A DNA stretch of 64,000 nt from an uncultured Acidobacteriaceae bacterium (GTDB lineage Bacteria > Acidobacteriota > Terriglobia > Terriglobales > Acidobacteriaceae): NCBI GenBank assembly GCA_963748225.1, contig CAVVHW010000015.1, positions 7,838 through 71,837 on the forward strand, written 5' to 3'. Shown in pieces: positions 1 to 64,000 of this stretch. A program made the translations under genes and the position numbers. The notes under the pieces were generated by a model. It saw only the letters and a program-made list of their open reading frames with translations, did not search any database and was not told the origin of the DNA. Positions within the stretch are counted from its first letter, which is position 1. The number at the start of each line of letters is the position of its first letter.

Positions 1-503
1 CCGAACCAACTGAAGGTCGCGACCATGTGCGCCGCGAAGCCAACGCTCACCGCCATGTTGCTGACCGCGTACTCCAGGATGAGGTCCCAGCCGATGATCC
101 ACGCAATCAATTCGCCCATGGTGGCGTAGGTGTAGGTGTAAGCGCTGCCGGCGATGGGGATCATCGACGCCAGCTCCGCATAGCAGAGGCCAGTGAACGC
201 GCACACGATGGCCACCAGCACCAGCGAAATTGCCAGCGCCGGTCCCGCTCCCGGCCGGCCTAGCGTCGCGGCATGATGCACCAGGTAGTCGGCCACGGGT
301 GCGTTCAAGATCGACGAGGTGTCGAACTTTTGTCCGGCAATTGCCGTCCCAATGACGGTGAAGATTCCGGCGCCAATCACAGCGCCGATGCCGAGCCCGG
401 TCAGCGACCACGGCCCCAGCGTCTTCCTAAGCCGATGTTCCGGCTCCTCCGAATCGGAGATCAGCTTGTCGATGGACTTGCACGCGAAGAGTTGGTTCGC
501 CAG
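1..503 (-). CDS. APC-superfamily amino acid permease, N-terminal part (gene continues past the left edge)
   Basis: Reverse translation reads (L)ANQLFACKSIDKLISDSEEPEHRLRKTLGPWSLTGLGIGAVIGAGIFTVIG...YAELASMIPIAGSAYTYTYATMGELIAWIIGWDLILEY, a typical N-terminus and first TM helices of APC/cationic amino-acid transporters. There is no ATG/GTG/TTG in frame after the upstream TGA. A CTG at 501-503 lies 6 nt after GGGAG. Confidence 0.8.
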   Translation of the reverse strand, partial: MANQLFACKSIDKLISDSEEPEHRLRKTLGPWSLTGLGIGAVIGAGIFTVIGTAIAGQKFDTSSILNAPVADYLVHHAATLGRPGAGPALAISLVLVAIVCAFTGLCYAELASMIPIAGSAYTYTYATMGELIAWIIGWDLILEYAVSNMAVSVGFAAHMVATFSWF

Positions 504-607
504 GTAACGCTCCCGGGAGTGCTGGAATCAGTGCCTTCGAATTCAAACAGAAACAATGGGGCGAGAGCAAGTGGAGGGCGATTCAGCCGGGGGGACAAAA
601 CAACTCT

Positions 608-732
608 TTACCACAGAGGCACAGAGACCCAGAAAAGAAAATTGCTCTTGCTTCCCAAGAGCAGGAACGAGATGGGAATAGCTGCGCTCCTCAGAGTGAC
701 AGCGAAAATATTCCGCTCTGCCTCTGTGGTGA
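608..732. repeat. MITE-like inverted-repeat element (CACGGAGG-type termini), no cargo
   Basis: Left end ttaccacagaggcacagag (608-626) and right end ctctgcctctgtggtga (716-732) are inverted copies. The termini resemble those flanking the GxxExxY gene at 60063-60578. Confidence 0.6.
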
Positions 733-748
733 GAACGAGCTGAAACCT

Positions 749-1015
749 CTAACTGGCGGCCGCTTTCTTGGGACGTCCTCCGAGAAGGCCATTGCTCCGG
801 GACGCCCGGCGTTTTGCCGCACTTGTGCTCTTTCCGCCCATAGCGCCTAGCTTCGCCGCCATCCACTTTCGCGATCCGAGCACACCCTCCAGCAACGCCG
901 GCAAGTACAAGTCCGCATCCAGCTTGGGAAAGTAGATTCCCAATCCAGACGGAGTGATTTTGATTACCTCTAACTCCGACGCAATAGCGTCCTCCAGACC
1001 TTCGGGTCGGAAATT
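749..1015 (-). pseudogene. DUF2442-like protein, C-terminal remnant with basic GGRP tail
   Basis: The open frame after TAA reads NFRPEGLEDAIASELEVIKITPSGLGIYFPKLDADLYLPALLEGVLGSRKWMAAKLGAMGGKSTSAAKRRASRSNGLLGGRPKK. The G-x-G-I-x-(W/F)P-x-LD-x-DL pattern is that of DUF2442. The N-terminal half and a plausible start are missing. Confidence 0.4.
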
Positions 1016-1098
1016 TTAGCGCGGGCGCTCCACTCAGGATGACATTTTGAATTCATGAATAATTCAGCTACAGTTTGGCACTTCGCTTTTGCTAGCTG

Positions 1099-3414
1099 CT
1101 AATTGCCAACTGCTAACTGCTTCCCTGGCGCCAATACCTCCTCAAAGTGGTTATCGATCATATGAAACAAATGCGTCCGCGCCTCGAACCCGGCAATGCC
1201 GTGCGTCTTTCCCGGATACAGCATCAGCTCAAACTGCTTGCCCGAGTTGATTAACCCATTGATCATCTGAATCGTGTTCTGCATGTGTACGTTGTCGTCG
1301 CTGGTGCCGTGTACCTCCAGCAGGTTGCCATGCAGGTTCGCAGCAAAGTTCACCGGCGAACTGTTCTTGTATCCTTCCGGATTGTCGATTGGCAGGCCCA
1401 TGTAGCGTTCGGTATAGATCGAATCGTAATTGCGCCAATCGGTCACCGGCGCCACCGCGACCCCGGCCTTAAACATGTCGGTGTGCTCCATCGTATACAG
1501 GGTGAAGTATCCGCCGTAGCTCCAGCCCCAAAATCCCAGCCGGCTTCCATCCAGTTGAGGAAACTGTTGCAGCGCCTGCTTCACCGCAGCCATCTGATCG
1601 TTGAACTCGTTCTCGCCGAAATTATGTTTGATCACCATGGCAAAGGCCTTTCCCCGTCCACCCATCCCGCGATTATCCACATGCAACACAGCAAATCCCT
1701 GGCGGGCCAGCACCTGATCGAACAGATCTCCGCCTAGCCATGCATCGCGTATGGTCTGGGCTCCCGGGCCGCCATATGGATTGACGATCAGCGGCGCCTT
1801 ACCGTTCGCCATCATCGGTCCGCCCTCCGGCAGCAGGATCACCCCCTGCAAAGTGGTTGTGCCATCGGCGGCCTTGAAGTCCACAAACTTCGGCGTTAGC
1901 AGGTTGTAGGCTTCCACGCTGCGCGCCTTCCAGAAGGCATTACAAGCGCCGTCCACGGTGCACAACGAAGCCGTTGGCGGCGTGGTCAGCGCCGAGTATG
2001 TATCCACGTAATACTTGGAATTCTTCGGATCGAAGTCCGCCGCGTGCGATCCATTTTCCTTGGAGACGCGGTGCAAGTTCTGTCCGTCCAGCCCTACCGC
2101 ATACAGGTTCGTCTGCCGCCAATCGCCCTCATTGGCCGAGAAATAAACCATCCCCTGTTGGTCATCAACGCCATCGATGCTCCTGACCTCCCAATCGCCA
2201 TGGGTGAGCTGCGCCACAAGCTTGGCCGGGCCGCTCAGCGGCTTGTCTTTGTCGAACTGGTACAGATAAATATGGTTGTGCCCGTCGCGCCAACTCGTCC
2301 ACAAATATCGATCGCCCGACGCCAAAATCTGAAAGTCCACCTCAGGATGCATGTCGATCCACGCGTCGGTAGTCTCGTTCATCATCAGCGCCCACTTGCC
2401 GTTGTTCGTATCCACAAAATACAAATCCATTTCATTTTGTAGGCGGTTGAGGACTATTGCCCACAACAAGCCTTCGCGCACCCATCCGAAACGGGGGACC
2501 AGGCCATTCGGGTTGTTGGAAAGCGGAAGGTCATTGTTCTTGCCGGTTCCCGCGTTGATCCATTTGATCTTGCCGCCATTCGAATTCACCAGGCCTAATT
2601 GCACGTTGGGATTGGGATCGCCCGGCTGCGGATACTTCTCCTGGTCCACGGTGGCATGCGTGGGCATCCAGTCGGTGATGGGATAGGTGGGTACGGCCTT
2701 CTCGTTCATTTGCAGAAATGCGATCTGCTTGCCCTCCGGAGACCAGAAGTAATTGCTGCGGGCGTACAGCTCCTCTTCGTACACCCAATCGACTTCGCCA
2801 TTCAGCAAATTGTCGTCGCCATCTTTGGTCAGGGTCTTTTCGTTCCCGCCCTCCACTGCACGCACATAGAGGTTGTGCTTGCGAACGTAGGAAATCCGGC
2901 CGCCATCCGGCGAGAACTTGGGATCGACAGTCCCCTCGGAGCTGGTCGTCATCTGCACCGCCGTGCCGCTGTCCAGGTTGTAAAGCCAAAGCTGACCCAT
3001 CGAGTCGAATAACAGCTTCTTCGAATCGGGCGACCACTGGTACGCGGCAATGGAATAACGCCGTGCCGCTTCCTTCTTGCGTTCGTCCTTGATGTTGCTG
3101 GTGGGCGGCGCCAGAGCGGCCAGCTTCTCGCTCGCCACCAGCACCGCGGGCTTGCCCGTGGTCACGTCCACGTAGTACAGCGCGCCGTGGTCGCCGCTGT
3201 CATCCCGTTGCACGAAGGAAACCTTGGAGCCATCCGGACTCCACTTCACGTCCTCCGGACCGCGGCCCAGTATGCCGCCAGGCTGGAAGATGTCTTCAAT
3301 CGTCAGCTCTTTTTTCGCGGATGACTCTTGCGCGGAAGGCGGCGGGGTAGATTGCGCAATCAAGAATGAAGTGGACAACACACAGCAAAGCAATGCAGCG
3401 AACCGTGATTTCAC
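1099..3414 (-). CDS. Dipeptidyl-peptidase IV family serine peptidase (S9B), secreted
   Basis: 771-aa ORF with a signal-like MKSRFAALLCCVLSTSFLIAQ. It has a long propeller-type N-terminal region and a C-terminal alpha/beta hydrolase with the GWSYGG nucleophile elbow, then GTSDDNVH and GKTHGI (Asp/His). Confidence 0.9.
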   Translation of the reverse strand: MKSRFAALLCCVLSTSFLIAQSTPPPSAQESSAKKELTIEDIFQPGGILGRGPEDVKWSPDGSKVSFVQRDDSGDHGALYYVDVTTGKPAVLVASEKLAALAPPTSNIKDERKKEAARRYSIAAYQWSPDSKKLLFDSMGQLWLYNLDSGTAVQMTTSSEGTVDPKFSPDGGRISYVRKHNLYVRAVEGGNEKTLTKDGDDNLLNGEVDWVYEEELYARSNYFWSPEGKQIAFLQMNEKAVPTYPITDWMPTHATVDQEKYPQPGDPNPNVQLGLVNSNGGKIKWINAGTGKNNDLPLSNNPNGLVPRFGWVREGLLWAIVLNRLQNEMDLYFVDTNNGKWALMMNETTDAWIDMHPEVDFQILASGDRYLWTSWRDGHNHIYLYQFDKDKPLSGPAKLVAQLTHGDWEVRSIDGVDDQQGMVYFSANEGDWRQTNLYAVGLDGQNLHRVSKENGSHAADFDPKNSKYYVDTYSALTTPPTASLCTVDGACNAFWKARSVEAYNLLTPKFVDFKAADGTTTLQGVILLPEGGPMMANGKAPLIVNPYGGPGAQTIRDAWLGGDLFDQVLARQGFAVLHVDNRGMGGRGKAFAMVIKHNFGENEFNDQMAAVKQALQQFPQLDGSRLGFWGWSYGGYFTLYTMEHTDMFKAGVAVAPVTDWRNYDSIYTERYMGLPIDNPEGYKNSSPVNFAANLHGNLLEVHGTSDDNVHMQNTIQMINGLINSGKQFELMLYPGKTHGIAGFEARTHLFHMIDNHFEEVLAPGKQLAVGN

Positions 3415-4230
3415 GTGAGCTCCGACCAGAAAAATGTGTAGCGGGAAAGTTTATATCAGGACAGCGGGTTTATGTGGCACGACTGAAATTCGGGTAGTGG
3501 ACTAAATGTGTGTTGACGGCCCCCAGCCCGGCGGCGGCTCCATGAAGACGAATATCCACCTATCCTCTTCTGGGAAGTCGATCATTAGACCTTCGGAAAG
3601 AAGCGCACCTCTTGGGATGGCTGCCTGTTCTTCGTCGGATAACAAGGAGATCGGGGGGCAACGACGAATGTGATTCCCGCGACGTTCAAGGGAACACTGA
3701 ATCCGGTAAAGCCGTTTTGGGAAGTAATAGAAACCTCTTCTGCCGTGAGACTGGAGATTGTTCCCGAGCCGGGAAAAATTACCCTTCCCGACCTACTGAC
3801 AAACGCCACGGTACTACTGGACAGAAACTTTAATACCTGCATGGCTTCGTCGAAAGAAATCAAGGCGCCCCCTTTCCCCGATTGGGTATGGATGTTCTGT
3901 GGCCGAATGGTTGAGCGAGCGAAACTACCTAAACAACACCGAAATGACAACACCCTTCCGGATTAGATTCTGCGCGACATTTTCACTTGCCTCAGAGAGG
4001 GCTATCCCCGCCTCGCCGAACATATCCAGGCCGGAGGCTACAAGTTCGTTTAGCAGGCCAGCGTCGTGTGCATCGCAATCAGTGGGATGCATCAGACGTA
4101 AACAGGGAGACCAATCTTCGTCCACTGCGGGGTCGCCCTCAAAGATCAGGGTTTCCCATTGTCCGCAACGAGCGCCGTACTCACAGAGCAGTTAAAGGCG
4201 GTGGTGTGAATGGATGTAGCCAGATCACTG

Positions 4231-4701
4231 TTAGGCTCCGATGGTGGCACTCGGCAGGCGATCATGACTAACCCAATCCCGAAGCGCCTCCGGGTTGGGA
4301 ATTGTTATCTGATGGCCGTACTCGCATACGATTCCATCAAGTTTCCAAAAAGACATCTCTGCGAGGCACTGTTCTTTCGCGGTGCCAGACTCTCGGAGTG
4401 CGACCAGTTCTACTTGAGATTTGCAGTTGCTACCATCGCATCTTGCTACGACTGAAAATCGGACAATGCCTGTCTTTTGAGGCGGTGCGTCATTCAATAC
4501 CGCCCCTTCGGATGTTTGACGATTCTGCCAATCGAATTGATAGGCACTCTTACATCGCGGGCATACAAGCGTTAGAAAAGGAGCGCCCGTGGTTGACGCT
4601 CCCCGATATCGAACTATTTCTTCAAGGTTGGTTTCAGGCTGATAGATGTATGACCCGCAGTTTGGGCAGTACAAGCGGTACTCAGGTCGAGACAAGCACA
4701 C
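4231..4701 (-). CDS. hypothetical Cys-rich (zinc-ribbon-like) protein
   Basis: 156-aa ORF with paired CxxC motifs (CPNCGSY ... CPRCKSAY) and further Cys (CDGSNCKS). It lies in a lower-GC stretch next to an IS remnant. I recognise no family. Confidence 0.45.
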   Translation of the reverse strand: MCLSRPEYRLYCPNCGSYIYQPETNLEEIVRYRGASTTGAPFLTLVCPRCKSAYQFDWQNRQTSEGAVLNDAPPQKTGIVRFSVVARCDGSNCKSQVELVALRESGTAKEQCLAEMSFWKLDGIVCEYGHQITIPNPEALRDWVSHDRLPSATIGA

Positions 4702-4704
4702 CCC

Positions 4705-4980
4705 CTATGAAAGCAACTCCGTCAACGCCCAAACGTGATCGGTTAGCCCCGCTTCCATCGCAGGAGTGACTCGAAGCGTTTGATGAACGCGGCAGAAGTT
4801 GTAAAAGGCGACATACAGCGTAACAGCCGCCTTGAGATTGTCCAGCTTTTTGCTGAACGCATTGGTTAAGCGGGTAAAACGGCGCAAGTGCATACGCAAA
4901 CTCAAATTCGATCTCTCCACAAAACTGGTAGAGATGTGCTTGGGGTCGGGCCGTTCGTGTCGTTTTATTTTTGTCATCAC
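4705..4980 (-). pseudogene. IS1-like transposase, C-terminal fragment
   Basis: The 91-aa ORF reads ...HISTSFVERSNLSLRMHLRRFTRLTNAFSKKLDNLKAAVTLYVAFYNFCRVHQTLRVTPAMEAGLTDHVW. This is the C-terminal block seen in IS1-family-type transposases. The catalytic N-terminal part is absent. A paralogous remnant lies at 38090-38311. Confidence 0.6.
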
Positions 4981-5190
4981 GAACCGACTTTAGTCGGTGA
5001 GGGACCTGCTTTTGCGAGTTTTTTAGCAGTAGTCTCTTTAGTCGGCTGAGGATTGTTTTTTCGCCCCTGCAAGCTCGATGGGAGCGCACGACTAAGGCCG
5101 CAGGGCGACACAATCGTAGCCCAGTGCGTAAGCACTGGGTAGGCTCCTAAATAGAACCCCGAGCCCCGTAGGGGGGGCGGCACTCTAACG
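4973..5190. repeat. composite array of short hairpin repeats (B-type head plus others)
   Basis: It starts with gtcatcacgaaccgactttagtcggtgagggacctgctttt (B family). Hairpins follow, such as agcccagtgcgtaagcactggg and gagccccgtaggggg, which recur at 22420-22620. Confidence 0.6.
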
Positions 5191-5192
5191 CT

Positions 5193-5450
5193 TCAGCGTC
5201 CCATCTGATAGATCCGCAACCATTCCACCAGCACCACGAAAATTCCAATGCCGAAATAGAGGTTGCGTGCCGTTTGCGTTGTGAGCGCCGCGGGCAGAGG
5301 CATACCGCGGCTGCGCAAGGTCAACACTAGCGAATGCTCGTGCTTCGTAATGAAGTCGGCAATCCGCCTATGGAAGGCGATGATCAGCAATCCCAGACAA
5401 AGTCGCGCAATTTCGATGGCCATATCCGATGCTAGGCGCGAACGCCGCAT
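5193..5450 (-). CDS. hypothetical small membrane protein
   Basis: 85-aa ORF with two hydrophobic segments (LCLGLLIIAF, LYFGIGIFVVLVEWL). No recognised family. Confidence 0.4.
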   Translation of the reverse strand: MRRSRLASDMAIEIARLCLGLLIIAFHRRIADFITKHEHSLVLTLRSRGMPLPAALTTQTARNLYFGIGIFVVLVEWLRIYQMGR

Positions 5451-5549
5451 TCTCTCAATAGGCCGAAAACCTTAATCCTCCCGCCCGCCGGGCCGCCAAA
5501 GACCCGGTTTCTGCGTGCTAGAATCCCAGCAGGTTCCCCTGGGGTTCAA

Positions 5550-6398
5550 ATGAATTCCGATCTGCAGAAGCTGATCGACTTGCAAGAGGTCGATGCCCGA
5601 ATTGCCACGCTCCAGGCCGAGATCGCGGCGCTTCCCAAACAAGTCGCACAGATCGAGGCCAAACTCGCCGGCTCCAAGGCCCAACTCGAGGCCGCCCAAG
5701 CCGCCATCAAGGCTGACGAGGTCACCCGCCGCAAACACGAGTCCGACATCAAGGACCAGCAGGAGAAGATCAGCAAGTACCGCGACCAATCGCTCAAGGT
5801 CAAGACCAACGACGAGTACCGGGCGCTGAACCACGAAATCCAGTTTGCCGAGGCGGAGATCCGCAAGCTGGAAGACAAGATCCTGGAAATCATGGTCGCT
5901 ACCGATACGCGCAAAGAGGCGATCAAGCAGGCCGAAGCCGCGCTGAAGGCCGACACCGCCGCCAATGAAAAAGAAAAAGAGCACGCCCGCGCCCAAACCG
6001 CCGAGGACGAAAAGCAACTCGCCGAGCTGAACGCCACCCGTAAGCAACTTCGTTCCGGCGTCACCGAAGAAACGCTCACCCATTACGACCGCGTGCTCAA
6101 GCTGCGCGGCTCCGTGATGGCGGCGGTTCATGAAGATGAAAGTTGCTCGGCTTGCCGGGTGCGGCTACGCCCGCAGGTCTTCCAGGAAGTCACGACCAAC
6201 GAGCAAATTGTCACTTGCTTCTACTGCAATCGGATTCTGTACTACGTCCCCCCGCCACCGCCCAAGCCGGAAGAGCCGGAACAGAGAAAAGCGGGAAAGC
6301 AAGACACGCTAACAAACCTGCCAAAGAAGAGTCCGTCGAGGCCGACGAGGCTGCGGCGCAGTAATCGGAAGGGTTCAGTCGATGGTGACCGCCGTTGA
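5550..6398 (+). CDS. coiled-coil / C4 zinc-ribbon protein (COG1579, DUF164-type)
   Basis: It has a long heptad-rich N-terminal region (LIDLQEVDARIATLQAEIAALPKQ...). It ends with CSACRVRL...CFYCNRILY, the family's zinc ribbon, followed by a Pro/Lys-rich tail. Confidence 0.8.
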   Translation: MNSDLQKLIDLQEVDARIATLQAEIAALPKQVAQIEAKLAGSKAQLEAAQAAIKADEVTRRKHESDIKDQQEKISKYRDQSLKVKTNDEYRALNHEIQFAEAEIRKLEDKILEIMVATDTRKEAIKQAEAALKADTAANEKEKEHARAQTAEDEKQLAELNATRKQLRSGVTEETLTHYDRVLKLRGSVMAAVHEDESCSACRVRLRPQVFQEVTTNEQIVTCFYCNRILYYVPPPPPKPEEPEQRKAGKQDTLTNLPKKSPSRPTRLRRSNRKGSVDGDRR

Positions 6399-7538
6399 TA
6401 GCCGAGATAATTCCTGAGGCCTACGATGTCGAGGGCAGAAAAGTTTTTCGCCCTGACGCTCGTCGGCACAGTGGTTTCAAGCCAACCTTTCCCGCTGGAC
6501 GATTCTTGAGCCAACCGCTAAAGCACTGGTGTTCGGATTTTGTTGAACTCAGGCGTTTCCTTTCGCGCTTCATGTATCGCCTGTGGAAATGCGCCTAATA
6601 GAAAATACGACCAGGAGCGAGTGGAAAAGAAAATGATATTGGACAGCCTGACCTGAGATGCCACCAGCAATTTGAAGAGAGTGAAAAGGGGGATTGCGTT
6701 CTTCAGGTTCTCTGGAGTCGGGTTGCGCACAAGGGACTATGCATTATGGACTATTCCATTTGGAGGCAAGGGCTCCTGCACCTGCGAGACTATCCGCCGC
6801 ACTAGATTACCGGAGCTGGATACATCCGGTCGGTCAAAAAAACCAGGGTCACGCCTGGGATAACCATTTGAAGCTGAAGGACGGCAAATGGTTCCTGCAT
6901 ATTGAGTACCGCTAGGTCGTGATGCTGGGTGGCCGCAATTTAATCGGCCGTTTCGAAATCCTGTCGATTTTGCGGGGGAGTATCTTACAGTCTCCTGAAC
7001 GTTCTGGATGGCGCGGTTGGGATCGGAAAGACCATTTCTGCTTTAACCGCGGTACGAGCTACGACTTGGATAGCCAAGGTTTCTGATCTCACCGTCGCAG
7101 ATCGGGTTATGTTTAGGTGAATAGGGTCAGTTCATTGGTTGCGAGGCCTAAGTTGGACGAGAATTCTTTCTAAGCCTAGGGGACAGGGCTCGTATTCAAG
7201 CGCTCGGGTGTAAAGCCGTACGGTCGAGACCTCGGAACAATTTACGATAGGGGAACACACCCGAAACAAGTACCAGTTGGAGCACACGGCAAGCGTTAAG
7301 GATACACTAGGAACTAAAGGAACTTGCGCGTCACGTGCCGATGCGGCAGCCCACGAATATCCGCGCAATAAATTCGACACACGTACAACTATCGCAGTGT
7401 AAGCGGACACGTCGAACGGCTGGCCGACGCCTTGCACAGCCAAACCGAATACGAAGCCAGCAGCCATGCAATAAGCGGATTTCGAAAGCCGAATCGTCAC
7501 GGAGAAATGGCCCTCGAGTCGATCATTGAATTAGCCTC

Positions 7539-7811
7539 TCAAGGTCCCATAATGGAGACGAACAGCGCTCGCACGACGACGGCGTAAAAGAAAAGGGCAA
7601 AAACAAGGACAGTTGTCCATTTATGTAGGTTTGTTAGAATGCTGAGCAGATCTGCGTCTAGATGAATTAGGCTAAGGCCGAAGAACGCCAAGTGAATTAA
7701 AGCGAGAATTAGAAGTAAATTTATTAGGGTTACAGCATCTCGCCATTGCGAGAGAACATCCGGGCGGACGTCCTTCCACAGCCTGCGCCAGAATCCAGCC
7801 TGATCAGCCAT
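7539..7811 (-). CDS. hypothetical small membrane protein
   Basis: 90-aa ORF with two clear TM segments (LINLLLILALIHLAFFGLSLI; TVLVFALFFYAVVVRALFV). It lies in an otherwise ORF-poor, lower-GC stretch. Confidence 0.35.
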   Translation of the reverse strand: MADQAGFWRRLWKDVRPDVLSQWRDAVTLINLLLILALIHLAFFGLSLIHLDADLLSILTNLHKWTTVLVFALFFYAVVVRALFVSIMGP

Positions 7812-8185
7812 CGCATCAGAAGTATACGCGGCCGCCCTGGTGCCCCTTCTTTTGGTTGACTGAGTGTTTTGGTCCTGCCTCCGCTACGGTATCTGCGTGT
7901 CTGCCTGCGAATGAGTTCGCATATTGGTAGTGGTGTAAGAAGCCCGCAAATCAAGCGTCGGAATCTGCGGCGACCGTTACGCAGGACCGAGACAATAGCG
8001 GCGCTCGTCGGTAAGTGGGAATGAGACCGAGTCCCGAAGGGATTCGATGATTCACCTACGGACCCCGGCTCCGCGGTCGCGATAGCGTGGTCAGCAGGAT
8101 CCAGAGTCCTCCGGATGAAAAAGTGAATGTTCTAGAGGCGATCACGCGCGCGTGAGATGATTGCATTGATCCGCACGAGGACACC

Positions 8186-9382
8186 CTGGCCGATTCCATT
8201 CCAATCATCACCGTAAACCATCGCGGAGCCGCGCGGCTGGGTGGCGGGCACTTGTGGGTCTATCGCTCCGATCTGGTGCCACCAGCGGAAGCTCCGGCCG
8301 GCTCGCTGGTCCACGTGCGTGATGAGCGTGGGCGCCGGCTCGGATCGGCCCTCTACAGCAGCGCTTCGCAGATTGCGGTCCGCCTGCTGACCGCCGACGA
8401 AATCAGTGAAGCGCAACTCCCGTCTCTCGTGCGGGAACGTATCGCTGCTGCCGTTCGCTTTCGCCACCAGGTCGCGCGTGATACCGATTCCTACCGCGCC
8501 ATCTTCAGCGAGGCTGACCTGCTCCCGGGCCTCATCCTCGATAAGTACAACGATGTGCTGTCCCTGCAGGCGTTGACCCAGGCCTTTGATCGGCAGGATC
8601 TGCGGCGGTTAGTACTCGACGCGATCGCCGAATACTATCCCCAAGCCAGTGTGATTGAGCGCGTCGATCCACACATTCGCGAACTGGAGCAATTGCCGCC
8701 ACGCAATTCGCAACTGGTGCGCGGCGCAAAATCCAACACCATCTTCACCATGAACGAAGTCCGCTTCCACTTCGACGGACTCGGCGGGCAGAAGACCGGA
8801 GCCTTCCTCGATCAGCGCGAGAACTACGCCGCGGCGGCGCGGTACGCTCACGGAGATGCTCTGGACTGCTTCACCTATCAGGGAGGATTTGCACTGCACC
8901 TCGCGCGGACGTGCCAGAGCGTTACCGCTGTGGACTCGTCGCGTCCGGCGCTGGAAGTGGCGGAGCAGAATGAGCAACTCAATCGCGATGCCCACCGCTG
9001 CGGCGAGATGGAGTGGATCGAGGCCAATGCATTCGACCTGCTCAAGGACTACGCCACTGCCGGCCGCCAGTACGACACTATCGTTCTTGATCCGCCGGCC
9101 TTCGCCAAGACCAAGCGAACTTTGCCGACTGCGCTGCGCGGCTACAAGGAGCTGAACCTCCGCGCTCTGAAGATGCTGCGGCCGGGAGGCGTCCTCGTGA
9201 CCTGCTCATGTTCGTTCCACGTCAGCGAAGGCGAGTTCCTGGCCATGCTCGGCTCCGCCGCCACCGATGCCGGTCGTCGCGTGCGAATCCTCGAGAGACG
9301 CGGCCAGGCCCTCGATCATCCCAGCTTGCTGAATATGCCGGAGACGTCGTATTTGAAGTGCATACTTTCCCAAGTCGTTTAG
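8186..9382 (+). CDS. RlmI-like class I SAM-dependent rRNA (m5C) methyltransferase with PUA-like N-terminus
   Basis: N-terminal ...ITVNHRGAARLGGGHLWVYRSDL (PUA-type), a Rossmann block ALDCFTYQGGFAL, and motif IV IVLDPPAFAK. The ORF track starts at TTG 8252, which would cut the PUA region. CTG 8186 lies 5 nt after GAGGA. The start is uncertain. Confidence 0.8.
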   Translation: MADSIPIITVNHRGAARLGGGHLWVYRSDLVPPAEAPAGSLVHVRDERGRRLGSALYSSASQIAVRLLTADEISEAQLPSLVRERIAAAVRFRHQVARDTDSYRAIFSEADLLPGLILDKYNDVLSLQALTQAFDRQDLRRLVLDAIAEYYPQASVIERVDPHIRELEQLPPRNSQLVRGAKSNTIFTMNEVRFHFDGLGGQKTGAFLDQRENYAAAARYAHGDALDCFTYQGGFALHLARTCQSVTAVDSSRPALEVAEQNEQLNRDAHRCGEMEWIEANAFDLLKDYATAGRQYDTIVLDPPAFAKTKRTLPTALRGYKELNLRALKMLRPGGVLVTCSCSFHVSEGEFLAMLGSAATDAGRRVRILERRGQALDHPSLLNMPETSYLKCILSQVV

Positions 9383-9533
9383 AAACATCGGTTTATTAGT
9401 TTCACCCCCAGCCTTCTTTCTTTGCCTCAGCATCGCCTGGTTCCCAATGTTCCAACACCAAATGATACATAACTTTATATTTATCTGTAGCTTAGATAGA
9501 TATCTAATGCCAGCCTGAGTCTGACGATTTTAT

Positions 9534-9562
9534 TTGACAATAGTAAGCTCATATTTTATGAT
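9534..9562 (+). promoter_or_regulatory. sigma70-type promoter candidate for hsp20
   Basis: TTGACA (9534-9539), a 17-nt spacer, then TATGAT (9557-9562), inside a strongly AT-rich intergenic region about 75 nt upstream of the hsp20 ATG. Confidence 0.5.
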
Positions 9563-9637
9563 TCTTTTGTGCTGAGATATACATCAAACTCAGTGAAGGT
9601 CATATAGACCGCAACATCTTTTTGGAGGATTTGGATC

Positions 9638-10153
9638 ATGACTGTGTTAACCCGCTGGGAACCGTTTCGTGAGTTGACCGCTTTGCAGAATCGTATGAAC
9701 CGTTTGTTCGAAGAGCAGTACGGCGGCGGCCGCGAAGAGTCGCTGACCACCGGCGCCTTTGCTCCTCCGGTTGACATTTACGAAGACGAGCACAGCATCC
9801 AGTTGAAGCTGGAAGTGCCCGGCATCGACGAAAAGGACCTGGACATCCGGGTGGAAAACAACGTTCTCACTGTAAGCGGCGAGCGTAAGTTCGAGAAGGA
9901 AGAGAAGGAAGAGAACTTCCGCCGGGTGGAGCGCCGCTATGGCAGCTTCAGCCGCTCGTTCACTCTGCCGAACACGGTGAACACCGAGGACATTCAGGCC
10001 GAGTACACCAATGGAGTATTGAACGTTCGACTGGCAAAGCGTGCCGAAGCCAAGCCGAAGCAGATCAAGGTCAATATCGGCACCCAGAAGCCGCTTGAAG
10101 GCAAGAAGCCCGAAGGTCAGACGCACAGCGCGACCAAAGGGCAGGTTGCCTGA
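9638..10153 (+). CDS. Hsp20/alpha-crystallin family small heat-shock protein
   Basis: The alpha-crystallin domain pattern is PPVDIYEDEHSIQLKLEVPGIDEKDLDIRVENNVLTVSGERK...FSRSFTLPNTV...EYTNGVLNVRL. GGAGGA lies upstream of the ATG. Confidence 0.95.
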   Translation: MTVLTRWEPFRELTALQNRMNRLFEEQYGGGREESLTTGAFAPPVDIYEDEHSIQLKLEVPGIDEKDLDIRVENNVLTVSGERKFEKEEKEENFRRVERRYGSFSRSFTLPNTVNTEDIQAEYTNGVLNVRLAKRAEAKPKQIKVNIGTQKPLEGKKPEGQTHSATKGQVA

Positions 10154-10203
10154 CCCAAGTTTCGCCCACCGGTGAGATCGGAGGGAGACGAACTGGGGAG
10201 TTC

Positions 10204-10233
10204 AAGGGAGGCGAATCTGCCTCCCTTTTGTTT
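10204..10233 (+). terminator. rho-independent terminator after hsp20
   Basis: 9-bp stem aagggaggc / gcctccctt with a 6-nt loop, followed by ttttgttt. Confidence 0.7.
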
Positions 10234-10406
10234 ACCGAAGGAACTCACCGGGGGCGAAAGCTAGACAGTGGCAAGTGGTGGGTGGATAGTAGTCAAATAA
10301 GGCAGGGGGCCGAGCACCTTGCCTATGGGTGGGACGTGCGAAGCGATACCAGAACACCCGTGACCTCCTTGACTATCCACTCACCACTTTTCATTGGAGT
10401 GAACCC

Positions 10407-13043
10407 ATGGCAATTCGTTGGGATAAGTTAACAGTTAAGGCGCAGGAAGCCATGCAGCGGGCGAACGATCTGGCCAGCGAGAACGGTAATCCTGAGTTGC
10501 AACCGGTACATATTCTGGCCGCGCTGCTGGAAGATCGCGAAGGCATCGTCGCTCCTTTGTTGGAGCGTGTAGGACTGCATACCCAAACGGTGCAAGCCGA
10601 GGTCATGAGCGACATCGAGCGCCTGCCCAAAGTCTCGGGCAGCGGCTCCACGCAGGCACATCTCTCGGATGCCGCCCAGAAGGTGCTGGAGAATGCCTTC
10701 AAAGAGGCCGCCAACTTCAAGGACGAGTACGTCTCTACCGAGCACATGCTGCTGGGGATGACCAAGTTGAAACGCGATGCGGCACAGGAGATCCTGACGC
10801 GCGGCGGCGCCACCTATGACAACATCCTGCGCGGGCTGACCACGGTGCGCGGCAATCAGAAGGTCACCGACCAGAATCCCGAAGCCAAGTATCAGGCGCT
10901 GGAGCGCTACGCCAAGGACCTGACCGAGCTCGCCCGCCAGGGCAAACTCGATCCCGTGATCGGGCGCGACGAAGAAGTGCGTCGCGTCGTGCAGGTGCTT
11001 TCGCGCCGCACCAAGAACAATCCAGTGCTGATTGGCGAACCCGGCGTCGGCAAGACTGCCATCGTCGAAGGCCTGGCGCAACGCATCATCTCCGGCGACG
11101 TGCCCGAGCAGCTGAAGAACAAGCGCGTGGTGTCGCTCGACCTGGGAGCGATGCTGGCGGGTGCTAAGTATCGCGGCGAATTCGAAGATCGCCTGAAAGC
11201 CGTGCTGAAGGAGATTGAGCAGTCGCAAGGGCAGATCATCCTGTTCATTGACGAGCTGCATACGCTGGTGGGCGCGGGAGCGGCCGAAGGCGCGATTGAC
11301 GCCTCCAACATGCTGAAGCCGGCGCTGGCACGCGGAGAGCTACGCGCCATTGGCGCCACCACGCTGAACGAATATCGCAAGTACATCGAGAAAGACGCCG
11401 CCCTGGAGCGGCGCTTCCAGATTGTGTATGTCGGCGAGCCCAACGTCGAGGACACCATCGCCATCCTGCGCGGTCTGCGCGAGAAGTACGAAGTTCACCA
11501 CGGCGTGCGCATTAAGGATTCGGCGATTGTGGCGGCGGCTACGCTGTCGCATCGCTACATCTCCGACCGCTTCCTGCCCGACAAAGCCATCGATCTGATC
11601 GACGAGGCCGCGGCTTCGCTGCGCATCCAGATTGACTCCATGCCAACCGAGATCGACCAGTTGGAGCGCCGGGCGACGCAGCTGGAGATCGAGCGCCAGG
11701 CGCTGAAGCGCGAAGACGATGCGAACTCGCGCGAACGGCTGGCAACTCTGGAGAAAGAGCTGGCGCACATCAAAGAGGACGCCAATGCTCTGAAGGCGCG
11801 TTGGAAGCAGGAGAAGGAAGCCATCGCTAAGGTGCGCGAGGCTAAGGAGCGCATCGAGCGGCTGAAGCTTGAGGAGCAGGAAGCCACACGCAAGGGCGAC
11901 TACAACCGCGCGGCGCAGATCAAGTACGGCGAGCTGCCGCAGTTGGAAGCGGAAGTGGCCAAGCTAAGCGCGGCGATGGATGGCAAGCAGTCGCGCATGT
12001 TGAAAGAAGAAGTCGATGAGGAAGACGTTGCCAAGATCGTCAGCAAGTGGACCGGCATTCCGGTGTCGAAGATGCTGGAAGGCGAAGTGAAGAAGCTGGT
12101 CACCATGGAAGACCGTCTGCGCCAACGCGTGATCGGACAAGATGAGGCGATCCAGAGCGTGGCTAACGCCATCCGGCGTTCACGTGCTGGGCTAAGCGAT
12201 CCGCGCCGGCCGATTGGCTCGTTCATCTTTCTGGGGCCGACAGGTGTCGGCAAGACCGAGCTGGCGCGGGCGCTGGCGGAATTTCTGTTCGATGATGAGC
12301 ACAACATGATTCGCATCGACATGTCGGAGTACATGGAGAAGCATTCCGTGTCGCGGCTGATCGGCGCGCCTCCAGGCTACATCGGCTACGACGAGGGCGG
12401 GCAGTTGACCGAAGCGGTGCGCCGCCGGCCGTACGCCGTGGTGCTGTTCGATGAAATCGAGAAGGCGCATCCCGACGTGTTCAATGTCTTCCTGCAGATC
12501 ATGGACGACGGCCGCCTCACCGACGGCAAGGGACGCATCGTCGATTTCAAGAACACCATCCTCATCATGACGTCGAACATTGGTTCGAGTTATCTGCAGG
12601 ACCTCGGCGAGCGTTCGCCGGAGCAGATCTCTGACGCGCACCAGCGGGTGATGGAGGCGCTACGGGCGCACTTCAAGCCCGAGTTCCTGAACCGAGTGGA
12701 CGACATTGTCATCTTCAATCCGCTGGGCAAAGAGCAGCTCACGAAGATCGTGGACCTGCGGCTGGAAGACCTGCGCAGGCTGTTGGCCGATCGCAAGATC
12801 AGCCTGGAGCTGACCGCGAAGGCGAAGGAGCTGATCTTTACCGAAGGCTACGATCCGAATTACGGTGCGCGTCCGTTGAAGCGGGCCATCCAGCGCCTGG
12901 TGCAGGACCCGCTGGCCATGAAGATCCTCGACGGCGAGGTGCTCCATGGCGATCACGTCGTCGTGGACGTCGACAAGAAGGAGCACAAGCTGACGTTCAA
13001 AGTGGCGAAACGGGTGGGAGAACCAGCGGCGGTAACGAAGTAA
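10407..13043 (+). CDS. clpB: ATP-dependent chaperone ClpB
   Basis: It has a Clp N-domain, two AAA+ modules ([16 protein letters not shown]) and a long coiled-coil middle domain between them. Start chosen at MAIRWDKLT (ATG 10407) rather than the upstream in-frame start at 10329. Confidence 0.97.
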
Positions 13044-13076
13044 GCCGCCGGACTAGAAGTTGGCAAAATGCAGTTT

Positions 13077-13110
13077 GCGGCACAGTCGAAAGGCTGTGCC
13101 GTTTACATTT
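13077..13110 (+). terminator. hairpin after clpB (possible terminator)
   Basis: Stem gcggcacag / ctgtgccgt with an 8-nt loop, followed by a weak T-rich tail tttacattt. Confidence 0.4.
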
Positions 13111-13127
13111 CCAAGGTCACAAAGGCC

Positions 13128-13334
13128 TCAGTAATCGTACCGAGCCTGCAGGAAGTCGATGCGGCCCTCACCGACCCGATAGACGAGCCGATGCTCCTGG
13201 GTAATCCTCCTTGACCAGCAATCTGCCAGCGCAAACTTTAAGGGTTCCGGCTTGCCAATGCCGGTGAACGGTTCGCCCACTACCGCTTCTGCCAGTTCCA
13301 GAATTCGTAGGCGCGGCCTTGCAGCCACGGCCAT
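13128..13334 (-). pseudogene. YoeB/Txe-family toxin, N-terminally truncated, no antitoxin
   Basis: ...EPFTGIGKPEPLKFALADCWSRRITQEHRLVYRVGEGRIDFLQARYDY matches the YoeB core (GKPEPLK...WSRRI..EHRLVY...Y.Y). An in-frame TAG lies 5 codons upstream of the first ATG, and there is no room for a YefM gene. Confidence 0.6.
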
Positions 13335-13391
13335 GTCCGCCGGCCTGTGCTACCATCTCGCTTCACTCTTCTTATTTTTCCAGGAGCTCTC

Positions 13392-13955
13392 ATGCGGAAA
13401 ACCGTTCTATCGCTTGCTGTTCTTCTGTTCCTGGCGCTGTCGATGCTCGATCTGCACGCCGCCACCCTGGCGGGCGTGACCCTGCCAGACACGGAACAGG
13501 TGGGGAGCACCAAGCTGGTGCTCAATGGCCTGGGGCTGCGCACCGATTTCATGGTCAAGGTCTATGTCGCCGGACTCTACCTTGAGCAGAAGTCGTCGGA
13601 CCCCGGCACCATCATCAAAACCGACGGGCCGAACCGAATTGTCATGCAGTTCCTGCATGGCGCCAGCCAGAGCCAAATGGCAAATGCCTTCAAGGAATCG
13701 TTCAACGACAATACGCCCGACGCCATGAAGACGATGAAGCCCGACATCGACCGCCTGCTCGGCGCGCTCGAGCCCGTCAAACCGGGCGACCAGATGATCT
13801 TCACCTATGTCCCGGGCACGGGCACCACTTTTGCCATCAATGGCAAAGACAAGCTCACCATCGCTGGTTCAGCCTTCAACCCGGTGATTCTGTCAGTATG
13901 GCTCGGACCGAAGCCGCCCACCGCCAACGTGAAAAAAGGGATGCTCGGGAAGTAG
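13392..13955 (+). CDS. chalcone isomerase-like family protein, secreted
   Basis: Signal peptide MRKTVLSLAVLLFLALSMLDLHA, then GV.LPD...LVLNGLGLRTDFMVKVYVAGLYL...SVWLG, typical of bacterial CHI-like (Chalcone_3 type) proteins. AGGAG lies before ATG 13392. Confidence 0.75.
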   Translation: MRKTVLSLAVLLFLALSMLDLHAATLAGVTLPDTEQVGSTKLVLNGLGLRTDFMVKVYVAGLYLEQKSSDPGTIIKTDGPNRIVMQFLHGASQSQMANAFKESFNDNTPDAMKTMKPDIDRLLGALEPVKPGDQMIFTYVPGTGTTFAINGKDKLTIAGSAFNPVILSVWLGPKPPTANVKKGMLGK

Positions 13956-14118
13956 CGCCTGTCGTGGAATTTTCGTTTTTCTAATCACCGGCAACGGGCG
14001 TCCGACAACTGTTCTCGGTGCTCACACAAGCTTCCTTCGCTTGGCTGAGTTCTTCATTCTCCTGACCACCGGCGCCTTTGTGCGAAACTCGGGCAGGTAC
14101 GAAACAAGGGGCGAGCGC

Positions 14119-15537
14119 ATGGCAGCGACAGAGGAACGTCTCAGCAAGGCCACGATTCTAGGCATGATCGCCATGGGCGTCGCCGTTCTGGTGGTGGCCA
14201 ACGATTTCACCGCGCTCTCGGTGGCCCTCCCGGCGATCGAGAAGACCCTCCACACCGATATCACCACCGTGCAGTGGGTGATCAACGGCTACGCCATGGT
14301 CTTCGGTGTTCTCATCGTGACCGGCGGGCGGTTGGCCGACATGTTCGGACGAAGGCGCGTCTTTCTCGCTGGTGCCGCAATCTTCGCCGGCTTCTCCGTG
14401 ATCGGAGGCGTTGCCCCGAACGTTTGGGTGCTCCTGGCTTGCCGTTTCCTCATGGGCGTCGGCGGCGCCATGATGTGGCCCGCCATCCTGGGCATGACTT
14501 ACGGCTTGCTGCCGCCGAGTAAAGCCGGGCTGGCCGGCGGCATCATCCTGGGTGCGGCCGGATTCGGCAATGCGGTCGGCCCGCTGCTGGGTGGATGGCT
14601 GACCGACACCGTCGGATGGCGATGGATCTTCTTCGTCAACCTGCCGGTCGCCGCCGCCGCGGCCCTCATCACGTTCGTTGTCGTGCCGCCCGACACAGCG
14701 CGCAAGGGCAATGGAAGAATCGATTATCCCGGAACAGCCGTACTTTCCCTCGGACTGTTGGCGTTTCTGCTCGCCCTTGATTGGGCCCTCAACCTCGGCT
14801 GGACCGCGCCGCTGATCATCTTTCTTTTTGTCCTGGGCGCGGTCGCATTGGCCGCCTTCTTGTTCATCGAGCGGCGCGCCGGTGAAAGCGCTCTGGTCCC
14901 AGAAACCGTTCTTCAGAACCGTGGCTTTGTCGCAGCGTGCATGGCCACGCTGTTGGCCTCGGCTATCTTCTTCGCCGCGCTGCTTTACCTGCCTCAATTC
15001 ATGTCCAAGGTGCTCGGCTTCAGTGCTATGGGCTCGGGCGCCGGGCTGCTGCCCATGATGGGTACCTTCATGGTGACCTCGTTTGTCGCGGGACGGCTTT
15101 ACGAACGTCTCGGACCGAAGCTCATCGTCACTCTGGGCGCTCTTCTTCTCGGAGCCGGCATGATTCTTCTGTCGGCGATCTCGGCGACAACGACGTACAA
15201 CCATCTCATCTTTGGAATGGTCGTCCTCGGCATTGGCGTCGGATTGTTCTATTCGTCGGTTACCACGGCGGCGATCACCGCGCTCGATCCATCTGAGGCC
15301 AGTCTGGCCGGCGCCATCGTCTATATGTTTCAGATTGCCGGTGGATCGATCGGCATCGGCTTCAACACCGCCATTGTGGTCTCTGCATCATCGATGCCCG
15401 GGGGAATTCATATTGCGTTTCTGGTGGACGGCATCCTGGCCATCTGCAGCGCAACCGTGGCGATTCTCTTCGTTGGAGGCACCGTAGATCGCGAGCGCCT
15501 GCGCGCCTTGCGTCATCACCATCGCGCCCACGCGTGA
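14119..15537 (+). CDS. MFS transporter, DHA2 (EmrB/QacA-like, 14-TMS) family
   Basis: Many TM segments. The MFS motif A is GGRLADMFGRRRVFLAG, and the length fits a 14-TMS drug:H+ antiporter. Start at MAATEERL is preferred over the upstream in-frame start. Confidence 0.9.
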   Translation: MAATEERLSKATILGMIAMGVAVLVVANDFTALSVALPAIEKTLHTDITTVQWVINGYAMVFGVLIVTGGRLADMFGRRRVFLAGAAIFAGFSVIGGVAPNVWVLLACRFLMGVGGAMMWPAILGMTYGLLPPSKAGLAGGIILGAAGFGNAVGPLLGGWLTDTVGWRWIFFVNLPVAAAAALITFVVVPPDTARKGNGRIDYPGTAVLSLGLLAFLLALDWALNLGWTAPLIIFLFVLGAVALAAFLFIERRAGESALVPETVLQNRGFVAACMATLLASAIFFAALLYLPQFMSKVLGFSAMGSGAGLLPMMGTFMVTSFVAGRLYERLGPKLIVTLGALLLGAGMILLSAISATTTYNHLIFGMVVLGIGVGLFYSSVTTAAITALDPSEASLAGAIVYMFQIAGGSIGIGFNTAIVVSASSMPGGIHIAFLVDGILAICSATVAILFVGGTVDRERLRALRHHHRAHA

Positions 15538-15587
15538 GCCGTGCTCCCACATCAAGGCTAGAGCAACTTCTGAGTTGCTATAACCGC

Positions 15588-15729
15588 CTTGAAGGGGCGC
15601 GGCTTCAGCCGCGCCGATCCGCATTATCAACAACTCGGCCTTTAGACCCTGCGGTGCACCCCCTCAGCGGCTAAAGCCGGTCACTTCCTGCCATCTTTCG
15701 GCACGCCTGAAGCCGTGCCCTTTCAAAGC
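15588..15729. repeat. C-family hairpin repeats (two copies, opposite orientation)
   Basis: cttgaaggggcgcggcttcagccgcgcc (15588-15615) and ggcacgcctgaagccgtgccctttcaaagc (15700-15729). The same unit recurs at 22584, 26693, 50466 and 57285. Confidence 0.65.
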
Positions 15730-15886
15730 GCATACAGCCACTGGGGAATCGAGCTCTAGTCACGCGACGGCGTGACCTCGCGCACTGACAAAATATCTTG
15801 AGCGACTATCGTTCACTTGTCTTGAAAATAGGGATTTTCCGTCCACCGTCCACCTGCCCACGAACAGTTTCCCAGAAGGAGATGCC

Positions 15887-16303
15887 ATGATGAGGACGAG
15901 ACTAGTGCTTGTGGCTTTGATATCGCTTCTTGCACTGCCGGCATTCGGCAAGACCTACAAGAATACCTACGCCGATCCTTGCACCGAAGTATGGAGCGCG
16001 GTCAAGGACACTCTTAGCAATCCGGACAACTACACCGTCGTGGAGAATAACGACGCTCAAATGACCGCTTCTTACGACGTAAAGCACTCCGCCCATGTCA
16101 ACATCAGCGGAACGCTCCTGCAGCGTACCAATAAGGTCACCCTGGTATCGAAGGGTACCGGGTGTGAGATGCAGGTGGTGTCGAACTATAGCGGATGGGA
16201 GCACAACGATAAGGGTGACTTCAGGACTCGTGTGGATGAAGCTTTGGCTAAGCTGAAAGCTGCCACTCCGCTGCCCGCGAAACCGGCGGAAGCGGCCAAA
16301 TAA
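15887..16303 (+). CDS. hypothetical secreted protein
   Basis: 138-aa ORF with signal peptide MMRTRLVLVALISLLALPAFG and GGAGA upstream. No recognised domain. Confidence 0.6.
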   Translation: MMRTRLVLVALISLLALPAFGKTYKNTYADPCTEVWSAVKDTLSNPDNYTVVENNDAQMTASYDVKHSAHVNISGTLLQRTNKVTLVSKGTGCEMQVVSNYSGWEHNDKGDFRTRVDEALAKLKAATPLPAKPAEAAK

Positions 16304-16550
16304 TATCGGCAGGCGCGCGCGACGCCCGTGGGGCGGGCAATCGTCGGGTCTCCGACGATACATCGGGCAAGGGCGACATTCACGTGCGCGTCTCGCCGAT
16401 GGCGGTGATGGGTTCGGCGATTGTGCTGCTTGTGGTTGGCGTGATGAGCGGCGTGGTCCAGTCCTGCGCGCGTCGAAGCTGGATCCGGTAGAGGCGTTGA
16501 GGTACGAGTGAGGCCGGCTGCTTGAGGAACGCTCATAAACGGAATGGGAT

Positions 16551-17096
16551 CTATCCGAACCGCAGCAACGGCGGAGCCTCTTGTTCAGTAACTCCCCCTC
16601 CCTCTAAGAATGGGGTCACATCTCTCACTCCCGATTCACGCAGCACAGCAGAAAGATCTTCGAGACAGCCTATTTTCGAGAATGATTTTTTGGCACGCAG
16701 GTAAAGAAGAACATTCTTGTGGGCATTAATTAAATTGACGACATTGGTGAGGGTTCCTTTGCTCCGACCGTCCCACAGCATGAAGCCACAGGTCGAGCGG
16801 GTTGCCATGGCTTTGTCTTTGATCGCGTAGTAGTGGCGGTCGCGTCGAAGGTGCGAGGGGGCTTGGTGATGCTGGGTTGACCATCCGCCGACATTGTTTC
16901 GACAGACATCCATGCAATGTACAACCACATTCTGATACTGCCGTTTCGCAAGATAACTCTGAACGGCCTTGTCGGCGCCGTTAGCGTCGCCGACAAGCAC
17001 GGTGAATCCCTGCTTTATGATGTTGTCAATACGTTCCGTAATCTGCGAATTTAACCGCGAGACGGCGCGAGAACCGGCAATAAAAACGGTTGTCAT
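16551..17096 (-). CDS. SLOG/DprA-like Rossmann-fold protein (putative ShosA-like partner)
   Basis: It starts TVFIAGSRAVS and carries VLVGDANGADKAVQSYL and CGFMLWDGRSKGT. This is the G-rich strand plus GxxxGxD signature of the SLOG superfamily (DprA/DUF2493-like). It is coupled to the upstream PRTase gene by a 2-nt spacer. Confidence 0.65.
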   Translation of the reverse strand: MTTVFIAGSRAVSRLNSQITERIDNIIKQGFTVLVGDANGADKAVQSYLAKRQYQNVVVHCMDVCRNNVGGWSTQHHQAPSHLRRDRHYYAIKDKAMATRSTCGFMLWDGRSKGTLTNVVNLINAHKNVLLYLRAKKSFSKIGCLEDLSAVLRESGVRDVTPFLEGGGVTEQEAPPLLRFG

Positions 17097-17098
17097 CG

Positions 17099-17680
17099 TT
17101 AGCTCCTTGTGCGCGTGAGCGCGAGGACATATAAGGCCTTCGCCCGCCCCTGTACCTTGATCAATTCTGCAACGACCGTCATGCTTGCACCTGATTGCAA
17201 GAGATCGTCAATCAACAGCACGTCTTTCCCTACGAGATCATCGCCAACCGTAAAGGCCCCCCTCAATGTGGCAACTCGCTCCGAGAAGTCGCCGATGTCC
17301 TTCATCTGCGCGGTGCTTTTCAATTTCGAAACGGACCTCGTATCCAGAGGAATATTCAAAGCTCGACTCAATGCGGAGCCAATTTCGAAAGTCGGTTGCA
17401 CGGGACGTTGTTTTGAGGGCGGCATCGGGACAATGACATTGGGATAAATCCCAACGGTCTTCAAGAATTGTGCCGTAATTTCGACGATAGGTTCAATCAC
17501 ACTTTGGTCCCGCTTATATTTCAGGCGGTATACCAACTCACCGAGTTCGGAACGCTGAGTGTCGAATTCAGGATGGCCGAACTCGTTGTACCCTATCATG
17601 GTACTCGAAATCGTGTGCCTGTCTAGGACATATCCTCGATCCCATGGACCCTTAATTTCCTTCGGGTCGATGTTCACCAT
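17099..17680 (-). CDS. ComF-like phosphoribosyltransferase-domain protein (putative ShosT-like)
   Basis: LVYRLKYKRD..., VIVPMPPSK, ...R..LRGAFTV... and the PRPP-binding loop GKDVLLIDDLLQSGASM match the ComF/PRTase core. There is no N-terminal zinc finger. Confidence 0.7.
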   Translation of the reverse strand: MVNIDPKEIKGPWDRGYVLDRHTISSTMIGYNEFGHPEFDTQRSELGELVYRLKYKRDQSVIEPIVEITAQFLKTVGIYPNVIVPMPPSKQRPVQPTFEIGSALSRALNIPLDTRSVSKLKSTAQMKDIGDFSERVATLRGAFTVGDDLVGKDVLLIDDLLQSGASMTVVAELIKVQGRAKALYVLALTRTRS

Positions 17681-17761
17681 GAATTCAGCCTTCCTTTACT
17701 TGAATCAGCGATCATAGACTGGGCAGGTGACAAATTCGTTCTGAACATACGGGAAAGTATG

Positions 17762-19294
17762 CTATCGCTTATTGGACGTCTCCCTTGCCCGGTTCTTGAT
17801 CCAGATTGGCGTGCCCACAAATCCAAAGGCCGCTCGAATCTGGTTCTCCAGAAATCGCTGATACGAGAAGTGCAGCTTCACCGCGCGATCGGTGAACAGG
17901 ATGAACGTGGGTGGCGACACGCCTGCCTGGGTCATATATAGAATCTTGACTCGCTTCGCCATCGGAACCGAAGCCCGCTCGAAATCAACCTTGGCGAGAA
18001 ACCGGTTCATCTCTCCGGTGCCGATGCGCTTGCGCCGCTCGCGTGACACCAGTTCCAGCGTGGAAAATACCTTGTCGAGATTTCGCCCCGTAGTCGCCGA
18101 AACAAACAACACCGGGGCGTACGACAAAAACTTCAGGTGCCGCCGAACCTGCTCCTCGTAAACGCTGCGGTCCGCAGGAGGCTTGCCGTCGGTCCGCTTA
18201 TCCGTGACGAGATCCCATTTGTTGATAACGATGATCACCGACCGTCCACTCTCATGCGCGTAACCGGCGATCGTGGCATCGCTGGCGGTGACACCTTCCA
18301 CCGCATCAATCAACATCAGTGCCACGTCGGCGCCCTCGAGATGCTTGCGCGCCATCACCACCGACAGTTTCTCGGCCATCAATTCCGTCTTGCCTTTGCG
18401 ACGAATGCCCGCCGTATCGATAAAGCGATACTCGAGTCCGTCGCGCTCGATGAGTTCGTCCACGGCATCACGCGTGGTGCCGGCAATCGGCGAAACAATC
18501 GCGCGCGACGTGCCGGTCAGCGCATTTAACAGCGTCGATTTGCCGACATTCGGACGGCCGATGATCGCGACGCGAGTCTCGCGGGGAAGCTCAGCCTCCT
18601 GTTCTTCTGTCCCCTCAGCTCTATCTGTCATTTCGATTTCATCTGTCATCCCGAGCGTAGTTCGGTCGCCGGCGGCGCCCGAACGGAGTCGAGGGACCTG
18701 CTTTTCGCCAATATCAGCCGCCGAGGCTAGCGGGGTTTGCTCCTCCGGCATCACGCTCAGAACATGCTCCAACAGTTCCGCAATACCGTTACCATTCTCG
18801 GCAGAGATGGGAAACAGTTCCTTGATCCCAAGCCGCCGGAATTCCTCGGCGTAAGGTTCAAGCTGCGGCGTGTCGGCTTTATTCACCGCCAACAACAGCG
18901 GCTTGCCGGTGCGCAGCAGCAATCGCGCGAGGTCAATGTCGGGAGACGCCAATTCGGTTCGCCCATCGACCACCAGAACAATCACGTCGGCCTCTTCCAG
19001 CGCTACCCGCGCCTGCCGAAAGATCTCCGCCGGAATCAGTTGTAGGTCGTCGGGAACGATGCCGCCGGTATCGACCACGCGAAACTTCTTACCGACCCAC
19101 TCCACATCGCCATAGATGCGATCGCGGGTGATACCAGGCTCGTCGCCAACAATGGCGCGGCGCGACCCGACCAGCCGATTGAACAGCGTTGACTTGCCGA
19201 CGTTAGGACGACCGACGATGGCCAGCGTCCCGGCTGTAGGCGGTTCGCCCTGTTCGGCAGTCCGGCTGGACTCAAATTGCATGCGACGATTCAC
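17762..19294 (-). CDS. der: ribosome-biogenesis GTPase Der (EngA) with repeat-derived linker insertion
   Basis: Two G domains (GRPNVGKSTLFN, DTGG, NKAD; GRPNVGKSTLLN, DTAG, NKWD) plus a KH-like C-terminus. The inter-domain linker contains the B-family repeat in frame. Confidence 0.95.
   Translation of the reverse strand: MNRRMQFESSRTAEQGEPPTAGTLAIVGRPNVGKSTLFNRLVGSRRAIVGDEPGITRDRIYGDVEWVGKKFRVVDTGGIVPDDLQLIPAEIFRQARVALEEADVIVLVVDGRTELASPDIDLARLLLRTGKPLLLAVNKADTPQLEPYAEEFRRLGIKELFPISAENGNGIAELLEHVLSVMPEEQTPLASAADIGEKQVPRLRSGAAGDRTTLGMTDEIEMTDRAEGTEEQEAELPRETRVAIIGRPNVGKSTLLNALTGTSRAIVSPIAGTTRDAVDELIERDGLEYRFIDTAGIRRKGKTELMAEKLSVVMARKHLEGADVALMLIDAVEGVTASDATIAGYAHESGRSVIIVINKWDLVTDKRTDGKPPADRSVYEEQVRRHLKFLSYAPVLFVSATTGRNLDKVFSTLELVSRERRKRIGTGEMNRFLAKVDFERASVPMAKRVKILYMTQAGVSPPTFILFTDRAVKLHFSYQRFLENQIRAAFGFVGTPIWIKNRARETSNKR
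18645..18709. repeat. B-family hairpin repeat located inside der
   Basis: gtcatcccgagcgtagttcggtcgccggcggcgcccgaacggagtcgagggacctgcttttcgcc. On the der strand it is translated as GEKQVPRLRSGAAGDRTTLGMT. Confidence 0.75.
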
Positions 19295-19313
19295 TGAGAC
19301 TCTTTCCGCGGCG

Positions 19314-21386
19314 ATGGCCCCAACAGCGATTGCCCCTAGCGGCTATTATAGGGACAAGACTCCTCGCGTCGTGTCTTCCAAACCACAATCCGCCGCACTG
19401 GCCGCACGTTTGCCGTCGCTGTATCAGTTCTTCGGCCCGGGCGGCGTGTTGGCGCGCACGCATCCGGCATACGAATTCCGTCGCGGACAGCTTCAGATGG
19501 CTGAGGCTGTGGAGCAAGCGCTGACCGAACGCCGCCACCTGATCGTGGAGGCTGGCACTGGCACCGGCAAGACGTTGGCGTACTTGCTGCCCGTCATTCG
19601 TTCCGGTAAACGCGTCATCATTTCCACCGGCACCAAAACCTTGCAGGAGCAGCTCTACTTCAAAGACGTTCCGTTCCTGCGCGAGCATCTTGGCGAGCTA
19701 CGCGTCTGCTACATGAAGGGGCGCGGCAATTATCTCTGCCGCAAGAAGCTCTACGATCTCAGTGATCAGCCGGTGCTGAATGGGCTGGAGGAGATCAACC
19801 AGTTCCGCATCATCAGCGACTGGGAGCGGACCACCGAGACCGGCGACCGCGCTGAACTGGCCGACCTGCCGGAGAATAGCCACCTGTGGCCCAAGCTGGA
19901 CGCGCGCACCGACCGCTGCATCGGCTCGCAATGCCAGCAGTTTGACCGCTGCTTCATCACCGAGATGCGCCGCCGCGCTGCCGAGAGCGACATCATCATC
20001 GTCAACCATCACCTGTTCTGCGCTGACCTGGCGATCAAAGCCGCTAAGGACCACGCCCCCGATGCTGGTGTTTTGCCCGACGCCGGTATCGTCGTCTTCG
20101 ACGAAGCCCATGAACTGGAAGACATTGCCGCCGATTACTTTGGCGTCACCGTATCCAATCTGCGCGTGGATGAATTGCTGCGCGATGTCGAACATACCTT
20201 GCGGCGGGTAGATGTCCCGCTCGCCGATATTGTTCACGTGTGTAATGGCATCAAGGACCGCTCGCAATTCTTCTTCTCGTTGCTGCCGCCGGGTGAGGGC
20301 CGCTTCGCCTTCGAAAATCGTGCCGAGTTCCTGGAAGAAAACGGCGACGAGTATCTTGTCCTGCAAAATTCGCTGGTGCATCTCTACACCGAGCTGCAAG
20401 CCATTCCCAACAAGCCTGACGAAGTTCACGCGCTGTCGCGGCGGGTGGAGGAGTTGCGTGTAAACCTGGGGTTCATCCTGGAAGCCGAGCAGCGCAATAC
20501 GGTCTTCTGGATTGAACGTCGCGGCGACCGCAGGGGCGGACGCAGCACGCAACACAACGTATTTCTGCAAGCCACACCTATCACAGTGTCGGACATCCTG
20601 CGCACCACGCTCTTCGAACACTTGGAATCGGCCGTGCTCACCTCAGCGACGCTGGCAGTCGCCGGAGGTTTCGAGTACATCCGCAACCGCATCGGCATCC
20701 AGCACGCGCGCGAACTGATCGTTCAGTCGCATTTCGACTATGAGAGCCAGGCGCTGCTTTATGTCCCGCCCGATCTGCCCGACCCACGCGCGCCGCAGTT
20801 CGTGGAGTGCGCGGCGCAACGCGTCAAGCAGCTATTGGAGATCACGCGGGGGCGCGCATTCTGTCTGTTCACCAGCTACGCGTTGATGCATCAACTTTAT
20901 GAGCGCTTGCTGGGCGAGTTGGAGTTTCCCATGCTGTTGCAAGGCAGTGCGCCCAAGAATGCGCTGCTGGAAGAGTTTCGGCTGACGCCGAACGCAGTGC
21001 TTTTTGCGACGTCGTCGTTTTGGCAAGGGGTTGACGTCCAAGGCGAGCAGCTCAGTTGCGTCATCATCGACCGGCTACCGTTTGCGGTTCCGAACGATCC
21101 CGTGGTAGCCGCGCGAATCAAAGCCATCGATGAAGAGGGCGGCAATGCCTTCTTCCAGTACCAGGTACCCGGCGCCGCGCTGGCGCTGAAGCAAGGCTTT
21201 GGCCGGCTGATCCGCTCGCTGCACGATCGTGGCCTGCTCTGCCTGCTCGATAATCGCATCCTGAAGAAGCAGTACGGGCGCGTCTTCCTCGACAGCCTAC
21301 CGAAGTACGGACGTACGACGGACATCCAGGCGGTGGAGAGGTTCTTTGGCGTGAACTCGCAGGACGAGAAAATTCACCCGACCTAA
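19314..21386 (+). CDS. DinG/Rad3-like ATP-dependent DNA helicase (Fe-S type)
   Basis: Walker A AGTGTGKT, DEAH box FDEAHELED, Cys cluster CRKK...CIGSQCQQFDRC, and a C-terminal helicase domain (QGVDV...). The start is uncertain. The listed ORF start at 19116 overlaps der. Confidence 0.85.
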   Translation: MAPTAIAPSGYYRDKTPRVVSSKPQSAALAARLPSLYQFFGPGGVLARTHPAYEFRRGQLQMAEAVEQALTERRHLIVEAGTGTGKTLAYLLPVIRSGKRVIISTGTKTLQEQLYFKDVPFLREHLGELRVCYMKGRGNYLCRKKLYDLSDQPVLNGLEEINQFRIISDWERTTETGDRAELADLPENSHLWPKLDARTDRCIGSQCQQFDRCFITEMRRRAAESDIIIVNHHLFCADLAIKAAKDHAPDAGVLPDAGIVVFDEAHELEDIAADYFGVTVSNLRVDELLRDVEHTLRRVDVPLADIVHVCNGIKDRSQFFFSLLPPGEGRFAFENRAEFLEENGDEYLVLQNSLVHLYTELQAIPNKPDEVHALSRRVEELRVNLGFILEAEQRNTVFWIERRGDRRGGRSTQHNVFLQATPITVSDILRTTLFEHLESAVLTSATLAVAGGFEYIRNRIGIQHARELIVQSHFDYESQALLYVPPDLPDPRAPQFVECAAQRVKQLLEITRGRAFCLFTSYALMHQLYERLLGELEFPMLLQGSAPKNALLEEFRLTPNAVLFATSSFWQGVDVQGEQLSCVIIDRLPFAVPNDPVVAARIKAIDEEGGNAFFQYQVPGAALALKQGFGRLIRSLHDRGLLCLLDNRILKKQYGRVFLDSLPKYGRTTDIQAVERFFGVNSQDEKIHPT

Positions 21387-21706
21387 TCCCCAATCAAGAC
21401 CACTTCTCCGGATCGGATGGACCTTACTTGTTCGAGACAAGCTTTGACATGAGGCAATAGGTCGCCCATACGGTTTGACCTTGCCCGAATCAGAATGATT
21501 GCGATGCTACGCTTAGCCAGATTCTGTTGGTACTGAACCCCTTTATCAAGGGTCAAGAAGATTTCAAACCCGTTCTGCTCCGCAAGGGATAAGAGTTCCC
21601 CGTTCTTCTTGCCAGCAAGTCCTACCTCGGGCGCAGTCGAGCAGTCATGACCCGCCAGGCTGTACTTGAACTTTCTCGGGACGCATTCGTCGAGCAGGAC
21701 CCTCAT
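21383..21706 (-). CDS. DUF5615-family PIN-like putative toxin
   Basis: MRVLLDECVP... with acidic residues spaced as in Mut7-C/PIN-like DUF5615. It overlaps the upstream DUF433 gene by 4 nt. Confidence 0.7.
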   Translation of the reverse strand: MRVLLDECVPRKFKYSLAGHDCSTAPEVGLAGKKNGELLSLAEQNGFEIFLTLDKGVQYQQNLAKRSIAIILIRARSNRMGDLLPHVKACLEQVRSIRSGEVVLIGD

Positions 21707-21921
21707 CCAAGCTGGCCGACGAGAAGCATCTTGGCGGCTTCGAGCGCAGAAACCGCAGCTTCGCGCGTAACCGTGGGAAAGTCATCCAGAAATTCCGCCA
21801 GCGTCTGGCCGCCCTCCAGATAGTCAAGCAAAGCCTGGAATGGAACCCGTGTTCCGCGAAAGACCGGCGTACCTCCGAGGATTTCGGGATCCTTCACGAT
21901 GACTTGGTTGACCGGCCGCAT
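21703..21921 (-). CDS. DUF433-domain putative antitoxin
   Basis: DPEILGGTPVFRGTRVPFQALLDYLEGGQTLAEFLDDFP is the DUF433 signature. It is paired with DUF5615 downstream. Confidence 0.75.
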   Translation of the reverse strand: MRPVNQVIVKDPEILGGTPVFRGTRVPFQALLDYLEGGQTLAEFLDDFPTVTREAAVSALEAAKMLLVGQLG

Positions 21922-22001
21922 GACCCTATCTTACGTCCAAACACGCTAAAATAGTAACTTCACCGTAACCCCGCCTATTTGCGCTGTTACGGCCGGAGCT
22001 C

Positions 22002-22379
22002 ATGTTTGAAGTCACTGTAGAAGACACCTTTTCCGCGGGACACTACCTGCGCAACTATCACGGCAAGTGTGAGAAGCCCCACGGACACAACTACCGGGTT
22101 CGCGTCACCCTGAGCGGCGAGACTCTCGACCACGCCGGCCTGCTGCTGGACTTTAAGGACCTGAAGGACGTCCTGCGTCCGGTGATGAGTTATCTCGATC
22201 ATCAAATGATGAATGAGTTGGAGCCCTTCACCACCATCAATCCTTCGGCGGAAAACCTGGCCAAGTATTTCTACGATGAGACCAACTCGCGGCTGAAGAA
22301 CGGCACAGATGGCCGGGTACGCGTGAAGGACGTCACCATCTGGGAGACCGATACCACGACGGCGCGATACAGCGAGTAG
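22002..22379 (+). CDS. queD: 6-carboxy-5,6,7,8-tetrahydropterin synthase QueD
   Basis: 125 aa. FSAGHYL...CEKPHGHNY...LDH are the PTPS-fold zinc/His motifs. It is followed by queE and queC. Confidence 0.9.
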   Translation: MFEVTVEDTFSAGHYLRNYHGKCEKPHGHNYRVRVTLSGETLDHAGLLLDFKDLKDVLRPVMSYLDHQMMNELEPFTTINPSAENLAKYFYDETNSRLKNGTDGRVRVKDVTIWETDTTTARYSE

Positions 22380-22419
22380 CCGGAATAAAAGAGACTGTGT
22401 CGCGACCTCGCATCAGTTC

Positions 22420-22620
22420 GCGCCAGTGAAATGAAGCAGGAAAGAAGCAGTCCCTCGGGGCGGAAGAGCTTAGCCCAGCGCTTCAGCGCTGGGGGAGTGA
22501 GAAATAAGACTGAGTCCCGTAGGGACGGCAGAGGTTGCGACACAGGTTCTGAAAGCCCGCTGACTTTAAGAAGAGCCAGTATCGGCGCGGGTGAAGCCGT
22601 GCCCTTTCAAGTCAGTCGAG
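22420..22620. repeat. composite hairpin-repeat array between queD and queE
   Basis: It contains agcccagcgcttcagcgctggg, gagtcccgtagggacgg and the C-family unit ggcgcgggtgaagccgtgccctttcaag (22584-22611). It is related to 4973-5190. Confidence 0.6.
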
Positions 22621-22658
22621 TTCGAGGCAGTCCACACGGGATTGCCGCAATCCCAGCC

Positions 22659-23340
22659 ATGCAGATCATCGAAATCTACAAATCGCTGCAAGGTGAATCC
22701 TCCTACACCGGGTTACCATGCGTGTTCGTGCGGCTGGCGGGGTGCAATCTGCGCTGCACCTGGTGTGACAGCGAGTACACCTTCAAGGGCGGCCAGCGCA
22801 TGACGCTCGAAGAAATCGAAGCCGAGGTGCATCAGCCTCTTGCCCGACGGCGGCTTGGTCGAGATTACCGGAGGCGAGCCCCTGTTGCAGGAGCGTGAAG
22901 CGGTCGCCCTGATGGACCGGCTGCTTCCTCGCTACACCGTCCTGCTGGAGACCAGCGGCGAGCGGCCTTTGAATCGCGTTCCCAACGCAGTCGTTAAGAT
23001 TGTCGACGTAAAATGTCCTGACTCGGGCGAGGGCGACACGTTCCGCATCGAGAACCTTAACGCCCTGACCCGCCACGACGAGCTGAAGTTTGTGATCGCC
23101 AGCCGCCGCGATTATGAATTTGCGCGCGACTTTATCCGGCAGCATAAGCTGAACGCGCTCGTCGGCACCGTGATTCTGTCGCCGGCGTTTCGTAAGGATG
23201 CAACGGGGAATCGCGATGTCTCGCACTGTCTGGTTGACCCGCAGCACCTGGCGAAATGGATGCTCGCCGACGGACTGAACGCACGGCTGGGGCTGCAAAT
23301 TCACAAGTTCATTTGGGAGCCTTCGCTGAAAGGGGTTTAG
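22659..23340 (+). pseudogene. queE: 7-carboxy-7-deazaguanine synthase QueE with an apparent +1 frame break
   Basis: Frame 0 reads MQIIEIYKSLQGESSYTGLPCVFVRLAGCNLRCTWCDSEY...MTLEEIEAEV. The rest (GGLVEITGGEPLLQ...IHKFIWEP) is in frame +1, starting around 22830-22850. The length of 682 nt is not a multiple of 3. Confidence 0.8.
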
Positions 23341-23354
23341 AGACCGAAATCGCT

Positions 23355-24065
23355 ATGCACGATCAGGCACAGGTAGTAGTGGCACTTAGCGGAGGCATGG
23401 ATTCGTGCGTCTGCGCGGCCCTAGCGGTGCGCGACTTCGGAGCTCCCGCTACCGCTGCGCTGCACATTAGCTACGGGCAACGCACCGAAGCCCGGGAACT
23501 GGCTTCGTTTCAGGCGATTTGCGATCGGCTCCAGATTCCCCAGCGTCTCAGCGTTCGTACGCCGTTCTTTCGCGCGATTGGGGGCTCCGCCCTCACCGAC
23601 GACAAAATCTCCATTCCCGATGCCGGCCCGGAGATTGGCGCGCACATACCCGTCACTTACGTTCCCTTTCGCAATGCGCACTTCCTGTCGGCCGCCGTGA
23701 GCTGGGCCGAGGTGCTGGGCGCAACCACAATCTACATTGGGGCCGTGCAGCAGGATAGCTCGGGATACCCCGATTGCCGTCCCGAGTTCTACCGGGCATT
23801 CAACGAATTAATCCGGGCGGGCACCAAGGAAGGAAAAATTCGCGTCGAAACCCCCTTGATCGCGCTGCGAAAGGCCCAGATTGTGACGCTTGGCCTTGAA
23901 CTGAACGCGCCCTTCCATTTAACTTGGTCATGCTACGGCGCGGAAGACAAGGCTTGCGGCACCTGCGAGAGTTGCGTGTTGCGGCTGAAGGCCTTCAGCG
24001 CAGTGGACGCGGTGGATCCTATTTCCTATGCTTCGCAAACCGCGGTTCAGTTTCGCAGTCCATAA
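23355..24065 (+). CDS. queC: 7-cyano-7-deazaguanine synthase QueC
   Basis: PP-loop VVALSGGMDS, conserved YVPFRN, and a C-terminal zinc cluster CYGAEDKACGTCESC. Start taken at MHDQAQV. Confidence 0.92.
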   Translation: MHDQAQVVVALSGGMDSCVCAALAVRDFGAPATAALHISYGQRTEARELASFQAICDRLQIPQRLSVRTPFFRAIGGSALTDDKISIPDAGPEIGAHIPVTYVPFRNAHFLSAAVSWAEVLGATTIYIGAVQQDSSGYPDCRPEFYRAFNELIRAGTKEGKIRVETPLIALRKAQIVTLGLELNAPFHLTWSCYGAEDKACGTCESCVLRLKAFSAVDAVDPISYASQTAVQFRSP

Positions 24066-24116
24066 TCTTGATTCTAGTAAAGCAGTCATCATTCCGTTTC
24101 ATGGGTTGGAGGAAAA

Positions 24117-25184
24117 ATGAAGAAACATATTTCCTTGGTAATATTGCTGACGTTCTTGGTGGGCATCTGCGCCGTTCCGGTGTGGGCGCAGTTCACCGGT
24201 ACAGTTAAAGGCACTGCCAAGGACGACAACGAAAAGCCGATCGCCGGCGCTACCGTAGAGCTCAACAATCTCGAAAACGGAGCGAAAGTCACTCTAAAGA
24301 CCAACGCTAAGGGCGAGTATTTTTCGATTGGGGTGGCGCCGGGCACGTACAAGTTCAACCTGATCCAGGACGGCAAGGTAATCGATTTTTACGACAAAGT
24401 GCCGGTCCAAGCGGGCGCAGAGCGCGAGGTCAATTTCGACCTTGCTAAGGAAAGAAAGCAGGCCGCCCAACAGGCCGGCATTACTCCAGAGCAGCAGGCA
24501 AAGATTGCAGAGGCCCAAAAACAGAATGAAGCTATCAAAGGGCTGAACGCGGAGTTAGCTCAGGCCAGAGATTTGCAAAAGGCCGGCAACTACGACCAAG
24601 CCATTGCCCTCTTGCAGCCAACCGCACAAGCGAACCCTAACCAAGACCTGCTTTGGGCGAACTTGGGCGAGGCGCAACTCGGCGCCAAGAAATATACCGA
24701 CGCAGTTGACTCGTATCAAAAGGCGATTGCGCTCAAGCCGACCTCCGGGCCTTACCACAGCGGACTGGCCGATGCCTACGCGCGGTCGGGTCAAACCGAT
24801 AAAGCCGTACAGGAATGGGCCACCGCCGCCCAGAACGATCCCACCAACGCAGGAGCGTACTACTTTAACGAAGGCGCGGTGCTCACCAACACCGGCAAGG
24901 TGGACGAAGCTATCGCCGCCTTCGACAAGGCGCTGCAGGTCGATCCCAACCGCGCCGATGCCTACTACTGGAAGGGTGTGGACCTGATGGGCAAAGCCAC
25001 GACCAAGGGCGACAAGATGGTCGCGCCACCCGGCACGGCCGAGGCTTTCAATAAGTATCTGGAACTGCAGCCCACAGGCAAGTACGCCGACCCCGCCAAA
25101 CAGATGCTGGCTACCATTGGCGCCTCGGTCGAAACCACTTACGGAAAGAGCAAGACGCCTCCCAAGAAGAAGCCGAACAACTAA
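24117..25184 (+). CDS. secreted TPR-repeat protein with carboxypeptidase-regulatory-like N-domain
   Basis: Signal peptide, then GTVKGTAKDDNEKPIAGATVEL...GEY...APGTYKF (CarboxypepD_reg-like), followed by several TPR-like units (NYDQAIALLQ, KYTDAVDSYQKAIALKP, ...). Confidence 0.8.
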   Translation: MKKHISLVILLTFLVGICAVPVWAQFTGTVKGTAKDDNEKPIAGATVELNNLENGAKVTLKTNAKGEYFSIGVAPGTYKFNLIQDGKVIDFYDKVPVQAGAEREVNFDLAKERKQAAQQAGITPEQQAKIAEAQKQNEAIKGLNAELAQARDLQKAGNYDQAIALLQPTAQANPNQDLLWANLGEAQLGAKKYTDAVDSYQKAIALKPTSGPYHSGLADAYARSGQTDKAVQEWATAAQNDPTNAGAYYFNEGAVLTNTGKVDEAIAAFDKALQVDPNRADAYYWKGVDLMGKATTKGDKMVAPPGTAEAFNKYLELQPTGKYADPAKQMLATIGASVETTYGKSKTPPKKKPNN

Positions 25185-25202
25185 GATTCAATTGGCACGA
25201 AG

Positions 25203-25235
25203 CCCCAGGTGCGTCACCAATCGACGCACTTGGGG
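25203..25235 (+). terminator. 13-bp hairpin after the TPR gene (no U-tract)
   Basis: ccccaggtgcgtc / gacgcacttgggg with a 7-nt loop, 19 nt after the stop codon. Confidence 0.35.
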
Positions 25236-25308
25236 TGAGACTAAGCTCCCCCACCGCCCAACCCTGCCCGCCTCGCGCTAAAATATCTCTTCGCATCGGG
25301 AGACCTTC

Positions 25309-26526
25309 ATGCCAGCTACTACTGCCCGCATCAACCCGCTTTCCTACCTCACCGACCAACTGAACGAACTCAAGCAGAAGGGCACCTACTTCAAGCTGCG
25401 TGTCCTCGACGACGAGCAGGCCCCGGTCTGCACCTTCGACGGCAAGAAGGTCATCAACCTTGCCTCCAACAATTATCTCGGCCTGACGACGCATCCTAAG
25501 CTGCGCGAAGCCGCCCTCGAGGCCACCAAGAAATACGGCGTAGGATCGGGTGCGGTGCGCACCATCGCCGGCACCATGAAGATCCATATGGAACTGGAGG
25601 AGAAGATCGCGCGTTTCAAGAACGTCGAAGCTTGCGTGGTCTTTCAGTCGGGATTTACGGCGAATGCGGGCACGGTATCGGCGCTGCTGGGCAAAGAAGA
25701 CTTCATCATCTCCGACGAGCTGAACCATGCCAGCATCATCGACGGCGCACGTCTCTCCCGCGCCAAGATCAAGGTCTTCCGCCACAAAGACGCCGCCCAC
25801 GCCGAAGAACAGTTGGAATCGATCAAGAACGAGCCCGGCCGCAAGCTGGTCATCACCGACGGTGTCTTCTCCATGGACGGCGACATTGGCGCGCTGCCGC
25901 AACTGACCGCGCTCGCCGAGAAATACGGCGCCATCATGATGGTGGACGACGCCCACTCGTCGGGCGTGCTAGGTCGCAACGGACGCGGCACTATCGATCA
26001 CTTCAAGCTGCACGGACGAGTGGATGTGCAAGTGGGCACGCTGTCGAAAGCCATCGGCGCGCTGGGCGGCTACGTTTGCGGCACGCGCGATCTCATCGAG
26101 TTCCTCTACCATCGCGGGCGGCCGTTCCTGTTCTCAACGTCGCATCCGCCGTCAGTTGCGGCCACCTGCATCGCCGCCTTCGACGTGCTGGAGCAGGAAC
26201 CCGAACGCATCGAGCAGCTCTGGGAGAACACGCGCTACTGGAAGAAAGAGCTGGGCGGCCTTGGCTTCAACATCGGCGGCGTGAATACGCCGGCCAGCGA
26301 GACGCCGATCACCCCCATCATCGTCGGTGATGGCCGCCTCACCATGGACTTCTCGCGCGAGCTGTTCAAGGAAGGTGTGATGGGCACGGGGATTGCGTTC
26401 CCCACGGTGCCCGAGGGTAAGGCGCGCATCCGCACCATCATGACCGCGACCCATACGCGCGAGGAACTCGATCAGGCGCTGGAGACACTGAAGCGGGTCG
26501 GTAAGCGCATGGGGATTCTGGGATGA
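25309..26526 (+). CDS. kbl: glycine C-acetyltransferase (2-amino-3-ketobutyrate CoA ligase)
   Basis: Alpha-oxoamine synthase family: NNYLGL, DELNHASIIDG, MVDDAHS, and the PLP-lysine context GTLSKAIG. N-terminal similarity is to Kbl rather than BioF. Confidence 0.85.
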   Translation: MPATTARINPLSYLTDQLNELKQKGTYFKLRVLDDEQAPVCTFDGKKVINLASNNYLGLTTHPKLREAALEATKKYGVGSGAVRTIAGTMKIHMELEEKIARFKNVEACVVFQSGFTANAGTVSALLGKEDFIISDELNHASIIDGARLSRAKIKVFRHKDAAHAEEQLESIKNEPGRKLVITDGVFSMDGDIGALPQLTALAEKYGAIMMVDDAHSSGVLGRNGRGTIDHFKLHGRVDVQVGTLSKAIGALGGYVCGTRDLIEFLYHRGRPFLFSTSHPPSVAATCIAAFDVLEQEPERIEQLWENTRYWKKELGGLGFNIGGVNTPASETPITPIIVGDGRLTMDFSRELFKEGVMGTGIAFPTVPEGKARIRTIMTATHTREELDQALETLKRVGKRMGILG

Positions 26527-26570
26527 TCGATTTAATCGCTGTTTTTCCCCTGCATTGCCGAGCATCGGAT

Positions 26571-26721
26571 CGTCATCGCTTGTCGAGTTGTCATCACGAG
26601 TCGGCCTATCTTTTTGTCATCACGAGTGGGCTTCAGCCCGCGAGGGATCTGCTTTTAACTGCGCTCACGAAAGCCGTGGGTGCAGTGTTTCGCTTTGAAG
26701 GGGCACGCCTTCAGGCGTGCC
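26571..26721. repeat. B-family (three heads) plus C-family hairpin repeats downstream of kbl
   Basis: gtcatcgc..., gtcatcacgagtcgg..., gtcatcacgagtgggcttcagcccgcgagggatctgctttt (26616-26656), then ctttgaaggggcacgccttcaggcgtgcc (26693-26721). Confidence 0.65.
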
Positions 26722-26734
26722 GTGAAGGTCCATT

Positions 26735-27296
26735 ATGAATCCGGCTTTAGCCGCCGAGGGAACTCGCCGTTTGAACCATCTCCCCTCCGGGCTGAAGCTC
26801 GTTTCTTCTCCATCTCCCAAGGGCGCAGTTGAAGCTTCGTCCCTTCAACTTCGCTGGACCTGGTGGACGCTGGCGCCCTTAACGTTCGCCGCCGCCGTTG
26901 TCGCTACTCCCTACTTCCTGACCCACGGTTTCCCGGCGATCGGGTTCGCGTCTGTATCGCGGCTTCGCAATTGTCTGCCACCAGCGGCCCGAACGCTCCT
27001 TCTGGATCTTTGGTGGGACGGTCGCCGTGTGCTCGCGCTGTCTGGGAATCTATCTGGGCGCAGCCGCGGGCCTGCTCTTTCGCACCTCGCGCAGAATTGC
27101 TTTGCGTTTGCTGATCGCCGCTGCCGCGCTCAATCTTCTCGACGCGGCGACGGAGTTGGCTGGCCTGCACGGCAACTGGCTGGGAGTGCGATTCGTTCTC
27201 GGATGGGCGCTGGGTGCTGCGGGGGCACTGCTCATTTCATCATCTCGAACTCCGTTCAGCCCCTCTCGGGTCCATCTGCGAACTAAGGTAGAATGA
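26735..27296 (+). pseudogene. DUF2085-family membrane protein with an apparent frame break
   Basis: The N-terminal TM region (WWTLAPLTFAAAVVATPYFLTHGFPAIG) is in one frame. The family core (LYRGFAIVCHQRPERSFWIFGGTVAVCSRCLGIYLG...) is in another that opens only after TGA 26919-26921. The switch is near 26950. The true start is uncertain. Confidence 0.55.
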
Positions 27297-27300
27297 CCGA

Positions 27301-28233
27301 ATGCTTGGCCGCGACGCCCACACTGCCATGACAGCCGATCCCGCTCGGCTATCTTTGAAACCATCGCGGGTCCGCCGCCTATGGCGGGTACTATGGATCG
27401 GTTTCGCAGTCCTGGCCATTCTTGTCGCCGGACTTCTGCTCTACAACAACTATTCTTTGCGCAAACAATCGCGCGCGCAATTCGATGCGCAACTCGATGG
27501 AGCTCTGGAACGGGCAACGGTCTGGATAGTGGCGAATCGGGAGCTCTCGCTGAAGAACCCTTCTGTCATGTACATGATCGCCGACATGGCGAAGTTGTCC
27601 AGCGATCCGCGGCTGCAACAGATGCTATTCGAATATCGCGAGTGGCTGCCGCATTCATCCGAGGCACTCGCTCCCTTCTGGGTCCGGTTGGTTGACCGCC
27701 ACTCCCCGGTGCCTATGATCGCGGCCCCTCCCTTGCGTGGCCCGGGCGATGAGAGACTTTGGGACGCGTACGCCATCGCCCCGGACTACGTTCAGCTCAG
27801 CAGTGCCGATCGTGACGACATGTTCTCGCCCACCAAGTACATTTGGGGAGCGCGTCATCACCAACTGCTGGCGCTGATCATGTATCGCGACTTCAACGGA
27901 AGTTATCCCAAACTCGACTCCACCATTAATTACCTTTCTGAAAAAATTGCGCGCGACGCGCACTATGATTTCCGGGTCAGCGACTCGTACATTCAGCGGA
28001 CTGCTTTTGTCTTGGCTGCGGGGCGGCCCGACCTCATTCGAAGCCGCTGGGTAGAGCGTATTCTGGAAAATCAAATGCCCGACGGCTCATGGAAGTATTG
28101 CTGGTACGGCTGGTGTCGCGGCATCTTTGAGTTCAATCTCGTTAACCCAGGCCATCCTACCGTGCAGGCGGCGTGGGCACTTACCATGCTGAAGTATCGC
28201 TATCCGCAATGGATTGAAGAGCACTATCAATAG
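27301..28233 (+). CDS. hypothetical membrane-anchored protein
   Basis: 310-aa ORF with one N-terminal TM segment (LWRVLWIGFAVLAILVAGLLLY). The C-terminal ENQMPDGSWKY is reminiscent of prenyltransferase/terpene-cyclase repeats. No firm family. Confidence 0.55.
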   Translation: MLGRDAHTAMTADPARLSLKPSRVRRLWRVLWIGFAVLAILVAGLLLYNNYSLRKQSRAQFDAQLDGALERATVWIVANRELSLKNPSVMYMIADMAKLSSDPRLQQMLFEYREWLPHSSEALAPFWVRLVDRHSPVPMIAAPPLRGPGDERLWDAYAIAPDYVQLSSADRDDMFSPTKYIWGARHHQLLALIMYRDFNGSYPKLDSTINYLSEKIARDAHYDFRVSDSYIQRTAFVLAAGRPDLIRSRWVERILENQMPDGSWKYCWYGWCRGIFEFNLVNPGHPTVQAAWALTMLKYRYPQWIEEHYQ

Positions 28234-28237
28234 CTCG

Positions 28238-29618
28238 CTATGGGACCTGTGCGCCGCTGCTGCCACTTGATTCGCCAGACTGCGGTGCATATAGCTTGAG
28301 GTTTTCCTTCTTCCACCGCATCGCCGCGTAGATTCGGTTGTAACCGCTAGGATGGTCGAATAAGATGTACTCTTCGATCGGTCCCGGGTACATCTTGCGA
28401 TACTCGCCCAGGTGAATGGCGGCTTGGGCGAAACCATCCGGCTGGCGGCTGGCGTTTAGACCATACATGTCAGCTTCGTGCTCGGTAGTCCGGGTGTGAG
28501 TGTTAAGCAGAGGGGTCGCGACGAATCCGATGATGGAGACCAGCAGGATGACCAGCGGCACCACGGCGATGTCGCCGATACCGCGGATCTGCCACTTCTC
28601 TCCCCAGCGCTTCAGGCACCACTCCAGCGACCAGCGCAGCAGCGCGAAGCACACCACAATCAGCACGGTGAAGAACAGCAGATCTTTGGGAATGTGGTTG
28701 AGGACATAGTGTCCCATTTCGTGTCCCATGACCGCCTGGATTTCTTCCGGCGAACCACGGCGCAGCAGGTTGTCATTCAAGGTGACGCGCATGGTGCTGC
28801 CGAAGCCGCTGACGTTGGCGCTCATGCGCGTCGTCTGCTTCGAGGCATCCATCTCCCAGACATCTTTCGCCGGAATGCCATTGGCTCGCGCCAGGCTCAG
28901 AATGGGCGTGGTCACCTTGGGATCATCCAGACGGGTGACTTTGTTGAAGATGGGCACGATGAAGACCGGCACAATCATCACTGCGAATACCAGAAATACC
29001 GAGGTCACAATCGCTCCCCAGATCCACCAGGTGCGCGGCAGGCGGCGTACGATGCCGAACAGTAACATCGCAAGGACTCCGCCCAGAACGATGCCGATCA
29101 TCAGTCCTTTGGTCTGGTCCCATGCCCACGGGCCGAAGGTTTGCGTGGCCAGACCGTATTGGCGCTCGCGCGTGTATCCCTCATAAATCGCCAGCGGCGC
29201 GCCCAGAACGAACGTGATCACCGAATATTCAGCCCAGTAAATAAAAGTCTGCAGCGGCTTGAAACGGCGTTATGCGCTCCGCCAGATTGCGCATGGCCGC
29301 CGACCAGCGCAGGTTCAGCAGCAGAAGCGCGATCACGGCTCCATAGAGAAAATCCCACAAGATGAGCCAATAGCCGCCTTCGAAATACGCATCGCTGCGG
29401 GCCTTGGAGCTGGCGGGGATGCTCGCCATGTAGGCGTCGGTGGCGGCTTCCACGTTGAAGTTGGAGGAAGGCTGCGCTTCGGGAGGCACGGTCGTGACGG
29501 ACGGCATCTCGCTCGCCGCGTTGCCGGAGGCCGCTGCGGTTTGCGCCGGTGCAATGCTCAGACACACGCAGAAGATCAGGACAGCCAGAACACAACTGGC
29601 CCGCGTACCGAAGAACAT
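28238..29618 (-). pseudogene. M48 (Ste24/HtpX-like) zinc metallopeptidase with an apparent frame break
   Basis: The C-terminal ORF carries HEMGHYVLNH. The N-terminal ORF (MFFGTRASCVLAVLIF...MRNLAERIT) ends at 29229. The downstream frame is already open from 29269 and reads RRFKPLQTFIYWAEYSVITFVLGAPL. The switch is most likely near 29265-29275. Confidence 0.8.
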
Positions 29619-29727
29619 GAATGTACCTCGTTGTAAAGTCGGTAGGAGTATATACGCGTGAATGCAGCGAATTGTTTCACGCTCTTGGGTTTGCAAATTG
29701 AATTGCTTTAGAGCCGCGAAAGATTGA

Positions 29728-30024
29728 CTAGCCGCCGGCAATGGCCCCTATGATCAGAAAAGGCTCTGCACCCAACACGACGGCATCGGGCAATGGGGCG
29801 TCTGGAGATTCGTGGGACAAGTCCTCTTCGCAGGCGAAAAACCGCAGGAACGGCCGTCGTTGTTGGGTGACGTGGTCGCGGATGGTACCGCACAACATCG
29901 GATAGCGGGCTTCGAGTGCGTCGAGGACCGAGCGCTGCGTGACTCGGCCCTCCACTTCAATTTCTATCTCGCTGCCAACTTTCGCCAGCGTCCGCAGATG
30001 TGCCGGCAAGACGACGCGGATCAT
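29728..30024 (-). CDS. MoaD/ThiS-family ubiquitin-like sulfur-carrier protein
   Basis: 98 aa ending ...IIGAIAGG (C-terminal Gly-Gly). Its start overlaps the stop of the upstream BNR-repeat gene by 4 nt. Confidence 0.8.
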
Positions 30025-31199
30025 GGCAGCGTCTGCACCTCGACCGAAAGCACAGCCGGAAGATCGCGCACAATGGGCGCCCAGTTGTCTCCCGCGTCAG
30101 ACGACGCATACACCTGACCGCCGGTGGTACCGAAATACACCCCGCAGGAATCCAGCGAGTCCACGGCCATGGCGTCGCGCAGGACGTTTACGTAGCAGTT
30201 GCTCTGCGGCAGGCCTTTAGTAAGCGCCTCCCACTCGTTTCCGCCGGTGCGACTGCGATACACGCGCAGCTTTCCCTCAGGAGGAAAGTGCTCTCCGTCA
30301 CTCTTGATGGGAACCACATAGATCGTCTCCGGCTCATGCGCATGCACGTCAATCACGAAGCCGAAGTCGGTGGGCAAATTTCCACTGACCTCATGCCATG
30401 AGTCGCCGGCGTCGTCGCTGCGCATGACGTCCCAATGCTTCTGCATGAATAGCACGCCAGGGCGCGAGGGATGCATCGCGACGTGATGCACGCAGTGGCC
30501 GATCTCAGCCGTCGGGTCGGGAATGTATTGCGAACGCAGTCCCTGGTTGATCGGCTTCCACGTCTTGCCGCCATCGTCGGTGCGGAAAGGCCCGGCGCTG
30601 AGATGGCAATGTAAATCCGGCCAGGATCCTTGGGATCGAGAATGATGGTGTGCAGGCACATTCCACCGGCGCCCGGCTGCCAGTGCGGCCCGGTGCCATG
30701 CCCGCGCAATCCGGGAAGTTCGTGCCAGCTCGTTCCTCCGTCGGTTGAACGAAAGAGGGCGGCGTCTTCAACCCCTGCGTACACCGTGTTCAGGATCGGT
30801 GAGCGACGGTTCCAGATGCCACACCCGCTTGAACTCCCACGGGTGCTGCGTACCGTCGTACCATTGATGCGTGGTCAGGGGTTTGCCGGTCTCCGTAGAA
30901 CTGTCGTAAACAAATTTATTGCTCGCACCTCCCTGCATGGCCTCAGGACCCGGCTTTATGTCGCCCCCCGGCGCCTCCCAGGTTTTACCGCCATCATTGG
31001 ATCGCTGAATGACTTGGCCAAACCATCCGCTGGTCTGCGACGCATAAATGCGATTCGGATCGACCGGCGATCCTTTGATGTGGTACATCTCCCATCCGGC
31101 AAAATGGGGGCCGCTGACGTCCCACCGTTCGCGCTTGCCATCGGACTCTAGAACGAACGCGCCCTTGCGTGTGCCCACCAGAACTCTTACTTTGCTCAT
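30021..31199 (-). pseudogene. BNR/Asp-box (sialidase-like propeller) repeat protein with two compensating frame breaks
   Basis: Three consecutive ORFs together read as one protein with repeated S-x-D-x-G-x-T-W boxes ([44 protein letters not shown]). The first and third ORFs share a frame. The middle ~196 nt is shifted. Confidence 0.8.
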
Positions 31200-31537
31200 C
31201 CTCAATCCTCCCTACCCGCGTCGCAGGTGTCTCATCATATTGACGATTGGGTTGGCTAAAGATCGACATCTCCGGCGAAAAAATCCTTTTGCCGGGCCTA
31301 TGACTCTTCTGCCAGTCTGATGCCTTAAGTGTGCCAAACCGCCTACCGAGATCACTTGCAAGAATATACGGCTATGGTGCGATAGGTCGCGCCGACTTTG
31401 CAAGGGCCCATTACGAAACTCGCCTTCAGTACCCGCCGAGTCTGTGCCGGTGTTATGCCACTTGGGTTCTTTGGCCGCCACCGTTAGAATCGAAAGTTGG
31501 CATTCATGCCGCCATTGGCGGACAAGAGGAGTTCTTG

Positions 31538-31810
31538 ATGGCACACATGGTGAAGTGCGTAAAGATGGGCCGCGAAATGGAAGGTCTGGACGAGCCGCCC
31601 TTCGATGGTGAACTCGGACAGAAGATCTATAACAACGTTTCCAAGCTCGCGTGGGAGCAGTGGCAGGAGCACATGAAGATGCTGCTCAACGAATACCGCC
31701 TGCAACCGTGGAAGAAAGAGCACCAGGAATTCATCGTGCAGCAGATGGATGCCTATTTCTTCGGCGAAGGCGCCGAGAAGCCCAAGGAGTATGTGCCGCC
31801 TAAACAGTAG
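31538..31810 (+). CDS. yggX: Fe(2+)-trafficking / oxidative-damage protection protein YggX
   Basis: 90 aa. MAHMVKCVKMGREMEGLDEPPFDGELGQKIYNNVSKLAWEQWQEHMKMLLNEYRL is the YggX pattern. AAGAGGAG lies upstream of ATG 31538. Confidence 0.9.
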   Translation: MAHMVKCVKMGREMEGLDEPPFDGELGQKIYNNVSKLAWEQWQEHMKMLLNEYRLQPWKKEHQEFIVQQMDAYFFGEGAEKPKEYVPPKQ

Positions 31811-31898
31811 TCAGTTGTCAGTGGTCAGTGGTCAGTAACTGGTTGTTAGGGCCGCCACTACAAGAACTGACAACCGACAACTAGCTACTGACAACTGC
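31811..31898. repeat. oligomer-repeat hairpin filling the gap between convergent yggX and amylase genes
   Basis: cagttgtcagt (31812-31822) pairs perfectly with actgacaactg (31887-31897). The interior is made of degenerate cagt/gaca oligomers. It probably acts as a bidirectional terminator. Confidence 0.55.
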
Positions 31899-33239
31899 TT
31901 ACACCTGTGGCGCGTAAACCGCCCATCCTCGCGGAGCGGCCCAAAAATCAGCGTAACCGTCGGCCGAGGTCGTTTTCGCATCGGGACGGCTGTTGTCATA
32001 TCCTCCGTAAGCTACCGGCTGAAACTGCACATTCGACCACTGGGTTTGCACCAACGCACCATTCCAGGCATCGCCCAGATTGTTGAGCACATAAACCAAC
32101 CCCGGAGCGCCACTCGCCCCGATGCGCTGCATCACGTAGAGATTGTCGTTGGCATATAACACCTCCGTCGTTCCGCCGGCGTGTTGCTCGTGGGCGGCGA
32201 CCAGCGCCGCGATCCCATTGGGCGTACCCGTCTTCGCCAGACCGAAGTTGTACCAGTCCATCCAGAAAACGCTGGGATAGCCTTCATGCGTAAGGATGAA
32301 GCTGTACGCCAGCAGCTTGTCATTGTTGATGGCGTTGGCCGGATCGCGAATGGTGTCGTGGTTGTCAACGAAGCTCACTGCTTGCGACGGCGTGTCCTGC
32401 ACTACGGTTCCGGGAGTGGCGAGCATGCTCAGACTGAAGCCATAGGTGTCGCAGAGGTCCTTCAGCCGGTAATGCAGCGGAAAATCGAACGCCGAAACAG
32501 GATTGTCGGTGTAACTGTTGACCTCGCCGAGCCAGTCGTCCACGGTGCGTTCGTTGTCCCAGCACTCGCCTACGCAGAACGTGTAAAAGTTATCCTCCGA
32601 TTTTTTCAGGTAGCGCAGCTCGGCGATCGATTGCACCATCCAAGGCGCATAGCCTTTAACGAAATCAAAACGGAAGCCATCGAAACCGATAGTTTCTACC
32701 ATCCACTGCGCCACCTCAATGAGCGCGGCGTAAACCACGGGATTGCGGTGGCAGAGATCGGGCATGTCACCGAAGGTCATCTCGTCGAATATCTCGAATG
32801 GCGACGGATGGAAGCATGTCCAGTCGCGCGGAAACTTGCCGCTGGCGGGATTGAACTTGGTCCAGCGCGTCTGGCCATCGATAGGGTTAACCTCTTGCGC
32901 GTCGCCACCGTTGTTGTGGTCGAGCACCAGGTCGGCATAGACCTGCATGTTCGCGGTGTGCGCCGCGTTGATCAGCGAGACCAGCTCCGCCTGATTGCCA
33001 AACCAGGTCTTGAGGCGGCCTTTCTGGTTGAAATCGCCAAGGTCGAAGTAGTCGTACGGATCGTAGCCCATGGACGGGCCACCGATATTCGCCGCTTTGC
33101 ACGCGGGCGGCAGCCATAGCGCGGTGAATCCAGCCTGCTGCAACTCTGGAAGTTTGCCGGCAAGGAAGTTCCACCAGGTGCCGTCCTGATTTTCTGCCGA
33201 TGGACAGTTCCAATAGAAAGCCTGAAATAAGACTCCCAT
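31899..33239 (-). CDS. alpha-amylase family glycoside hydrolase (GH13)
   Basis: GH13 regions: DLVLDHN, GFDGFRFDFVKG, GECWD, FVDNHD. Start taken at MGVLFQAFYW (AGGAG upstream) rather than the in-frame start at 33278. Confidence 0.9.
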   Translation of the reverse strand: MGVLFQAFYWNCPSAENQDGTWWNFLAGKLPELQQAGFTALWLPPACKAANIGGPSMGYDPYDYFDLGDFNQKGRLKTWFGNQAELVSLINAAHTANMQVYADLVLDHNNGGDAQEVNPIDGQTRWTKFNPASGKFPRDWTCFHPSPFEIFDEMTFGDMPDLCHRNPVVYAALIEVAQWMVETIGFDGFRFDFVKGYAPWMVQSIAELRYLKKSEDNFYTFCVGECWDNERTVDDWLGEVNSYTDNPVSAFDFPLHYRLKDLCDTYGFSLSMLATPGTVVQDTPSQAVSFVDNHDTIRDPANAINNDKLLAYSFILTHEGYPSVFWMDWYNFGLAKTGTPNGIAALVAAHEQHAGGTTEVLYANDNLYVMQRIGASGAPGLVYVLNNLGDAWNGALVQTQWSNVQFQPVAYGGYDNSRPDAKTTSADGYADFWAAPRGWAVYAPQV

Positions 33240-33327
33240 GGCGAGCTCCTTTTTGCGGATGGAAAGAGGATAACGCAATCGGCCGCCGATGGCTGTGACC
33301 TTAAGAATGAAAAACTGGTAAACGCGA

Positions 33328-33996
33328 CTACGCCCTGACCGATTGTTCGTCCGGCCCCAGCGGCAGAAAATACTGTGTGCCCCGGATCGGCTCGCTGACC
33401 CGTCGCAGCAGCGCCTGCAAGTCTTCGCTGCGCTCCACGAAGTCGATCTCCGAGGTGTTCACGATCAGCAGGTCCGACGACGTGTAGTGAAAGAAAAAGT
33501 GTTCGTACGCCTTGATCACTTCTTCCAGATAGTCGTCGCTTATGGCCTTCTCGCCGGGGGCGTTCTTCTTCTTCAGCCGCTTCTTCAGCACTTCAGGCGT
33601 CGCCTGCAGGTAGATGACGAGGTCTGGCGTTGGCACGTTTTGCCGGAACAGCTCGTAGTAGCGGTTGTAAACGTCCAGCTCGGCATCGCCCAGGTTAAGG
33701 CAGGCAAACAACTTGTCTTTTTCGAAAATGTAATCGGCTACGTAGGTCTTGTTGGGATTGTGTTTGACGTCGAGGCTGCCCAGTTGCTCGTAACGCGCGA
33801 TGAGGAATGCGAACTGCGCCTGGAAAGCGGCCCCGTGGTCACCTTCGTAGAACGATCGCAGAAACGGGTTGTGCTCTGGCTCGGTGATGCGCTGCGCGTG
33901 CAAGGTTTCCGCGATGACCTGGCAAAGCGTGCTTTTGCCGACGCGGATCGGGCCTTCGACTGCAATGTACCGGGGTGGTTCGAAAAGGTTCGCCAT
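33328..33996 (-). CDS. deoxynucleoside kinase
   Basis: P-loop IAVEGPIRVGKST, then EP...NPFL..FY and DYIFEKD..FA motifs of the dNK/dCK/dGK family. Confidence 0.85.
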   Translation of the reverse strand: MANLFEPPRYIAVEGPIRVGKSTLCQVIAETLHAQRITEPEHNPFLRSFYEGDHGAAFQAQFAFLIARYEQLGSLDVKHNPNKTYVADYIFEKDKLFACLNLGDAELDVYNRYYELFRQNVPTPDLVIYLQATPEVLKKRLKKKNAPGEKAISDDYLEEVIKAYEHFFFHYTSSDLLIVNTSEIDFVERSEDLQALLRRVSEPIRGTQYFLPLGPDEQSVRA

Positions 33997-34242
33997 GGGA
34001 GTTAAACGTTACGAATCGCAGAATATCTTGCTCGCCGTCCGCGCGCAATTGTCGTGATGGTAAATGTTTGGAGGATCGCTGTTCGCTGTTCGCTATTTGC
34101 GGTTCGCTTTTTTTGCGTCGGGCAGCTAAGTCGAATCCGGTAAACCCCACGAGAGCAAAGTCTCGCCCAGTGGTCTCAACGAAGTCATTGCACTCTCAGA
34201 AAGCCTAGGAGCGAAAAACCAATAGCGAAAGGCGAAGAGCGA

Positions 34243-35007
34243 ATGGCCAACAACGACTCTCCCGCTACAATTGAGGCCGTGCTTCCACAGCTTACTGGCG
34301 GGATGGCCGTTGCGGGACTGGCGAGTTGGGCTGGCTACCACACCATGTCACCCACCTCGCAGCTCTACGGTCGAACCTTCATTGGCCTCGGACCTGGCTC
34401 TCGTCTGCTGGCGCTCACGTACGATGACGGGCCGAACGATCCTTACACCTGGCGGATGCTCGAGGTCCTGGAACGCCATCAGGTAAAGGCAACATTTTTC
34501 CTCATCGGACAATACGTGCAGCAGAAGCCCGAGATCGCGCGCGCCGTGGTCGCCGCCGGTCACGCCATCGGCAGTCACACCTGGAGCCATCCCAACCTGA
34601 TCTTTCAACAAGTCACCGAGCTGCGCCGCCAGCTCGTGCAGACGCGGCAAGCTATCCTCGATGCCACCGGCGTTGAAACGAAAATCTTTCGCCCACCGTT
34701 CGGTGGCCGCCGCCCGGCTACGCTGCGCACCGTGCGAGCGTTCGGCTTGCAGACCGTGATGTGGAACGTCACCTGTTGCGACTGGAAGGCGAAGCCAGCA
34801 GACGAAATCGTCGCCCACGCCGAGCGTCAGATTCGCAGTGGCGACGTCATCCTGCTGCATGACGGCTCACATGTGCGGATGGGCGTCGACCGCAGCCGCA
34901 GTGTCGAAGCCAGCGACCGGATCCTCAGTCGCTATCGGGGCGAGGGCTACGAGTTCGTCACGATTCCCGAAATGATGGAAAAGCAGCAATTAGCAATTGG
35001 CCGTTAG
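34243..35007 (+). CDS. polysaccharide deacetylase (NodB homology, CE4)
   Basis: LTYDDGPND, ATFFLIG, GHAIGSHTWSHP and FRPPFGG are the NodB motifs. Confidence 0.88.
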   Translation: MANNDSPATIEAVLPQLTGGMAVAGLASWAGYHTMSPTSQLYGRTFIGLGPGSRLLALTYDDGPNDPYTWRMLEVLERHQVKATFFLIGQYVQQKPEIARAVVAAGHAIGSHTWSHPNLIFQQVTELRRQLVQTRQAILDATGVETKIFRPPFGGRRPATLRTVRAFGLQTVMWNVTCCDWKAKPADEIVAHAERQIRSGDVILLHDGSHVRMGVDRSRSVEASDRILSRYRGEGYEFVTIPEMMEKQQLAIGR

Positions 35008-35030
35008 CAATTAACAACGACCAAAGCAGA

Positions 35031-36326
35031 TCACACCAGCGCCAGGGCTTCTCTTGCCCCGGCAATCGTGTCGTCGATATCCCCTTGCGTGTGCGCGATG
35101 CTGAGGAACGCAGCTTCAAATTGTGACGGCGGCAGCCAGACGCCAGCGTCGAGCAGGGCGCCGTGGAAGCGGCCAAACTTGGCGGTGTCGCAGGTGGCCG
35201 CGCTCTCCCAATCAGTGACCTGCCTGTCAGTGAAGAAGAACGTGAACATCGATCCCACGCGGTTGGCGGTCATTGGCACGCCCGCGCCTTTAGCCGCTGC
35301 CATGACGCCCGCCACGAGCTTGCCCGCCATGTCACCAAGCTGTTTATAGAAGTGCTGACGGTTGGCCTTTAGCTGGCACAGCGTCGCGATACCCGCTGCC
35401 ATCGCTAGGGGATTGCCGCTCAATGTTCCCGCTTGATACACAGGGCCGACAGGAGCGACCAGGTCCATAATCTTCGCCGGTCCGCCGTAAGCGCCCACTG
35501 GCAGACCGCCTCCGATAATCTTTCCCAGCGTCGTGAGGTCGGGCTTGATGTTGTACAACTCCGATGCGCCGCCGAAAGCCACGCGGAATCCAGTCATTAC
35601 CTCGTCGAAGATAAGCAACGCCCCTTCGCGCGCGGTGATCTCGCGCAGGGCTTCGAGATAGCCCGGCTGGGGCGGAACGCATCCCATATTGCCGACGACC
35701 GGCTCCACGATCACGCAGGCAATCTGGCCTTTGAATTTGGCGAACGCCGCTTCCACCGCATTGCGATCGTTGTAAGGCAGTGCCAGGGTGAACTCGACAA
35801 ACTCTGGCGGCACACCTGCCGAGCCGGGAATGCCGAGCGTGGCCACGCCGGAGCCAGCCTTTACCAGCAGGGCGTCGCTGTGTCCGTGATAGCAACCTTC
35901 GAACTTCACGATGAACTTGCGTTCGGTATACGCGCGGGCCAGCCGAATCGCCGACATCGTAGCTTCTGTTCCCGAGCTGACGAGGCGCACCTTCTCGATA
36001 GCAGGAAAAGCCTCGACCACCAGCGCAGCCAGATCAGCTTCGGTTGGAGTGGAGGCTCCGAAGCTGGTGCCATTGCGGGCGGCCTGAATGATGGCCTCGA
36101 GGACCTCGGGATCGGAGTGGCCGAGGATCAACGGACCCCACGATCCCACATAGTCGATGTACCGGTTGCCGTCTGCATCCCAAACATGAGCGCCCAGCCC
36201 GCGGACGAGGAACGGCGGCGTGCCGCCGACCGAACGGAAGGCGCGGACCGGCGAATTGACTCCGCCGGGGATCAGATGCTCAGCGCGGGTTTGCAATGCG
36301 CGGGACGTGTTAAGAGTACGGGCCAT
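35031..36326 (-). CDS. hemL: glutamate-1-semialdehyde 2,1-aminomutase
   Basis: Class III aminotransferase. N-terminal [23 protein letters not shown] and the PLP-lysine context [12 protein letters not shown] are typical of HemL. Confidence 0.95.
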
Positions 36327-36511
36327 GTTCGCTATTCGCCTTTCGCGATTCGCTCTTCATTTGCCGGCTTGTGGCGTAAACAGACGAGTTTATCAGGGGA
36401 GCGACAAGGCGGTTGCGAGCGCGCCCAGTGAAGACTACTTTGTTGGGTCGAGCACCGAAAAAGAGGAGGAGATGGAACGGACCGCACTGTTCTTGTGTAC
36501 ACTGTAACCGT

Positions 36512-36730
36512 ATGAAAAATATTACGCTAAGTGCAGACGACGACCTGATCGAGCAGGCACGACGGGTAGCGCGCTCGCAGCACAAGACGCTGAACTCGGT
36601 TTTTCGGGAGTGGCTGCTAAACTTTACCGCCCAGTCCGGCAACGGGCAGGAGGTGGATGCGCTCATGCGCCGGCTGCGTCACGTCAATGCGGGCCGCCAT
36701 TTTAGCCGGGACGAAATGAATGAACGGTAG
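36512..36730 (+). CDS. vapB: VapB-like antitoxin
   Basis: 72 aa starting MKNITLSADDDLIEQARRVA.... It overlaps the downstream PIN gene by 11 nt. Confidence 0.7.
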   Translation: MKNITLSADDDLIEQARRVARSQHKTLNSVFREWLLNFTAQSGNGQEVDALMRRLRHVNAGRHFSRDEMNER

Positions 36731-37175
36731 ATTTTTTCTTGACACGAATATCTTCGTTTACTCATTCGACAGAAATTCACCGGAGAAGCTCCGCCGGTCA
36801 ACCCAACTGATTCGTCAAGCCGTCGCAACCGGGAAGGGCGCGGTCAGTTATCAGGTGGTGCAAGAGTTCTTCAACGTCGCGCTACGCCGGTTCTCGCCAC
36901 CCATGACTGTAGCCGAAGCAGAACAATATTTGGGAACGGTGTTCCGTCCGCTGCTGACCGTGCATTCGTCGCAAGCTCTATACGCGGAGGCCCTTCATCT
37001 GCAACATAAATATCGTTCATCCTGGTACGACTCCTTGATCCTGGCTGGAGCCTTCGAAGCGCAGTGCAGCGTGCTTTACAGCGAAGACCTACAGCATGAC
37101 CAAGAATTTGGCGGGTTGCGAATCGAGAACCCTTTTTCGTCGCTCCCGGGCGCTTCCCGATCAACAAAGGCTTGA
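36720..37175 (+). CDS. vapC: PIN-domain toxin VapC
   Basis: FFLDTNIFVY (first acidic residue), VVQEF, and SWYDSLILAGA...VLYSEDLQ fit the PIN acidic quartet layout. Confidence 0.85.
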   Translation: MNGRFFLDTNIFVYSFDRNSPEKLRRSTQLIRQAVATGKGAVSYQVVQEFFNVALRRFSPPMTVAEAEQYLGTVFRPLLTVHSSQALYAEALHLQHKYRSSWYDSLILAGAFEAQCSVLYSEDLQHDQEFGGLRIENPFSSLPGASRSTKA

Positions 37176-37205
37176 AGGACCAGGTATGGCAAGAGGCTGA
37201 TCGGC

Positions 37206-37422
37206 AAAGCTCCGTCGATCAACGCAACTGATTCGACGAGCAGGAGCAACCGGAATCGGGAAGAGCTTGCAGGCATCGTTCTCACAACCCGAGGTGGTGT
37301 ACATTACTAAGCACTATCGCCGCGTCGTGGCATGGGTGTTGACTGGTCATACTCCCGAAGGCGCTTTTTACAAGGGCGCCGCAGATCGGCGACACCAGCT
37401 AGAATTGAACTCCAAGTCATAG
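37206..37422 (+). pseudogene. degenerate partial duplicate of vapC
   Basis: It reads KLRRSTQLIRRAGATGIGKS..., versus vapC codons 23-40 KLRRSTQLIRQAVATGKGAV. The nucleotide similarity to 36785-36840 is visible by eye. The N-terminus and any start are missing. Confidence 0.45.
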
Positions 37423-37443
37423 GGGCGGCTTAGCGACATTCCG

Positions 37444-37839
37444 ATGACGGCTGAGAAGAAAAAGCGCAGCGGCGCCGATCCGATTATTCCGGACAAGCTT
37501 TACTTCCGCATCGGAGAAGTAGCCAGCCTCTGCCGTCTGCCAGCGTACGTGTTGCGCTTCTGGGAGACCGAATTCCCTCAACTCAAGCCAGTGAAGAGCA
37601 GCACCGGCCAGCGAATGTATCGCCAGCGTGACGTGGAGAATGTCCTGCGCATCAAGAAGCTGCTCTACGACGAGGGCTTCACCATCGCCGGCGCCCGCCA
37701 GCATCTCAAGGCCGAACTCAAACCGTCGCAACTGCAGGACGGCTTACCCTTCCCCAAGCGGCGTTCCGGCGACAGCCTGAAGAAAGTTCGGCAGGGCCTA
37801 CAGGAGATTCTGGGCATCCTCAACAAGAAGCGGCGGTGA
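37444..37839 (+). CDS. MerR-family transcriptional regulator
   Basis: YFRIGEVASLCRLPAYVLRFWETEFPQLKPVKSSTGQRMYRQRDVENVLRIKKLLYDEGFTIAGA is a MerR HTH plus wing. Confidence 0.85.
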   Translation: MTAEKKKRSGADPIIPDKLYFRIGEVASLCRLPAYVLRFWETEFPQLKPVKSSTGQRMYRQRDVENVLRIKKLLYDEGFTIAGARQHLKAELKPSQLQDGLPFPKRRSGDSLKKVRQGLQEILGILNKKRR

Positions 37840-38089
37840 AGAGGTTGGTCTGCCGCGGGCGGTAGTGGGTCAGTTTGAATTTCTGGAGTAGGCAGCCCGG
37901 AAGGCAAGCCAAAATCCAGTGGCAAAGATCAGAGTCACCACAATCGTCAAAATGAGTTGGTTATGTGTGGACGACATGAAAACACCGTTTACGACTCCGC
38001 TCCCTACCAGCAGAAACAGGATGGCAACCGCCCAGCCGAATGCCGCCAACACAGCGAGGACCCGCCGAGAATCGCCTTGACGTATCGCT

Positions 38090-38311
38090 TCATGCCACAC
38101 TCCGTTTCTTGTAAGGGCCGCGCTTCGCGGGCGTCTGGACTGAAACCAAGTGCGCCAATTCTTCAACACTCCAAACGTGATCGGTTAGTCCGGATTCCAT
38201 CGCAGGCGTCACTCGAAGCGTGGAATGGAGGCGCAAAAATTGTAGTACATGAAATACAGCGCGACCTTGCGAAGCCACGGCCTTTGCTTGAGCGCGTAGG
38301 CTCGTTCCCAT
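38090..38311 (-). pseudogene. IS1-like transposase remnant (second copy)
   Basis: ...LHSTLRVTPAMESGLTDHVWSVEELAHLV... is paralogous to 4705-4800 (HQTLRVTPAMEAGLTDHVWALTELL). The upstream part is out of frame or degenerate. Confidence 0.55.
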
Positions 38312-38383
38312 GATGCCACCAATTGGGAGCCGACGCGACGCTATGAGATTTCAAACTGAGACACTACCCCGCGGGCTTAGTGT

Positions 38384-38413
38384 TTGACCTTGCCTGCCCA
38401 AACACGCTACACT
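38384..38413 (+). promoter_or_regulatory. possible promoter of the rplU-rpmA operon with a long leader
   Basis: TTGACC (38384-38389), an 18-nt spacer, then TACACT (38408-38413). It would give a leader of about 230 nt before the rplU ATG. Confidence 0.3.
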
Positions 38414-38651
38414 TCTATGGTTTGCCTGTACTAGCAGCTCCCGTCAGGGACGGTCCCCGCCTTTCCGTGAAGGTTTCCTTCCCGGCTCGGGGAAGTGCAA
38501 GCGCACAAAGAGTTTAACGGCCGTTCGCGCCACAGGTGTGTGCGGCGCGTAAAGCCCGGGACGCTCGCTGACTCGCGAGCCGCCTGAGATGATGGCCTAG
38601 CAGCCACGCGTTGCGTAGCCTTTATCGGAAAAGTTCATTGGAGGCATTGCC

Positions 38652-38975
38652 ATGTACGCGGTGATCCGCGCCGGGGGGAAGCAGTATCGCGTCGCACCCG
38701 GAGACGTAATCAAGGTCGAGAAGCTGCCGCAGACCAGCGGTGAAAATATTCAGTTCGACGAAGTGCTGGCGGTCAGCGGCTCCGAAGGCGAACTTGGCAA
38801 GCCGGAGAAGGCCTTTGTTAGCGGCCAGGTGGTCGAACAAGGCCGCGCCGACAAGATCCTGGTCTTTCACTTCAAGCGCAAGAAGCAGTACAAGAAGCTG
38901 AACGGACATCGCCAGCCGTACACGGCCGTGAAGATCACTGGCATCAGCGTGGACGGCCAGGAATTGAAGGCTTAA
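38652..38975 (+). CDS. rplU: 50S ribosomal protein L21
   Basis: MYAVIRAGGKQYRVAPGDVIKVEKL...ILVFHFKRKKQYKKLNGHRQPYT is the L21 signature. Confidence 0.97.
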   Translation: MYAVIRAGGKQYRVAPGDVIKVEKLPQTSGENIQFDEVLAVSGSEGELGKPEKAFVSGQVVEQGRADKILVFHFKRKKQYKKLNGHRQPYTAVKITGISVDGQELKA

Positions 38976-39150
38976 CGGCCGATGCTAACCTGCCAGTTGA
39001 TCGTGGCGTTCGTCGCCGCAGTGAAGCGCTTTGATGCGGTGCTCATGCATCTTTCCGCGGCAGTCCGCCGGTTGGTCTCGCGGGCGCGGGTGAGCGACTC
39101 CGATTTGCAGGAAACATAAGTGGAAGAACTGATAACCGGCCCGTGAGTTT

Positions 39151-39189
39151 GTCATCACGAGGCGGTTTCCGCCGAGGGACCTGCTTTTC
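39151..39189. repeat. B-family hairpin repeat between rplU and rpmA
   Basis: gtcatcacgaggcggtttccgccgagggacctgcttttc. A partial extra head, gtcatcaca, lies at about 39215. Confidence 0.7.
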
Positions 39190-39253
39190 GCCGGTTCCCG
39201 CGGATGGCGACAACGTCATCACAGGGTAAAGATTTTTTTTTGAGGATATTGCG

Positions 39254-39526
39254 ATGGCACATAAAAAAGGTTTAGGTAGCTCTCGGAACGGTCGCGACTC
39301 GAACGCGCAGCGGCTGGGCGTCAAATCGTTCGGGGGCCAGCTGGTTTCGGGTGGCTCCATCATCGTGCGGCAACGCGGCACTCGCATTAAGCCGGGCATC
39401 AATGTTGGCCGCGGCAAAGACGACACCCTGTTCGCGAAGGTGACGGGCGTGGTTCAGTTCAAGGACCGCGGGCAGATGGGCAAGTTCGTGTCGGTTACCC
39501 CGCGGGAAACAGCAACTAGCAATTAG
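39254..39526 (+). CDS. rpmA: 50S ribosomal protein L27
   Basis: [29 protein letters not shown]...[10 protein letters not shown] is the L27 signature. Confidence 0.97.
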
Positions 39527-39551
39527 CAGCTAGCAACTAGTTATGAGGACG

Positions 39552-39577
39552 GGCCTCGTCGCGGCGAGGCCTTTTTC
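39552..39577 (+). terminator. rho-independent terminator after rpmA
   Basis: 7-bp GC-rich stem ggcctcg / cgaggcc with a 6-nt loop, then ttttt. Confidence 0.65.
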
Positions 39578-39589
39578 GTTGGGGAGCCG

Positions 39590-39770
39590 TCAGCTATCAG
39601 CCATCAGCTTTCAGCTAGCCCGCAAAGTTGGGGCACCGAGGTTCATCCGCGAAAACCCCTAGGACTGCCTTCGACGACCGAGTCTACTCGAGGCAGAAAG
39701 CCGATGGCTGACGGCTGAAAGCTGACAGCAGTTTCACTAGCCCCTAACCACTATCCACTAGCCCCTGTTT
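39590..39770. repeat. oligomer-repeat block upstream of obg
   Basis: gtcagctatcagccatcagctttcagctagcc ... gccgatggctgacggctgaaagctgacagc (inverted copies) and cactagcccctaaccactatccactagcccctg. Similar oligomers occur at 1096-1125, 34985-35020, 50395-50420 and 51871-51982. Confidence 0.55.
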
Positions 39771-39774
39771 CCCC

Positions 39775-40803
39775 ATGTTCGTTGATGAAGCAAAAATCCG
39801 AGTGAAAGCCGGCGACGGCGGCAACGGCTGCATGGCCTTCCGGCGCGAAAAATTCGTTCCGCGCGGAGGTCCGTCTGGTGGCGATGGCGGTCATGGTGGC
39901 GACGTCGTGATGGAGTCGAGCGAGCGCCACAATACGCTGGTGCACTTCCGCTTCAATCCCGAATACAAAGCGGAGCGTGGACGCCACGGCGAAGGTTCCA
40001 ACAAAACCGGTCGCGAGGGCGAAAGCGTCGTCTTGAAAGTACCCGTCGGCACGATCGTTTATGACGAGATGACCGGCGAAGTGGTGCACGACTTCTCGCA
40101 TCCCGACGAGCGCGTCGTGGTGGCACGAGGCGGTCGAGGCGGTCGAGGCAATGCCCGTTTCGCGACCTCGACCCATCAGGCCCCTCGCGAGCATGAAGAA
40201 GGCAAACCCGGAGAAGAGCGCGACCTGCGACTTGAGTTGAAACTGCTCGCCGATGTTGGGCTGGTCGGCTATCCCAATGCCGGCAAGAGCACGTTGATCT
40301 CGCGCATCTCGGCGGCGCGTCCCAAGATCGCCGATTATCCCTTCACCACGTTGCAGCCAAACCTTGGCGTCGTAGCCGTCGGAGAAGCGCGCGAAGAGGT
40401 CAGCTTCGTGGTGGCCGACATTCCTGGCCTCATTGAGGGAGCCAGCCAGGGCGCGGGGTTGGGCACACAATTTCTGCGGCACATCGAGCGCACCCGGCTG
40501 CTCGTGCACCTGGTGGATGTCTCCGATGCCAGCGGACGTCCTGACCCGGTGCAGGATTACGAAGTCATCACCGGCGAGCTCGCGACCTTCGGCGCTGGGC
40601 TCGACACTAAGCCGACGATTGTTGTCGCCTCAAAGATAGATGTGGCGAACAAAGACAAGCTGGCAAAACTGAAACACTACTGCAAGCGCAAGAAGCTGGA
40701 GTTGTTTCCCATCTCGGCCGTTACCGGCGAAGGGATTGACGACCTGAAGTGGGCGATGGCCGAGCGGGTTGAGAAACTGCGGAAGTCAGGGGCCAGGGAC
40801 TAG
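39775..40803 (+). CDS. obg: GTPase Obg/CgtA
   Basis: [27 protein letters not shown]...[10 protein letters not shown] (Obg fold), then the G domain [22 protein letters not shown]. Confidence 0.96.
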
Positions 40804-40903
40804 GGGTTAGTGGTGGGGGTCTGCAGCATGGTGAAGACCATGCAGTACGGCCACGAGTCTGAACAATTCTGGAACTTCAACCGGCGCACGGGCGTATCAA
40901 CTC

Positions 40904-41779
40904 GTGTTCCCGGAGGACATTCTGCGCAGGAAATGGAAAGAAGTCGGACTTGGTCTGCTGAACCTGGTGGCCGTCGTTGCAGTGATAGTGGTATTTCAGC
41001 CGCTGGTGCGGAAGCACATGTTCTGGGCGGGGGCTGGCGTCATGGCGGTGCTCGTCCTCGCCACTTACATTCTGGCTTCCAGATTGATCGAGCGGCGTAT
41101 CCCGACGGAGTTTGCGGCCAACCGCGCTTTGCCGGAATGCGCCACGGGAATCGCTCTCGGCTTTGTCCTGTTCGCGGCCGTGATGGCGACCCTGCTCGCG
41201 ATGGGCGTCTATCATCCCGAAGGCTGGGGCACGACCAGCGGCCTAGCCAGCGGACTCTTTTTCTCCGTGCTGACAGGCATCACGGAAGAGATCCTGTTTC
41301 GCGGGCTTCTCTTTCGACTGAGTTCGAAGATTGTGGGAACGTGGGGCGCATTGATTTTTACCTCCGGACTCTTTGGCCTGGCACATCTGGCCAATCGCGG
41401 GGCCTCCATCCGCAGCTCGATAGCGATTGCACTAGAGGCAGGCGTCCTGCTGGGCGCCACCTATGCGGCGACACGGCGACTGTGGCTGCCCATCGGGCTG
41501 CATGCCGGCTGGAATTTCACGGAAGGCTCGCTCTTTGGCATGACGCTCTCGGGCAACACCATGGGAGTCGGGTTGCTGCGCGGATCGCTGAGTGGGCCGG
41601 TGACCCTGACCGGCGGCACGTTCGGGCCGGAAGCCTCGATTGTGGCGGTGTTAGTCTGCCTGGTCGCAGCGCTCTTCTTCCTGTGGAGGATTGTGAAATT
41701 GCACCGCGTCGAAGCTCCGATGTGGAGCAAGGCACCTGACTATATACCAGGGGCAGAGCGCTCTGCTCTCGTGAAGTGA
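40904..41779 (+). CDS. CPBP-family intramembrane glutamic endopeptidase (CAAX protease / Abi)
   Basis: Multiple TM segments with ITEEILFRGLLF, GLFGLAHL and GLHAGWN, the three CPBP motifs. The start (GTG 40904) is uncertain. Confidence 0.85.
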   Translation: MFPEDILRRKWKEVGLGLLNLVAVVAVIVVFQPLVRKHMFWAGAGVMAVLVLATYILASRLIERRIPTEFAANRALPECATGIALGFVLFAAVMATLLAMGVYHPEGWGTTSGLASGLFFSVLTGITEEILFRGLLFRLSSKIVGTWGALIFTSGLFGLAHLANRGASIRSSIAIALEAGVLLGATYAATRRLWLPIGLHAGWNFTEGSLFGMTLSGNTMGVGLLRGSLSGPVTLTGGTFGPEASIVAVLVCLVAALFFLWRIVKLHRVEAPMWSKAPDYIPGAERSALVK

Positions 41780-41794
41780 TACGCTGTTTCCGCC

Positions 41795-42295
41795 ATGACT
41801 GCCGATGAAGTCAAACAACTGCTGCAGCTACAACCGCTCTCCATTGAGGGTGGCTTCTTTCGTGAAACCTATCGCTCGCGCTGGAATGTCTCGGCGGAAT
41901 ATCTGCCTGAGGGCGTTCGTGGTTCGCGCTCCATCGGTACTGCAATCTACTACATGATCACGCCGGAAACGTTCTCGGCCTTGCATCGGCTGCCGGGCTC
42001 TGAGGTGTTTCATTTCTATCTCGGCGATTCGGCGATCATGCTGCAGTTGCTGCCTGACGGGAGTTCGCAGACGATCACGCTGGGTAGCGACCTCGCCGGC
42101 GGACAGCATCCGCAAGTGGTGGTTCGCGGCGGCATATGGCAAGGATGCAAGCTCGCACCCGGTGGCAGATTCGCGCTAATGGGGACAACCATGTCTCCCG
42201 GCTTCGATTACGCGGATTATGAAAATGGCAATCGCGACGAATTGAGCGCCCAGTATCCAGGCGCGGCGGAGTTGATTCGTCAGTACACGCGGTAA
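41795..42295 (+). CDS. cupin-fold protein (DUF985 family)
   Basis: LSIEGGFFRETYRS...GTAIYYMIT...SALHRL..SEVFHFYLGD...GGIWQG are typical of DUF985 cupins. Confidence 0.8.
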   Translation: MTADEVKQLLQLQPLSIEGGFFRETYRSRWNVSAEYLPEGVRGSRSIGTAIYYMITPETFSALHRLPGSEVFHFYLGDSAIMLQLLPDGSSQTITLGSDLAGGQHPQVVVRGGIWQGCKLAPGGRFALMGTTMSPGFDYADYENGNRDELSAQYPGAAELIRQYTR

Positions 42296-42333
42296 GAAAC
42301 GCAACCACGGGCGATCTTCGCCCCGGAGTCGCT

Positions 42334-42714
42334 TTAGTTTTGGGGGGCCGGGTGTTCTGCCGGCGCTGTCTTCACACCCCGTCGCTGCTCCTCCCGGTTG
42401 ATTTGCGTGCGCAGCTCGCGGATCAAAATCCTCCACATGCGGGCGTTGCTATTCAGCAGGATTTGCAGGTTCTGGTCCCGCAAGAACGTGATCTCGCCGC
42501 TCATGTTGTTCAGCAGGCTTTCCATGTGGTCGAGATCGGTCCGCATTTGCGCCAGATCGTCAGTCGCATCAGCCGGCGACGGTCGCGTCGTGGATTGGCC
42601 CACCGCTTCCGCCTGATTCTGCCCATTCTGAGCCGACGGGCTCGGCTGACCACCGCCGCTTTGCGCCCATACGGTCGAAGTCAACAGCAGTAGACAAATC
42701 ATTTGCCGCAGCAT
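42334..42714 (-). CDS. hypothetical secreted protein
   Basis: MLRQMICLLLLTSTVWAQ signal, a Gln/Gly-rich region, then a predicted helical C-terminal region. GGAGGAGG precedes ATG 42714. Confidence 0.5.
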   Translation of the reverse strand: MLRQMICLLLLTSTVWAQSGGGQPSPSAQNGQNQAEAVGQSTTRPSPADATDDLAQMRTDLDHMESLLNNMSGEITFLRDQNLQILLNSNARMWRILIRELRTQINREEQRRGVKTAPAEHPAPQN

Positions 42715-42983
42715 CGCCTCACCTCCTCCTAGAGTGTAACGGTGTTGAGCTGGCCCCATGAAACGCCAGGCCTCCGCGGACACGCATTTCGAAAGAGAAA
42801 TGTGGGCGCTCCGCGCTCTGCAAACCGACCGCTTTACCCAATCTTCCTGATTTCACTTTGCAACGTTCCCTCTGTTCGCACCTGTAATGGTGCGTTACTA
42901 TTCCTTGTTCTCCACATTCAGTCCGCGGATGCATTGCGGTGCAGTATTCCCCATGGCCCGTTCTAAAGATAGAAAGGCTACCT

Positions 42984-44504
42984 ATGAGTCCACGTGTCAA
43001 ATCGGTTGCAGCGAAGTTGCTACCAGAAAGAACCAGACCGTCCAAGTTCGCACGCACAATAACTACAATGCCTGCGACGAGCAGCGAATATGGAATCGAA
43101 GGGCTGCGCGCACCGGGGGATCGAGCCGGCAAATTTGATTTGCGAACCGCCAACAACCCCTGGGAGAAGCGGCGGGCCATTGGTAAAGGACTGCGCGCTC
43201 GCGCGGCGCGGGAGAGCCACGCCGGCACCAAACCAGTCGCCAACCGCCCGGACGCTCTCGATTTGCTGGCAGCGAACAACGTGGGGCGGCAGGAGCATTT
43301 GATACCGCTGCGTATGGGACGGATGGCAGCTTCGCCGTTTACTTTCCTGCGTGGCGCGGCCTGTGTCATGGCGTGGGACCTCTCGCGGACCCCAACCTCG
43401 GGTATTCATGTGGTCATGTGCGGCGACGCACACATCAACAACTTCGGGCTTTACGGTACGCCGCAGCGCGACGTCATCTTCGACTTGAACGATTTCGATG
43501 AGGTCACCATCGGTCCGTGGGAGTGGGACTTGAAGCGGTTGGTGGCCAGCGTCAATGTGGCCGGCCGCGAAAACGGATTGAACAAGAAGGAGCGCGCCGA
43601 TGCGGTTATGCGCGCGGTCGAAGGCTATCGCTTTAACATCACGCGATTGCAGAATATGGGCGTGCTCGACATCTGGTATCTGCACGCCTATCCCGACCGC
43701 AAAAGTCCGTTGGTGCAGATGGATGCCAAGTCCAGTGCGGTAATTGCCAAGTGCGTAGCCAAGGCGCGGCAACAGACCAACGCTACTCTGCTGACCAAGG
43801 TCTCCGAGCGCGGGGTCTCTGGTGGGTGGCGCTTACGGGAAGAGCCGCCAGTGCTCACCCATGTGGATGAGCCGACGCGGGACAAGATCATTGACGGGCT
43901 CAACGAATATGCTGAGTCCCTGCCGCTCGAACGCCGCTACATGCTCAGCCGCTACCACGTGGTTGACGTTGCCCATCGTGTCGTCGGTGTGGGCAGTGTG
44001 GGGACGCGGGCTTACCTGGCGTTGCTATTTGGCAGCGACGACAACGACCCGCTGTTTCTGCAAATTAAAGAGTGCGTGTCCCCGGCCCACGCACCCTATG
44101 TTCCCCGGCTGCCGAAGCAGTACATAGAGCATGAGGGTCGCCGTGTGGTGGTGGGTCAACGGGCGCTGCAGGCATCCGGCGACATCATGCTGGGAATCAC
44201 CACGATTGATGGCCGCCCTTATTTCGTGCGGCAGATGAAAAATATGAAGGCGTCAATCCCCGTGGAGTGGTTGACGGGCGACTCGTTCAACTTTTACGCC
44301 TGGGCATGCGGAACGCTGCTGGGCCGAGCCCACGCGCGTGCCGGTGACGCGGCCGCTATCGCCGGCTATTGCGGGGGCTCCGCGGTGCTCGACAGGGCAC
44401 TGGCGACATGGGCAGAAGCCTACGGCGATCAGACCGAACAGGACCATGATCGCCTGGTCAAGGCCATCAAGTCGGGCAAGGTGAAGGCGACTATGGACGC
44501 GTAA
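42984..44504 (+). CDS. DUF2252-domain protein
   Basis: SPFTFLRGAACVMAWDL, GDAHINNFGLY and FDLNDFDE are the conserved DUF2252 blocks. Start taken at MSPRVKSV. Confidence 0.8.
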   Translation: MSPRVKSVAAKLLPERTRPSKFARTITTMPATSSEYGIEGLRAPGDRAGKFDLRTANNPWEKRRAIGKGLRARAARESHAGTKPVANRPDALDLLAANNVGRQEHLIPLRMGRMAASPFTFLRGAACVMAWDLSRTPTSGIHVVMCGDAHINNFGLYGTPQRDVIFDLNDFDEVTIGPWEWDLKRLVASVNVAGRENGLNKKERADAVMRAVEGYRFNITRLQNMGVLDIWYLHAYPDRKSPLVQMDAKSSAVIAKCVAKARQQTNATLLTKVSERGVSGGWRLREEPPVLTHVDEPTRDKIIDGLNEYAESLPLERRYMLSRYHVVDVAHRVVGVGSVGTRAYLALLFGSDDNDPLFLQIKECVSPAHAPYVPRLPKQYIEHEGRRVVVGQRALQASGDIMLGITTIDGRPYFVRQMKNMKASIPVEWLTGDSFNFYAWACGTLLGRAHARAGDAAAIAGYCGGSAVLDRALATWAEAYGDQTEQDHDRLVKAIKSGKVKATMDA

Positions 44505-44608
44505 GGAGATTACAGCATCGCAGTTATTGAGCGCCGGCGGACCGCTCTCTGCCGCATGTGATACCGATTCAGTATCATCAGAAAACCAACTTCTTGTGGA
44601 GACAACCG

Positions 44609-45460
44609 GTGCATCGAGCGACGCTGGGCGACTTTGAACTCACTATTCTTTCCGACGGGATCTATCGCATGGATGGCGGAGCCATGTTCGGCATCATCCC
44701 CAAGGTGATGTGGGAAAAGCGCATCCAACCGGACGAGCGCAATACCATTCCACTGGCGCTCAATTCGTTGCTGATTCGCACCGGCAAGCAGAACATCCTC
44801 GTCGAGACCGGCATCGGCAGCAAGCTCAGCGAAAAAAGCCGGTCCATATACCAGAACCAGGCGCTGCTGATGAAGAGTCTTGAAGCGGCCGGCATTTCGC
44901 CCGACGAGATTGACATCGTCATCAACACGCATCTGCACTTCGACCATTGCGGCTGGAATACCTACTACAAAGACGGCAAGCCGGTGCCCACCTTCCCGCG
45001 CGCCCGGTACTACGTGCAGGAGGGCGAGTGGCGCCACGCCCGCGAGCAGCACGAGCGCGACCGCGTCAGCTACATGACCGACAACTACGATCCCCTGGTT
45101 GCGAGCGGACAGATGCAATTGCTCAAGGGCGACGCCGAGATTGCCCCCGGCGTCTCGGTGAAGGTTTATTCGGGCCACACTCGCGATTTGCAAGCAGTCG
45201 TGGTGCGCAGCGGCGGCCAAGTGGCCTGTTATCCCAGCGACCTGGTGTCGGACGCCAAACACCTCGATCCCGTCTGGGTGCTTGGGTACGACCTGTATCC
45301 ATTGGACACCATCGCTAACAAGCATCGCCTCTACGATGTTGCAATTCCTGAACAGTGGCTGATGGTCTTTACCCACGATCACGACACGCCGTGGGCTTAC
45401 CTCGAAGCGGGCGACAAGGGGCGCCCGGTGGCGAGACCGGTAAAGGAAGCGGCGGGCTGA
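44609..45460 (+). CDS. MBL-fold metallo-hydrolase
   Basis: NTHLHFDHCGWN (HxHxDH motif), later GHT and HD. GTG 44609 lies 6 nt after GGAGA and is preferred over GTG 44558. Confidence 0.85.
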   Translation: MHRATLGDFELTILSDGIYRMDGGAMFGIIPKVMWEKRIQPDERNTIPLALNSLLIRTGKQNILVETGIGSKLSEKSRSIYQNQALLMKSLEAAGISPDEIDIVINTHLHFDHCGWNTYYKDGKPVPTFPRARYYVQEGEWRHAREQHERDRVSYMTDNYDPLVASGQMQLLKGDAEIAPGVSVKVYSGHTRDLQAVVVRSGGQVACYPSDLVSDAKHLDPVWVLGYDLYPLDTIANKHRLYDVAIPEQWLMVFTHDHDTPWAYLEAGDKGRPVARPVKEAAG

Positions 45461-45628
45461 ACCATCCTCCTGGCGTTGTGATCAAGAGGCGTGGCCCCGG
45501 GGCTGTTTTTGATCTCCGCTGCGTTTAGCGGCGGCACATTTTTGCGGAAAATCTCTACACCTAAGAGCCATTGACGCACCGCCCCGCAATATCTACGTTG
45601 TATGGTGTACCACATTGTGGGGGTCACG

Positions 45629-45937
45629 ATGAGCAAGAAAAGCAAGAAGAAAGACCGTAAGAACAAGCACAAGAAAGCGATAGGCTCGTCGGAAAGCACC
45701 GTAACCAGTCTGGACCTACGCTCAGTCGCGATCCCATCCCGCCCTAGGCCGCTCAAGCCGGCCGAGATCCGAGCGATGCGGACGGCCATGAATGCCAGTC
45801 AGGCGCTGTTCGCGCGTCTGCTCAATGTCAGTTCCAATGCAGTCGAGAGCTGGGAGCAGGGTATCCGGCAGCCGCGACAGGCTACCCTGAAGCTGTTGCA
45901 CATCGCCCGGAAGAATCCGAAAGCGCTGCTCGGCTAA
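45629..45937 (+). CDS. XRE-family HTH protein, HigA/YiaG-like orphan antitoxin with Lys-rich N-tail
   Basis: KPAEIRAMRTAMNASQALFARLLNVSSNAVESWEQGIRQPRQATLKLLHIARKNPKAL matches the COG2944-type antitoxin HTH. The N-terminus is MSKKSKKKDRKNKHKK. No partner toxin ORF is adjacent. Confidence 0.7.
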   Translation: MSKKSKKKDRKNKHKKAIGSSESTVTSLDLRSVAIPSRPRPLKPAEIRAMRTAMNASQALFARLLNVSSNAVESWEQGIRQPRQATLKLLHIARKNPKALLG

Positions 45938-45982
45938 GCCGCATGCCGCGAATCCAGAATGTTTTCTTCTGTCTCGCCGCAG

Positions 45983-46011
45983 AAAAAAGCCGGAGCTGGT
46001 TGGCCCCGGCT
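45983..46011 (-). terminator. terminator after the first PEP-CTERM paralog
   Basis: Plus strand aaaaaagccggagctggttggccccggc. On the gene strand this is a GC stem followed by a U-run, 22 nt after the stop. Confidence 0.45.
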
Positions 46012-46032
46012 ATGAAGTGAAATTCTGCGAAA

Positions 46033-46689
46033 CTACCGGTTCAACTTGCGGCGGATAACACCGAATGCTCCGACCAAACCGGTGCCGAGCATCAACAGAG
46101 AGCTAGGCTCTGGGGTGGTGGTGCTGCCATTAGTCTGTATCCACATGCCACCCAGGACTTGGCCCGGGAACTGGTTCCAGCCGCTGCCTGAGTTTTGATC
46201 AAGCTGGCCAAGGAAGCCGTTTGAATTCTGATTCCAGGCGTCCCATGTGGTGGCGTCGGCCAGGATTACCACAAAATACTGACCTCCAGCGGTGAGAGTG
46301 CCCCCGGTACCGGTCACAGTCAGCTCACAAGGGTTTGGACAGTTAGAACCGAAGGTCGCGGCGTTGTTGAGACTCCCCACGGAGCCAATGGGGCTTCCCG
46401 GCGCACCACCAACATCGGTGTAGAGCTGTACACTGGCACCGTTGTCGCCGGCCGCATAGCCTATGTCGATGGAAATCGAGCTGACCGTGCCGCTGGTTGC
46501 GGAAGTGAACAGCTGAGCATCCTCGACGAGTCCGACCAGTGAGCCCGATCCGCCAATGGTCCAGCCACTGCAGCAATTGGAACCGGTGGGGAGAGTGTTG
46601 TTATAAGCGGTGCCGGCCATCGCCGGCAAAGTGCTGACGCAGAGAGCGAGCGCCAGCGAACATAACATCCATGCAAATTTCTTGTTCAA
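46033..46689 (-). CDS. PEP-CTERM sorting-domain secreted protein (paralog 1)
   Basis: Signal peptide MNKKFAWMLCSLALALCVSTLPAMA and C-terminal TTTPEPSSLLMLGTGLVGAFGVIRRKLNR (PEP motif, TM, basic tail). TTG start with GGAGGAT upstream. Confidence 0.88.
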   Translation of the reverse strand: MNKKFAWMLCSLALALCVSTLPAMAGTAYNNTLPTGSNCCSGWTIGGSGSLVGLVEDAQLFTSATSGTVSSISIDIGYAAGDNGASVQLYTDVGGAPGSPIGSVGSLNNAATFGSNCPNPCELTVTGTGGTLTAGGQYFVVILADATTWDAWNQNSNGFLGQLDQNSGSGWNQFPGQVLGGMWIQTNGSTTTPEPSSLLMLGTGLVGAFGVIRRKLNR

Positions 46690-46966
46690 GTTGGTATCCT
46701 CCGCGGTTGAGAGCCTTGCCTCGCGAGATTGCGACTGCTAACTCGAACCCCTTGCGGTGCTCGCGGGGGGGGCCAGATTTGAATGTCTAACTCGAACACC
46801 TTGCGAGTGTTCACCGGGGCTGATAGTGCTCAATGAGCGGATTGCAACGAAGGATCGCTCACTGCCTGGAACTCTCGAAGACGCCAGCCCACGCAGCAGG
46901 AAGGCATCCCGAAACAGACCATTGGGTATCGAGATGCAATTATGGTTCCGCGCTAACTGGTTGGGA

Positions 46967-47006
46967 AATATAGGAATGGAGTAGGTCGAGGTGCAAATGC
47001 TTGCAC
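46967..47006 (-). promoter_or_regulatory. conserved promoter-like element with palindrome upstream of PEP-CTERM paralog 1
   Basis: On the gene strand: TTGCAC, an 18-nt spacer, TATATT. The -35 lies inside the palindrome GTGCAAATGCTTGCAC (46991-47006). The same geometry repeats at 48006-48045. Confidence 0.45.
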
Positions 47007-47047
47007 TACAGTGCCGGAACGCTTCCGTGTTTCGCAGCGACAGAGAG

Positions 47048-47077
47048 AAAAAAGGCCGGAGCTGGTTAGCTCCGGCC
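47048..47077 (-). terminator. rho-independent terminator after the second PEP-CTERM paralog
   Basis: Plus strand aaaaaaggccggagctggttagctccggcc. It has a 9-bp stem ggccggagc / gctccggcc and a U-run on the gene strand, 23 nt after the stop. Confidence 0.7.
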
Positions 47078-47099
47078 TCCAAAGCGTTTCGCGCAGAAA

Positions 47100-47747
47100 C
47101 TAGCGATTCAGCTTGCGGCGAATCACGCCGAATGCGCCGACCAATCCGGTACCGAGCATCAACAGCGAGCTCGGCTCTGGAGTCGTGGTGCTGCCACTGG
47201 TCTGTATCCACATGCCGCCCAGAAGTGAGCCGGGGAACTGATTCCAGCCGCTGCCTGAGTTCTGATCAAGCTGCCCAAGGATGCCGTTTCCATTCTGATC
47301 CCAGGCATACCAACTGGTGGCGTCGGCTTCGAGTACGAGAAAATACTGGGTTCCAGCGACAAGCGTGCCTCCAGTACCGGACACACTTACCTCACAAGCC
47401 GGGCACGGTCCGCCGGCCGGTGGGGCTGGGGGAAGATTTCCGATGCTGCCGATGAGCGACCCAGGGGCTCCGCCTACGTCGGTGTAGATACCGACGGTGG
47501 CCATGTTGTCGCCCGTCACAAAGCCCAGATCCACAGCAATCGAGCTGACAGTGCCAGACGTCAATGACGTAAACAGTTGAGCATCCTCGACCAGTCCGGG
47601 AGGCGAGTCCACGCCGCTCGTTGTCCAGCCAACGCAGCAGTTAGAGGGGTTGGGGAGCGTATTGTTGTAGGCGGTGCCGGCCATCGCTGGCAAACTCATG
47701 GCGCACACCACCAGCAAACATAAGAACCATACAGATTTATTGTTCAA
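47100..47747 (-). CDS. PEP-CTERM sorting-domain secreted protein (paralog 2)
   Basis: MNNKSVWFLCLLVVCAMSLPAMAGTAYNNTLP... and an identical C-terminal TTTPEPSSLLMLGTGLVGAFGVIRRKLNR. TTG start with GGAGGAT upstream. Confidence 0.88.
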   Translation of the reverse strand: MNNKSVWFLCLLVVCAMSLPAMAGTAYNNTLPNPSNCCVGWTTSGVDSPPGLVEDAQLFTSLTSGTVSSIAVDLGFVTGDNMATVGIYTDVGGAPGSLIGSIGNLPPAPPAGGPCPACEVSVSGTGGTLVAGTQYFLVLEADATSWYAWDQNGNGILGQLDQNSGSGWNQFPGSLLGGMWIQTSGSTTTPEPSSLLMLGTGLVGAFGVIRRKLNR

Positions 47748-48005
47748 GTCTTTATCCTCCGGGTTGAGAGCCCTACCTCGCGAGCAACCTTACGGTGCTC
47801 ACGGGGGCTGGATTTTGAACGTTCCGCCCGAACACCCCCACGGGATTCATGGGACCGGACATTGATTCAACGAGCAGTTTCGCAACAAGAGCCGCTGATT
47901 GCCTGGCGCTCTCGCAAATGCCACCCCACACACTGCTAAGCGGCATCCAGACAGAAACCCTCATTCGTAGTGTTGCAATTATGTGTCCGCGCTAATGCAT
48001 TGAAA

Positions 48006-48045
48006 AATATGAGAATGGAACCCTCGGTGGTGCAAATGCTTGCAC
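48006..48045 (-). promoter_or_regulatory. conserved promoter-like element with palindrome upstream of PEP-CTERM paralog 2
   Basis: On the gene strand: TTGCAC, an 18-nt spacer, CATATT. The palindrome GTGCAAATGCTTGCAC lies at 48030-48045. Confidence 0.45.
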
Positions 48046-48145
48046 TTGAGTGCTGAATTGGTTCCCCGTTTTCATGGCGACGGTCCCTAGAATTCTCCGC
48101 CACGCTACGCTGGCCCAACCCTCAGAGTTGCCGTATTGGTCACGT

Positions 48146-48742
48146 TCAGGGAAGCGTCAGTCTGCCCCCTTCTCCCATATTCGTGTTTCGCCGCTGACCC
48201 CGATATTCGTAGGTGACCTGCAAGTTTTTCGGCTGGTTAAAGGCCGGGTCGCCACCCATGGTGCTGTTGTTGACCAGCACGGTGAGACGATTGTTGCGCA
48301 CCATGCTTTGCAGGCGGCTGGTTACATCTCGCCGGCGATTTCCAGCGCCATAGCTAGCTTGCACAATGCGCAGGCCAGGGAATTGATTGCCTCCGCCGGG
48401 GTAGCCACCTCCGCCAAAACCGCCTCCGACAAACATTCGGGACTCGACGGTTTGTCCCTCTTGGTAGTTGAAGTCGCGCATTTGCCCGCTGCCGCTGCGG
48501 GCATGGATGCGCAGTACCTTGTCCCTCCCGCGGGCGGGATCGACGCCCATAGTCGTGTTATTCACCCGAAAGTTGGGGCCATTCACCAGTCGCCTAACCG
48601 TGTTGGTGACATCGACGCGGTTGTTCTGCACGCCATAGTCAGCGCTCATCACCTGCCAACTTTGGGCCTCAGCTTTCACGGAACCCAGAGTTGCACAAAT
48701 CGCGATTGCAACAACACTCAATAGCATTCTGGCAACACGCAT
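48146..48742 (-). CDS. secreted protein with two DUF3395-like repeats joined by a Gly-rich linker
   Basis: Signal peptide, then the internal duplication SADYGVQNNRVDVTNTVRRLVNGPNFRVNNTTMGVDPARGRDKVLRIH and QASYGAGNRRRDVTSRLQSMVRNNRLTVLVNNSTMGGDPAFNQPKNLQVTY. The linker is GGGFGGGGYPGGG. Confidence 0.7.
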   Translation of the reverse strand: MRVARMLLSVVAIAICATLGSVKAEAQSWQVMSADYGVQNNRVDVTNTVRRLVNGPNFRVNNTTMGVDPARGRDKVLRIHARSGSGQMRDFNYQEGQTVESRMFVGGGFGGGGYPGGGNQFPGLRIVQASYGAGNRRRDVTSRLQSMVRNNRLTVLVNNSTMGGDPAFNQPKNLQVTYEYRGQRRNTNMGEGGRLTLP

Positions 48743-49285
48743 TGACTTGTCTCCCTAAGATGGTTTTCCAGTCGCCCGCCAGACCTAATTTGCGCGGGCG
48801 TAGTTGCACCACTGGTTTATCATCGTGGCGAAAAGGTCGCACACCTGCTTGTGAATCTGAAGCGACGAGAACCCGCGGATCATAAGGACTTCTTTACCGG
48901 CAACGCCACTCAGCGATTTTCCCCGTCGCAGTTTACATCGATAAACGCTTCGCACAATCGCAAGAATCAATCTAACTACTATTGGCGGCGGAACGCCGGT
49001 CGAACTTGCTTTGGGCGCATAGTCGGATTCGGCGGGCCTTTCGACATCCCAGAAAAGCGGTGTTTTTGTCCTTTTCCCGTGACGCCAGCGGGTGTATAAA
49101 AACTCCGCTAGCAATCTAGGGGTGTGGATTGCCGCCCAACCAGCCTGCAGTGGGGCAGGTTCAGCGGCCACCATCGAGCTGGGGCGAAGCCCGATCGGCA
49201 CAAAATCACATCTCTTTACAGATTGAGTTCCCAGGTCCATTACGCCTAGAAGCTGGACTTATGCTCCCCCGAAAGGAAATCAGTC

Positions 49286-49540
49286 ATGAACGAATTAGTG
49301 CAGATGGTGCAGCAGAAGACCGGGCTGTCGCAAGACATGGCCCAGAAGGTTGTGGACACGGTCGTCGGTTACCTGAAGACAAAGTTGCCGGCGCCACTAT
49401 GCTCGGGTCTCGACGAATTCATGGGCTCTGGCGCGGGCGATGCAAGCAGTGATGCCGCCGGTGCCACGGACGAAGCGGGCGGGCTCATGGGAAAGGCCCA
49501 GTCCATGGTCGCCGATCTCTTTAAGAAGCAGGGTGCCTAG
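49286..49540 (+). CDS. hypothetical small protein
   Basis: 84 aa. MNELVQMVQQKTGLSQDMAQKVVDTVVGYLKTKLP..., followed by a Gly/Ala/Asp-rich tail. AGGAAAT lies upstream. No firm family. Confidence 0.5.
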   Translation: MNELVQMVQQKTGLSQDMAQKVVDTVVGYLKTKLPAPLCSGLDEFMGSGAGDASSDAAGATDEAGGLMGKAQSMVADLFKKQGA

Positions 49541-49602
49541 GATTGCCAACAGCGATCGCCAATCTCAGGATGGCGAAGCAAATACCTAAGGAGAAAAGAC
49601 AC

Positions 49603-49923
49603 ATGAGCAAAAAGCGTGCAGCAATTTGTATTCTTTCGGCTGTGTTGGCAGTGCTTTTGTTGACAGGGCTCTGCGTGGCCCAGAGTTCGGGCAGCAAGAG
49701 TTCGAGCAAGTCGGGCGCGATGGCATCGTCCGACAATTTGGTTGACATCAACTCCGCCACCAAGGACCAACTATCGGCGTTACCTGGCATCGGCGACGTC
49801 TATTCGCAGAAGATCATTGACGGGCGGCCCTACCACACCAAGACTGATCTAAAGACTAAGAAGATCATTCCGGCCGCGACCTACAACAAGATCTCCAGCA
49901 TGATCATCGCCAAGCAGAAGTAA
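49603..49923 (+). CDS. ComEA-like helix-hairpin-helix DNA-binding protein, secreted
   Basis: Signal/TM MSKKRAAICILSAVLAVLLLTGLCVAQ, then VDINSATKDQLSALPGIGDVYSQKIIDGRPY (HhH). AAGGAG precedes ATG 49603. Confidence 0.8.
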   Translation: MSKKRAAICILSAVLAVLLLTGLCVAQSSGSKSSSKSGAMASSDNLVDINSATKDQLSALPGIGDVYSQKIIDGRPYHTKTDLKTKKIIPAATYNKISSMIIAKQK

Positions 49924-50062
49924 TCCAGCGCAAGGCTGTCCTCAGCGGGAGAAGTTCACGAGCTACGCGGTCATTCCCACTCTCGGCACCGAGGGTGGGA
50001 TTTTTGCGCAAAATCAGCCGGTTCTGATAGGAAGGGACATCACGAAGCCCACGACGCCGCTG

Positions 50063-52402
50063 TCAACCGAGAGACTGTGCGCTCGCTTGCCGTCGCGCCT
50101 GGATCTCGATATACACGTTGATCAGTGACACCGCCGCGGGGGTGACGCCGGGAATGCGGCTGGCCTGACCCAGGGTGCGGGGACGCACGCGCCCCAGCTT
50201 TTCATTCATCTCGCGCGACAGGCCGCTCACTTTGGCGTAATCGAACCAGTCGGGAATCAGGCGCTCCTCGGAACGCTTCAAGCGCTCGATGGCTTTGCTC
50301 TGCTGGTCCAGGTAGCCGGAGTATTTGATCTCCGTCTCCACCGATTTCAGTTCGTTGCGGATTTCCGCTGGGAGGCGGAAAGCGGGGGATAGTGGATTGG
50401 GGCTAGTGGATAGCACGGAATCCCCGCCTGCTAAGCTCTCTTCAAGAGCAACCTTGGAAATTGGGTTTTGAAAGGGCATGGCTTCAGCCGTGCCGCTAAT
50501 CGTCAATTTTGCAACGGGCTTTGGCCCCTGAGGTTCTTTGCGTTCGGCTGTTCCGGCATTTGTAAGATGCCTTCTATCTACTATTCCCTGATCACTATCC
50601 ACTCGCTCGAAGAATCCCGGCATCAGCCTACGCAGCAACGGCGCCAATTGCTCGATCCCCACCTCTGGCCGCTTCAACAGTTGCGCCAGCGTCAAGCCGA
50701 GTGCGCCGTCCAGCTTGCCGCTATCGAGACTCGCATCTTCAGCCTGAGATAGACCGCCCTCGCCGCCCGTAGTCGAAACTTGAAGGTCGAAACTCGAAAC
50801 TTCTTCCAGCATTTCGCCGTTGATCCGGGTGCACTCCAGCAAATCACGCATGGCCTGCATGCGCTTCTGCTTGGCAAGATGATCAGCCCAGGCAGCATCG
50901 TTAATCAGTCCTACGCGGCGTCCATGCGGAGTGAGCCGGCGGTCGGCGTTGTCGATGCGCAAGTGCAGGCGGAACTCGGCGCGCGAGGTGAACATGCGGT
51001 AAGGCTCGTTTGTCCCCTTGCTGATGAGGTCGTCGATCAGGATGGCGGTGTAGGCCTCGGTGCGGTCCAAAATGAGCGGCGGCTCGCCCTTCACCTGCAG
51101 TGCAGCATTGATTCCGGCCATGATGCCCTGGCACGCCGCCTCTTCGTAGCCGCTGGTGCCGTTAATCTGCCCCGCGAGATAGAGCCGCGCGATCTTCTTC
51201 GTCTCCAGCGTGCGCTGCAGCTCGGTTGGGTCGATGGAATCGTATTCGATGGCGTAACCCGGCCGCAGCATCTCGGCGTTCTCCAAGCCGGGGATTGACT
51301 TGATAATCGCAAGCTGCACATCGATCGGCAGAGAAGTGCTCATCCCATTCACGTAGATCTCGTGCGTGTTCAGGCCCTCGGGCTCCAGAAAGAGCTGATG
51401 CGTTTCCTTGTCGGGAAACTTGACGATCTTGTCCTCGATCGACGGGCAGTATCGTGGTCCGATGCTTTGAATCTGCCCGCTGTACATCGGCGAACGATGC
51501 ACGTTCTCGCGGATGATGCGGTGCGTCTCCGGCGTGGTGAACGCGATGTAGCACGGCACCTGCTTGTCATGGTGCGCCACCCGCCGGGTGCGGAAGCTGA
51601 ATGGCGTGGGATCGTCGTCGCCGGGCTGCACCTTGAACTTCGACCAGTCAATGCTGCGTCCATCGAGACGCGGCGGCGTGCCGGTCTTCAGGCGACAGCC
51701 GCGCAGTCCAAGCGCCTTCAACGATTCACCCAGCAGAACCGCGTTTGGCTCCCCGCTGCGTCCGGCTGGGTATTGTTGCTCGCCACAGTGGATAAGCCCG
51801 TTCAGAAATGTTCCGGTGGTGATGATCACGGCTTGCGCGGAGACGGTGCGCCCGTCGCGCAGGCGAACACCAGTTACCAGTTGTCGGTTGTCAGTTGTCG
51901 GCGAAGAAGCAACAGTTCCCGCGCCTTCGCTCGGGATAACAGACGTTTTGGCTAGTTGCTGATTGCTAGTTGCTAGTTGCTCCACAACCAAATCCGCCAC
52001 CTCCGCCTGCTTTATGTGAAGGTTAGGCTCCGAATCGAGCAGCTCGCGCATCTTCAGCCGGTACTGCTGTTTGTCGCATTGGGCCCGGGGAGACCACACT
52101 GCCGGCCCGCGCGAAGTATTGAGCAGACGGAACTGGATGCCGACCGCGTCCGTTACTTCGCCCATGATGCCGCCCAAGGCGTCCACCTCGCGCACCAGGT
52201 GTCCTTTGGCGATGCCGCCGACCGCCGGATTGCACGACATTTGCGCGATCAGATCGACGTTGAGCGTGAACAGCGCAGTCTTCAATCCCATGCGCGCTGA
52301 GGCCATGGCGGCCTCGCACCCGGCGTGACCGGCGCCGACCACAACCACGTCGTAGGTTTCAGTGAACTGTTGCACAGGAAAACTACCCCACATGGCCGCC
52401 AA
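50063..52402 (-). CDS. mnmG: tRNA uridine 5-carboxymethylaminomethyl modification enzyme MnmG (GidA) with repeat-derived insertions
   Basis: FAD motif [16 protein letters not shown], then [25 protein letters not shown] and a C-terminal [13 protein letters not shown]. At 779 aa it is longer than usual because of in-frame repeat blocks. Confidence 0.95.
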
Positions 52403-52746
52403 CGCGGCCGATTAGATCTATTTTAGCGGAGATCGCCTCCTGCGAAGATTATCTCGGCGTGGATCGCGCGGACTCCATACCCGTTCCGCTTCAGAACAGC
52501 CACCGAAATATCCGTTCCCATTCGGAACTCTTATCGTCGGCCCCTTTGATTCTCCGCCCCACACTCTGCACTGTTTTGCACATCGCGCAGCGCCGCTTTT
52601 GGCACGCCCCGTTCAAGCCACGGTTTTCACGTCATTTGCGTCGCCCAAACAATTGGCGGCTGACGTGCCTTTATAGAAAACGATTGTCCGAACTCACCCC
52701 AGTGCATTCGGCCATGACGAGGAGAAAAGGAAAAAGGAGCCTTGTT

Positions 52747-53274
52747 ATGAAAAAGAATGTTCTGGGAGCCATCGCGGTTCTGTGTTGCGCACTTGCGTTT
52801 GCTGCGTACTCGCGAGCCGACGCCATCAACTTCAACTACTCCGGTGACGGAGTCACAGCCAGCGGCACGCTGTTCGGCACCAGCAACGGAAACGGTACCT
52901 GGACTGTAACCGGCATCTCCGGCACCTACAACGGAACTGCGATCGGCGGTATCGTTCCCTTGGGTGCCGATCCCAGCTACATCTACGACAACCTTTTCTA
53001 CTACCCAGCCGATCCGCTGTTCGTGGATAACGGCGGCATCCTGTTCAATGTGCCCGGCGTCGGCGATGTGAACTTGTACTACGATCCCAGCTTTGGATAC
53101 GGCAACATAACAGGCGATCTCAGCCGCGGTTTCGTGACCACTCCCGTGGCCGTAGATTTTTCCGCGTCCGCGCCTGAACCCCGCACTCTGGTGCTGGTAG
53201 GGACTGGCATTCTGGGCATGCTAGGAATTTATCGCCGTCGCGCGGCGCACTTGGCGTCCAACCGGGGTCGGTAA
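52747..53274 (+). CDS. PEP-CTERM sorting-domain secreted protein (third, unrelated N-domain)
   Basis: MKKNVLGAIAVLCCALAFAAYSRA signal, and C-terminal SAPEPRTLVLVGTGILGMLGIYRRR. AAGGAG lies upstream. Confidence 0.85.
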   Translation: MKKNVLGAIAVLCCALAFAAYSRADAINFNYSGDGVTASGTLFGTSNGNGTWTVTGISGTYNGTAIGGIVPLGADPSYIYDNLFYYPADPLFVDNGGILFNVPGVGDVNLYYDPSFGYGNITGDLSRGFVTTPVAVDFSASAPEPRTLVLVGTGILGMLGIYRRRAAHLASNRGR

Positions 53275-53294
53275 CAGCGTACTGCAGTACGGGA

Positions 53295-53346
53295 GAGGCG
53301 CAGGGCCGTAAACAGGCAGGGCGGCTCCTGCGCCTCCTCCGTTTTT
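53295..53346 (+). terminator. terminator-like hairpin after the PEP-CTERM gene
   Basis: gaggcgcagg ... cctgcgcctc stem with a long loop, followed by ctccgttttt. Confidence 0.5.
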
Positions 53347-53434
53347 GGGTAGGGAATCACACGGTTGAAAAGATCGACTATTCTTCTTTTGGTTTATCCG
53401 CGCGCTCCGCGTAAATCCGCGGTTGCCTTTTGGT

Positions 53435-54097
53435 TTACGCCCGCTCAAATGCGTGCTTGGCGTGCAGATCTTCCAAGGCGCGATCCTTGAGGAAATGAAA
53501 CGCCTGCGCCCGCGCCAGCAAACCATCCGTCGCGCGAGCGTAATCGCCCGCCAGTTCCACCATGCCGCGTGCCGCCAGATCTTTCGCCGCAGCTAGCAGT
53601 TTGTCCATCATGTTCGGATCGCCGGCGTCCAGATATTGCGCGTCACACGGATCGGGGATCATCACCGGCTCACGCTGCTGCCCGCTCAACCAGAAAACCT
53701 TGCCCGCGACAAACTCTTCCACCTGTTGCGGCGTGGCATGCCAGAAGCGAAAGTGCCGATCGCGGATGCTGTAGCAGCGGCTCGAGACGGGTACCGGCTG
53801 CCGCTTACTCGACTTGAGTAGTTCCAGTTGCTTATCGTCGAGCGCTTTGCGGGCGGTGTTGATGGAGAGCCAAAACGCCAGGTCGCTGTCGAGCGACGGC
53901 AGCACCTCACGGATGGTCTGCGCCAGATTCAGCGCGATGTCGGCATACAAAGGCCCGCCATCGGCCAGGCGCAGCGTGCCGTGCAGAACGTACCAGTCGC
54001 TGCCACCGCCCGAGTGATGAAATGGCCATTGCAGCTCGATGTGCACCGGCATGCCGTGCAGGGTAACGCCATCGAAAGTTTTTTGTGTGTCCATCAA
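53435..54097 (-). CDS. hypothetical protein (no recognised domain)
   Basis: 220-aa ORF with normal composition and no competing long ORF of better quality. I recognise no motifs. Confidence 0.55.
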   Translation of the reverse strand: MMDTQKTFDGVTLHGMPVHIELQWPFHHSGGGSDWYVLHGTLRLADGGPLYADIALNLAQTIREVLPSLDSDLAFWLSINTARKALDDKQLELLKSSKRQPVPVSSRCYSIRDRHFRFWHATPQQVEEFVAGKVFWLSGQQREPVMIPDPCDAQYLDAGDPNMMDKLLAAAKDLAARGMVELAGDYARATDGLLARAQAFHFLKDRALEDLHAKHAFERA

Positions 54098-54228
54098 AAA
54101 CCAGCCATTTAAGATCGCAAACTATAGTGACACATCGGCAGGCGAAATAGAGAGATAGTGATTTACGAATCGTACAGTGTTATATGAGCAGCGGCCCACG
54201 CATAGAATATGAAACTCAACCATGGGGG

Positions 54229-54288
54229 CTCACGGAGGAAATTGGCTATGAACGGAAAACTCCGCGCCTCTGTGCCCTCTGTGGTGAG
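54229..54288. repeat. short CACGGAGG-type inverted-repeat element
   Basis: ctcacggaggaaa ... ctccgcgcctctgtgccctctgtggtgag. Confidence 0.5.
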
Positions 54289-54406
54289 CGATTTCAACGG
54301 AGCGCACGAATCAATAAACGCAGCTTTTCGCTATACTTTTTCCTCGCGCAGCTAGTCACTTAAAAGACGAGGAGAAGAATCCCTAACTCAATAACGAGGT
54401 CGATTC

Positions 54407-54889
54407 ATGACAGCCAGAATGAATTACTTAAACGCTCCCAAAGACGTAACCCAAGCCATGATGCAACTGCAGGAGCACGTCAGCAACAGCGGCCTCGAAC
54501 CGAAGCTACTGAACCTGGTTTATCTGCTGGTGTCGCGCATCAATGGATGCGCGTATTGCATTGACATGCACAGCAAAGACCTGCGGGCTCTGGGCGAAAC
54601 CGAGCTGCGCATTGACCTAGTCAGTGTGTGGGACGAATCGCCCGGTTATAGCGATCGCGAACGTGCAGCATTTGCCTGGGCCGAGTCGGTAACCAAGGTG
54701 AGTGAAACTCACGTGCCCGACGATGTGTACGCCCTGGCGCGCAAGCATTTTTCCGAGGAAGAGCTCGCTAAGCTGACGCTCGCCTTAATCGCCATCAACG
54801 GCTGGAACCGCTTTTGCATCTCGTTCCGCTTCGAACCGGGACACTATACGCCAGGACAGCACCAAACCACTAAGACTAAGGTGGCCTGA
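54407..54889 (+). CDS. carboxymuconolactone decarboxylase / AhpD-like family protein
   Basis: LVSRINGCAYCIDMHSKDL carries the AhpD-type CxxC in its usual context. 160 aa is the typical size. Confidence 0.85.
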   Translation: MTARMNYLNAPKDVTQAMMQLQEHVSNSGLEPKLLNLVYLLVSRINGCAYCIDMHSKDLRALGETELRIDLVSVWDESPGYSDRERAAFAWAESVTKVSETHVPDDVYALARKHFSEEELAKLTLALIAINGWNRFCISFRFEPGHYTPGQHQTTKTKVA

Positions 54890-54916
54890 CGTTTTCGCGA
54901 ATGAGTAACCGAAGCT

Positions 54917-54966
54917 TTCACCACGGAGGGCACGGCGTTACTTTCCGATGCCTTCCGTGGCGGCAC
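54917..54966. repeat. short CACGGAGG-type hairpin
   Basis: ttcaccacggagggcacgg ... tgccttccgtggcggcac. Confidence 0.55.
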
Positions 54967-54997
54967 TAACCTATCCGCCTGATCCTCCCTCCCGTCG

Positions 54998-55015
54998 TCA
55001 CACACACCTGTGTGA
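54998..55015. promoter_or_regulatory. palindrome upstream of the 111-aa ORF / radical SAM pair
   Basis: TCACACA cacc TGTGTGA (7-bp arms), about 100 nt upstream of ATG 55115. Confidence 0.3.
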
Positions 55016-55114
55016 GCGGTCACGGCATTCCATGACGCTCAAGAGCAAACTGAGACCAAGCTTCAAGTAACCCCGAACGCAGAGGGCAAACCTCATTTCG
55101 AAAGGAGAAATGAA

Positions 55115-55450
55115 ATGACTAATAAGCCAAGATCAGGAACAGTCGTGCACAAGGAAGGAAATTTCTTCCTCGAGGCGGAAGGCAAGCTCACGCCGATCCC
55201 GGTCAGCCCGAACTTTCAGCCAGGAACCTTGAAGGAGTTGGTCGGCAAGAAGGTGGAGGTGCTGTACACGGAACCGAGGAGCTTCGTGGCTGGATTGGTG
55301 GGCGGCCGAGTGCCCATCCTATGCTACTTCCCGGTCGATCCGTGGTTCAGTGTGGTGGACGAAGGAGCGCGTGCAAGCGTCGCTCAGCAGTTCCTTAGTG
55401 AGGGACTGATAAGCAAGGAAACCTTTGAAAAAATTGCCGGCGGCCGGTAA
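55115..55450 (+). CDS. hypothetical 111-aa protein preceding a radical SAM/SPASM gene
   Basis: AAAGGAGAAATGAAATG context. Normal composition, ends ...EKIAGGR. No recognised family. Confidence 0.6.
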   Translation: MTNKPRSGTVVHKEGNFFLEAEGKLTPIPVSPNFQPGTLKELVGKKVEVLYTEPRSFVAGLVGGRVPILCYFPVDPWFSVVDEGARASVAQQFLSEGLISKETFEKIAGGR

Positions 55451-55526
55451 TCCCTCATCGCTGGATATGTCCTTAATAATCTAATCTGAGCGGCTCGTTA
55501 ACAGCCGGTAAGAACGCTGGTATTTT

Positions 55527-56588
55527 ATGAAGCTAGCCCTGGACAGCTTCCAATCAAGACCCCTCCCCAAGAGCTTCGTTATCGAACTGACCAAACGCTG
55601 CAACAATCATTGTCTCTATTGCTACATGACAGAGGGACCCTCTGCGCAGGACTGCGACCGTGATCGAAGCAGCGAGATGAACGCCCAAGAGGTGACTGAC
55701 GTTATTGGGAAGTTGTGTGACGAGGCTCCCGTGCAATCGATCGCTTTGTCTGGGGGTGAGCCGCTATTGCGAGAGGATCTCCCCGAGATCCTCTCATTCA
55801 TTCGCAATAAAGGAATAGCCCCCGTCGTCATCACCAATGGCACGCTATTAACAGCGGAACGACTTGCATCTTTGGGCACAGATGTTACCTACGAGATCAC
55901 TCTGCTCAGCTATCGTCGCCAGGTGCACGACCGGCTGGCGGGGCGCCGAGGAGCCTGGGATGCCGCAGTGGACGGTATGGCGAATGTCCGGCAGGCCAAA
56001 GGCAATTTCGTAACTGTGTTTGTAGCTACCAAACTCAACAGTGACGAGGTCGGCAAAACCGCAGAACTGGCCCTTGCCCTGGGCGCGACCGGCTTGATGT
56101 ATAACCGCATGAACCTGGGCGCACACAACATTCGCAATGCCGATCGCCTGCTGCCAACCGCTGCCACGATTCGACAAAACCTGGATAGCTTAGAGGAACT
56201 GAGTGCGCGGTACCAATTGCCGGTCGCAGTCGCGGTGGCCATCGAGCCGTGTGTAATCGACACACGACAGTACAAACAGATTCATTTTGGCTGGTGCCCG
56301 CTGGCGGGAGAAGGATCGTACTTCACTGTCGATCCGAGCGGGAATGTGCGCATCTGCAATCACTCGGGCGTCATTCTAGGTAACCTGAAGACGGATCGCT
56401 TCACTGACATCTACTACAACCATCCTTACGTGCGGGCTTTTCGCGAGACCTGGCCCGCGGAGTGCGAGAGTTGCGAGCCGGAACTCAAGGCCATTTGCTG
56501 CGGAGGCTGTAAAGCCGCGGCCGAACAGTGCTACGGCAGCCTCGCAAAAGTTGATCCTTTTGTGACCATAAGCCGGCAGGCAAACTGA
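55527..56588 (+). CDS. radical SAM protein with C-terminal SPASM domain (peptide/protein-modifying maturase type)
   Basis: CNNHCLYC (CxxxCxxC) near the N-terminus, the SAM-binding GGEPLL, and a C-terminal Cys-rich CPLAGEGSYFTVDPSGNVRICNH ... CESCEPELKAICCGGCKAAA typical of SPASM auxiliary clusters. Confidence 0.85.
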   Translation: MKLALDSFQSRPLPKSFVIELTKRCNNHCLYCYMTEGPSAQDCDRDRSSEMNAQEVTDVIGKLCDEAPVQSIALSGGEPLLREDLPEILSFIRNKGIAPVVITNGTLLTAERLASLGTDVTYEITLLSYRRQVHDRLAGRRGAWDAAVDGMANVRQAKGNFVTVFVATKLNSDEVGKTAELALALGATGLMYNRMNLGAHNIRNADRLLPTAATIRQNLDSLEELSARYQLPVAVAVAIEPCVIDTRQYKQIHFGWCPLAGEGSYFTVDPSGNVRICNHSGVILGNLKTDRFTDIYYNHPYVRAFRETWPAECESCEPELKAICCGGCKAAAEQCYGSLAKVDPFVTISRQAN

Positions 56589-56624
56589 CCGTGTGGGTTC
56601 GCAGTTTGACGCTGCCAAAAAGAT

Positions 56625-56662
56625 TTCCGCTCCTCTGTGCCCCCCGTGCCTCCATGTTAAAA
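56625..56662. repeat. solo right-end copy of the CACGGAGG-type element
   Basis: ttccgctcctctgtgccccccgtgcctccatgttaaaaa resembles the right terminus actccgtgccctccgtgcctccgtggtgaaaaa at 60549-60581. Confidence 0.45.
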
Positions 56663-56684
56663 ATACTCGCTACAATCGTCTGCA

Positions 56685-57938
56685 ATGTCTTTCCGCTTCC
56701 AGGTTGAAGCGCGCGATGGTGCAGCCCGCGCCGGACGTTTCTTCACGCCGCACGGTGAAGTCCGGACCCCCGTCTTCATGCCGGTGGGAACGCTGGCGAC
56801 GGTCAAGGGCGTCCCGCAAGGCACGCTGGAAGAGCTGGGCGTCCAGATCCTGCTGAACAACACCTACCATCTTTATCTGCGCCCGGGCGTCGAGATGGTC
56901 CGCCGACTTGGCGGGGTGCAGAAGTTCATGGCCTGGGACCGTCCCATCCTCACCGACTCCGGCGGCTTTCAGGTGTTCAGCCTCAGCGATCTGCGCAAGG
57001 TCACGGAAGAAGGCGTGGCGTTCCGTTCTCACCTCGACGGGTCATCACATTTTTTCAGTCCGGAGAGTGCCATCGCGGCCGAGATTGGCCTGGGCGCCGA
57101 CATCATCATGGCGTTCGACGAATGTACCGAGCATCCCGCGGAGTACTCGCGCACGGAAGCGTCGATGGAGATGACGCTGCGCTGGGCAGCGCGCAGCAAG
57201 AGGTATTTCGAAGAGCACAAACATGAAGTGCCGTGGTATTCACGCGGACTGAAGTCGGCGGGAGAATTTAATGTCGCGCTGAACGGCACGGCTGAAGCCG
57301 CGTCCCTTCAAAGCGAAAGCGAAACCCAAACGCTCTTCGGAATTGTGCAGGGCGGCATGTTTCCCGATCTGCGTCGTGAATCAGCGCAGCGGACAGTTGA
57401 GCTTGATTTCCCGGGCTATGCGATCGGAGGCTTGAGTGTCGGCGAACCGCGCCCCATGACCTACGAAATGGTGGACGCCGCCATCCGCTTCCTCCCTGAG
57501 GACAAGCCGCGTTACCTAATGGGAGTGGGCACGCCGGAGGAGATTGTGCACTACGTGGCCATGGGTGTGGACATGATGGACTGCGTGCTACCCACACGGG
57601 CGGCGCGGCACGGGTTGCTGTTCACTTCCGAAGGCCGCCTCACGATCAAGAACGCTCGCTATGCCACCGACGACGGTCCGCTCGACCCCAAGTGCGCCTG
57701 CCAGGTCTGCTGCCGCTATTCACGGGCTTATCTGCGGCATCTGTATGCCTCGAACGAGCTACTCGCGCAGGTGTTGAACACCGTCCACAACCTGGCATAT
57801 TACCTTGACACTATGAGGAGGGTGCGGCAAGCTATAATACTTGGGGAATTAGCGATTTTTCTTTCTGGCATCCGGCCACCGCATCTCCCACCCCAATCCG
57901 CGCAAAAGGGGCGCGGCTCGGGGACCCCGGAAAGCTGA
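56685..57938 (+). CDS. tgt: tRNA-guanine transglycosylase (queuine tRNA-ribosyltransferase) with repeat-derived insertion
   Basis: ARAGRFFTPHGEVRTPVFMPVGT, TDSGGFQV, GIVQGG, LMGVGTPEE, and the zinc site CACQVCCRYSRAYLRHL. An extra ~30 aa lies before GIVQGG. Confidence 0.95.
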   Translation: MSFRFQVEARDGAARAGRFFTPHGEVRTPVFMPVGTLATVKGVPQGTLEELGVQILLNNTYHLYLRPGVEMVRRLGGVQKFMAWDRPILTDSGGFQVFSLSDLRKVTEEGVAFRSHLDGSSHFFSPESAIAAEIGLGADIIMAFDECTEHPAEYSRTEASMEMTLRWAARSKRYFEEHKHEVPWYSRGLKSAGEFNVALNGTAEAASLQSESETQTLFGIVQGGMFPDLRRESAQRTVELDFPGYAIGGLSVGEPRPMTYEMVDAAIRFLPEDKPRYLMGVGTPEEIVHYVAMGVDMMDCVLPTRAARHGLLFTSEGRLTIKNARYATDDGPLDPKCACQVCCRYSRAYLRHLYASNELLAQVLNTVHNLAYYLDTMRRVRQAIILGELAIFLSGIRPPHLPPQSAQKGRGSGTPES

Positions 57939-58104
57939 GCGTTCCTTAGCAGCCTTCGCTGTTCAGGTCCCCGGCAAAAACGCGATACTATATCAAGGTC
58001 AGGGCCGCGTCCTTGGCTGGCTAAACAGTTGCTGAAAAGCGACGTTCGGGTGATGCGGGCCTTTAAGCTGCTCCCGGGCGGTCTCCAGGAAAGTCGAAAG
58101 GCAA

Positions 58105-58422
58105 ATGGCCATTTTGGCAGTTATGTTCGTGCAGGGTATCGGCGGCTCAGCCCCGATCCTGATGATGGTTGCGATTTTCGCAATCTTCTATGTTCTCTTG
58201 ATCATGCCGCAGCAGCGCAAGCAGAAGAAGTGGCAGGCCATGTTGCAGCAGATCAAGCCCGGCGACCGGGTGATCACCAGCGGTGGTCTTACCGGTGCCA
58301 TCATGTCCGTAAAGGATGATGCTGTCGTTCTCCGGGTTCCTCCGGACAACATTAAGATCGAAGTGGCACGCTCCTCTATCGTCACGTTGACGACCGCGGA
58401 GGACACCCCCAAGTTGAAGTAG
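58105..58422 (+). CDS. yajC: preprotein translocase subunit YajC
   Basis: One TM segment, then MPQQRKQKKWQAMLQQIKPGDRVITSGGLTGAI. It sits directly upstream of secD. Confidence 0.92.
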   Translation: MAILAVMFVQGIGGSAPILMMVAIFAIFYVLLIMPQQRKQKKWQAMLQQIKPGDRVITSGGLTGAIMSVKDDAVVLRVPPDNIKIEVARSSIVTLTTAEDTPKLK

Positions 58423-58435
58423 GTAGCCGTCTCTC

Positions 58436-60055
58436 ATGAATAAGAATCTCCTCCTCAAAACAGTTTTGATTGTCGCGGTGCTGATCTTCTTTCTCTTCGG
58501 CATCTTTGGAATCCCCGGGAGTCTCACCGGCGAAGGGTTGAAGGCTGCGGTGCAGAAGCGCATCCACCTGGGCCTTGATCTCAAAGGCGGGACTCACCTG
58601 ATCCTTCAGGTACAGGTCAACGACGCGGTCAACGCCGACAGTGACCGTGCGGTGGAACGGCTGAAAGACTCCCTGAAGAGCGCTAACATCGCCTTCGGAG
58701 AAATCTCCAAGCCCGACCCGCAGAACCACCCGGAGCTGATCCAGATTAAGGGTGTGCCGCCGGAGTCCTCGTCCGAACTGCGTCGCATCGTCAACGAGAA
58801 GCTGGGCGATTACGATCTCGCCTCGGGCGCTGAGAACACCTGGACTGTCACCATGAAGCCCTCGATCGCCAATGACACCAAGAAGAAAGCGGTGCAGCAG
58901 GCCATCGAAACCATCCGCAATCGAATCGATCAGCTTGGCGTGTCCGAGCCGGTCATTCAGGAGCATGGACTGGGCGACTATCAGATCCTGGTGCAGTTGC
59001 CGGGTGTGGACGATCCCGCCCGCGTGAAAGAGATCATGCAGTCCACGGCCATGCTGGAGATTCGGCAGGCGGTCAAGGGGCCTTATCCGTCGGAGCAAGC
59101 CGCCATGCAAGACAACGGTGGCATACTTCCACCCGACACGGTTCTGATGAAGGGCAATATGCCGCACCCGCAGAATCCTGATGAGTCTGGCGACGTGTAC
59201 TGGCTCATCAGCCGTTCCTCCGCGGTAAGCGGTGCCGACCTGCGTTCCGCCGATGCGGGCCGTGACGAGAACGGCCGCGCCGATGTCAATTTCACTCTAA
59301 CCGGTGACGGCGGACGGCGCTTTGCCGCCTTCACCGGAGCCCATGTCGGCGACAAGCTGGCCGTGGTGCTCGATAACAAAGTGAAGTCGGTAGCCACCAT
59401 TCAGGAGCAGATCCACGATACCGGCCGCATCACCGGATCGTTCACTCCTGAAGAGACCCAGGATCTGGCGTTGACACTGCGCTCCGGCGCACTGCCGGCA
59501 GGAATCAAGTACCTGCAGGAGGTCACGGTGGGGCCGTCGCTGGGGGCCGATTCCATTCGCGAGGGCGTGCGCGCGGCGGTCGTTGGCATGGTTGCCGTGC
59601 TCATCTTCATGCTCTTCTACTACCACGCAGCCGGGATCAACGCCGACCTCGGGTTGATCCTGAACCTGGTGATCCTGCTGGGATTCCTCGGTTACAGCGG
59701 TGCGACGCTCACCCTGCCGGGAATCGCGGGTGTGATTCTGACCGTCGGTATGGGCGTGGATTCCAACGTTCTGATCTTCGAGCGCATTCGTGAGGAGTTG
59801 CGACACGGTAAGACACCCTCTTCCGCTGTGGACCAGGGTTTTGCTCACGCCTGGACGACGATTATCGATACGCACGTCACGACTATCGTGTCGGCGATCA
59901 TCCTGTTCCTGTTCGGAACCGGCCCGGTAAAAGGATTTGCCGTGACCCTCAGCTTCGGTCTGGCGGCGAACCTGTTCACCGCGGTTTTCGTCTCGCGCGT
60001 GATTTTCGAATCCATTCTCAGTCGCCATCAGCGTGGCGAGCCATTGAGCATTTAG
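58436..60055 (+). CDS. secD: protein translocase subunit SecD
   Basis: N-terminal TM segment, a large periplasmic domain (LGLDLKGG, GVSEPVIQ), and a C-terminal 5-TM bundle with GIAGVILTVGMGVDSNVLIFERIREE. Confidence 0.95.
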   Translation: MNKNLLLKTVLIVAVLIFFLFGIFGIPGSLTGEGLKAAVQKRIHLGLDLKGGTHLILQVQVNDAVNADSDRAVERLKDSLKSANIAFGEISKPDPQNHPELIQIKGVPPESSSELRRIVNEKLGDYDLASGAENTWTVTMKPSIANDTKKKAVQQAIETIRNRIDQLGVSEPVIQEHGLGDYQILVQLPGVDDPARVKEIMQSTAMLEIRQAVKGPYPSEQAAMQDNGGILPPDTVLMKGNMPHPQNPDESGDVYWLISRSSAVSGADLRSADAGRDENGRADVNFTLTGDGGRRFAAFTGAHVGDKLAVVLDNKVKSVATIQEQIHDTGRITGSFTPEETQDLALTLRSGALPAGIKYLQEVTVGPSLGADSIREGVRAAVVGMVAVLIFMLFYYHAAGINADLGLILNLVILLGFLGYSGATLTLPGIAGVILTVGMGVDSNVLIFERIREELRHGKTPSSAVDQGFAHAWTTIIDTHVTTIVSAIILFLFGTGPVKGFAVTLSFGLAANLFTAVFVSRVIFESILSRHQRGEPLSI

Positions 60056-60062
60056 AGGCGTG

Positions 60063-60578
60063 TTCACCACGGAGGCACCGAGGACACAGCGTTTTAAAAA
60101 AATTGGGGAGAAATTCCTAGAAAGCTACGGAGTTCATGATCGGCGAGATGCAGAGAACGACCGGAAGGGTTGAGCTTATTGAAGCCGAGCTAACCGGCGA
60201 GATCATCGGGGCTGCTGTTTCTGTGCATCGGGAACTCGGGCCGGGTTTGCTTGAATCGACCTATGAAGCCTGCATGTGTCATGAGTTTGAACTGAGAGAA
60301 ATTCCGTTTCGCTGCCAGGTTGAGTTGCCTGTGGAGTACAAAGGCTGCCATCTGGACTGCGGATATCGCATTGACTTGGTTGTGGACAATCGTGTGATTG
60401 TCCAACTCAAATCGGTCGAAGGTTTATCGGCCATTCACGAATCGCAATTGCTCACTTATCTGAGGCTAAGCAGGCTACAGGTTGGACTACTTATCAATTT
60501 CAACGTTCCCATCCTGCGCAAGGGCATTGTAAGAAGAGTTTTATAGAAACTCCGTGCCCTCCGTGCCTCCGTGGTGAA
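60063..60578. mobile_element. TIR-bounded mini-element carrying a GxxExxY gene, inserted between secD and secF
   Basis: The left terminus 60063-60094 is ttcaccacggaggcaccgaggacacagcgttt. The reverse complement of the right terminus 60547-60578 is ttcaccacggaggcacggagggcacggagttt. The first 16 nt are identical and 28 of 32 match. The right TIR begins immediately after the cargo stop codon. Confidence 0.65.
60136..60546 (+). CDS. GxxExxY-family protein (PD-(D/E)XK nuclease-like fold)
   Basis: ELGPGLLESTYEACM contains the G-L-L-E-S-T-Y motif. RIDLVVDNRVIVQLKSV corresponds to the family's D...(E)xK block but has Gln where Glu is usual. LLTYLRLSRLQVGLLINF is the conserved C-terminal region. Confidence 0.85.
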   Translation: MIGEMQRTTGRVELIEAELTGEIIGAAVSVHRELGPGLLESTYEACMCHEFELREIPFRCQVELPVEYKGCHLDCGYRIDLVVDNRVIVQLKSVEGLSAIHESQLLTYLRLSRLQVGLLINFNVPILRKGIVRRVL

Positions 60579-60599
60579 AAATTAGCAAGGGGTTTAGCG

Positions 60600-61817
60600 G
60601 TGGAGTTATTTCGCGATACCAATATCGATTTCCTGGGCAAGAAGTGGTATTTCCTTGCCTTCTCCCTGGTGTTCAGCGTCGCCGGAATCTGTTCCATGTT
60701 GTTCTGGCACCACATCCCCCTGGGGGTGGAGTTCCGCGGCGGCACGCTGGTTTACGTCAAGTTCGCGCAGACGCCTGACCTTGACCAGATTCGTCGCGAC
60801 ATGGACCGGGCCGGACTGCATGATCCCCGCATCCAGCGCTTCGGTCCGACCGCCGACAACGAGGTGCTGGTCGATCTGGGTATCCAGGAAACCAGCGAAG
60901 CGGCGCTCGACAAGGGCAAGAACACCATCATCAAAGCCCTGCAGGTCCGCAGCCCGGTCGCCGAAGGCAAGCAAGACCTGAATAACGTGGGCACCGCCAG
61001 CTTGCAGCAGTACCTGCTGCAGAAAGACCCGCTGCATTTGGGCATTGACGCCGGTCCCAAGTATGAAACCATCGCCCAACAGATTGAGGACTTCCGCAAC
61101 AAAGAGCGCGGCGGCATTTTGACTTCGATGGATGAGCTGCGCGGAGTCGTTGCTCCCGAGGTAATCAGCGCGCTGCAGCAGGACTTCTACACCTCCAACT
61201 TTGTGGTGCGCAACGTCGAAATCGTGGGACCGCAGGTGGGCTCGCAGCTGCGCCGTCAGGCCATCATGGCCACGTTGTACTCGCTGGCTGGAATGCTGAT
61301 TTATCTATGGTTCCGCTTTGAGATGATTTACGGCGTGGGCGCGGTTGTGGCCTGCTTCCACGACACCATTATCACGGTGGGCTTCTTCTCCTTGCTCGAT
61401 AAAGAAATAAGCCTGACCGTGATCGCGGCCATCTTGACGCTGATTGGCTACTCGATGAACGACACCATCGTCGTCTTCGACCGTATTCGCGAAAACATTA
61501 AGCTGCTGCGTCGTGAACCGCTGGCCGATATTGTCAATAAGAGCATCAACCAGACACTGAGCCGAACCATCCTGACCTCCGGCCTCACCTTCCTCACCGT
61601 ACTTTCGTTGTACTTGTTTGGCGGCGAGGTGCTGCGTGGATTTTCATTGGCCCTGGTAATTGGAATCTTGATCGGAACGTATTCGTCGATTGCCGTGGCG
61701 GCGCCTATGTTGGTGGCTTATCAGGACTGGCGGTCCAAGCGAGCCGGACAGTCCGCGGCTCAGCGCACGTCGTCACCTCGTGACAAGTCTCGCGAAAAAG
61801 TGAAGGTCAAGGCCTAG
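60600..61817 (+). CDS. secF: protein translocase subunit SecF
   Basis: GTG start. FLGKKWYFLAFSLVFSV, GVEFRGGT, and a C-terminal TM bundle with GYSMNDTIVVFDRIREN. Confidence 0.95.
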   Translation: MELFRDTNIDFLGKKWYFLAFSLVFSVAGICSMLFWHHIPLGVEFRGGTLVYVKFAQTPDLDQIRRDMDRAGLHDPRIQRFGPTADNEVLVDLGIQETSEAALDKGKNTIIKALQVRSPVAEGKQDLNNVGTASLQQYLLQKDPLHLGIDAGPKYETIAQQIEDFRNKERGGILTSMDELRGVVAPEVISALQQDFYTSNFVVRNVEIVGPQVGSQLRRQAIMATLYSLAGMLIYLWFRFEMIYGVGAVVACFHDTIITVGFFSLLDKEISLTVIAAILTLIGYSMNDTIVVFDRIRENIKLLRREPLADIVNKSINQTLSRTILTSGLTFLTVLSLYLFGGEVLRGFSLALVIGILIGTYSSIAVAAPMLVAYQDWRSKRAGQSAAQRTSSPRDKSREKVKVKA

Positions 61818-62142
61818 GCATACCTAATCGAGCGCGGATCGGTCGCGACTTGCGAATAGGAGCTGCCGACCCAGGTAAATCGTGGCCGGTAGGATTTTGA
61901 GCAACCTCCGCTGGTATACGGTTCATCCGACTCGCCCAAGGTCGGCTGATTGGCCAGTACGCTGGATTTGACGCCGGAGCGGGCGCACGGGTGTATACTT
62001 CGGTCGCCGTTCTAGGACACTCGTTCCCAGATTGAAACACGACTTCTGTTTGACGAGTTTTCGGGTGCAATTTGTGGATTGTGGGAGCAAAAAACTGACA
62101 GACGGTGTCTAAGTAATCGAAGCATCAGACGGAGAACAGGCC

Positions 62143-62877
62143 ATGTTTGAAGACAGCCTCGTAGAATCGGGAGGCAGGCTTAAGGGAAAGCGCGGCGCCA
62201 CCACCGCATTTTCCTTCATCCTGCAGATCGTGCTGATTGGCGTTCTAGTATTGTTGCCATTGATCTTCACCGAGGCGTTGCCCCGGCAGCAGCTGATGAC
62301 ATTCCTGGTTGCTCCCCCGCCGCCTCCTCCCCCGCCACCGCCACCGGCGGCCGCTCCGGTCATAGTGAAAAAGATCCAGAGTGAATTGGATAACGGCCAG
62401 TTGCGTACCCCGACAAAAATTCCTAAGAAGATTGAGATGATCAAAGAGGATGAGGCTCCGCCAAATACTGGCGTGGCTGGAGTAGTGGGCGGTGTGCCGG
62501 GCGGCGTACCCGGCGGTAGCATGGGCGGCGTTCTCGGCGGGGTGCTTAGCTCCACGCCCGTGGCCATTCCTAAGGCCGCGACCCCGCAGCGCGTCCGTGT
62601 ATCGCAGGGCGTCTCGCAGGGATTATTGATTCACAAAGTGCAACCGGCCTATCCGGCGCTTGCCCGCCAGGCTCGTATTCAAGGTACAGTTGTTTTGCAG
62701 GCCCTGATCGGCAAGGATGGCGCAATTCAGAACTTGCATGTGGTTAGCGGCCACCCGATGCTTACCGGCGCTGCCCTGGATGCCGTCAAACAGTGGAGGT
62801 ACAAGCCGTACTACCTCAATGGCGAGCCGGTGGAAGTTGAGACCACGATCAACGTTAATTTCACGTTGGGCGGTTAA
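62143..62877 (+). CDS. tonB: TonB-family energy transducer
   Basis: N-terminal TM anchor, a Pro run (PPPPPPPPPPPP), and a C-terminal TonB domain YPALARQARIQGTVVLQALIGKDGAIQNLHVVSG...AALDAVKQWRYKPY. Confidence 0.9.
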   Translation: MFEDSLVESGGRLKGKRGATTAFSFILQIVLIGVLVLLPLIFTEALPRQQLMTFLVAPPPPPPPPPPPAAAPVIVKKIQSELDNGQLRTPTKIPKKIEMIKEDEAPPNTGVAGVVGGVPGGVPGGSMGGVLGGVLSSTPVAIPKAATPQRVRVSQGVSQGLLIHKVQPAYPALARQARIQGTVVLQALIGKDGAIQNLHVVSGHPMLTGAALDAVKQWRYKPYYLNGEPVEVETTINVNFTLGG

Positions 62878-63004
62878 ATGGTGCGCGGATTGGTATTTCA
62901 CGCATCTAAGTCGATGCCGGTTGCGCGGCGTTGTATTCGCGGAGCGTTTTGATTTCCAGCTCATGTGAGGCACATGAGCTGTTGGTTCACGTATAGAGGG
63001 CAAA

Positions 63005-63083
63005 TTCGCCACCGAGGCATAAAGGTCACGGAGAAAACTCGACAGAAAGCAAGACTCCGTGTTCTCCGTGTCTCCCTGGTGAA
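63005..63083. repeat. CACGGAGG-type MITE-like element between tonB and exbB
   Basis: ttcgccaccgaggcat ... cacggagaaaac ... ctccgtgttctccgtgtctccctggtgaa. The termini are inverted. Confidence 0.55.
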
Positions 63084-63222
63084 TCATTTTTGCGGTGCCG
63101 ATTAAAGCTCACAACAGTTGTGTGGGAACGGTAATCGGCTCCGGATATTCGAATCATCTGCAGTACCAGTAGCACAATGTTGGTCTGCTGTAACGAAAGT
63201 TCTGAGGAGGAAAAGTCCACCC

Positions 63223-63975
63223 ATGTTTCTAGCTAACCTTACCACCTACGCTCTCAGCCACGTACCTACGGCTGCCGCTTGGATTTTCCAGGAAGCGACC
63301 GTGGGCTGGGATCCCATCTCTCTGTGGAAGCAGATGGGCATTTTGGCCAAGATCGTGGTTTTCATTCTGTTCATCATGTCGGGTTGGTCGATCGGCGTCA
63401 TGATCGATCGCGCCATGGCATTCAGTGCGGCTCGCAAACAGTCGCGTGCATTTGCTCCCGCGGTTGCCGGCGCCCTGCGAGAAGGCAAAATTGAGGAAGC
63501 CATCAAGGTTGCCGAGCGCAACAAGAAGAGCCATTTGGCGAAAGTCGTCGTCGCCGGCCTGCAGGAGTTCAGGGCCCATGGTGATTCCAATGACATCCCC
63601 GGCGAGCAGCTCGAGGCCTCCAAGCGCGCTCTCGAGCGTGCCGAAGCCATCGTGCACGCCGAGTTGAAGCGCGGTCTGGGCGGCCTTGCCACCATCGGTT
63701 CGACAGCCCCCTTCGTCGGGTTGCTGGGCACGGTGGTCGGCATTATCAACGCCTTCAAAGAGATTTCCACCCAGAAAGCGACCGGCCTAGGGGCGGTCAG
63801 CGGCGGTATCTCGGAAGCGCTGGTGACCACCGCTATCGGACTTTTCGTCGCCATCCCGGCCGTCTGGATGTTCAACTACTTCACTAACAAGGTGGAAGCC
63901 TTCGACGTGGAAATGGATAACAGCTCCAGCGAGTTGATTGACTACTTCCTCAAGAAGCGCGCGATTCGCCGGTAA
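63223..63975 (+). CDS. exbB: MotA/TolQ/ExbB proton-channel protein
   Basis: Three TM segments and the conserved LATIGSTAPFVGLLGTVVGIINAF...GGISEALVTTAIGLFVAIPA. GAGGAGG precedes ATG 63223. It follows tonB. Confidence 0.9.
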   Translation: MFLANLTTYALSHVPTAAAWIFQEATVGWDPISLWKQMGILAKIVVFILFIMSGWSIGVMIDRAMAFSAARKQSRAFAPAVAGALREGKIEEAIKVAERNKKSHLAKVVVAGLQEFRAHGDSNDIPGEQLEASKRALERAEAIVHAELKRGLGGLATIGSTAPFVGLLGTVVGIINAFKEISTQKATGLGAVSGGISEALVTTAIGLFVAIPAVWMFNYFTNKVEAFDVEMDNSSSELIDYFLKKRAIRR

Positions 63976-64000
63976 CTGGAGGCGCAATTGGTTTGCGCTG

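Follow-up and report, generated by a model that had tools for sequence, protein, structure and literature searches.

A conserved two-gene unit of a radical SAM/SPASM enzyme and a small cysteine-motif protein, its putative substrate, in Acidobacteriota and other bacteria

Introduction

Radical SAM/SPASM enzymes are the source of thioethers, C-C crosslinks, PQQ and mycofactocin. Sactipeptide and ranthipeptide systems employ short leader-core substrates, an N-terminal RRE domain on the enzyme and usually a linked protease or transporter, and repeated Cys motifs are common within one of their precursors. In the PQQ pathway, PqqE needs a separate PqqD protein, and both PqqD and the RRE domain adopt a winged-helix fold of three strands followed by three helices. 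QhpC, the gamma subunit of quinohemoprotein amine dehydrogenase, measures roughly 100 aa, contains several Cys residues and has a cleaved leader; its gene shares an operon with those of the dehydrogenase subunits, of a protease and of an exporter. The sulfatase target motif of anSME is C/S-x-P/A-x-R. QhpD forms thioethers between Cys residues and the beta- or gamma-carbons of Asp and Glu in its protein substrate, and anSME removes a hydrogen from the beta-carbon of one specific protein Cys (PMC10114670).

The gene pair described here lies in a 64,000-nt stretch of DNA from an uncultured Acidobacteriaceae bacterium (contig CAVVHW010000015.1), and this whole stretch is referred to as the window.

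Results

The small gene covers positions 55115-55450 of the plus strand and encodes a 111-aa protein with the C-terminus ...EKIAGGR. The gene for a 353-aa radical SAM/SPASM protein follows on the same strand at 55527-56588, and the sequence confirmed the two ORFs and their 76-nt distance as given in an earlier note on this DNA. The Shine-Dalgarno sequence that the note had called good is AAGGAG at 55102-55107 (plus strand), 7 nt ahead of the ATG, and it is invariant among the related genomes compared. The palindrome reported to precede the small gene was likewise found (TCACACA-cacc-TGTGTGA, 54998-55015), but it is not retained as a palindrome in close relatives. Both elements lie within about 115 nt of conserved sequence upstream of the small gene (54997-55114, plus strand), which also contains two GTCAC words 22 nt apart. 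Comparison of 10 related genomes revealed that conservation begins sharply at GTCACA and continues to the ATG of the small gene, and that the sequences upstream of GTCACA are unrelated. This region is probably a promoter, an operator or a 5' UTR. A hairpin spotted by eye was considered as an RNA element in the 5' leader and was dismissed, as an Rfam search returned no match and RNAalifold detected no covariation (covariation term +0.63). The intercistronic spacer (55451-55526, plus strand) is conserved in sequence among Acidobacteriaceae relatives and includes a weak hairpin (55504-55521) with a T-run behind it; a consensus scan flagged this hairpin as terminator-like, but the number of such matches does not exceed that in shuffled sequence. 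The two genes overlap in several other lineages, by 4-23 nt, which suggests co-translation.

The pair had also been described as flanked by MITE-like repeats. Copies do exist on both sides, as the dispersed intergenic motif CACGGAGGGCACGG at 54922-54935 (plus strand) and as CACGGGGGGCACAG on the minus strand at 56635-56648, both outside the functional unit. However, further copies of CACRGRGGGCACRG are located elsewhere in the window (54270-54283 and 60552-60565), which brings the observed number to 4 versus 0.25 expected; for the bare 8-mer CACGGAGG no enrichment was seen (5 versus 2.8 expected). A MITE spans tens to hundreds of bp and has terminal inverted repeats, target-site duplications and many copies. 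The repeats share homology over 14-28 nt only, with no terminal inverted repeats or target-site duplications seen at them, and the MITE assignment was abandoned. They are a short dispersed intergenic motif that does not specifically bracket the gene pair. A lower GC content than in the flanks was borne out as a slight dip (52-57% in the cassette, 59-62% in the flanks), but GC content falls further at 54000-54600 and 60000-60600 of the window. Close relatives carry the pair at the same chromosomal position, adjoining tgt-yajC. The slight GC dip, the shared locus and the dispersed nature of the repeats together speak against a foreign or mobile island.

Within the window alone, just the shared orientation and the 76-nt gap connect the two genes, which would suit a reading in which they are mere neighbours, with a 111-aa ORF that has nothing to do with the enzyme or is no real gene. 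This reading is already contradicted by co-occurrence data from other genomes and is highly improbable. Of 27 independent genomic contexts from Acidobacteriota, Anaerolineales, one alphaproteobacterium and unassigned metagenome contigs (20 species genomes with the enzyme and 7 further independent metagenome contexts), 26 have small gene and enzyme gene adjacent and in the same order. The pair is thus kept in different phyla amid otherwise changing neighbours, and the family of the ORF comprises about 120 representatives at 50% identity, with a conserved motif and the invariant Shine-Dalgarno sequence mentioned above. The small gene is found directly upstream of the enzyme gene in 19 of the 20 species genomes (enzyme identity 52-93%) and in all seven metagenome contexts, in some of which identity to the window proteins drops to only 20-28% for the small protein and 35-41% for the enzyme. 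The reverse co-occurrence was analyzed by inspecting the contigs of distant small-protein homologues for an adjoining enzyme gene, and all homologues with readable context had one directly downstream. After clustering of all ORFs of 18 loci, just the small protein and the enzyme emerged as recurring families; no third recurring gene, including any protease, transporter or candidate precursor, was present in these loci. The single exception among the 27 contexts is a Syntrophorhabdaceae locus (L024), whose enzyme is 52% identical, which lacks the small gene throughout the 9 kb examined and in which a second radical SAM/SPASM gene comes after the enzyme gene. The small protein evolves faster than the enzyme, as paired identities of 57% versus 80%, 40% versus 60% and 33% versus 54% illustrate, while its Cys motif stays fixed. 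Phylogenetic linkage of the 111-aa ORF to the enzyme clade, which the earlier note had proposed to look for, was thereby found. Judged by this synteny, the two genes are a conserved two-gene unit and probably a self-contained operon.

The enzyme is a member of the SPASM subfamily of the radical SAM superfamily. It matches the Pfam families Radical_SAM (PF04055, 78.5 bits with a cut-off of 29.5) and SPASM (PF13186, 31.2 bits with a cut-off of 21.5), and the previously noticed sequence motifs, C25NNHC29LYC32, GGEPLL (residues 76-81) and a C-terminal Cys cluster, are all present. The motif for the SAM-binding [4Fe-4S] cluster, C25-x3-C29-x2-C32 (codons 55599-55622, plus strand), is invariant in 17 homologues, as are C242, C257, C277, C313, C316, C324 and C328; C335 is at least 90% conserved. 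These residues form the SPASM pattern C242, C257-x14-G272-x4-C277, C313-x2-C316-x7-C324-x3-C328-x6-C335 (codons of residues 242-335 at 56250-56531, plus strand), in which the spacer between C316 and C324 is x7 instead of the canonical x5; the general signature of this domain, CX9-15GX4C ... CX2CXnCX3C ... C, stands for two auxiliary Fe-S clusters. An N-terminal RRE domain is absent from the enzyme.

Membership in an anSME or a cofactor-biosynthesis clade had been considered, and NCBIfam cut-offs and PDB matches place the enzyme in neither. No NCBIfam equivalog came near its cut-off. The best score was obtained for NirJ2 (122 bits, cut-off 500), followed by PqqE (TIGR02109; 114.7 bits, cut-off 381), and the values for AhbD (90 versus 500), AhbC (87 versus 650) and MftC (67 versus 265) were similarly remote. 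An assignment as a NirJ2/Ahb heme-pathway enzyme was rejected on these scores, and identity with PqqE or MftC on the scores together with the absence of pqq and mft genes beside the pair, both in the window and in the 18 loci. Among solved structures, PqqE comes closest (6c8v, E 7.5e-12, with residues 12-349 in the alignment), and CteB (5wgg) is a weak PDB match (E 1.3e-5). No anSME occurs among the 25 best NCBIfam matches and no PDB chain named sulfatase maturase was found at E <= 0.001; as the C-Y-[IVL]-P motif of the partner protein also has no conserved Arg, identity with anSME was discarded. A defence system was not favoured either, since the PADLOC match is limited to the generic radical SAM core of viperins.

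Homologues of the small protein were found down to 20% identity. They are 95-165 aa long and annotated just as "hypothetical protein". Pfam and NCBIfam searches with the 111-aa protein returned no family match, and no signal peptide is evident. Matches of 2973-5636 aa with 'CYLDPD' repeats proved spurious, because these plectin-repeat-like giants (GGILDP... repeats) align to the C-terminal helix region of the small protein alone. The family motif is [KR]-P-P-x-I-L-C-Y-[IVL]-P and corresponds in the window to I68-L69-C70-Y71-F72-P73 (codons 55316-55333, plus strand). Its C70 (TGC codon, 55322-55324, plus strand) is the sole invariant column among 63 diverse family members, of which at least 90% conserve Y71 and P73, and the motif is the proposed modification site. 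Among 111 representatives chosen for carrying the motif, Tyr directly follows the Cys in 107 and Pro stands at +3 in 105, and the motif Cys is the only Cys of the protein in 60. Longer members (P0147, P0154, P0159 and others) contain the motif 2-4 times, and P0159 with its four copies is still accompanied by one enzyme; tandem forms such as CYFILCY or CFICY occur in some members. Tyr71 is replaced by Asn in one subclade (P0143, P0148, P0167 and P0175). A reaction that involves Tyr thus cannot apply to the whole family, which weakens the idea of a universal Cys-Tyr crosslink.

An AlphaFold2 model of the small protein built on a 63-sequence alignment reached a mean pLDDT of 81.5 and replaced an earlier, poor model from 19 close homologues (pLDDT 58.8, uninformative Foldseek matches). 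It predicts a beta-barrel (residues 6-62), a loop (63-82) and a helical hairpin (83-108). The lowest confidence (pLDDT 61-64) is assigned to the Cys motif loop. The C-terminal hairpin may be SHOCT-like: 12 of the 63 members match Pfam SHOCT_2 weakly at E <= 1 (best E 1.4e-4), and the window protein scores 15.1 bits with a cut-off of 24. Foldseek listed weak OB/S1-like matches only (E >= 0.3) and no PqqD, and a PDB profile search gave no match. A PqqD/RRE winged-helix fold was discarded on these grounds and on the missing Pfam and NCBIfam matches.

These observations bear on whether the small protein could be a helper, such as a chaperone, a PqqD/MftB-like recognition subunit or an electron or cluster donor, for an enzyme whose peptide or small-molecule substrate comes from elsewhere. 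Such a role would fit an enzyme that, as PqqE, has no RRE of its own, the largely folded prediction for the small protein and the L024 enzyme with no small gene nearby. It is nevertheless unlikely, given that the small protein has no likeness to PqqD or RRE in sequence or fold and that no candidate precursor or other third gene recurs in the 18 loci. A helper would, furthermore, hardly keep one invariant Cys in a disordered loop or multiply the motif 2-4 times. The single invariant, exposed Cys could instead mark a carrier or scaffold, with the enzyme acting on a small molecule or cofactor precursor tethered to Cys70; the weak best NCBIfam matches of the enzyme do include the cofactor enzymes NirJ2, AhbD and MoaA, and no protease or exporter gene is linked. 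Quite unlikely as well, this reading is opposed by likeness to cofactor enzymes that falls far under every curated cut-off, by the lack of any linked gene to load or unload a tethered group, and by the conserved Cys flanks (I-L-C-Y-x-P), which are more like an enzyme recognition site on a peptide.

Discussion

Genomic linkage and motif conservation suggest that the radical SAM/SPASM enzyme probably modifies post-translationally the small protein encoded just upstream. The protein-modification cassette postulated in the earlier note is supported by the gene-pair linkage and the Cys motif. Among the roles it had left for the 111-aa protein (substrate, recognition partner or unrelated), that of the substrate is most likely in view of the invariant Cys, the variable motif number and the un-PqqD-like predicted fold. 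The presence of 2-4 motif copies beside a single enzyme points to a substrate rather than a helper.

If the small protein is the substrate, its folded parts would serve as the docking element in place of a leader peptide and an RRE domain, and its Cys loop would enter the enzyme active site. Cleavage of SAM would then generate a 5'-deoxyadenosyl radical that takes a hydrogen atom at or beside Cys70, and the auxiliary clusters of the enzyme would take up the electron. The product can be named only tentatively. It may be a thioether crosslink at Cys like those of sacti- or ranthipeptides and of QhpD, and it may equally be something else entirely. Beta-carbon oxidation at the Cys, of the kind that yields formylglycine, is a more doubtful candidate, and a C-C or C-O crosslink using Tyr71 is held to be no less doubtful. 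The eight conserved SPASM Cys residues suggest that Cys residues supply all ligands of both auxiliary clusters. Such full ligation is also reportedly seen in the structures of anSME and SuiB, and the structure of the thioether synthase CteB is said to feature open-site thiolate binding. By analogy, full Cys ligation suggests a somewhat poorer fit to the CteB-like arrangement. A modification of a kind not seen before could conceivably be formed on the Cys-Tyr-x-Pro loop, for example a built-in redox cofactor derived from Cys and Tyr or a new crosslink, and this is likewise rather doubtful.

The modified small protein probably acts inside the cell as a whole protein and not as a released peptide, because the pair has no linked gene for a protease or an exporter and the small protein shows no evident signal peptide. 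A classical RiPP cluster was rejected, as the partner is a predicted folded protein of 95-165 aa and neither a protease nor a transporter recurs in the 18 loci; cleavage of the small protein by an unlinked protease may occur.

Neither Pfam nor NCBIfam contains the family, and the two-gene unit is apparently undescribed. A full-text literature search with incomplete coverage, which makes an earlier description possible, returned no account of the gene-pair family. The pair occurs in abundant, poorly studied soil phyla and is minimal, consisting of one enzyme and one putative substrate with one invariant Cys. If the proposed modification holds true, a folded substrate of barrel and helices that replaces leader and RRE would broaden SPASM target recognition, and such systems would escape RiPP-mining tools that depend on short precursors or RRE domains. 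Should the modification be of a kind not seen before, the pair would represent a new class of radical-SAM-matured intracellular whole proteins in soil Acidobacteriota, Chloroflexota and others, whose members would be neither released peptides nor free cofactors.

Each of the closest described systems shares part of this arrangement. As in the sactipeptide and ranthipeptide maturases (AlbA, CteB, PapB, SCIFF), the enzyme gene lies beside the gene of a Cys-containing, putative substrate. However, the pair has no short leader-core substrate, RRE domain, protease or transporter, and most small-protein family members contain a single Cys. PqqE resembles the enzyme in that it has no N-terminal RRE domain and that a putative substrate gene is situated upstream. 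In contrast to the PQQ system, no pqqB, pqqC or pqqD is found nearby in the window or the 18 loci, and the partner is a predicted folded 111-aa protein with a Cys motif, whereas PqqA is a Glu- and Tyr-containing peptide of about 25 aa. With anSME the system has in common a SPASM enzyme, two auxiliary clusters that are probably fully Cys-ligated and a single target Cys, as proposed here, but the target motif is C-Y-x-P and the partner is no sulfatase according to Pfam and NCBIfam. QhpC differs from the small protein, in which a single Cys is invariant and to whose gene only that of the enzyme is linked; the enzyme reaches no NCBIfam family. The likeness to QhpD and QhpC lies in the combination of a SPASM enzyme with a small protein partner, Cys-centred chemistry, as proposed here, and a product that stays in the protein.

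The gene pair and its surroundings

The 111-aa small-protein gene (55115-55450, +), preceded by a Shine-Dalgarno sequence AAGGAG (55102-55107, +), and the gene of the 353-aa radical SAM/SPASM enzyme (55527-56588, +) are ORFs of the same orientation separated by a 76-nt spacer (55451-55526, +). The genes flanking this pair are ordinary housekeeping genes or unrelated. Based on their translated sequences, mnmG (50063-52402, -), a PEP-CTERM protein gene (52459-53274), tgt (56685-57938) and, after tgt, yajC, secD and secF were named. The nearest genomes are uncultured Acidobacteriaceae assemblies. A 220-aa protein (53435-54097, -) without Pfam, NCBIfam or PADLOC match is found upstream of the pair in close relatives at 88-94% identity, and as it is missing from distant loci it lies outside the two-gene unit. 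Directly upstream of the pair, a carboxymuconolactone-decarboxylase/AhpD-like gene (54407-54889, +; Pfam CMD above cut-off) was found in the related loci L015, L016, L018, L020 and L022 and had no match in L007 or L008, whose position is otherwise unchanged; it is therefore a variable neighbor that is not linked to the pair.

Classification of the enzyme

The radical SAM/SPASM assignment of the earlier note was upheld, as the enzyme scores above the cut-offs of the Pfam models Radical_SAM (78.5 bits) and SPASM (31.2 bits) and carries the C25-x3-C29-x2-C32 motif. The comparison with SPASM subfamily models that the note had proposed places the enzyme below every curated NCBIfam cut-off: 77 models were matched weakly, with the top scores for NirJ2 (122 bits, cut-off 500) and PqqE (115, cut-off 381) and further scores for ScmE/F (77, cut-off 400) and MftC (67, cut-off 265). 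The closest solved structure is PqqE (6c8v), at only E 7.5e-12, followed by weaker matches to SkfB, CteB and MoaA, and no chain named sulfatase maturase is among the structure matches at E <= 0.001. An alignment of 17 homologs (80% down to 35% identity) showed that C25, C29, C32, C242, C257, C277, C313, C316, C324 and C328 are invariant and that C335 is at least 90% conserved. Judged from this alignment, the SPASM cysteine pattern is complete and sufficient for two auxiliary clusters. Since the SAM-cluster motif begins at residue 25, the enzyme lacks an N-terminal RRE (peptide-recognition) domain.

A small-protein family with one invariant cysteine

The 111-aa protein is real and founds a family. 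Neither Pfam nor NCBIfam gave a match, and in databases it goes by "hypothetical protein". Among 1.84 billion cluster representatives, a profile search found 135 matches at E <= 0.001, approximately 120 of which are proteins of 95-165 aa. A few giant, plectin-repeat-like matches aligning solely to the C-terminal helix region were discarded. Cys70 is the sole invariant column across 63 diverse members; conservation reaches at least 90% at G8, G44, V47, Y71 and P73. The consensus [KR]-P-P-x-I-[LIT]-C-Y-[IVL]-P-[AP]-P-D was derived from 111 representatives chosen for having the motif and centered on the cysteine; 107 of them have Tyr right after the Cys and 105 have Pro at position +3, four carry Cys-Asn in place of Cys-Tyr, and for 60 the motif cysteine is the only one. 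The motif recurs in longer members: many contain two copies, which are separated or form a tandem (CYFILCY or CFICY), whereas P0154 contains three and P0147 and P0159 contain four.

In the AlphaFold2 model obtained with the 63-sequence alignment (mean pLDDT 81.5), residues 6-62 are predicted to build a small barrel from five strands plus a short helix. Cys70 lies on the loop that comes next (63-82), which is modeled with lower confidence (pLDDT 61-64), and two confident helices (83-95 and 101-108) come after it. Foldseek returned nothing significant from the PDB for this model, the best matches (E >= 0.3) being K3L, the Mpa OB domain and similar OB/S1-like barrels, and a profile search of PDB sequences with the small protein was empty. 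The C-terminal helices weakly resemble SHOCT_2, below cut-off, in 12 of the 63 members; a role in oligomerization has been proposed for the SHOCT domain.

Linkage of the two genes

With the enzyme as the query, 20 loci (enzyme 52-93% identical) were recovered when each species was represented by one genome, and a small-gene homolog lies directly upstream in 19 of them, including Acidobacteriaceae, Bryobacteraceae, other Terriglobia, an Anaerolineales genome and an alphaproteobacterium. The remaining locus is L024 (Syntrophorhabdaceae), where neither small ORF nor motif was detected within the 9 kb examined and a second SPASM enzyme gene follows the first. In the reverse direction, wherever the contig of a distant small-protein member was readable, the enzyme gene came next downstream, often with an overlap. 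The co-occurrence for which the earlier note had suggested a search is thus borne out in both directions. It extends to the homologs P0285, P0278 and P0284 (small proteins 20-28% and enzymes 35-40% identical to those of the window), to four-motif P0159 with its single enzyme, to the Cys-Asn variant P0167 and to P0236, which has a second tandem small-protein paralog and an enzyme split by the gene caller. In locus L035, paralogous small proteins (1238-1579 and 1756-2163), each with the Cys motif, stand in tandem before a single enzyme gene.

There is no third partner: ORF clustering over 18 loci recovered just the two families, the remaining clusters being antisense shadows of the enzyme gene. 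The pair keeps its position adjoining tgt-yajC in close relatives and has other neighbors in more distant genomes; hence it is inherited vertically over short and mobile as a unit over long distances. A second, unrelated radical SAM gene was observed beside the pair's enzyme at L024 (5020-6138, +; overlapping the first enzyme's stop codon, in the only locus without the small gene), L023 (5647-7296, -), L014 (5086-6165, -; resembling true PqqE by eye) and L037 (2209-3603, +; among small ORFs of 49-83 aa).

Conserved and repeated noncoding sequences

The palindrome previously noted upstream of the small gene exists (54998-55015) but is not kept as a palindrome in relatives. It is part of a block of ~115 nt (54997-55114) conserved among related genomes (equivalents in L006-L009, L015, L016, L018, L020 and L022 at about 3480-3600), in which conservation starts sharply at GTCACA and runs to the start codon, and which contains two GTCAC words 22 nt apart. 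As neither an Rfam match nor covariation supports RNA structure in this block, an operator or promoter seems likelier than a structured RNA. The spacer (alignment A8) is conserved among Acidobacteriaceae (GAGCGGCT and GGTAGGAACGTTGGTATTTTATG) and contains, immediately ahead of the start codon of the enzyme gene, a weak hairpin and after it a T-run, which could tune the substrate-to-enzyme ratio.

The CACGGAGG-type repeats described as MITE-like brackets of the pair are copies of a degenerate 14-nt motif, CACRGRGGGCACRG, of which there are four versus 0.25 expected and which share only 14-28 nt. The copies (54270-54283, -; 54922-54935, +; 56635-56648, -; 60552-60565, -), often made up of adjoining CACGGAGG units, are spread across 54.2-60.6 kb and all fall between ORFs; related 8-mers occur at 54231, 60068 and 60566. 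This motif could represent a REP-like element or serve as a binding site for a protein. The reported GC dip amounts to about 5 points and is not unusual within the window.

A putative substrate and its modification

The pattern of the pair is what one expects for an enzyme and its substrate, because one invariant residue is predicted in an exposed loop, its motif is multiplied in some members and the remainder of the small protein diverges faster than the enzyme. Of the roles the earlier note had considered for the 111-aa protein, these sequence features favor that of substrate. None of the three would be seen in a helper of the PqqD kind, and the RRE-like partner that the note had also proposed finds no counterpart in the predicted fold, for which Foldseek gave no PqqD-like match in the PDB. 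With the enzyme lacking an RRE, the putative substrate may dock through its barrel and helical hairpin.

Radical SAM enzymes cleave SAM to a 5'-deoxyadenosyl radical, the substrate loses a hydrogen atom and auxiliary clusters handle the electron (PMC10114670). By this general mechanism, the enzyme would generate the radical and abstract a hydrogen atom from the small protein, and its auxiliary clusters would take care of the electron. Among possible products, the invariant cysteine points to thioether formation or cysteine oxidation, and the Cys-Asn variants argue against a Tyr-dependent chemistry in every member. As no protease or exporter is linked to the pair (ORF clustering, 18 loci) and no signal peptide is evident on the small protein, the modified product probably acts intracellularly as a protein.

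Comparison with known systems

No description of the small-protein family was found in the full-text literature, the coverage of which is incomplete, and no curated model exists. The eight conserved SPASM cysteines lean towards fully ligated auxiliary clusters, a likeness to anSME (anaerobic sulfatase maturing enzyme) and SuiB, whose auxiliary clusters are fully ligated. SPASM maturases with an adjacent substrate are a known kind of system, to which the pair belongs. It differs from the known pairs in having a single invariant Cys motif with nothing else linked, and in a substrate that, according to the model, would be a folded protein of ~110 aa.

Follow-up and report, generated by a model that had tools for sequence, protein, structure and literature searches.

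What kind of DNA separates secD from secF in this uncultured Acidobacteriaceae bacterium, and what does the single protein encoded there do? In the window, i.e. the whole stretch of 64,000 nucleotides that was analysed, the space between the two genes is largely taken up by a unit of 516 bp (60063-60578), in which one gene of the GxxExxY family is enclosed by a pair of inverted arms. Upstream of it, secD (58436-60055, plus strand) ends with its stop codon 7 nt before the left arm, and Pfam SecD domains are recorded for its orthologue in the relative L002; downstream, secF (60600-61817, plus strand) keeps its AAGGGG ribosome-binding region (60587-60592) 3' of the element. The left arm (60063-60094, plus strand) consists of TTCAC and three heptamer units, CACGGAG (60068-60074), CACCGAG (60076-60082) and CACAGCG (60085-60091), the second and third of which are degenerate compared with the relatives L002, L003, L006 and L008, whose units are nearer to CACGGAG. 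An A/T-rich leader with a GGAG at 60129-60132 extends from the left arm to the ATG (60095-60135); it is weakly conserved across orthologues, and no sigma-70-like promoter was found in it. The GxxExxY or PDDEXK_3 gene (60136-60546, plus strand, 136 aa), the sole long ORF of the gap, ends with the stop codon at 60544-60546, and the 32-nt right arm (60547-60578, minus strand), which reads TTCAC followed by three times CACGGAG, begins with the very next base, as the initial annotation had observed. The coordinates given there for secD, secF and the element agree with the ORF list and with an inverted repeat search, which returned arms of 40 nt (60063-60102 and 60539-60578) with 83% complementarity, and reading the arms by hand reproduced the terminal match, perfect over the first 16 nt and 28 of the first 32 nt.

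The ends of the unit show a target duplication of 0 nt, in line with the earlier remark that none was obvious, and the comparison of filled and empty secD-secF junctions gave no clean repeat. Pfam and NCBIfam searches of the only ORF revealed no recognised transposase (DDE, HUH, serine or tyrosine recombinase) within the 516 bp, and the GxxExxY protein has no Y1_Tnp match, which bears out the statement that no known transposase is on board. The minimum-free-energy fold of 60050-60610 pairs both arms, with a z-score of -1.68 for the whole region, and an Rfam search of 59000-62000 at a permissive E-value yielded no intron or other RNA family and one chance snoRNA match. An rRNA intervening sequence with an ORF was rejected as an explanation, as the site lies between secD and secF in a region without rRNA match. 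An intrinsic terminator was likewise rejected, as 436 nt separate the arms and A-runs, not a T-run, follow them; no terminator-like site falls on the arms, the only match being inside secD at 59980.

The assignment of the ORF to the GxxExxY family is confirmed by matches to PF13366 PDDEXK_3 (8e-42, 142.7 bits with a cutoff of 22, residues 18-133) and to TIGR04256 GxxExxY (2.1e-43, 147.4 bits with a cutoff of 35). The motif residues of the protein are G37-L-L-E40-S-T-Y43, D80, Q90-L-K92 and Q104xxxY108, and G37, E40, D80 and K92 are invariant across 121 aligned sequences. Codon 90 (60403-60405) is CAA and encodes Gln, which is unique to the window copy among the 121 sequences compared, with Glu in all 120 others; the suspected loss of the ExK glutamate is therefore real in the alignment, and the identical CAA codon is present in the independently assembled public contig L001. 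Of the (D/E)xK signature expected of a competent nuclease, the window copy thus lacks the acidic residue, while D80 and K92 are present. The AlphaFold2 model (mean pLDDT 77) has the alpha-beta order H-H-E-E-E-E-H-E-E. No relative of the protein was found among PDB sequences by profile search, and Foldseek returned nothing below E = 0.1 for the model against the PDB; the weak neighbours, none of them significant, are generic PD-(D/E)XK enzymes (splicing endonucleases, Cas4, lambda exonuclease), so that the fold supports membership of the PD-(D/E)XK superfamily only. The motif order E40, D80, E90xK92, Q104xxxY108 (Q90 in the window) is shared with the RecB/Cas4/lambda-exonuclease branch, from which Cas4 SSO0001 and lambda-type exonucleases appear among the weak structural neighbours; however, GxxExxY is much smaller and has no Fe-S cluster domain. 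Two-domain GxxExxY fusions exist in which one active site alone is intact, which hints at a dimer.

The family is large, with 29,730 clusters at 50% identity for PF13366 and TIGR04256 (E up to 0.001) and over 8,000 at 90% identity around the window query. It matches no PADLOC defence model (0 families) and no PHROGs phage protein family, and plasmids hardly ever carry it (7 of 72,556 records). In many columns of the protein alignment 75-79 of 79 sequences agree, and the codons of these columns are at maximal synonymous entropy. The 3' third of the ORF is very highly identical among orthologues, which had prompted a test for constraint at the nucleotide level; such constraint within the ORF was dropped, as synonymous sites are saturated everywhere in the family.

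Of 77 non-redundant GxxExxY loci, 66 have a gene-spanning inverted repeat, accepted at a score of at least 13 and above every shuffle, and in 59 of these 66 the arms consist of tandem units. The initial annotation had proposed to look for the termini at other copies of the gene, and they are indeed present in many phyla, namely Acidobacteriota, Planctomycetota, Verrucomicrobiota, Chloroflexota, Cyanobacteria, Desulfobacterota, Lentisphaerota, Bacteroidota and others, and with identical layout in a record of the cultured Bacteroides finegoldii. These loci were sampled through the gene, and a set of viral contigs is the only sample selected by arms. In most loci 0-14 nt separate the stop codon from the right arm, and 6-40 nt lie between the end of the left arm and residue 18. 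The arm consensus is TT(C/A)AC with three C(A/G)CNRAG units, and three units spaced 8-9 nt apart occur in 183 of 226 arms. The heptamer differs between elements and is uniform within one, as 79% of units equal the majority heptamer of their own element versus 27% if drawn from the pool. Between left and right arms, the units mismatch at 5.6% of positions and the spacers of 1-2 nt at 57%, which is approximately random for purine-rich spacers, and the mismatches have no sense-strand G-U bias ((A,G) 51 versus (G,A) 47). With three uniform units, non-complementary spacers and no G-U bias, the arms have the appearance of a repeated recognition site. This non-coding pattern persists over distances at which synonymous sites saturate, and the conservation of the sequences indicates that the protein and the arm pattern are both under selection.

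GxxExxY is mostly co-oriented with its neighbours (54:11 upstream, 52:10 downstream), and the genes are often multi-copy, with tandem copies in L079 and L052. One gene of the Uma2 family, which also belongs to PD-(D/E)XK, lies inside arms of the same geometry in L071, and its protein matches the candidate defence model PADLOC PDC-S17. The idea that Uma2 regularly takes the place of GxxExxY was rejected, as the Uma2 gene near the orthologous locus in L003 has no arms. Of the original description of GxxExxY as the sole passenger of an element without transposase, the second half stands, whereas the Uma2 gene in L071 is an exception to the first, and "passenger" is probably the wrong word.

Further arm sites in the window were defined from a scan with the 16-nt terminus (up to 3 mismatches, compared with 100 shuffles), from a scan for triple units and from direct reading. 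The terminus scan gave 8 matches versus 0.7 expected, a number reached by none of the 100 shuffles, and the five additional sites without the gene that had been reported were recovered. They comprise a short arm pair with units of the CACAGAG type at 607-733, which overlaps a doubtful 156-aa ORF (273-743); a complete three-unit right arm (54260-54287) with a left-arm stub (54230-54238), found by triple-unit scan and direct reading; a very short degenerate pair at 54917-54963, 28 nt past the end of an ORF; a solo right arm at 56630-56661 (minus strand), 23 nt upstream of the tgt start codon; and a short pair between tonB and exbB at 63005-63083, found by the terminus scan. Except for 607-733 these sites lie outside long ORFs, no in-frame copy occurs in the window, and five of the six window arm sites fall within the last 10 kb. 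The solo arm at tgt is conserved in place in L002, L003, L006 and L008, where the remaining spacer is unalignable, and L006 retains the matching left arm; the tonB-exbB pair is shared by L002 and L008, and L003 and L006 lack it.

Arm pairs are bimodal in length (54-253 nt versus 410-530 nt), and short pairs of 54-300 nt are common and greatly outnumber the gene-bearing ones. Their interiors vary widely in sequence as well as in length, from 4 to about 200 nt, with no conserved central cleavage site apparent. Abutting direct repeats of 0, 1, 2 and 3 nt were counted at 69, 29, 13 and 2 of 113 arm pairs, which is chance level and speaks for no target duplication. In L015 and L071 short copies of 54-69 nt lie in-frame inside long ORFs (a helicase and a DUF1156 methylase), and of ten aligned homologues of the L071 methylase, nine lack its insert of about 20 aa. 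Part of the GxxExxY N-terminus survives in two short copies in L052; since a blastx search for ORF remnants in short elements found them in L052 alone, most being without trace, descent by deletion is documented at one locus only. Short elements are densest close to GxxExxY genes, with 17.2 per 100 kb at distances of up to 1 kb and 2.4 per 100 kb at 4-5 kb; a handful of tandem arrays (L031, L056, L068) account for this gradient. The arm-selected viral contigs (1.06 Mb) contain 107 arm pairs and no GxxExxY gene; the small ORFs within viral pairs of 305-810 nt have no Pfam match, and pairs of more than 900 nt, which enclose ordinary phage genes, are probably arms of neighbouring elements. No recognisable transposase or recombinase is enclosed by the 113 and the 107 arm pairs. 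Deleting elements in silico to restore split genes gave many matches and was judged uninformative, as it fuses adjacent co-oriented genes (e.g. L071 5016-5440).

At the secD-secF site itself, five relatives with SecD proteins 89-98% identical hold the insert at the identical position, and the GxxExxY dN/dS among these copies is 0.07-0.27, i.e. under purifying selection. The insert is therefore not recent, and the window copy is old and stably inherited, without sign of recent movement. Accordingly, the suggestion of a mobile or dispersed element family holds as far as a real dispersed family is concerned, but not for the window copy as a recent insertion. The empty junctions that had been sought in relatives exist in L088, L089, L096 and L102, with a gap of 9-10 nt, and L090 has a short arm pair alone at this site, whose heptamer CACGGAA is unlike that of the gene-bearing relatives. 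The filled L003 is sister to the empty L089 with 100% bootstrap support, and the filled, empty and short-pair states imply at least two gain or loss events. With empty sites in relatives and termini at other GxxExxY copies, the opposite was found of what had been named as the mark of mere local hairpins. Between the window and L006, the element has a dS of 0.16 versus 0.98 for the flanking secF.

The reading that we favour, while stopping just short of calling it probable, is that the 516-bp unit is one copy of a compact, self-contained GxxExxY DNA element whose nuclease acts on the arms. By analogy, it is best read as a REP/RAYT-like or IS/MITE-like system that would be driven by a PD-(D/E)XK nuclease, and the element family is very widespread and apparently undescribed. 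Its plan would comprise an arm of about 30 nt, a short leader, a PD-(D/E)XK gene of about 120-136 aa and the inverted arm after the stop codon. The nuclease, probably as a dimer, would recognise the repeated heptamers in both arms and cut at or near the TT(C/A)AC termini, and host repair or replication functions would finish the move, from which the missing target duplication would follow. The short arm pairs, which are by far the more numerous, would be further substrates of the same nuclease, in trans. GxxExxY looks like the element's own enzyme and not like a passenger or cargo, since the protein is highly conserved despite saturation at synonymous sites and invariably occupies the interval between the arms. 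That this enzyme acts on the arms, as well as the chemistry of cutting and rejoining, we infer; the rejoining step is hypothetical, as a nuclease of about 120 aa cannot carry out strand transfer alone. The reading is supported by the gene and arms travelling as a unit, by the empty and filled sites, by the clustering of short elements near the gene and by the fact that no other enzyme is on board in the arm pairs examined. The window element would have entered the secD-secF spacer of an Acidobacteriaceae lineage long ago and then been inherited, and it is probably transcribed with the operon; given the Gln at the ExK glutamate and the partly decayed left arm, this copy is most likely catalytically impaired and immobile.

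Several observations count against an element driven by its own nuclease. For a spread across phyla, the near-absence from plasmids and the missing PHROGs match are unfavourable, the Uma2 gene in L071 fits interchangeable cargo and an alternative nuclease equally, and co-orientation with neighbours is equally expected of an element acting at the RNA level. Moreover, the loci were selected through the gene, the viral arm sample has no GxxExxY, and most short elements have no ORF trace. More tentatively still, the GxxExxY cassettes may represent a new autonomous mobile class, the smallest known, and the parents of the cross-phylum family of hairpin repeats; IS200, with about 700 bp, is among the smallest IS elements.

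The best surviving alternative, although in our view unlikely, is a homing-type parasite, in which the hairpin repeats would be older and a free-standing PD-(D/E)XK gene would cut empty hairpins and be copied into them by repair, the secD-secF copy being a hairpin element that was invaded later. Homing endonucleases of the PD-(D/E)XK type with about 150 aa are known, e.g. I-Ssp6803I, and the short pair of L090 versus the gene-bearing form at the shared site, the lack of ORF remnants in most short elements, the second nuclease family within the L071 arms and the missing target duplication all agree with a homing-type parasite; copying from one genome to another could also explain why, between the window and L006, the element has a lower dS than secF. 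However, the heptamer of L090 differs from those of the gene-bearing relatives, the interiors of short elements are variable and show no sign of a conserved cleavage site at their centre, repair would have very little homology to use in arms of about 30 bp, and L052 shows the reverse change, i.e. deletion of the ORF. The likeness to homing endonucleases of the I-Ssp6803I type lies in a protein of about 120-150 aa, a selfish insert, presence or absence at a fixed site and no target duplication, whereas here no intron (nothing in Rfam) or intein appears to be involved, the gene being possibly free-standing, and the element has inverted arms of its own, which are also dispersed alone.

Rather improbable is an RNA-level element, whose arms would pair in a secD-GxxExxY-secF mRNA to form a long, interrupted stem around the ORF, and RNase III, or GxxExxY as an RNA endonuclease, would cut this stem; cleavage would make the neighbouring cistrons independent of each other or more stable and would regulate expression of the nuclease, and the short copies would be RNA hairpins of the REP or Correia kind. 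The co-orientation with neighbours, the absence of a promoter-like site between left arm and ATG, the pairing of the arms in the predicted fold and the solo arm upstream of tgt, which is conserved in five genomes whereas its spacer is not, are what such an element would be expected to have, and the weak top structural matches are tRNA-splicing endonucleases, although not significantly so. Yet the spacers are largely mismatched even though the units are complementary, the three units per arm are kept identical beyond what pairing needs, and the mismatches lack a sense-strand G-U bias, while the fold z-score is modest and no Rfam family matches. In-frame copies and differences in presence and absence are DNA-level events, and any RNA role would therefore be additional to mobility and not an alternative to it.

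Passive cargo, to which we give still less credit, would mean that an unlinked transposase or recombinase recognises the arms and that GxxExxY, occasionally Uma2, hitch-hikes in a MITE-like shell, as a toxin, a restriction-like protein or a defence gene might. The excess of short over gene-bearing elements and the viral contigs without GxxExxY speak for this reading, and the Uma2 protein found once in the same arms has its PADLOC match; GxxExxY, however, matches no PADLOC model, neither set of arm pairs encloses a recognisable transposase, and one protein of about 120 aa in a tight geometry under strong purifying selection across phyla would be unexpected of a passenger. Finally, chance or local terminator hairpins with no family behind the arms, for which the small arm size alone would speak, can practically be dismissed in view of the excess of terminus matches in the window, the lack of terminator-like sites at the arms and of a T-run after them, and the architecture shared by most loci in many phyla.

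Among known systems, REP/REPIN sequences with their RAYT genes come close to the element driven by its own nuclease, as both have a small gene of nuclease type between inverted copies of a short, dispersed repeat that is far more numerous than the gene and often forms hairpin pairs, target duplication is absent, the gene is vertically inherited at a fixed site (here in five relatives), and the repeat varies between genomes and is uniform within one. However, RAYT is an HUH/Y1 transposase related to IS200/IS605 TnpA and not a PD-(D/E)XK nuclease, REP is a single palindrome with a GTAG head instead of three tandem heptamers per arm, and the GxxExxY genes are often multi-copy. Short copies also occur in viral contigs, and those in-frame in genes mean that the present repeats are not strictly extragenic, although the window copies are intergenic. 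With insertion sequences and their MITEs (Correia/NEMIS, Nezha, QMITE) the elements share terminal inverted repeats, bimodal sizes, insertion polymorphism, at least one derivative by internal deletion (here L052) and short copies that outnumber the gene-bearing ones, but they differ in having no DDE, HUH, serine or tyrosine recombinase, no target duplication and an "autonomous" form of about 430-520 bp. Rickettsia palindromic elements, likened here by description, are also palindromes in-frame in coding genes and read as an extra peptide; in contrast, they are about 100-150 bp long, confined to Rickettsia and without a known associated enzyme gene.

In a survey of the superfamily, the function of the family is listed as "Unknown" (Steczkiewicz et al., 2012; PMC3424549), and no later functional study of PF13366 or TIGR04256 was found in the searchable literature. 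Nor is the association of gene and arms described in the searchable literature on GxxExxY, on the arms or on Uma2/DUF820 with MITEs, and a 2024 review of prokaryotic MITEs makes no mention of GxxExxY elements. A conserved DNA signature, which also occurs in numbers on its own, suggests both a substrate, the heptamer arms, and a class of mechanism, and Bacteroides and cyanobacteria suggest themselves as tractable hosts. For genome annotation, reading through the arms yields spurious N- or C-terminal extensions and inserts of the "TEDTE / HGGHG / SVVS" type in predicted proteins, and short elements split or pad operons and genes. The essential secD-secF translocon operon has long tolerated the insert, whose resident copy appears to be without a catalytic residue. 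If the more tentative reading as a new autonomous class is true, a hairpin family of MITE- or REPIN-like character that fills intergenic spacers, inserts in-frame and occurs in phage genomes would have as its only protein a RecB/Cas4-like PD-(D/E)XK nuclease of about 120 aa, acting as a dimer on triple-heptamer arms. This would provide a function for a family of about 30,000 clusters at 50% identity and would add a second, unrelated class of enzyme to the REP/RAYT way of life.

The gap of 544 nt between the end of secD at 60055 and the start of secF at 60600 contains a single sizeable open reading frame (ORF) at 60136-60546 on the forward strand, whose 136-aa product lies far over the curated cutoffs of PF13366 (PDDEXK_3, 8e-42) and TIGR04256 (GxxExxY, 2.1e-43) in the profile search. 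The inverted arms reported by the repeat finder at 60063-60102 and 60539-60578 are 40 nt long with 83% complementarity. Read directly, their outermost 16 nt match at all 16 positions and their outermost 32 nt at 28 of 32, and the 32-nt right arm starts at 60547, directly behind the TAG stop codon. The gene boundaries, the sole GxxExxY ORF and the geometry of the repeat are therefore as described in the initial annotation, the factual observation of which is confirmed as a whole. With up to 3 mismatches, the 16-nt terminus occurs 8 times in the window as opposed to 0.7 expected occurrences, and the remaining arm sites were located by a triple-unit scan and direct reading: arm pairs at 607-733 and 63005-63083, a right arm with a left-arm stub at 54230-54287, a short arm pair at 54917-54963 and a solo right arm at 56630-56661. 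The five further places without cargo that had been noted are thus real, and five of the six arm sites, the secD-secF element included, fall within the final 10 kb. Upstream of tgt (56630-56687), the solo right arm is kept in five genomes and is followed by AATACTCGC TACAAT CGTCTGCA ATG; because the -10-like TACAAT ends 8 nt before the start codon, this spacing would suggest a near-leaderless tgt transcript.

The family of the element comprises 29,730 clusters at 50% identity (E up to 0.001). In a scan of one genome per species several hundred relatives were detected and 80 loci were kept, of which 77 were left once redundancy and loci with insufficient flank had been removed. A gene-spanning inverted repeat with a score of at least 13 and above every shuffle was found in 66 of the 77, with arms of tandem units in 59 of these, so that GxxExxY copies in many phyla are bounded by such termini: Acidobacteriota, Planctomycetota, Verrucomicrobiota, Chloroflexota, Cyanobacteria, Desulfobacterota, Lentisphaerota, Bacteroidota, Omnitrophota, SAR324 and Bipolaricaulota, among others. 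The same layout is present in cultured Bacteroides finegoldii (RefSeq record), between radA and an FAD-dependent gene. The consensus arm is TT(C/A)AC followed by three units C(A/G)C-N-R-AG with a period of 8-9 nt, exactly three units being present in 183 of 226 arms. The heptamers vary across elements (CACGAAG, CGCAGAG, CACAGAG, CACGGAG, CGCAAAG, CACAAAG, CATGAAG and others) and are uniform within them, as 79% of the units equal the majority heptamer of their own element versus 27% for the pooled set. The distance from the stop codon to the right arm is 0-14 nt in most loci, and that from the left arm to the conserved domain is mostly 6-40 nt; in many elements the span from first to last unit is exactly 426 nt. 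Most conserved residues are at maximal synonymous entropy (79 genes), which argues that the loci are anciently diverged and that selection has maintained the protein as well as the non-coding pattern of the arms. The earlier interpretation is thereby supported in part: the dispersed element family stands, and its alternative, local terminator hairpins, is excluded by the excess of termini in the window, the gene-spanning arms and a terminator scan.

Several loci from other genomes and metagenomes (L-numbers) show variants of this layout. Two complete 432-nt elements with identical flanks stand in tandem in L079 (4994-6079), and in L052 (4768-5588) two ORF-deleted copies precede a full copy, with about 22 nt between each. 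On the Desulfosarcina variabilis chromosome (L031:1985-5882), a GxxExxY gene without detectable arms of its own is immediately preceded by arrays of more than 12 degenerate arm pairs, each about 79 nt long, at a spacing of about 125 nt. On plasmid 1 of Gemmatirosa kalamazoonensis (L287:1300-1961), the gene has a complete short hairpin on either side (left-right, gene, left-right), so that the arms nearest to it face outward as for a RAYT gene between REPINs, which differs from the usual GxxExxY topology. In L071 (8430-9164), arms of the same type enclose with the same tight geometry a Uma2-family gene (PF05685, 2e-20), also of the PD-(D/E)XK type, whose protein matches the PADLOC candidate PDC-S17; a Uma2 gene of L003 (11644-12114), close to the orthologous locus, is without arms.

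A survey of the window and about 1.04 Mb of loci separated the arm pairs into two length groups, 54-253 nt without the gene and 410-530 nt with GxxExxY. Two short copies in L052 keep the first ~24-40 GxxExxY codons (E ~5e-8), and no remnant was found in the other short copies of the loci set. Short copies also lie in frame within long ORFs: pairs of 54-69 nt, all multiples of 3 (L015:545-3523, L071:1358-5050 and L071:5339-8410), encode peptides such as NHEDTKGTKGDDLRALRAFVV or HGDTEDTEKETLRDLRASVV in a large methyltransferase-like ORF, a helicase and a DUF1156 methylase. The resulting insert of about 20 aa in the L071 methylase is absent from 9 of 10 aligned homologues, and the tenth carries an insert of a different unit type at the same position. 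Among the matches listed for the arm pattern as sole query in viral contigs (at least 120 loci, 1.06 Mb), there were 107 arm pairs, nearly all of 60-300 nt, and no GxxExxY gene. The density of short elements falls from 17.2 per 100 kb within 1 kb of a GxxExxY gene to 2.4 at 4-5 kb, a trend driven by few tandem arrays, and target duplication was absent at 113 arm pairs. GxxExxY occurs in 7 of 72,556 records of the plasmid collection, all predicted to be non-mobilisable, and has no PHROG match, which is unusual for a mobile gene of a huge family spread over many phyla.

At the secD-secF site, the gene is also present in the Acidobacteriaceae metagenome-assembled genomes L002/L007, L003/L004, L005, L006 and L008, whose SecD and GxxExxY are 89-98.5% and 81-93% identical to those of the window; the insert is old. 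Among these orthologues dN/dS is 0.07-0.27, and the arms are conserved, which the leader from left arm to ATG is not. Searching metagenomes with the C-terminus of SecD added 80 loci, none with the gene at the junction. The empty sites that had been looked for in relatives exist, with gaps of 9-10 nt in L088, L089, L096 and L102 (GGGGCTAGCG or similar) and of 54 nt in L086, and at this place L090 holds a short pair of arms, about 127 nt in all, with all six units CACGGAA. In a neighbour-joining tree of SecD and SecF, the window belongs to a filled clade (96% bootstrap), filled L003 and empty L089 are sisters (100%), as are empty L086 and short-element L090 (97%), so gain or loss must have happened at least twice at this site. 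Comparison of filled and empty junctions yields no clean target duplication, in agreement with the first description. Element and L006 orthologue are 93-97% identical, as opposed to about 79-89% for the flanking genes, and dS is 0.16 for GxxExxY and 0.98 for secF, suggesting that the element region recombined or was exchanged between lineages; the family-wide data show no synonymous constraint on GxxExxY. The 769-nt spacer of L006 (4695-5465) comprises a 164-nt short arm pair, a 49-nt copy of the secD 3' end (94% identical) and the GxxExxY element; its first junction (TAG AGGCGTG TTCACC) equals that of the window and its second is similar to the L002/L008 type. The arrangement resembles either a tandem duplication or a recombination product of two alleles. 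Other Acidobacteria (L122, L099, L132, L141, L160, L097, L152) carry hairpins of 90-180 nt with different tandem 6-8-mers in this spacer (GGTCGTT, GTTTCAAG, CATTGAG, CCAGCT and others), and the repeat class formed by inverted arrays of such short units may extend beyond the GxxExxY-associated type.

The best-supported reading is a nuclease-plus-repeat system with a PD-(D/E)XK enzyme, which resembles REP/REPIN-RAYT systems and insertion sequences with MITEs and differs from both in this enzyme. We infer that GxxExxY acts on the arms, by an equally presumptive chemistry, because of the tight geometry, the joint conservation, the units uniform within each element and the absence of another enzyme. 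That a homing-type nuclease gene instead invaded pre-existing hairpin repeats is unlikely. An RNA-level processing or insulating element appears decidedly improbable, although GxxExxY is strongly co-oriented with its neighbours (54:11 upstream, 52:10 downstream, by crude ORF calls), no promoter-like site precedes the window gene, and the minimum-free-energy fold of 60050-60610 pairs both arms, with a whole-region z-score of only -1.68. These observations are compatible with an RNA role of the arms; strand-specific integration into single-stranded DNA, by analogy with IS200/IS605, would also yield co-orientation. Against an RNA stem, the three units of one arm are mutually identical, which pairing alone does not demand, and the 1-2-nt spacers mismatch between arms in 57% of cases, approximately random for purine-rich spacers. 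The units mismatch in 5.6%, a value lowered by three positions fixed in the search pattern, and their single freely variable position in 26%. Mismatch types are symmetric ((A,G) 51 vs (G,A) 47), so there is no sense-strand G-U tolerance. Identical units, mismatched spacers and symmetric mismatch types favour sequence-specific heptamer recognition over simple base pairing. Passive cargo moved by an unlinked enzyme is very doubtful. Within the nuclease-plus-repeat reading, the secD-secF copy would be an ancient resident, now probably inactive.

The reported Glu-to-Gln change at the ExK motif holds: codon 90 is CAA, also in the independently assembled public contig L001, and all 120 other sequences of the 121-sequence alignment have Glu in this column, with G37, E40, D80 and K92 invariant. 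The alignment shows no excess of further unique substitutions in the window lineage. With Gln at position 90, catalysis would presumably be lost or greatly weakened and binding left intact. The AlphaFold2 model (mean pLDDT 77) has the alpha-beta order of the superfamily; no solved structure gave a significant match in sequence or fold, and weak similarity was to splicing endonucleases, Cas4 SSO0001 and lambda-type exonucleases. We take the series E40, D80, E90xK92 and Q104xxxY108, with positions from the alignment, to be that of the RecB/Cas4/lambda-exonuclease branch. The top matches of the representative search are two-domain fusions, and because only their first domain keeps D...ExK, they suggest that GxxExxY works as a dimer in which one active site can suffice. 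Three such proteins (P0241, P0242, P0243), about 270-295 aa long, carry two GxxExxY domains each, and the C-terminus of P0242, SVVSSVSS, looks like read-through into an arm.

A superfamily survey lists the function of PF13366 as 'Unknown' (2012, PMC3424549), and a review of prokaryotic MITEs contains no description of the arms or GxxExxY. The openly searchable literature likewise describes neither the arms, their link to GxxExxY nor a PF13366 function, and subscription journals or family notes could hold such a description. Repeat-flanked nuclease genes with dispersed non-autonomous repeats are a known kind, and the GxxExxY cassette is a variant of it that is apparently undescribed.
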